From the NCBI GenBank assembly GCA_965649055.1, contig CBFGJG010000008.1, positions 1 through 22,104 of the forward strand: DNA of 22,104 bases, given 5' to 3'. Of the stretch, positions 1 to 22,104 are shown piece after piece. The notes beneath the pieces were generated by a model, which ran no database searches, was not told the origin of the DNA, and was given only the letters and a program-made list of their open reading frames with translations. Source of the stretch: a candidate division WOR-3 bacterium. Lineage in GTDB: Bacteria > Hydrothermota > UBA3072 > B12-G15. The position numbers were made by a program, and so were the translations under genes. Each line of letters begins with the position of its first letter. The first letter of the stretch is position 1.

Positions 1-1511
1 ACCCTGATCGATGGGTCACCAAGCAAAACCATTGAAGCACGAAAGAATAATGGACCTGTAATTATTTTTTTCCAAGCCTCACCTAATGTCTTAACAGAAT
101 CTGTAAATATTGCTTTGAAGAAATCATTTATCTGATACCATTGATATGTCCATCCTGTCCTCACATTACCAATGAATCCAACACCATTGAATTTTAGATA
201 TCCTTTCCCAAAAGACTCAAAGTCCAGAGCATTTGGAGAACATCCAATAGTTATAAAAAAACCATTTCTTTTCACAATATTTTTCATATCTGTATTATAT
301 AATTTTTTATTACCAAAAAGAATTCCGGTTCCTATATAATTAATATCAGAATGGTCTATATGACCGATAATATTATAACCATTATTCATCTCTGCTTTTG
401 CATTTTCCCTATCTAATTCAATATCCCCTGACCATAAATTATTTATGGTATCAACTACAGGATAATATAATTCCTTTACCAACAATCCATTTACAATACT
501 GGATATACCTTCAAAAACAATTGGACCAAACCCTTCATTTTGTGAAGTTACGGAAGAACCTAAGAATAATACATCTCCATTAAATACCCATTTTGTTTCA
601 TAATCTAAAACCCTATTTAGATAATTACAAATATCTTCAGGATTCGAAAATGGAATTCTACCAACCATAACGTCGGGAAACCCGTCCACACTATCCGCAT
701 CTTCCCCATATATTCCATTTCTGTTAAAATCATAACTACCATCTATATCTGCATAATAAAGGTCTGTTGGAATAAAACCACAATAATAACATGTAGAATA
801 AAGCATTCTTATTGGAACGATATCAATTCCACCACCAATAAGAACATACTTTGTGCCAAGATTTAAGTATGCATCAATAATAAAATTCCTTATTTTTTCA
901 CAATCATCAACACCATCGTATCTCTTATAGATCCAGCTCGTAGTAAAAACCTCTGTTCTTATACCTGATAATGTCCTCCTTTCCTTAAATTCTTTGAATA
1001 AATCACAGAATTCTTCATTTGTTATAACAACCAAATCTACATTTATGCCTTTTGGAATTTCAGTTTTCTTCAAAAATATATTTCTCTCACTTCTTATGCA
1101 ATTCATTCCTATATCTATCTTTTTTAATTTTATCATTATCTTATCTCTTGGAATATACTGAAATGGAAATATATGTAGCTCAATAACATAAGAACTTCCA
1201 GAGTATCCCTTGCTCACAATCTTTCCAATATCACCCGGGAAAGGCTCTCCAAGGTTAAATATTGAATCATTTTTTTCAACATTAAAATCTTTACCAAGTT
1301 CAATCTTTCCATAAGATATCCCAATATCATAATTATAAATTGTTTCAGACTCAATAACATTAAAATTAATACCCTTTACATCAACACCATTTTTATATTC
1401 TTCAAAAATCCTAATATAAGGCAGTGAAGGATATCCCGAATCCCAATAAAACCTTCCATCAAAAAGCTCCATCTTCTCAACATCAACCAGAAACCCAATC
1501 AACCACAACAC
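1..1511 (-). CDS. C25-family (gingipain-like) cysteine peptidase with N-terminal propeptide; 3' end runs off the window
   Basis: Translated by hand: open frame of about 503 codons from GTG at 1511, preceded by SD AAGGAGGTGA, to the window edge. Motifs: GYPSLP and IFPFQY (propeptide-like), KIRNFI..AY...GTKYVLIGG, PTDLYYADIDG, PDVMVGRIP, putative catalytic His in IIGHIDHS (351-353), Cys in FITIGCSP (240-242), GFIGNVRTGW and the closing LLGDP. Confidence 0.88.
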   Translation of the reverse strand, partial: MLWLIGFLVDVEKMELFDGRFYWDSGYPSLPYIRIFEEYKNGVDVKGINFNVIESETIYNYDIGISYGKIELGKDFNVEKNDSIFNLGEPFPGDIGKIVSKGYSGSSYVIELHIFPFQYIPRDKIMIKLKKIDIGMNCIRSERNIFLKKTEIPKGINVDLVVITNEEFCDLFKEFKERRTLSGIRTEVFTTSWIYKRYDGVDDCEKIRNFIIDAYLNLGTKYVLIGGGIDIVPIRMLYSTCYYCGFIPTDLYYADIDGSYDFNRNGIYGEDADSVDGFPDVMVGRIPFSNPEDICNYLNRVLDYETKWVFNGDVLFLGSSVTSQNEGFGPIVFEGISSIVNGLLVKELYYPVVDTINNLWSGDIELDRENAKAEMNNGYNIIGHIDHSDINYIGTGILFGNKKLYNTDMKNIVKRNGFFITIGCSPNALDFESFGKGYLKFNGVGFIGNVRTGWTYQWYQINDFFKAIFTDSVKTLGEAWKKIITGPLFFRASMVLLGDPSIR

Positions 1512-1601
1512 ACTCACCTCCTTTTAAAATATTTAATAAAATTTTCATTCCCATTTTTAATTTATTGATATTCAAAATACTAAAAATTTGATGCCTGAAA
1601 T

Positions 1602-1623
1602 TATGTAAATTTCTTTTTACATA
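1602..1623. promoter_or_regulatory. Palindromic candidate operator TATGTAAA-N6-TTTACATA in the divergent promoter region
   Basis: Perfect 8-bp inverted repeat (1602-1609 / 1616-1623) between the divergent C25 peptidase and GlmU-like genes. Confidence 0.4.
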
Positions 1624-1653
1624 TTTGTAATAAAAATTTGACAATAATAATCC

Positions 1654-1681
1654 TTGACAATTCTTTTTATTTTATAAAAAT
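1654..1681 (+). promoter_or_regulatory. Sigma70-like promoter for the GlmU-like/asd/HemN-like operon (probably leaderless)
   Basis: TTGACA 1654-1659, 16 bp spacer, weak -10 AAAAAT 1676-1681, ATG at 1688 with no SD. A second TTGACA lies at 1638-1643. Confidence 0.55.
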
Positions 1682-1687
1682 ATCGTT

Positions 1688-2815
1688 ATGGAAATCTATC
1701 TATTTGAAGGTGATAACTGGAAAAACTACATTCCTATATCGTACACAAAGGGAATATGGGATATCAGGGTTGGTCTTTTCACGCAGAAAGAGAGGTTTGA
1801 AAGATTCTTTAACAAAAAAGTAAAGGTTTATTCCTACCGCGAATATATAAAGTCAGACGAGATACCAAAGCCAGGGGATTTAAACATAAATCCCATGATA
1901 AAAGACCCCTCTTTATTGCCTGAGATAAGGGAAGGGGAAATAATAATTTCATATGGTGAAAAGATCGCATTCAGGACAACTAACGAGAACAAAGATTACA
2001 GGGTTATTGAACTTGATATACCGTTTTACAGATACCTTTATGAAATCATAGATGAATTCCCTGATATCTTAAGAGATGATATAATTAACAACTATAAATT
2101 CAATAATAAAAAATTAACTAATATAATCGGTGATAATATCTACATTGATGAAGATGTTAAAATAATTGAACCTGTGTTTATTGATACAAAGAATGGCCCT
2201 GTTGTTATAAGAAAAGGGACATTAATTGAACCTTTTTCATACATAGAAGGTCCAGCATATTTTGGTGAAAATTGTCTTATAAAATCAGGGACAAGGATAA
2301 CAGGTGGAAATTATTTTGGGACATACTCAAAGGTTTCGGGTGAAATAGAACATACAATCTTTTCAGGATATTCGAACAAACAACATTTTGGTTTTCTTGG
2401 TCATTCTTATATAGGTGAGTGGGTTAATCTTGGAGCAGGGACAACTAATTCTGACTTAAAAAACAATTATTCAGAAATAAAGATAAATATTGAAGATAAA
2501 GAAATCAATACTAATCTTAGATTTTTGGGTCTAATGATTGGTGAACATTCAAAATCCGCTATAAATACCTCATTCAATACAGGAACGATTGTATCACCGT
2601 TTGCGAATATTTTTACAAGGAATTTCCCACCAAAATACATACCACCTTTTTCTTGGGTTGGTGAAAAGATAGAAAGATACGAGATTGAAAAAGCTATAAA
2701 AACAGCTGAAATAGTGATGGGAAGAAGAGGGGTTACAATGAGTGAAGAGTATAGAAAGATGATTTATAAACTATTTGAAGAATCTGAGTCTATATGGCAA
2801 AGATTTCAATCGTAG
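1688..2815 (+). CDS. GlmU-related sugar nucleotidyltransferase/acetyltransferase family protein (left-handed beta-helix)
   Basis: Hexapeptide repeats (GPVVIRKGTLIEPFSYIEGPAYFGENCLIKSG) and the C-terminal motif KQHFGFLGHSYIGEWVNLGAGTTNSDLKN. The N-terminal domain is divergent and lacks LAAGxGTRM. Confidence 0.8.
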   Translation: MEIYLFEGDNWKNYIPISYTKGIWDIRVGLFTQKERFERFFNKKVKVYSYREYIKSDEIPKPGDLNINPMIKDPSLLPEIREGEIIISYGEKIAFRTTNENKDYRVIELDIPFYRYLYEIIDEFPDILRDDIINNYKFNNKKLTNIIGDNIYIDEDVKIIEPVFIDTKNGPVVIRKGTLIEPFSYIEGPAYFGENCLIKSGTRITGGNYFGTYSKVSGEIEHTIFSGYSNKQHFGFLGHSYIGEWVNLGAGTTNSDLKNNYSEIKINIEDKEINTNLRFLGLMIGEHSKSAINTSFNTGTIVSPFANIFTRNFPPKYIPPFSWVGEKIERYEIEKAIKTAEIVMGRRGVTMSEEYRKMIYKLFEESESIWQRFQS

Positions 2816-3738
2816 GTGCAACAGGTCTTGTCGGGAAAAAAGTTTTGAAGGTTCTAAATGAAAGGAATCTTAAGTTTGATGAATATTTTCTTTTTTCTTC
2901 AGGGAAGACCAACGAAACTATAACAATTGATGGTGAAAAAATAAAGGTTCACGAGTTAAAAAAAAACAATATCCCGAATTCTGATTTTGCTATATTTTCT
3001 GCTGGTGACGAAATTTCCCTTGAATATGCTCCGCTTTTTAGAGATAAAGGTAGTGTTGTTATTGATAACTCAAATGCATTCAGAATGAATAAAGATGTCC
3101 CACTTGTGATTCCTGAAATTAATCCTGAAGAGATAAAAAAACATAAAGGTATCATAGCGAACCCAAATTGCTCAACCATTATAATGCTTCTTCCCCTCTA
3201 CCCAATTCACCTTGAATTTAGGATAAAAAAGATAATTGTTTCAACATACCAATCTGTCTCAGGTGCCGGGAAAGAAGGTCTCGATGATATTCAAAAAGAA
3301 GTTCCAGGTTATTTCCCCAAAAAGATAAGATTCAACCTAATCCCGCAAATTGGAGAATTGAATAAAGAAGGGTTCTCAAAAGAAGAAACCAAAATGATAA
3401 ATGAAACAAGGAAGATATTGGACGATAAAAATATAGAAATCTTTCCAACTTGCGTAAGGGTTTCAGTATACTTCTGTCATTCGGAATCTATAACGATTGA
3501 GACTGAAAAAGACATTAAAATAGAAAAGGTGAAAGATTTATTAAAAAATGCCGAGAATGTAATCTATACAGATGATATTCTTACTCCGAACGATGTTGAA
3601 GATAAAGATGAAGTTTTTGTATCAAGATTAAGACTGAATAACAGAAATCATCTTTCTTTATGGTGTGTTGGAGATAATCTGAGGAAAGGTGCTGCAACAA
3701 ATGCGGTTCAGATATTACAGAAAATAATTGATGATTGA
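2794..3738 (+). CDS. asd: Aspartate-semialdehyde dehydrogenase
   Basis: GATGLVG nucleotide-binding loop, VIDNSNAFRM, catalytic NPNCST, STYQSVSGAG, CVRV, DNLRKGAATNAVQI. Confidence 0.96.
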   Translation: MAKISIVGATGLVGKKVLKVLNERNLKFDEYFLFSSGKTNETITIDGEKIKVHELKKNNIPNSDFAIFSAGDEISLEYAPLFRDKGSVVIDNSNAFRMNKDVPLVIPEINPEEIKKHKGIIANPNCSTIIMLLPLYPIHLEFRIKKIIVSTYQSVSGAGKEGLDDIQKEVPGYFPKKIRFNLIPQIGELNKEGFSKEETKMINETRKILDDKNIEIFPTCVRVSVYFCHSESITIETEKDIKIEKVKDLLKNAENVIYTDDILTPNDVEDKDEVFVSRLRLNNRNHLSLWCVGDNLRKGAATNAVQILQKIIDD

Positions 3739-5005
3739 AATATTTACAAAGGAATTGAGAAATTACCTTTTACCCCATAGTGATTTTACTTTAAGAAAAA
3801 ACCATGAGATTGACCTTAAAGATGCAGAATGCATAAATAATCTTGGATTATATATCCATATACCTTTCTGTAAGAACTCCTGTCCTTACTGTCCTTACAA
3901 TAAGATTTTATATGAGGAAAAGCTCGTCGAACCTTTCAAGAATGCAATTTTAAAGGAGATTCAAATTTACGGAAGGAGACTGACAGGGAAGGAGATAACA
4001 TCAATCTATATAGGTGGTGGAACCCCAACGAATATTATAGATGAACTTGGAACAATTCTGAATGAAATCAGAAAATTTTTCAATATAAAAGGAAGTATCT
4101 GCATTGAAACAAATCCCAATGATATTAATATTGTTAACTTAAAAAAACTTAATGATTATGGGATTGAGATTATAAGCTGTGGTGTTCAAAGTTTCCAGGA
4201 TAAATTTTTAAGATACATTGGAAGGAATTATGACTCATCAATATTACCTGAAAAACTTATATTGCTTAAGAATTCAAATTTCAAATCAGTGAATATTGAC
4301 CTTATGTTTGCATTACCAAATCAGAATGTAGAAGACATCATTTACGACCTTGAGAAAATTATCGAGTTTGGAATTAACCAGGTTACCGCATATCCCCTTT
4401 TCACTTTTCCATATTCAAGCGTTGGTAGATTTCTCAAATTAAGAAAGGTTAGAATGCCAAATATATTTAAGAGAAGAATAATGTATCATACTATACATTC
4501 ATATCTTACTTCTAAAGGTTTTAGAAGGGTTTCAGTCTGGGGCTTTATAAAGCATAATGAACCAAGGTATTCATCAGTTACAAGGGACTTTTATATAGGT
4601 TTTGGTCCTGGATCAGGAACTTCACTTAAAAATGGATACTATCTCAATACATTCTCATTTAATCATTATATAAAAATCTTAAGAGAAAAAAAACTACCAA
4701 TAGCATTAAAAATGGATTTCAACGACGAAATGTTAAGATATTACTGGTTTTACTGGCGTCTATATGATACTACAATTAAAGAAGAAGAACTTGAAGAATA
4801 TTTTAAAAATGATAGAAGACTAAAAAAGATAATAAAAGTTTCTGATATTTTAAATTTTTATGATAAAAAAGATGGATACATAATACTGAATGAAAGAGGC
4901 TCTTTTTATCTACACCTTTTACAGAATTATTTTCTACTTAATTATATAAATAAAGTCTGGAGCAAGGCAATGGAAGAGCCTTTCCCTGAGATAATTAAAC
5001 TTTAA
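3731..5005 (+). CDS. HemN/coproporphyrinogen III oxidase-like radical SAM protein
   Basis: LYIHIPFCKNSCPYC (CxxxCxxC), SIYIGGGTPT, ETNP, GVQSF, NIDLMFALP, YIGFGPGS. ATG at 3731 overlaps the asd 3' end and is preferred over TTG 3728. Confidence 0.85.
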   Translation: MIEIFTKELRNYLLPHSDFTLRKNHEIDLKDAECINNLGLYIHIPFCKNSCPYCPYNKILYEEKLVEPFKNAILKEIQIYGRRLTGKEITSIYIGGGTPTNIIDELGTILNEIRKFFNIKGSICIETNPNDINIVNLKKLNDYGIEIISCGVQSFQDKFLRYIGRNYDSSILPEKLILLKNSNFKSVNIDLMFALPNQNVEDIIYDLEKIIEFGINQVTAYPLFTFPYSSVGRFLKLRKVRMPNIFKRRIMYHTIHSYLTSKGFRRVSVWGFIKHNEPRYSSVTRDFYIGFGPGSGTSLKNGYYLNTFSFNHYIKILREKKLPIALKMDFNDEMLRYYWFYWRLYDTTIKEEELEEYFKNDRRLKKIIKVSDILNFYDKKDGYIILNERGSFYLHLLQNYFLLNYINKVWSKAMEEPFPEIIKL

Positions 5006-5013
5006 ATTTTATC

Positions 5014-5041
5014 TTGAAATTTTTTTCTCGTATGATATTAT
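5014..5041 (+). promoter_or_regulatory. Sigma70-like promoter with extended -10 for the YbaK-family gene and hypF
   Basis: TTGAAA 5014-5019, 16 bp spacer, TG at 5033-5034, TATTAT 5036-5041. SD AGGAGG 5049-5054. Confidence 0.65.
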
Positions 5042-5059
5042 TTAAAAAAGGAGGAAAAT

Positions 5060-5533
5060 ATGTCGATAAGTAAAAAAGTAAAGGAATTTCTTGATGAAAA
5101 AAGAATACCTTACTCTGTAATGTTCCACAAAGAAGCCTTTACAGCACAGGAAGTTGCAGCTACCGAACATATTTCAGGTTATAAATTTGCAAAGGTGGTG
5201 ATCCTGAAAAGCGGCAAAAAATTCTTTATGGCAGTGCTACCTGCCCCATATCATGTTGACCTTAAAAAATTCCAAAAAAAACTGGGACTTAAAGAATTAT
5301 CTCTTGCTTCTGAATCTGAACTTGACAAACTCTTCCCTGACTGCGATACAGGCGCTGAACCACCTTTTGGTAATCTTTACAATATACCTGTGTACATTGA
5401 TCCTTCATTAACAAAGAATGATGAGATTGTCTTCAATGCAGGATTCCACAATGAAACTATAACGATAAAAATGTCTGATTACATGAAACACGTTAAACCT
5501 GAAAAATTCTCATTTAAAAAGAAGGTAGATTAA
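5060..5533 (+). CDS. YbaK/EbsC/ProX-family aminoacyl-tRNA deacylase-like protein
   Basis: H..AFTAQEVA, FAKVVIL (conserved Lys), LASESEL..LFPDC..GAEPPFG, VFNAGFH. Strong SD. Confidence 0.88.
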   Translation: MSISKKVKEFLDEKRIPYSVMFHKEAFTAQEVAATEHISGYKFAKVVILKSGKKFFMAVLPAPYHVDLKKFQKKLGLKELSLASESELDKLFPDCDTGAEPPFGNLYNIPVYIDPSLTKNDEIVFNAGFHNETITIKMSDYMKHVKPEKFSFKKKVD

Positions 5534-5543
5534 ATATTAATTA

Positions 5544-7772
5544 ATGCAGACTTATCAAATAATCGTTAAAGGTATTGTTCAGGGTGTAGGTTTCAGGCCT
5601 TTTGTTTATAAATTGGCAAAAAAATACAGATTAAAAGGATTCGTTAAAAATGACACGAAAGGTGTTTATATAATTTTACAGGGAGACGAACAAAATATAT
5701 TTAAATTTTTGACTGATATAAAAGAAAAACACCCGCCAAGGGCTAAAATTATTTCTATAGAAAAAAACATTATTGATTATGATACCCTTTATGATTTCAG
5801 GATTGTCGAGAGCGAAAAAAACGAAAAGATATCAACATTTATTTCCCCTGACATTGCAACGTGTGAAGAATGTTTGAAAGAGATGTTTGATGAAAAAGAC
5901 AGAAGATACCTTTATCCATTTATCAATTGCACAAATTGTGGTCCAAGATTCACAATAACAAATGCAATTCCTTACGATAGAATTAATACTACAATGTCTG
6001 AATTCAAGATGTGCAAGGAATGTGAAACCGAATACAATGATCCAGAATCAAGAAGATTCCATGCACAGCCAAATGCCTGTTACAAATGTGGTCCAGAAAT
6101 AAAATTACTTGATAAGGATTTGAACAATATAGAAGGTGATTGGCTTTTGAATACAATTAACCTCTTAAAAGATGGGAAAATCATTATGATAAAAGGTATT
6201 GGTGGATACCATTTTGCCTGCAATGCCTACATTGATGAGTCTGTAAAAGAGATAAGGAAAAGAAAAAAACGCGGTAATAAACCTTTTGCATTAATGGGAA
6301 GTCTGGAAATTATCAAAGAAAATTGTTTACTTGATGAAATTGAAGAAAGATATTTAAGATCACCTTCAGCACCTATTGTCTTGTTGAAAAAAAGAAAAGA
6401 TTCGAAAATCCCTTATTCAGTTGCCCCAGGAACGGATGAATTAGGCTTTATGCTCCCTTATACACCTTTACATCATCTTATTATTAAAAATATTGAATTT
6501 CCAATAGTTCTAACCTCTGCAAATATTTCTGATGAAACTATACTTTATGAAGATGAAAATATATATAGATTGAAAGAAATTTATGATTATGTTTTGACAC
6601 ACAACAGAAAAATATATATTTTTAACGAAGATTCCGTTATACGTGTATTTAACAATCAGATTTATCCTATCAGGATATCAAGAGGATATGTCCCTGAACC
6701 ATTTAAAATACCTGTATCATCGAAAAAAACTATCCTTGGAGTAGGAAGTGATTTAAAGAATACTTTTTGTATCTTGAAGGATAATCTTGTATTCACAAGC
6801 CAGTTTATTGGTGATATGGGTAATATAGAGACTGAAAATGCATTTTTTAAATCTTTAGAACACTATAAGAAAATTTACAATCTTAATATTGAGAATGCTG
6901 TTTGTGATCTTCATCCTGAGTATATAACTACTTCAATAACACAAAAAATGGGAATTCCATATATAAAAGTCCAGCACCACAAAGCACATTTTGTTTCTTG
7001 CCTTCTGGAAAATGATATAGTTGAGAACTCCATAGGTTTTATCTTTGACGGAACTGGTTATGGTGAAGATAACAACATATGGGGTGGAGAAGTATTCTAT
7101 GGTAACATTTACGCACAGGAAAGAATATATCATTTAAGATACACCCCTCTTCCTGGAGGAGAAGAGGCAATCGTGAATAACTGGAGATACGGTGTTTCTC
7201 TTCTTTTTGATGCCGGTCTTGAAGATGCAATTGAATATTTATATAAAGATTTCAACTACGATATAATTATAAATATGATAAAAAGAGGAATTAATTCACC
7301 ACTTACATCAAGTATGGGAAGATTGTTCGATGGTGTATCATCCATATTGAATATTTGTCAAAAAAATACATATGAAGGTGAAGCTGCTGTAATGCTTGAA
7401 AAAATTGCGAAAAAAGACGATGTGTTCTATGAATTTTATATTAAAGAAAATACAATATTTTTTGACGATGTTATTAGATGTTTATATAACGATTTAAAAA
7501 AAGGTTTAGATAAAGGTTTAATATCATTCAGATTCCATAAAGGGATTGCAAACCTTATAAAAAAAATAATAGAGAAAGAAATTAAAAGAAGGGAATTCAA
7601 AAATGTAGTTTTAAGTGGTGGGGTATTCCAGAATTCCCTTCTCCTTAAGCTTTCCTTTGAAACTATTAAGGATATGGGATTTTCCCCGGTTATCCATAAA
7701 AGATTACCGACAAATGACCAGTGTATAGGGCTTGGACAGGTAGGTTTAGGTGCAGTTCATTTTAACTTGTAA
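5544..7772 (+). CDS. hypF: [NiFe]-hydrogenase maturation carbamoyltransferase HypF
   Basis: Acylphosphatase domain GIVQGVGFRPFV, two zinc fingers (CEEC...CTNC; CKEC...CYKC), KGIGGYHFAC, TSAN, CDLHPEY, QHHKAH, DGTGYG, SSMGRLFD, LSGGVFQN. Confidence 0.97.
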   Translation: MQTYQIIVKGIVQGVGFRPFVYKLAKKYRLKGFVKNDTKGVYIILQGDEQNIFKFLTDIKEKHPPRAKIISIEKNIIDYDTLYDFRIVESEKNEKISTFISPDIATCEECLKEMFDEKDRRYLYPFINCTNCGPRFTITNAIPYDRINTTMSEFKMCKECETEYNDPESRRFHAQPNACYKCGPEIKLLDKDLNNIEGDWLLNTINLLKDGKIIMIKGIGGYHFACNAYIDESVKEIRKRKKRGNKPFALMGSLEIIKENCLLDEIEERYLRSPSAPIVLLKKRKDSKIPYSVAPGTDELGFMLPYTPLHHLIIKNIEFPIVLTSANISDETILYEDENIYRLKEIYDYVLTHNRKIYIFNEDSVIRVFNNQIYPIRISRGYVPEPFKIPVSSKKTILGVGSDLKNTFCILKDNLVFTSQFIGDMGNIETENAFFKSLEHYKKIYNLNIENAVCDLHPEYITTSITQKMGIPYIKVQHHKAHFVSCLLENDIVENSIGFIFDGTGYGEDNNIWGGEVFYGNIYAQERIYHLRYTPLPGGEEAIVNNWRYGVSLLFDAGLEDAIEYLYKDFNYDIIINMIKRGINSPLTSSMGRLFDGVSSILNICQKNTYEGEAAVMLEKIAKKDDVFYEFYIKENTIFFDDVIRCLYNDLKKGLDKGLISFRFHKGIANLIKKIIEKEIKRREFKNVVLSGGVFQNSLLLKLSFETIKDMGFSPVIHKRLPTNDQCIGLGQVGLGAVHFNL

Positions 7773-7783
7773 TTTTTTTTACA
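7768..7783. promoter_or_regulatory. Candidate operator TGTAA-N6-TTACA just upstream of the tusA promoter
   Basis: Inverted repeat 7768-7772 / 7779-7783 with CRP/FNR/Rex-like spacing, 8 bp upstream of the -35. Confidence 0.3.
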
Positions 7784-7791
7784 TAATAATA

Positions 7792-7819
7792 TTGACAAGA
7801 TTAAATTTTTTATTAAATT
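7792..7819 (+). promoter_or_regulatory. Sigma70-like promoter of the sulfur-relay operon
   Basis: TTGACA 7792-7797, 16 bp spacer, TAAATT 7814-7819. SD AAGGAGGT precedes ATG 7839. Confidence 0.7.
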
Positions 7820-7838
7820 AAATAAAAAGGAGGTATCG

Positions 7839-8069
7839 ATGGATGTTAAAAAAACAATTGATGCGAGTGGTTTAAGTTGTCCAATGCCTATAGTGAAACT
7901 GTCGCAGGGAATAAAGGAAATAAATGTTGGAGAAATTATAGAGATTATTGCAACAGACCAATCTTTTATTCCTGATGTTGAAGCATGGTGTAGGAAGACG
8001 GAGAATACGTTAGTTGAAATAAAAAATGATGGTGAAACCATAAGAGCTTACATAAAAAAGGAGAAATAA
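7839..8069 (+). CDS. tusA: Sulfurtransferase TusA/SirA family protein
   Basis: 76 aa with DASGLSCPMP (CPxP motif), IATD....DVEAWC. Confidence 0.93.
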   Translation: MDVKKTIDASGLSCPMPIVKLSQGIKEINVGEIIEIIATDQSFIPDVEAWCRKTENTLVEIKNDGETIRAYIKKEK

Positions 8070-8070
8070 G

Positions 8071-8556
8071 ATGGAAAAAAATAATGAAAGTGTTTCAATT
8101 GTTGTTTTTAGTGGTGACCTTGACAAAGTTATGGCTGCATTTATCATTGCAAATGGTGCCGCTGCATCAGGTATGGAAGTGAATATGTTTTTTACATTCT
8201 GGGGATTGAGTGCCTTGAGAAAATGCAATGTAAAAGTAAAAGGGAAAAATATTATTGAAAAAATGTTTGGTATGATGTTACCTAAAGGAGCTGAGAAACT
8301 TGCTTTATCAAAAATGAATATGGCCGGTATGGGAACAATAATGTTAAAAAATGTAATGAAAAAGAAGAAAATACCCTCATTAACTGAGCTTATCGAGATA
8401 TCTAAACAGCTTGGTGTTAATATGTATCTATGCGAGATGTCTATGAATGTTATGGGTCTTAAAAGGGAAGAATTTATTGATGGTATAAAAGATATAGTAG
8501 GAGTTGCATCTTACATTGAACATGCCTCAAAAGCTAATATAACATTATTCATTTAG
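8071..8556 (+). CDS. DsrE2-type (DsrE/DsrF/DsrH-like) sulfur-carrier protein
   Basis: SIVVFSGDLDK..AAFIIANGAAA, MFFTFWGL..LRK, LSKMNMAGMG, conserved Cys in LCEMSMNVMG, C-terminal TLFI. Confidence 0.88.
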   Translation: MEKNNESVSIVVFSGDLDKVMAAFIIANGAAASGMEVNMFFTFWGLSALRKCNVKVKGKNIIEKMFGMMLPKGAEKLALSKMNMAGMGTIMLKNVMKKKKIPSLTELIEISKQLGVNMYLCEMSMNVMGLKREEFIDGIKDIVGVASYIEHASKANITLFI

Positions 8557-8564
8557 GAGAAAAC

Positions 8565-8933
8565 ATGGAAGAAAAAAAGAAAAAACTGGGAATCCTTGTA
8601 ACTGCTGGACCTTACACATTCCAGCATTTGGATACTGCCTACTTTATTGCGAAAAATGCAATAGAGAAAAATATAGATGTTAATATATTTCTTTTTATAG
8701 ATGGTGTAATCTCTCTTTCAAGCAGGATTAAATCACCTGGAGAAAGGCATATCCCGACTATGCTCAAAGAACTGGCAGAAAAAGGGGTAAAGATAGTAGG
8801 ATGTGGTGATTGTGCACAATTCAGAAGTGTTCTGAGGGAAAATCTATATCCTGAGATAAAACTTGCTGGTATTGCAACACTTGCAGAAATGGTTGAAAAT
8901 TGTGACAGATTTATAACATTGAGGTTACCATGA
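8565..8933 (+). CDS. dsrE: DsrE/TusD-family sulfurtransferase subunit
   Basis: ILVTAGPY, IFLFIDGV, active-site region GCGDCAQFR, C-terminal LAEMVENCDRFI. Confidence 0.82.
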   Translation: MEEKKKKLGILVTAGPYTFQHLDTAYFIAKNAIEKNIDVNIFLFIDGVISLSSRIKSPGERHIPTMLKELAEKGVKIVGCGDCAQFRSVLRENLYPEIKLAGIATLAEMVENCDRFITLRLP

Positions 8934-9280
8934 AAAAAGTAGTAATTCTTTCAATTCATCCACCGTATGGGACAGCTATAAATGCAGAGGCATTCAGGGC
9001 GGGTCTTGGTCTTGCTTTTTCAGAGATCTCTGTTCATCTTGTGTTATGTCAGGATGGAGTATTTGCCGCTTTAAAGAATCAGGACCCTAAATCAATTCAG
9101 ATGAAATCTATGGAAGAAGTTTACAAAAACATATCATCAATGGGAATAAATCTCTATATTGATAGAAAATCAATGGAAGAACGAAATATAAAAGAAGATG
9201 AAATAGTTAGTGCTAAAATAATTGATGAAGAAGAATTAAAAAACCTTATAAATTCTGCAGATACAGTTCTTACTTTTTAG
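8930..9280 (+). CDS. dsrF: DsrF/TusC-family subunit
   Basis: MKKVVIL...PPYGT...AEAFRAG, QDGVFA, SMEERNI, C-terminal ADTVLTF. ATGA overlap with dsrE. Confidence 0.8.
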   Translation: MKKVVILSIHPPYGTAINAEAFRAGLGLAFSEISVHLVLCQDGVFAALKNQDPKSIQMKSMEEVYKNISSMGINLYIDRKSMEERNIKEDEIVSAKIIDEEELKNLINSADTVLTF

Positions 9281-9288
9281 GAGGAAAT

Positions 9289-9552
9289 ATGAAAACTCTG
9301 TGGATCTTCCTTCATACACCAAACACAAACAATATAAAATGTGTTCAAAGAATGACAGATAGTGAAGATGCTGTTCTTTTCTTACAAAACGGTGTTTATG
9401 CAGCGAAATTGAATATTGATATAAAAAGTCCTGTATATTACCTGCGTGAAGATGTAAAAGCAAGAGGAATAAATGTGGATGAAAAATACCTTGTAGATTA
9501 TTCACAAATGATAGAACTCATTTTTAAATATGATAGGGTTGTAACTTTTTAA
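9289..9552 (+). CDS. dsrH: DsrH/TusB-family subunit
   Basis: DAVLFLQNGVYAA, LREDVKARG, VDYSQMIELI. 87 aa, SD AGGAGG. Confidence 0.88.
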   Translation: MKTLWIFLHTPNTNNIKCVQRMTDSEDAVLFLQNGVYAAKLNIDIKSPVYYLREDVKARGINVDEKYLVDYSQMIELIFKYDRVVTF

Positions 9553-9560
9553 ATTAAAAT

Positions 9561-10700
9561 ATGAGTGGAGACATAGAAATTTATAAGATAGATAATAAGG
9601 AAAAAAGGGATATTTTTCATTTTATTCAATTACCTCATTTTCTTTATAAAAATTCATCCTGTTGGGTCGCTCCATTCAACGTTGATGTTTATCTTCAATT
9701 GAATAAACTTAAGCACCCTTTTTATGAACATTCTGATGCTGATTTTTTTATTGCTATTAAAAATAATAAAGTAGTGGGAAGAATAGCCGCTATTGAAAAC
9801 AAAAGATACAATAAATACCACAATACTAATATCGCAAATTTTTATTTTTTTGATTGTGAAAATGAACAAACAGTTGCGGATAAATTGTTTGATGCTGTTT
9901 TTAACTGGGCAAAGAAAAGAGGTTTGAATACCATTGTTGGTCCTAAAGGTCTGGGTGCATTTGATGGTTACGGTATACTTATAAAGGGATTTGAACACAT
10001 GCAAACTATGAATATGCTGAATTACAACTTTGATTATTACTCCAAGTTACTTGAAAAACTTGGGTTTGAAAAAGAGGTTGATTTTGTATCTTATTATCTA
10101 CCTAAAGATAAATATAGAATACCCGAGAGGATTGAAAAAATTGCTAAAACCATTTACGATAGGGGCGAACTAAAAATATATAATTTCAAAAGTAAAAAAG
10201 AAATGTTAGGATTTGCTGAAAAGATTGGTAAACTTTATAATGCCTGCTTTATAAATAACTGGGAATATTATCCATTAACAGATAATGAGATAAGGTTCAT
10301 AGCTAAAAATATAATTTCATTTGCCGATTACAGACTTATTAAACTTATTATTTTCAAAGATGAAATCGTAGGTTTTATTTTTGCATTTCCAGATATTTCT
10401 GAAGGTATGCGCAAGGCAAAAGGTAAAATTAACCCGCTAACCATTTTTAATATCCTCATGGAAATGAGAAAAACAGATAAACTCACAGTAAATGGTATTG
10501 GTATACTCCCGGAATTCCAGGGACATGGTGGGAATGCCCTACTCTATTATGAATTGGGAAAAACTATTTTAAGATTTAAAAGATTCAAGCATATTGAGAT
10601 GCCACAGGTTGCAGAAACTGCCAAACAAATGACATTAGATATAAAAAATTTAAATGGTGAAGAATACAAAAGACATAGAATTTACAGAAAAAATATTTAA
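9561..10700 (+). CDS. YghO-like tandem GNAT-fold protein, function unknown
   Basis: WVAP......LN..KHPFYEH, VVGRIAA, FFDC, IVGP, YN..YY..LLEKLGFEK, GILPEFQGHG (acyl-CoA-binding motif A-like). Confidence 0.65.
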   Translation: MSGDIEIYKIDNKEKRDIFHFIQLPHFLYKNSSCWVAPFNVDVYLQLNKLKHPFYEHSDADFFIAIKNNKVVGRIAAIENKRYNKYHNTNIANFYFFDCENEQTVADKLFDAVFNWAKKRGLNTIVGPKGLGAFDGYGILIKGFEHMQTMNMLNYNFDYYSKLLEKLGFEKEVDFVSYYLPKDKYRIPERIEKIAKTIYDRGELKIYNFKSKKEMLGFAEKIGKLYNACFINNWEYYPLTDNEIRFIAKNIISFADYRLIKLIIFKDEIVGFIFAFPDISEGMRKAKGKINPLTIFNILMEMRKTDKLTVNGIGILPEFQGHGGNALLYYELGKTILRFKRFKHIEMPQVAETAKQMTLDIKNLNGEEYKRHRIYRKNI

Positions 10701-10707
10701 TAAATCC

Positions 10708-10735
10708 TTGACAAAAAATAAAAATATATTAGACT
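10708..10735 (+). promoter_or_regulatory. Sigma70-like promoter of the gcvPB/GlmL-like operon (probably leaderless)
   Basis: TTGACA 10708-10713, 16 bp spacer, TAGACT 10730-10735, 6 nt (GAAGAT), ATG 10742. No SD. Confidence 0.72.
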
Positions 10736-10741
10736 GAAGAT

Positions 10742-12172
10742 ATGAAAATTTTAAAAGAAAAATCAAGGCAAGGTAATACTGGATACAGTTTACCTGAATT
10801 AGATGTAAATAAAAAAGAAATCAAGGATTTTATTCCAGAGGATTACATAAGAAAAGAAAAACCAGATCTACCCGAGCTCTCAGAGCCAGATGTTGTAAGG
10901 CATTTTGTAAATCTATCAATACTTAATCATCATGTTGATAAAGGATTTTACCCCCTCGGTTCATGCACAATGAAATACAATCCGAAAATAAATGAAGAAC
11001 TATCAAGATTATCATATTTTATTAATATCCATCCTCTTCAGGATAATGAAACTATTCAAGGTGTATTACAATTGATATACGAATTAGAAGAAATGCTTGG
11101 TAAAGTAACAGGTTTTAATTTTGTATCTCTTCAACCAGCTGCCGGTGCACATGGAGAACTTACAGGTCTTCTTATTATGAATGCTTACCACAAAAAGAAA
11201 GGAAAGATAAGAAAAAAAGTTTTAATACCGGATTCAGCCCATGGAACAAATCCAGCATCTGCAACAAGAGCTGGTCTTGAATCAATAAAAATACCATCAA
11301 ATGAAGAAGGTATATTAACACCAGATATTCTGAAAAGATACCTTGATGATGATGTTGCAGGTCTTATGATAACAAATCCCAATACCCTTGGTATTTTCGA
11401 AGAATACATAAAAGAGATTTCTGATATATTACACGAATACGATGCAATCCTGTATATGGATGGAGCAAATCTTAATGCACTTATGGGTTACTTCAGGCCT
11501 GGTGATTCCGGTGTTGATATTTTACATCTTAATCTTCATAAAACATTCTCTGCACCGCATGGTGGAGGTGGACCAGGTGCAGGTGGAGTATGTGTTCAGG
11601 AAAAACTTGAGAGATTTTTACCAATTCCAAGGATTGTTAAAAAAGATAAATTTTATCTTGATTTTAACTATCCTGACTCAATAGGTAAGGTGATTTCATT
11701 CTATGGGAATTTCAATGTCTTTATAAAAGCATATACTTATTTGAAGATAATGGGTAAAAAAGGATTAAAATTAGCTACAGAGCAAGCTGTTATAAACGCA
11801 AATTATCTTTTAAGAATACTTGAAAAATATTATGAACTACCATATAAGAGAAGATGTATGCACGAATTTGTCCTATCAGGTTCTAATCTTAAAAAATACG
11901 GGGTAAAAACACTTGATGTAGCAAAGAGACTCCTTGATTTCGGATTACACGCACCAACCGTTTATTTCCCTTTAATTGTTCAGGAAGCTTTAATGATTGA
12001 GCCTACTGAAACTGAATCAAAAGAAACCCTTGATGATTTCGCATCAAAGATGATTCAGATTACGAAGGAAGCCGAAACTAACCCTCAAATACTTAAAGAA
12101 GCACCTGTTAATACACCTGTAAGAAGATTAAATGAAGCACAGGCTGCAAGAGATCTAAATGTTCGGTGGTAA
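10742..12172 (+). CDS. gcvPB: Glycine dehydrogenase (decarboxylating), P-protein subunit 2
   Basis: YPLGSCTMKYNP, QPAAGAHGE, SAHGTNPASA, YMDGANLNA, PLP-lysine motif HLNLHKTF, PHGGGGPG, MIEPTETESKE. Length of 476 aa fits the split beta subunit. Confidence 0.97.
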   Translation: MKILKEKSRQGNTGYSLPELDVNKKEIKDFIPEDYIRKEKPDLPELSEPDVVRHFVNLSILNHHVDKGFYPLGSCTMKYNPKINEELSRLSYFINIHPLQDNETIQGVLQLIYELEEMLGKVTGFNFVSLQPAAGAHGELTGLLIMNAYHKKKGKIRKKVLIPDSAHGTNPASATRAGLESIKIPSNEEGILTPDILKRYLDDDVAGLMITNPNTLGIFEEYIKEISDILHEYDAILYMDGANLNALMGYFRPGDSGVDILHLNLHKTFSAPHGGGGPGAGGVCVQEKLERFLPIPRIVKKDKFYLDFNYPDSIGKVISFYGNFNVFIKAYTYLKIMGKKGLKLATEQAVINANYLLRILEKYYELPYKRRCMHEFVLSGSNLKKYGVKTLDVAKRLLDFGLHAPTVYFPLIVQEALMIEPTETESKETLDDFASKMIQITKEAETNPQILKEAPVNTPVRRLNEAQAARDLNVRW

Positions 12173-12500
12173 AGAGGATTTTTTCAATATATATTCAACT
12201 GATGACATCACTGAAGAAGAAAAAAATAAATTTATTGAAAAACTTGCGGAAGATATTGTGATCAGAAGGCTCGGGATACCGGCAATTATGTTTCTTGAAA
12301 GCATAAAACCTTTAAGTTTTGTGGGGTCTCAGATAATGATAATGCTTAATCCTTTTATTCAGGCAATATTCACTTCAAAGAACTACTGGATGGCTTCTTT
12401 AATTTTTGAAAAAAGGGAAAATGTAGAGTGCCTCATAAAACAAATAGAAAGGAGGCTTGATGAACAAAAAAGAGGAACTCAAGAGAATACTCGCAACTGA
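12159..12500 (+). CDS. Small hypothetical protein with central hydrophobic segment
   Basis: 113-aa ORF filling the gap between gcvPB and the GlmL-like gene and overlapping both; segment PAIMFLESIKPLSFVGSQ. Confidence 0.75.
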   Translation: MFGGKEDFFNIYSTDDITEEEKNKFIEKLAEDIVIRRLGIPAIMFLESIKPLSFVGSQIMIMLNPFIQAIFTSKNYWMASLIFEKRENVECLIKQIERRLDEQKRGTQENTRN

Positions 12501-14247
12501 TTGTGGTAGCACCACAACAAAGGCAATTTTGATAGAAAAAGTAAAGGATGAATATAGGCTAATAGTTAGGGGTGAAGCACCAACAACAGTTGAAGCACCT
12601 TTTGAAGATGTTACAAAAGGTGTTTTGAATGCTATAAGAGAGGTAGAAGAATTAACAGGAACACAGATACTTGATGGTGAGAAGATAATAAAACCTGCTG
12701 ATGGTAAGAAAGGTGTGGATATATATGTATCAACATCAAGTGCAGGCGGTGGACTCCAAATGATGGTTGCAGGTGTTGTGAAACAGATGACAGCTGAATC
12801 AGCTGCAAGGGCAGCACTCGGTGCAGGTGCTATTGTTATGGAAGTAATAGCTACAAATGATAATAGACTTGACCATGAGAGAATCGAACTTATAAGAAGG
12901 TTAAGACCTGATATGATACTCCTCTCGGGTGGAATTGATGGTGGAACTGTTACACATGTTGTTCACCTTGCTGAGATTATAGCAACTGCAGAACCAAGAC
13001 CGAGATTTGGTATAGGATATAATCTGCCTGTTATATATGCGGGCAATAAGAATGCAAGGGAAGAAATAAAAAAGATACTTGAATCCAAATCAGCACTTTC
13101 AATCGTTGATAATTTAAGACCGGTTCTTGAAAGGGAAAATTTAAGGCCTGCAAGGGATAAAATACACGATTTGTTTATGGAACATGTTATGGCTCATGCA
13201 CCTGGTTATAGGAAACTAATGGATTGGACAGATGTCCCGATTATGCCCACACCTGGTGCAGTTGGACTTCTAATCGAAACAGTTGCAAGGAAAGAGAATA
13301 TCGAGGTTTTAGGTGTTGATATAGGTGGAGCAACAACAGATGTATTCTCAGTATTCCAGGGTGTGTTCAACAGAACAGTTAGTGCAAACCTTGGAATGAG
13401 TTATTCAATCTCAAATGTTCTTAAAGAAACAGGTATTGAAAACATAATGAGGTGGGTTCCTCTTGATATAGATGAAAAAGAGGTTAGAAACAGGATCAGA
13501 AACAAAATGATAAGACCAACCACCATTCCCCATACACTTGAAGAGTTAAAAATTGAACAGGCTATTGCAAGAGAGGCATTAAGACTTGCCCTTATACAGC
13601 ACAGGGAAATGGCTGTTGGTCTAAAAGGTGTCCAGCAGGAAAGGACCATTTCAGATGCATTTGCACAAACTGCAACAGGTCAATCTTTGGTAAATATGAT
13701 GACATTGAATCTTGTTGTTGGTTCAGGTGGTGTTCTTTCACATGCACCAAGAAGGGTTCAATCTGCCCTTATGATGATTGATGCATTTGAACTTGAAGGT
13801 GTCACTAAACTCGCAGTAGATTCGATATTTATGATGCCACATCTTGGAGTCCTTTCCACGGTTCATGAAAGGTCCGCAACAGAGGTTTTTGATAAAGACT
13901 GTTTAATAAGACTCGGAACATGTATTGCACCTTCCGGGAATATAAGAAAAGAAGGTGAGAAGATATTGGTAATAAATTTTGATGGAAATACCATTGAACT
14001 CCGTGCTGGTGAAATGAAGTTAATTCCACTTGAACTTGGCAAAAAAATAAAAGTAGATTTATTACCTTCAAAAGGATTTGATGTTGGTGCAGGTAATGGT
14101 AAAGCTTTCTCTACTGAGATAGAAGGCGGTGTAGTCGGTCTGATACTTGATGGAAGGGGAAGACCTTTAAAGCTTCCAGACGACAGAAGCAAGAGAATAA
14201 ATAAACTGAATGAATGGTTCACTGAGTTAAAAATATACCCAAAATAA
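12460..14247 (+). CDS. glmL: Glutamate mutase L (GlmL/MutL)-like ASKHA-superfamily ATPase (family-level call)
   Basis: Phosphate-1 motif ILATDCGSTTTKA, SSAGGGL, LLSGGIDGG, YAGN, MPTP, phosphate-2 motif VDIGGATTDVFS, RTVSANLGMSYS, GSGGVLSH. SD AAAGGAGG 12448-12455 favours ATG 12460. Confidence 0.82.
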   Translation: MNKKEELKRILATDCGSTTTKAILIEKVKDEYRLIVRGEAPTTVEAPFEDVTKGVLNAIREVEELTGTQILDGEKIIKPADGKKGVDIYVSTSSAGGGLQMMVAGVVKQMTAESAARAALGAGAIVMEVIATNDNRLDHERIELIRRLRPDMILLSGGIDGGTVTHVVHLAEIIATAEPRPRFGIGYNLPVIYAGNKNAREEIKKILESKSALSIVDNLRPVLERENLRPARDKIHDLFMEHVMAHAPGYRKLMDWTDVPIMPTPGAVGLLIETVARKENIEVLGVDIGGATTDVFSVFQGVFNRTVSANLGMSYSISNVLKETGIENIMRWVPLDIDEKEVRNRIRNKMIRPTTIPHTLEELKIEQAIAREALRLALIQHREMAVGLKGVQQERTISDAFAQTATGQSLVNMMTLNLVVGSGGVLSHAPRRVQSALMMIDAFELEGVTKLAVDSIFMMPHLGVLSTVHERSATEVFDKDCLIRLGTCIAPSGNIRKEGEKILVINFDGNTIELRAGEMKLIPLELGKKIKVDLLPSKGFDVGAGNGKAFSTEIEGGVVGLILDGRGRPLKLPDDRSKRINKLNEWFTELKIYPK

Positions 14248-14259
14248 ACAGGAGGGAAA

Positions 14260-15381
14260 ATGGCTCATGCTTATACACCAGGCTTAAAGATTGCCAAGAA
14301 AACAATTGTGAGAAAAGAAAGAAAACTTCCATTAAAAGGAAATGTGATAGTTAAAGAAAATGATCTTGTTAAAGCAGATGACATAGTAGCAAAAACTGAG
14401 CTCCCAGGAGATGTTGAAACAATAAATCTTGCAGGAAAACTCGGGGTTATGCCTGATGAATTAAAAAACTTCTTGATAAAGAAAGTCGGGGACCCGGTAG
14501 AGAAAGATGAAGTAATAGCTGAAACAAAGGGATTTTTTGGAAAATTTAAGACCCAATTTAAATCACCTGTAAAAGGATACATTGAAACAATATCTGAAAT
14601 AACTGGTCAGTTAATCATAAGAGAACCTCCTATTCCTGTCCAGATAGATGCATATATTGATGGAAAAGTTGCAGAAATAATACCGAACGAAGGAGTTGTT
14701 GTTGAGACTGTTGCTACATTTGTTCAGGGTATATTTGGTATAGGTGGCGAAACAAAAGGTGTTATAAAAAGAATAGTTGATAAACCTTCTGATGAGGTTA
14801 CACCAGATATAATTGACGCATCTTTAAAAGACAAGATATGCATAGGTGGATCAATTATTACGAAAGATGCAATTGTTAAGGCAGTTGAAATGGGTGTAAA
14901 GGCAATTGTTGTAGGTGGAATAAATGACTACGACCTTAAAAGTTTTCTCGGTTACGATATAGGTGTTGCTATTACAGGTTTTGAAAATAAAGGTATCACG
15001 CTTGTTATAACAGAAGGTTTTGGTAAGATGGAAATGTCAAGAAAGGCATTTGATATACTCTGCTCATGTGAAGGTAAAAGGGCATCTTGTAATGGAGCAA
15101 CACAAATCAGAGCAGGTGTTATGAGACCTGAAGTTATCATTCCAATTGAATCTAAAGAAGCTGGAGAAGTAAGTATCAAAGAGACAAAAGGACTTGAGGT
15201 TGGTGATTATGTAAGGATTATTCGTGCACCATTTTTTGGCTTAATAGGAAAGGTTGCTGAACTTCCACCTGAACTTACAGATATTGAGACAGAAGCAAAA
15301 GTAAGGGTTCTTGTTGTCCAGCTTGATGATGGTAGGAAGATAACACTCCCAAGGGCTAATGTTGAAATAATAGAAGAATAG
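14260..15381 (+). CDS. Hypothetical protein with nested biotinyl/lipoyl-like (barrel-sandwich hybrid) domains, an alpha/beta middle domain and a C-terminal KOW motif
   Basis: Half-motifs VKENDLVKADDIVA and KKVGDPVEKDEVIA pair with FKSPVKGYI and IDAYIDGKV. C-terminal LEVGDYVRIIRAPFFGLIGKV is KOW-like. SD GGAGG. Confidence 0.75.
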   Translation: MAHAYTPGLKIAKKTIVRKERKLPLKGNVIVKENDLVKADDIVAKTELPGDVETINLAGKLGVMPDELKNFLIKKVGDPVEKDEVIAETKGFFGKFKTQFKSPVKGYIETISEITGQLIIREPPIPVQIDAYIDGKVAEIIPNEGVVVETVATFVQGIFGIGGETKGVIKRIVDKPSDEVTPDIIDASLKDKICIGGSIITKDAIVKAVEMGVKAIVVGGINDYDLKSFLGYDIGVAITGFENKGITLVITEGFGKMEMSRKAFDILCSCEGKRASCNGATQIRAGVMRPEVIIPIESKEAGEVSIKETKGLEVGDYVRIIRAPFFGLIGKVAELPPELTDIETEAKVRVLVVQLDDGRKITLPRANVEIIEE

Positions 15382-15389
15382 GAGGAATA

Positions 15390-15725
15390 ATGGAGTTCCT
15401 TTTACTTGCAGGAATAATACTTGCACTTGATACACTGAAAAACATAAATGCTATGAAGGATTCCTTCTCCACCCTAACGGCGTTAAAAGTCCCTATTGGT
15501 TTCGTTGTCCTATTAAAAGGTATATCTCTTTTATTTTATACGAAATTCCTTTTTCAGGGAATTATGGGGATAATTGCAGGGGCAATTTTAACGGTCGAAG
15601 TTTTTATTATTTTAATTAAAGACGATGATACTAGGGAAAGGGTTAGGCAGTCAATGTTAGGACTTTCAATTCCAGTTGGCTTTTTAACCCTTATTGCAGG
15701 TTTTATCGGATTATTCTTAAGATAA
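15390..15725 (+). CDS. Small integral membrane protein (3-4 hydrophobic segments)
   Basis: SD AGGAGG. Hydrophobic stretches such as VPIGFVVLLKGISLLF, FLFQGIMGIIAGAILTVEVFIILI and IPVGFLTLIAGFIGLFL. Confidence 0.75.
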   Translation: MEFLLLAGIILALDTLKNINAMKDSFSTLTALKVPIGFVVLLKGISLLFYTKFLFQGIMGIIAGAILTVEVFIILIKDDDTRERVRQSMLGLSIPVGFLTLIAGFIGLFLR

Positions 15726-17706
15726 AACCTGATACAGAAATCACAAGAAAGATTATAGATACCTTCTGAATCCCATATATTGGTAATAAAAATAATGAAA
15801 CAAAGAAAGAACCAAAAGAAGCACCTGCGAGGTCCAGAAAATATATCTTTGCTGCTTCTTTCCTTTTTTCCCTTCCAGAAATGAATGTAGAACAGGAGTA
15901 AGCAAGGCCAACTGAAAAACCTGTTAGGAAATTTATTATAAAAGAAATGATAATATTAAAACCTTTTAATGGAATTAGGATTATAAATACATAGATAAAT
16001 GAAAGAATTAAAAAAACAACATTTAAATAATAATCCTTTGTTTTTTTCTCAAAAAAGAACCCACCTGTTGCAATTCCGAGCATAAAAGAACCAATAATTG
16101 CACTTACATACTGGTATAAAGAACCATTTATAGACTGAAACAGGAATAGTATTATTATCTCTGTAGAGATTCCAAGAAAACCAATTAAAAATACATTATA
16201 AAGAATATTTTTTCTTATAAGTGGAATTGAAAAGAAAGCTATAAAAATATAGAACGGAATTTTTTCAACAAATTTCAAAATCTTGAAAAAACCTTCATTA
16301 TATTTTAATGCAAAATATTTAACAAAAAGATAGAAAAGAATTGGGTTCTTGATTGTTGATATTTTAAAATCACCTGAAATAATATCAGAGAAGATTTTTG
16401 CCCTCTCGATAAGAAATTCCAGATATGATAAATTTAAATATTTGAATTCATAATCATCCAATCTTTTTTTTATCTCTTCTTTACTGATAAAAAAAGGAGT
16501 ATCACTGAATAAAAAAATTCCTGTTTCCATAGGGAAAAAAAGATAATGTTCAAACAATCTTAATCCAGTTTTTAAAACAGTTCCGTTTATCTCTTTTAAA
16601 CAATCATCAAGATAAATATCGGAAGATGGAATCTTCAAAACAATTATACCATCCTTTTTTAGGTATTCTTTTATCGATTGAAGAAACTCAAGTGTATAAA
16701 ACCTGTTATTAGAAATGTTATATGGTAATCCCGAATTTATGAATATGAAATCGTATTTCTTTTTATCAGAAAGGGTTAAAGGGTCTTTAAATATCCAGTT
16801 TATATTTTGGGGATAATAATCTATTAAATTTTTGTCATAAACCACGATATTTAATCTGCCAAATTTTATTAACCTTTCAGATTCGGAAGGTGTAGGAAAT
16901 CCAATTGATAAAATTTCATTTTCTTTATTGCTTCTTAAAGTAAAAGGTATAAGTTGCAATTCATCATAATATTCCTGTGGAAATGAAAATGATAGATTTC
17001 CATCTATAAATACAGATTTAACTCCGTCTCTTTCCCTAATAATATATCTATTGTACCTTGAATCAATCAATCTTAAAAACCTGTATCCAGCATATTCTCT
17101 TTCAATGCTCTTTACAACAATAAATTGAGTAAGAATAGCAGAAATTATAACAATCTGTAAAAAGTATATCTTTTTTTTCCCTCTGAATAGATATAAAAGG
17201 ATAATTAAACCATAAATTAAATAAAATCTGTAATTGAAATTAAAAAATCTAAGAAGAACATAGGAAAAGACAAAACCACCTGTAAGATTTCCCAAGGCTT
17301 CATAAATATAAGGCCTTATATAACCTTTCAAATCATCTTCTTTCCTCCATTCCCTTAATCCTCTTCCAAATAATGAACCAATTATCAGGAACAAAGGAGA
17401 AAAAATAACATAATATATTATCAAAACCTCACTTATTCTCAGAATTTCTCCAGGTGATTTGTTAAACAGAAAATGAATATTGTATGATATTAAGATGTAA
17501 AAAGGCAAAATTATAGTAAATATGGTTAAATATATAACAAAATTTCCTTTTCTTGAAGAGATAAAAACACCTAATCCATTAAATAAAAGCCATGAAGATA
17601 AGAAAATACAGGTTGAGATTTCATTGTTTGCTATAGATAAATATGTTTCTCTGATAAGTATTGATTGTGTTAAAAGACTTAAGAAACCAATGAAAAAAAG
17701 GAACAT
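15703..17706 (-). CDS. Membrane-bound spermidine-synthase-like protein (TM domain, methyltransferase-fold domain, TM domain), apparently degenerate
   Basis: N-terminal IGFLSLLTQSILIRE...NEIS, YIYEALGNLTGG, DSRYN, NRFYTLEF, LKKDGI, C-terminal EIIILFLFQSINGSLY and YFLDLAGASFG. Confidence 0.75.
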   Translation of the reverse strand: MFLFFIGFLSLLTQSILIRETYLSIANNEISTCIFLSSWLLFNGLGVFISSRKGNFVIYLTIFTIILPFYILISYNIHFLFNKSPGEILRISEVLIIYYVIFSPLFLIIGSLFGRGLREWRKEDDLKGYIRPYIYEALGNLTGGFVFSYVLLRFFNFNYRFYLIYGLIILLYLFRGKKKIYFLQIVIISAILTQFIVVKSIEREYAGYRFLRLIDSRYNRYIIRERDGVKSVFIDGNLSFSFPQEYYDELQLIPFTLRSNKENEILSIGFPTPSESERLIKFGRLNIVVYDKNLIDYYPQNINWIFKDPLTLSDKKKYDFIFINSGLPYNISNNRFYTLEFLQSIKEYLKKDGIIVLKIPSSDIYLDDCLKEINGTVLKTGLRLFEHYLFFPMETGIFLFSDTPFFISKEEIKKRLDDYEFKYLNLSYLEFLIERAKIFSDIISGDFKISTIKNPILFYLFVKYFALKYNEGFFKILKFVEKIPFYIFIAFFSIPLIRKNILYNVFLIGFLGISTEIIILFLFQSINGSLYQYVSAIIGSFMLGIATGGFFFEKKTKDYYLNVVFLILSFIYVFIILIPLKGFNIIISFIINFLTGFSVGLAYSCSTFISGREKRKEAAKIYFLDLAGASFGSFFVSLFLLPIYGIQKVSIIFLVISVSGFILRIIR

Positions 17707-19427
17707 TAAAGTTTAATTGATTCTAATATTCTATTTATCTCATCTTCAACAATAGGTGAATTGTTCAACGAAACCTTCATCATAATAATATCTATTTCAT
17801 CTTTTACGACCCTTGAAAAATTAACCTCAAAATTTTTAAATTTTTCAAGTATCTTATCATACATTTTTAATTTACTTTCATAGGAAAAAACAATGTATGT
17901 TCCAGTGTTCAATGTTTTATAGATTATGGAATTCCTCCCATTTTTTGCAGAAATAAATGCCTCGTAACCGAGAATAAGCAATGTTTCTATTCCTTCGTCT
18001 GTCTCTGAAACCCTGTAGAAATCTTCTATTGAATAATAAAATTCTTTAAGAACCTCATTTGGTATGTTTTTTATCTTACCGAGAATCCTTTCAAGCTTCT
18101 GAATATCCATTTTCCTCAATCCTTCATCGAAATCTCTCAGGTTAGGAAGATATTTTCTAAAAATCTCTTTAAGGCTATCGTATACTTCGCTAATATAATA
18201 GAAGCTTGGAGTTTCTACCCTTAAATCAATTATATGTATGGAAACATCTCCCAATATCTTTCTTGGATGAATACCCTGTAAAAAGAAAAAATTTGATTTA
18301 ACTATATCATCAATAATACCTGAGATTTCGAAACCTTTGTCAAGAACAAAGATAATTTTGAAATCTACATAGAATTCTGTGGATTCAAGAGAACTTATGT
18401 ATATCTGAGGTATTTTTGTCTTCTGGTATTCATTAACAAGGAATGGAATTATAGCTCTAATATAGTGTTCAAAACCACCTATGAAATCAATCCTTTCAAT
18501 CCTTTCAGTCCTTTTCTTTTTCCATAAAGATTTCAGCGTTGATAATATTTTGCCAAATTTTATCTCATCTAAGGGTTTATCATCATTATCAGTGATTTCA
18601 AGTCTAACCACATAAACACCATCTTTAGTGGTAAATTCTTTATTATATTTAACCTTAAAAAGGCCAATTGAATAAGAAAGTGATTCCAATATATCTTTCA
18701 GGTTCAAATCCCTTTCAAAAGAGGCAATTGTTATTCCAGTTAAATCTTCAAAAGTGGTCTTTATATTTTTTATCCATATCTGAAGTTCTCCTCTTGAATC
18801 CCTAACATTTTTTATGAGTTTTGCATTTTGAATAATTTGTTCTGCAAGGTCCTCCACACTTCTCTGTTCAATGTATGCCCTTGACCTTGACGCAAAAAAT
18901 TTAAAAACCTCTCCTTCAGGGCTTAGTAATTCATTCAAGAATTCTCTTTCTGCCTTTTTTTCAATAATATCTACAACCTTTGAGTATATTTCAAGCCTTT
19001 TAGTCTCCTGGGAAAGCAACATCTTCTTTGCAACACTACCAATAGATATATATCTTATGTTATCAATAATCTCCTGTCTTTCTCTTAGGAATTTATTTAA
19101 TTCTTCATTATCTTCAATCTTTATAACGATAAGGAGCAGACCAAGTTTCTTATCTTCATATTCAATGATAAATCCTTTCTCGTAATAAATATTCCAACCT
19201 TTCTCATGGAAAGCACCTGTTATTGCATCTGAAAGACCGGGCCAATCAGAAGCAATTATCCCAACATCGACTGGTATAGGAAATTTTTTTTTCGATGGAA
19301 TCTTGGATGAATATGTCTGTATTCCACCTTCTTTAATCCATAGCTCAAGGAGATTTCTTATAACGGTATTTTCCCTTTTTTCAGGATAAAATTTTTTTAT
19401 AGAAAGTAGTATCTTATCAAAATCCAT
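17706..19427 (-). CDS. Hypothetical protein with repeated ACT-like domains
   Basis: 573-aa ORF. VGIIASDWPGLSDAITGAFHEKGWNI resembles the ACT signature of GlnD-type domains; second unit ...FTTKDGVYVVRLEITDNDDKPL. TAATG coupling to the next gene. Confidence 0.6.
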   Translation of the reverse strand: MDFDKILLSIKKFYPEKRENTVIRNLLELWIKEGGIQTYSSKIPSKKKFPIPVDVGIIASDWPGLSDAITGAFHEKGWNIYYEKGFIIEYEDKKLGLLLIVIKIEDNEELNKFLRERQEIIDNIRYISIGSVAKKMLLSQETKRLEIYSKVVDIIEKKAEREFLNELLSPEGEVFKFFASRSRAYIEQRSVEDLAEQIIQNAKLIKNVRDSRGELQIWIKNIKTTFEDLTGITIASFERDLNLKDILESLSYSIGLFKVKYNKEFTTKDGVYVVRLEITDNDDKPLDEIKFGKILSTLKSLWKKKRTERIERIDFIGGFEHYIRAIIPFLVNEYQKTKIPQIYISSLESTEFYVDFKIIFVLDKGFEISGIIDDIVKSNFFFLQGIHPRKILGDVSIHIIDLRVETPSFYYISEVYDSLKEIFRKYLPNLRDFDEGLRKMDIQKLERILGKIKNIPNEVLKEFYYSIEDFYRVSETDEGIETLLILGYEAFISAKNGRNSIIYKTLNTGTYIVFSYESKLKMYDKILEKFKNFEVNFSRVVKDEIDIIMMKVSLNNSPIVEDEINRILESIKL

Positions 19428-19459
19428 AAAAATAAAAAGGGGTGGTTACCCACCCCTTT

Positions 19460-19461
<2 letters not shown>
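19428..19461 (-). terminator. Intrinsic terminator after the ferredoxin gene
   Basis: On the minus strand: GGGGTGG-GTAA-CCACCCC (19456-19439, GNRA loop) followed by TTTTTATTTTT. A/T tracts on both sides. Confidence 0.85.
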
Positions 19462-19702
<241 letters not shown>

Positions 19703-19704
19703 GT

Positions 19705-20904
19705 TCAATTTTTAAAAACTTTCTTAATTTTTTCAAATGCCCAGTCAATCTCATCTTCTTTTATCACAAGTGGTGGAGCAAATCTCAAAACAAAATCATG
19801 CGTCTCTTTACAAAGAATACCTTCGTCTTTTAACGCCTCAGCGTATTTCCTTGCTGGTTCTTTTAGTTCAACACCTATAAGCAATCCTCTACCTCTTACC
19901 TCTTTTATCATACTTGATTTTAAAGTTCTAAGTTTCTTCATAAAATAGTCTCCGAGTCTTGAAGCCCTTTCAGGTAATTTATATTTTTCTATAACCTCGA
20001 TTGATTTCAGGGCAACTGCACAGGCAAACGGATTACCACCAAATGTTGAACCATGGTCACCCGGTTTAAAAACCCCGAGGATATCACTTGAACCACAGAC
20101 AGCAGAGATTGGAACAATCCCGCCACCAAGAGCCTTACCAAGTATTATCATATCTGGTTTTGCATCTTCCCATTCCCACGCAAACATCTTACCTGTTCTT
20201 CCAAGACCTGTCTGTATTTCATCAAGTATGAATAGTGCATTATTCTTTTTGCACAAATCTTTTACCTTTTTCAAATAACCCTTATCAGGAATAATAATTC
20301 CGCCTTCGCCCTGTATTGGTTCTATTAAAACACCTATCGTGTTTTCATTGAAAGCATCTTTAAGAGCATTAATGTCGTTATAAGGAACAAGCTTGAATCC
20401 CTCAGTGAATGGGCCAAATCCATCTTTATATTGTTTCTCAGATGAAAAAGATATTATTGTTATTGTTCTACCATGAAAATTATTCTCAAAAACAATTATC
20501 TCCCCTTTATACTTGGGAATACCCTTCTTAAGATAACCCCATTTTCTTACAGCCTTTATTGCTGTCTCAACTGCCTCGGCACCTGTATTCATTGGAAGGG
20601 CCATTTCCATACCGGTAAGTTCACAGATTTTTTTCAAGAACAAAGGAAGTTTGTCATTATGGAATGCCCTTGAAGTGAGTGTAAGTTTTGTAATTTGCTC
20701 TTTTGCAGCATTAATTATATCTGAATGACAATGGCCCTGATTTAAAGCAGAATATGCACTGAGCATATCCATATACTTTTTTCCGTCTACATCCCAAACC
20801 CAGACACCTTCACCTTTCTCAATCACAACAGGTAACGGATGATAATTGTGTGCTCCATACTTATCGTTCATCTTTAATAGTTCTTCACTCGTGAATTTTC
20901 TCAT
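19705..20904 (-). CDS. rocD: Ornithine--oxo-acid aminotransferase
   Basis: GAHNYHPLPVV, LSAYSALNQGH, LTLTSRAF, PMNTGAEAVE, FHGRT, DEIQTGLGRTG, LGKALGGG (PLP Lys), HGSTFGGNP. Confidence 0.95.
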   Translation of the reverse strand: MRKFTSEELLKMNDKYGAHNYHPLPVVIEKGEGVWVWDVDGKKYMDMLSAYSALNQGHCHSDIINAAKEQITKLTLTSRAFHNDKLPLFLKKICELTGMEMALPMNTGAEAVETAIKAVRKWGYLKKGIPKYKGEIIVFENNFHGRTITIISFSSEKQYKDGFGPFTEGFKLVPYNDINALKDAFNENTIGVLIEPIQGEGGIIIPDKGYLKKVKDLCKKNNALFILDEIQTGLGRTGKMFAWEWEDAKPDMIILGKALGGGIVPISAVCGSSDILGVFKPGDHGSTFGGNPFACAVALKSIEVIEKYKLPERASRLGDYFMKKLRTLKSSMIKEVRGRGLLIGVELKEPARKYAEALKDEGILCKETHDFVLRFAPPLVIKEDEIDWAFEKIKKVFKN

Positions 20905-20915
20905 AGTTCCTCCTT

Positions 20916-21812
20916 TTATAAATTTAACATTTTTTCAATAGATTCTCTTGCTCTTTTTATGATATCTTCTTTTAACTCAATCCTAAAAATAAGTTTTTCA
21001 AGGGAATTCAGCAATGAATCTAAATTTATTTTTTTCATATTCACGCAGATAGCACCATTAACTGTAAAAAACTCCTTTTCAGGGTTTTCTTTTTTTAATC
21101 TATGCAAAATTCCCTCTTCTGTTCCTATAATAAATCTTTTATTTTTAATAGATTGGGAAAGCCTTATTATACCACTTGTGCTCGCAACTTCATCAGCAAT
21201 ATCAATAACTTCAGGAGGGCATTCAGGATGAACCAATATCTTTGCATCAGGATATTTTTCCTTTAATCTTAAAATCTTATCCTTACTTATAAATTCATTA
21301 TGAATTGGGCAAGAGCCATCCCATATAATAAGCTCTTTCTTTGTAAATCTTTTTACAAATGAACCGAGATTTTTATCAGGCAGGAAAACAACCTTATCTG
21401 TTTTTGCACTTTCAACAACCTTTAATGCGTTTGAAGAAGTGCAACATATATCAACCTCTGCCTTCACCTCTGCACTTGTGTTAATATACGCAACAAAAGT
21501 AGCATCTGGATATCTTTCCCTTAACTCCCTTATATCTTCTGGTTTTACAGTATCTGCAAGAGGGCATCCTGCATCCATTTCCGGGATAAGAACCACTTTA
21601 TCGGGAGATAATATCTTTGCTGTCTCTGCCATAAATCTGACACCGCAAAACACTATTATATCTTTATCTGTTTCTTTTGCACTTCTTGACAGTTCAAGTG
21701 AATCACCAACAAAATCCGCGATATCTTGAATCTCTGGTATTTGGTAATTATGAGCAAGAATCAGTGCGTTTAAATTTTTTTTTCTTTCTAATATCTTCTG
21801 GACGATATTCAT
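20916..21812 (-). CDS. nadA: Quinolinate synthase
   Basis: ILAHNYQ, GDSLELS, FCGVRFMAE, AGCPLA, YINTSAEVKA, CTSSNA, GSCPIH, VHPEC, ICVNMK. Confidence 0.97.
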   Translation of the reverse strand: MNIVQKILERKKNLNALILAHNYQIPEIQDIADFVGDSLELSRSAKETDKDIIVFCGVRFMAETAKILSPDKVVLIPEMDAGCPLADTVKPEDIRELRERYPDATFVAYINTSAEVKAEVDICCTSSNALKVVESAKTDKVVFLPDKNLGSFVKRFTKKELIIWDGSCPIHNEFISKDKILRLKEKYPDAKILVHPECPPEVIDIADEVASTSGIIRLSQSIKNKRFIIGTEEGILHRLKKENPEKEFFTVNGAICVNMKKINLDSLLNSLEKLIFRIELKEDIIKRARESIEKMLNL

Positions 21813-21818
21813 AACTTC

Positions 21819-21846
21819 ATTATAACAATATTATTATAAAAGTCAA
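21819..21846 (-). promoter_or_regulatory. Near-consensus sigma70 promoter for nadA-rocD (probably leaderless)
   Basis: Minus strand TTGACT 21846-21841, 16 bp spacer, TATAAT 21824-21819, 6 nt (GAAGTT), ATG 21812. No SD. Confidence 0.8.
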
Positions 21847-21848
21847 CA

Positions 21849-22104
21849 TTATAAAATCTCTGCATCTTTCTCTCCGTCCGAAAATCTTATCTTTATAAAG
21901 TCTTTCCTTTCAAGTCTTTTTGAACTCTTTATAACATCTTTACCCTTAAAAACTATACTGTATCCTTTTTTAAGTATATTCTCAGGTGATAAAGAATTCA
22001 ATCTTTTCTCAAGGTAATCTATTGATTCAGATTTTTTCTGGATTATCCTTGAAATCTCCCTGTTCATACTTTTTGAAATTTTTTCCAAATAATTTCTTCT
22101 ATCA
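21849..22104 (-). CDS. xseA: Exodeoxyribonuclease VII large subunit, C-terminal part (5' end beyond the window)
   Basis: Frame is open to the window edge. C-terminal signature LNSLSPENILKKGYSIV...IKIRFSDG. Confidence 0.88.
   Translation of the reverse strand, partial: DRRNYLEKISKSMNREISRIIQKKSESIDYLEKRLNSLSPENILKKGYSIVFKGKDVIKSSKRLERKDFIKIRFSDGEKDAEIL

Follow-up and report, generated by a model that had tools for sequence, protein, structure and literature searches.

A GlmL/MutL-family actin-fold ATPase with conserved partner proteins, a candidate membrane complex and no detected B12 mutase

Introduction

The closest described relatives of the ATPase considered in this work are GlmL/MutL, the methylaspartate mutase accessory protein (NF040745), and Or-4, a GlmL-related ornithine degradation protein (NF040744), which share with it membership of the Pfam family PF13941 and intact actin-fold nucleotide motifs. 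A second group for comparison is formed by the diol/glycerol dehydratase reactivase and EutA, which we take to be actin-fold reactivases pairing an ATPase with a swivelling-type domain. Actin-fold reactivases are supposed to act by a nucleotide-driven opening of an alpha/beta domain of their partner. To our knowledge, actin-fold ATPases do not serve as the motor of any primary membrane machine.

The stretch of 22,104 nucleotides analysed here (the window) encodes a PF13941 protein that databases name 'glutamate mutase L', one source labelling its close relatives 'TIGR01319 family'. The name 'glutamate mutase L' leads metabolic reconstructions wrongly to B12-dependent glutamate fermentation. 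According to our analysis the ATPase travels with a three-domain protein (p373), with a small protein (p113) and with membrane proteins of the DUF6754 type. A literature search found no published description of an ATPase-p373-DUF6754 system, which is widespread yet unstudied; the model genomes that served as controls had neither DUF6754 nor a PF13941 match at its cut-off (0/14 each), and this fits the lack of any study.

Results

ORF calling on the window gave five closely packed ORFs between positions 10742 and 15725, all on the forward strand (Table 1), in agreement with a preliminary description of this DNA. Their coordinates give a 14-nt overlap of gcvPB with p113, a 44-nt overlap of p113 with the ATPase, a 12-nt gap between the ATPase and p373, and an 8-nt gap between p373 and p111. 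The ATPase start is a TTG at 12457 (596 aa); counted from the ATG at 12460 the protein has 595 aa and the overlap is 41 nt. The single promoter that had been proposed for the five genes survives as a consensus match and as nothing stronger, since such sites are no commoner in the region than in shuffled sequence (23 found, 31.9 expected). On the forward strand just one terminator-like site was seen, within the ATPase coding sequence (12813-12831), and no family reached threshold in an Rfam scan of the window, hence no glycine riboswitch.

Table 1. Features of the locus, in positions of the window
Feature	Coordinates	Strand	Remark
Promoter-like site TTGACA-16-TAGACT	10708..10735	+	5' of gcvPB; consensus match
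gcvPB, glycine dehydrogenase subunit 2, 476 aa	10742..12172	+	NF003346 equivalog
p113, small conserved helical protein with K/R/E-rich tail, 113 aa	12159..12500	+	no family match above cut-off (Pfam, NCBIfam)
GlmL/MutL-family (PF13941) actin-fold (ASKHA) ATPase, 596 aa	12457..14247	+	PF13941 match
ATPase C-terminal extension, residues 483-596	13903..14244	+	beyond the PF13941 model match
p373, three-domain ATPase partner, 373 aa	14260..15381	+	AF2 model
p111, small membrane protein, 111 aa	15390..15725	+	no family match (Pfam, NCBIfam)

The ATPase matches PF13941 (MutL) with 432.1 bits against a gathering cut-off of 27, over profile positions 1-450 of 450. The match spans residues 11-482 of 596, which places the 114-residue tail after ...VFDKDCL outside the model; in 8/8 relatives this tail is aligned and conserved, and it carries a conserved GG..G...D.RGRP motif. 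The nucleotide-binding motifs DCGSTTTK (D15-K22), DIGGATTD (D288-D295) and SGG.LSHAP (S423-P431) are likewise invariant in 8/8 aligned relatives from several phyla. We take them to be the phosphate-1, phosphate-2 and adenosine motifs of ASKHA proteins, and with all three present the ATPase can be counted in that superfamily. The intact phosphate motifs and the C-terminal extension, both noticed in the preliminary description, are real and conserved. A PDB sequence search with the ATPase returned no relative at E up to 1. In the window's phylum the protein occurs in 180 of the 201 sampled genomes, with 68-84% identity among the matches listed; between phyla the identity is 62-65%.

The ATPase stays below the cut-offs of the GlmL-type profiles: 240.8 bits against 475 for the GlmL equivalog NF040745, 224.4 against 600 for NF040744 (Or-4) and 177.8 against 204.05 for the subfamily model TIGR01319 (glmL_fam). 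No B12-binding subunit is encoded in the window, and no B12 mutase was detected in the genome, whose completeness of 93.8% is the scope of all genome-wide absences reported here. There were no glmS/glmE- or oraS/oraE-type B12 genes and no match to the GlmE profile (E subunit, PF06368), and the single PF02310 match is a B12-binding radical-SAM protein; the lysine aminomutase profile PF09043 had no match either, which says little because it matched in no control genome. The earlier proposal of a GlmL relative without a mutase thus holds at genome level, and, judged from sequence, the ATPase is not a vitamin-B12 mutase helper.

The AF2 model of p373 (pLDDT 93.3) predicts a barrel-sandwich hybrid (residues ~1-150), a swivelling beta/beta/alpha domain (152-300) and a KOW-like barrel (309-373). 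A profile search gave KOW, Biotin_lipoyl (18.1 bits, cut-off 22.1) and RnfC_N matches, all sub-threshold, while structural matches by VIA included RraA (Z 8.6) and KOW domains (Z 8-9). Across 80 aligned p373 homologues there is no invariant or near-invariant lysine that could be a lipoyl or biotinyl carrier, and their alignment has no invariant or near-invariant histidine of the catalytic kind found in PEP-utilisers; the invariant residues are T281, R284, G286, R289 and P290. The 50 VIA matches listed include no reactivase, which leaves room for a relation to reactivases. The p373 family is large: clustering at 90% identity leaves at least 8000 clusters, and at 50% there are still 2584 representatives.

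ATPase and p373 are tied to each other, as had been proposed, by co-occurrence, adjacency and fusion. Both are present in 175 of the 201 genomes of the phylum and neither in 16, each being found alone in 5; because genomes of one phylum share descent, such counts overstate independence. The two genes are adjacent in 10/39 loci of the phylum and in 35/55 metagenome loci, and P0150 (995 aa) and P0220 (1003 aa) are fusions of the two. One genus of the order (g4) has lost the whole set, the ATPase, p373 and DUF6754 being present in 0/15 genomes each; the other eight genera carry all three. In a second phylum (121 genomes) 32 genomes have both ATPase and DUF6754, 85 have neither and 4 have just one of them, and one genome of this phylum (G308) has both genes on one contig, each with in-frame stops. 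The genomes with a single gene, 10 in the first phylum and 4 in the second, could all be incomplete assemblies.

The membrane genes of this genome lie outside the window, on contig C1, where two sets stand in tandem ahead of a lipoate-ligase-family gene. Each set comprises DUF6754 (PF20539; 379.9 and 348.8 bits for the two copies, cut-off 27), a ~207-aa polytopic protein, a ~278-aa protein of the TM-alpha/beta-TM type and a ~200-aa polytopic protein. The predicted model of DUF6754 runs from an FN3 ectodomain through a TM helix and a cytoplasmic five-strand alpha/beta domain to a second TM helix. DUF6754 is encoded directly 3' of p373 in three loci (L005, L006, L010) and in 14/28 metagenome loci with room for it, and the three genes that follow it are homologous from locus to locus as well as to those on C1. 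Two loci (L036, L056) join everything in one co-directional string, gcvPB-p113-ATPase-p373-[DUF6754-M-P-M]x2-LplA; the phylum also has many genomes with ATPase, p373 and membrane genes at two or three separate sites, so that the operon evidence comes from the other genomes. The membrane association suggested in the preliminary description is kept in this picture, with the correction that the true membrane partners, DUF6754 and the three proteins encoded with it, are on C1 and not in the window.

Fold searches with the DUF6754 model gave lists filled by FN3 matches; the one further lead, the LNS2 domain of Nir2 (Foldseek E 3.6e-7), was rejected for its too poor superposition (rmsd 25.6). The ESM Atlas had nothing for the DUF6754 core and only the protein's own, unnamed family for the ~283-aa membrane protein. 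No relationship between the two polytopic proteins could be detected. A reading of them as Rnf/Nqr-like subunits found no profile similarity to back it: hhalign against the single RnfE and RnfA sequences of the same genome (PF02508) gave probabilities below 1% (0.15% for the ~207-aa and 0.39% for the ~200-aa protein). Modelling p373 together with residues 100-363 of DUF6754 as a complex gave a score of 0.00, which speaks neither way on binding.

p113 is encoded directly 5' of the ATPase in 27/40 loci of the phylum and 52/73 metagenome loci, and after p373 instead in some loci; from this conservation we read it as the third subunit of the ATPase-p373 system. It had been called hydrophobic, and an apolar stretch is indeed present, with a conserved E and K inside it that the term does not suggest. 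p111 was found only in loci with the window's gene order, and it directly follows gcvPB in 3/3 examined genomes (L152-L154) of the genus without ATPase, p373 and DUF6754. Because it stays beside gcvPB where the module has been lost, it is by its gene neighbourhood a lineage-specific neighbour and not a subunit, and its earlier inclusion in the complex has to be withdrawn.

The gcvPB gene, assigned by the NF003346 equivalog (720.4 bits, cut-off 441), is not a lone one as first supposed: the genome has gcvT-gcvH-gcvPA on contig C24 (gcvPA 605.6 bits) and the lipoamide dehydrogenase gene lpd on contig C4 (421 bits, cut-off 408.8). Within 1 kb upstream of the ATPase gcvPB is found in 25/40 sampled loci of the phylum and in 19/45 metagenome loci with room upstream, and the gcv-p113-ATPase order is met repeatedly, in two phyla; outside two clades gcv genes are missing from most loci. 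In the module-less genus gcvPB is kept in 13/15 genomes, which makes glycine cleavage independent of the module. We consider gcvPB a syntenic neighbour that is probably co-transcribed with the module, and its tie to the module, as seen in gene order, is recurrent yet dispensable. Of the suggested link to glycine or ornithine catabolism there stands the synteny with glycine-cleavage genes in two phyla, against which the persistence of gcvPB without the module has to be set; nothing pointing to ornithine was found.

Lipoylation genes are also met at these loci. LplA-family genes adjoin the module in differing arrangements (on C1 of this genome and in L036, L056, L095, L133, L101, L144 and L030), LipA is encoded upstream in L108 and DAO-family proteins in L147 and L148. 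This genome encodes LipA, LipB not having been found in it, and because of LipA we set aside a reading of the system as a lipoate-scavenging transporter. In four loci PlsX is encoded 3' of the ATPase, with a 64-66-aa ORF before it and a 324-341-aa ORF behind it; this is presumably the usual rpmF-plsX-fabH cluster lying next door, and it was rejected as a functional link.

Discussion

The composition of the system, the co-occurrence and co-loss of its genes, the ATPase-p373 fusion and the lack of a detected B12 mutase in the genome are established. From them we propose, giving the proposal an even chance, a conserved multi-subunit system in which the window encodes the cytoplasmic half and the DUF6754 set the membrane half, coupled by a nucleotide-driven step. 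The cytoplasmic half would consist of p113, of the ATPase with its own C-terminal domain and of p373. By analogy with what is supposed for its reactivase and Hsp70-type relatives, the ATPase may work as a nucleotide-driven clamp, and p373 would relay its ATP cycle to the alpha/beta domains that the membrane subunits have on the cytoplasmic side, where it could drive a conformational step, for example in transport, assembly or gating. We may even suggest, tentatively and with more doubt than confidence, a primary membrane machine of a new class, in which an actin-fold ATPase takes the place of an ABC, P-type, rotary or AAA+ motor. Such a machine would be conserved in many phyla that are for the most part uncultivated, near-universal in the window's phylum and in some lineages physiologically coupled to glycine cleavage and protein lipoylation.

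A different and rather unlikely explanation is a metabolic enzyme, in which phosphorylation or carboxylation of a small substrate would be the work of ATPase and p373, in the manner of hydantoinase, oxoprolinase and acetone-carboxylase-type actin-fold enzymes, the membrane proteins supplying or removing the substrate of a pathway tied to glycine, one-carbon or lipoyl metabolism. Hydantoinase_A and Hydant_A_N do match the ATPase, but weakly and far below the MutL score, and the resemblance of the swivelling domain of p373 to the mobile domains of PEP-utilising enzymes and of rifampin phosphotransferase (Z 9.3 and 8.3) is countered by the lack of an invariant His or Lys to carry a phosphoryl or lipoyl group. 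The gcv genes upstream in two phyla would suit such a pathway, as would the neighbouring LplA, LipA and DAO-family genes; however, most loci outside the two clades are without gcv genes, the module-less genus retains gcvPB, and a genome with LipA does not need to import lipoate.

By another reading, ATP binding would serve assembly instead of work: in a membrane-anchored scaffold, comparable to PilM-PilN or FtsA, the ATPase would attach to the tail of p113, as a small membrane-associated protein, and arrange a complex that spans the envelope. The small, conserved p113 nearly always beside the ATPase, the FN3 ectodomain of DUF6754 and the uppS/cdsA/rseP-type envelope genes that in two clades immediately precede the ATPase (CdsA in 5 loci of one clade, RseP in L038 and L047) are in line with it; still, the ATPase belongs to PF13941 and not to the PilM or FtsA families, and the invariance of its catalytic-type phosphate motifs speaks for a role of hydrolysis, so we hold a scaffold to be quite improbable. 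We give very little credence to a GlmL-type reactivase or chaperone for an unrecognised soluble cofactor enzyme, such as a PLP-dependent P-protein or a radical enzyme, with the membrane genes as unrelated neighbours. PF13941 membership and the translational overlap with gcvPB speak in its favour, but the genome has no detected B12 mutase, the ATPase lies below all GlmL-type cut-offs, gcvPB persists without the module, and in two phyla the ATPase goes together with DUF6754 both in presence and in loss.

Should ATP and an actin-fold motor indeed drive a membrane complex here, the proposed system would represent a new type of energised membrane machinery. Its natural loss in one genus offers a comparative handle on its role.

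Comparison with known systems

The window's ATPase differs from GlmL and Or-4, whose profiles have 448-459 positions, in its length of 596 aa with the conserved tail, and it is partnered by p113, p373 and membrane proteins instead of B12 mutase genes. Set against the diol/glycerol dehydratase reactivase and EutA, the swivelling domain is here on a separate, sometimes fused protein, and in place of a B12 enzyme the likely targets are membrane proteins. Residues 152-300 of the p373 model are alike in fold to the phosphohistidine swivelling domain of PEP-utilising enzymes, as in PTS enzyme I (2wqd_A; VIA Z 9.3, rmsd 3.2, 109 aligned) and rifampin phosphotransferase (5hv1_A; VIA Z 8.3), but are without its conserved histidine. 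Finally, p373 residues ~50-123 match the N-terminal domain of NqrA/RnfC (VIA Z 7.5 to 4u9o_A and 7.4 to 8ahx_C), and, as in Na+-NQR and Rnf, the gene of a peripheral protein on the cytoplasmic side stands beside those of several small membrane subunits. The match is confined to the barrel-sandwich hybrid domain, no redox-cofactor motif was seen, and a normal Rnf is encoded elsewhere in the genome.

Results

Our analysis ties the ATPase (the 596-aa PF13941 protein) and its 373-aa partner, p373, to membrane proteins encoded elsewhere in the genome. A DUF6754 (PF20539) gene follows p373 in L005, L006 and L010, loci from records titled Scalinduaceae, Latescibacterota and Deltaproteobacteria, respectively, and the next three genes, for further membrane proteins of about 207, 278 and 200 aa, are homologous between these loci. 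The window's own genome carries this membrane half on another contig, C1, as two tandem four-gene sets, paralogous at 43-46% identity and followed by LplA/LipB-family and SPOUT methyltransferase genes. The whole string of gcvPB, p113 (113 aa), ATPase, p373, two membrane sets and LplA runs in one direction in two genomes of the window's phylum (L036, L056) and in the metagenome locus L095; thus the window and C1 look like two halves of one ancestral operon.

Features of the window and of contig C1 of the same genome (G000)
Feature	Position	Strand	Remark
Peptidase C25 (gingipain-type) domain protein	3-1517	-	runs off window start
HypF-like carbamoyltransferase	5544-7772		with next row, sulfur-relay-type cluster (5544-9552)
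TusA, DsrE2, DsrE, DsrE-family, DsrH-like string	7839-9552
379-aa GNAT-domain protein	9561-10700		directly 5' of gcvPB
Promoter-like site	10708-10735
gcvPB	10742-12172	+	ORF
p113	12159-12500	+	ORF
ATPase, 596 aa	12457-14247	+	ORF; 595 aa when begun at ATG 12460
p373	14260-15381	+	ORF
p111 (111 aa)	15390-15725	+	ORF
667-aa and 573-aa proteins	15703-19427	-	convergent on p111
Two four-gene membrane sets	C1 5687-12074	-	outside the window
LplA/LipB-family gene	C1 4986-5687	-	after the two membrane sets
SPOUT methyltransferase gene	C1	-	after membrane sets and LplA/LipB-family gene
Locus L018	C1 4576-12074	one strand	two membrane sets, LplA/LipB-family, SPOUT methyltransferase

The five co-directional genes of the preliminary description were found where it had placed them; the first two junctions are overlaps (14 and 44 nt) and the last two are gaps (12 and 8 nt). 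The promoter-like site before them belongs to a region with 23 such sites vs 31.9 expected in shuffles, which is no enrichment, and Rfam families gave no match at threshold in the window. In L006 and L155, homologues of the GNAT protein are encoded a few kb 3' of the system and of p373, respectively. Of the minus-strand pair, the 667-aa protein is polytopic with a weak spermidine-synthase-like part and the 573-aa one has no family; both genes are syntenic with the module (p113, ATPase and p373) within the window's family and order.

The suggested partnership of the ATPase with p373 is borne out by co-occurrence, fusion and adjacency. Each is present in 180 of 201 sampled genomes of the phylum; a comparison of the lists, with one genome in each inferred from family tallies, shows the two together in 175 genomes, neither in 16, the ATPase alone in five and p373 alone in another five. 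End-to-end ATPase-p373 fusions are seen in two representatives, P0150 (995 aa) and P0220 (1003 aa). Among the phylum loci, of which 40 were hand-picked non-randomly for family spread and contig room, p373 comes right after the ATPase in 10 of 39; among the best 80 of 519 metagenome loci it does so in 35 of the 55 that have room. Tandem ATPase-p373 pairs with p113 in between occur in L132 and L151, whose ATPases form a long-branched sister pair on the ATPase tree (FastTree, 124 rows).

DUF6754 of the membrane half follows the same distribution in the window's order, where the ATPase, p373 and DUF6754 are each found in 0 of 15 genomes of one genus and are all present in the other eight genera. 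The second phylum, that of genome G003, has the system patchily: ATPase and DUF6754 each occur in 34 of 121 genomes, together in 32, singly in 4 and neither in 85, and such co-occurrence counts are not independent trials, because genomes of one phylum are kin. In its genome G308 (contig C20, about 254.5-262.5 kb) both matches contain in-frame stops (TGA, TAA), and either shared decay or an error of sequencing could account for them. Some genomes of this phylum have, alongside the main type, a second, divergent ATPase with 44-47% identity to the window's (G232:C4, G219:C95, G264:C106, G283:C19). DUF6754 gave no match in any of the 14 control genomes.

The small hydrophobic protein p111, proposed earlier as a subunit, does not belong to the complex: it was seen solely in loci of the window's order and is kept in the genus without the module, directly 3' of gcvPB in three of three examined genomes (L152-L154), which looks as though p113, ATPase and p373 had been cleanly lost there. 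As for p113, it has no family match above cut-off, a conserved core (A30, A42, E47, P51, Q58, P65, Y76, E84, L92, E97) and a K/R/E-rich tail.

Nor is gcvPB, a clear equivalog (720 vs a cut-off of 441 bits), a lone gene as had been thought, for gcvT, gcvH and gcvPA lie together on contig C24 and lipoamide dehydrogenase on C4. It sits 5' of the ATPase, at most 1 kb away, in 25 of the 40 phylum loci and in 19 of the 45 metagenome loci that have room; gcvT, gcvH and gcvPA often come before it. Loci linked to gcv occupy three places on the ATPase tree. One is the clade with all phylum samples, another is a separate clade of 9 rows, 6 of which have gcv upstream (L143 has only a gcvT-like ORF, 3' of p373), and the third is L078. 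Those named relatives that come nearest to L131, in the 9-row clade, bear the label Candidatus Eisenbacteria (82-91% identity), and therefore the gcv linkage spans two phyla. LplA-family genes adjoin the system in several arrangements (own C1, L036, L056, L095, L133, L101, L144, L030), and in L108 there is a lipoyl synthase gene upstream of it; CdsA (in 5 loci, all from one clade) and RseP (2 loci) are also repeated neighbours. An obligate tie to gcv is disfavoured, since gcvPB above cut-off is retained in 13 of 15 module-less genomes and in most loci of other clades no gcv genes are seen.

Discussion

The ATPase matches PF13941 (MutL) over residues 11-482 with 432 bits, and stays under the curated cut-offs of GlmL (240.8 vs 475 bits), Or-4 (224.4 vs 600) and TIGR01319 (177.8 vs 204). 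It has no sequence relative in the PDB at E up to 1. Across 8 of 8 aligned sequences no variation is seen in its three nucleotide-binding motifs, nor in G557, G558, G561, D565, R567, G568, R569 and P570 of the tail, the last 114 residues, which lie beyond the model and are conserved across phyla. The claim that no mutase accompanies it was upheld in searches of the genome (2.08 Mb, 93.8% complete): there is one PF13941 gene, the only B12-binding match is a B12-binding radical-SAM protein, and PF06368 gave no match; PF09043 was silent, but so it was in all controls.

We favour a reading in which the ATPase would serve as a nucleotide-driven clamp, acting via p373 on the alpha/beta domains that the membrane subunits would expose to the cytoplasm. 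In the DUF6754 model (pLDDT 89.9) an FN3 domain is followed by two TM helices that flank a five-strand alpha/beta domain. The rival readings are a kinase or carboxylase of small molecules, a scaffold of the PilM kind, and a reactivase of some unrecognised soluble enzyme. In full-text literature we found no paper naming DUF6754 or PF13941 and nothing relevant on TIGR01319 or glutamate mutase L.

The structure predicted for p373 (pLDDT 93.3) has three parts, the last modelled as a KOW-like barrel (Z 8-9). Among 80 homologues no His or Lys is invariant or near-invariant, and we therefore rejected p373 as a phosphohistidine or lipoyl carrier. Residues 152-300 are predicted to form a swivelling beta/beta/alpha domain resembling PTS enzyme I (Z 9.3), RraA (8.6) and rifampin phosphotransferase (8.3), and the N-terminal part, a predicted barrel-sandwich hybrid, resembles in the model the N-terminal domains of NqrA (Z 7.5) and RnfC (Z 7.4).
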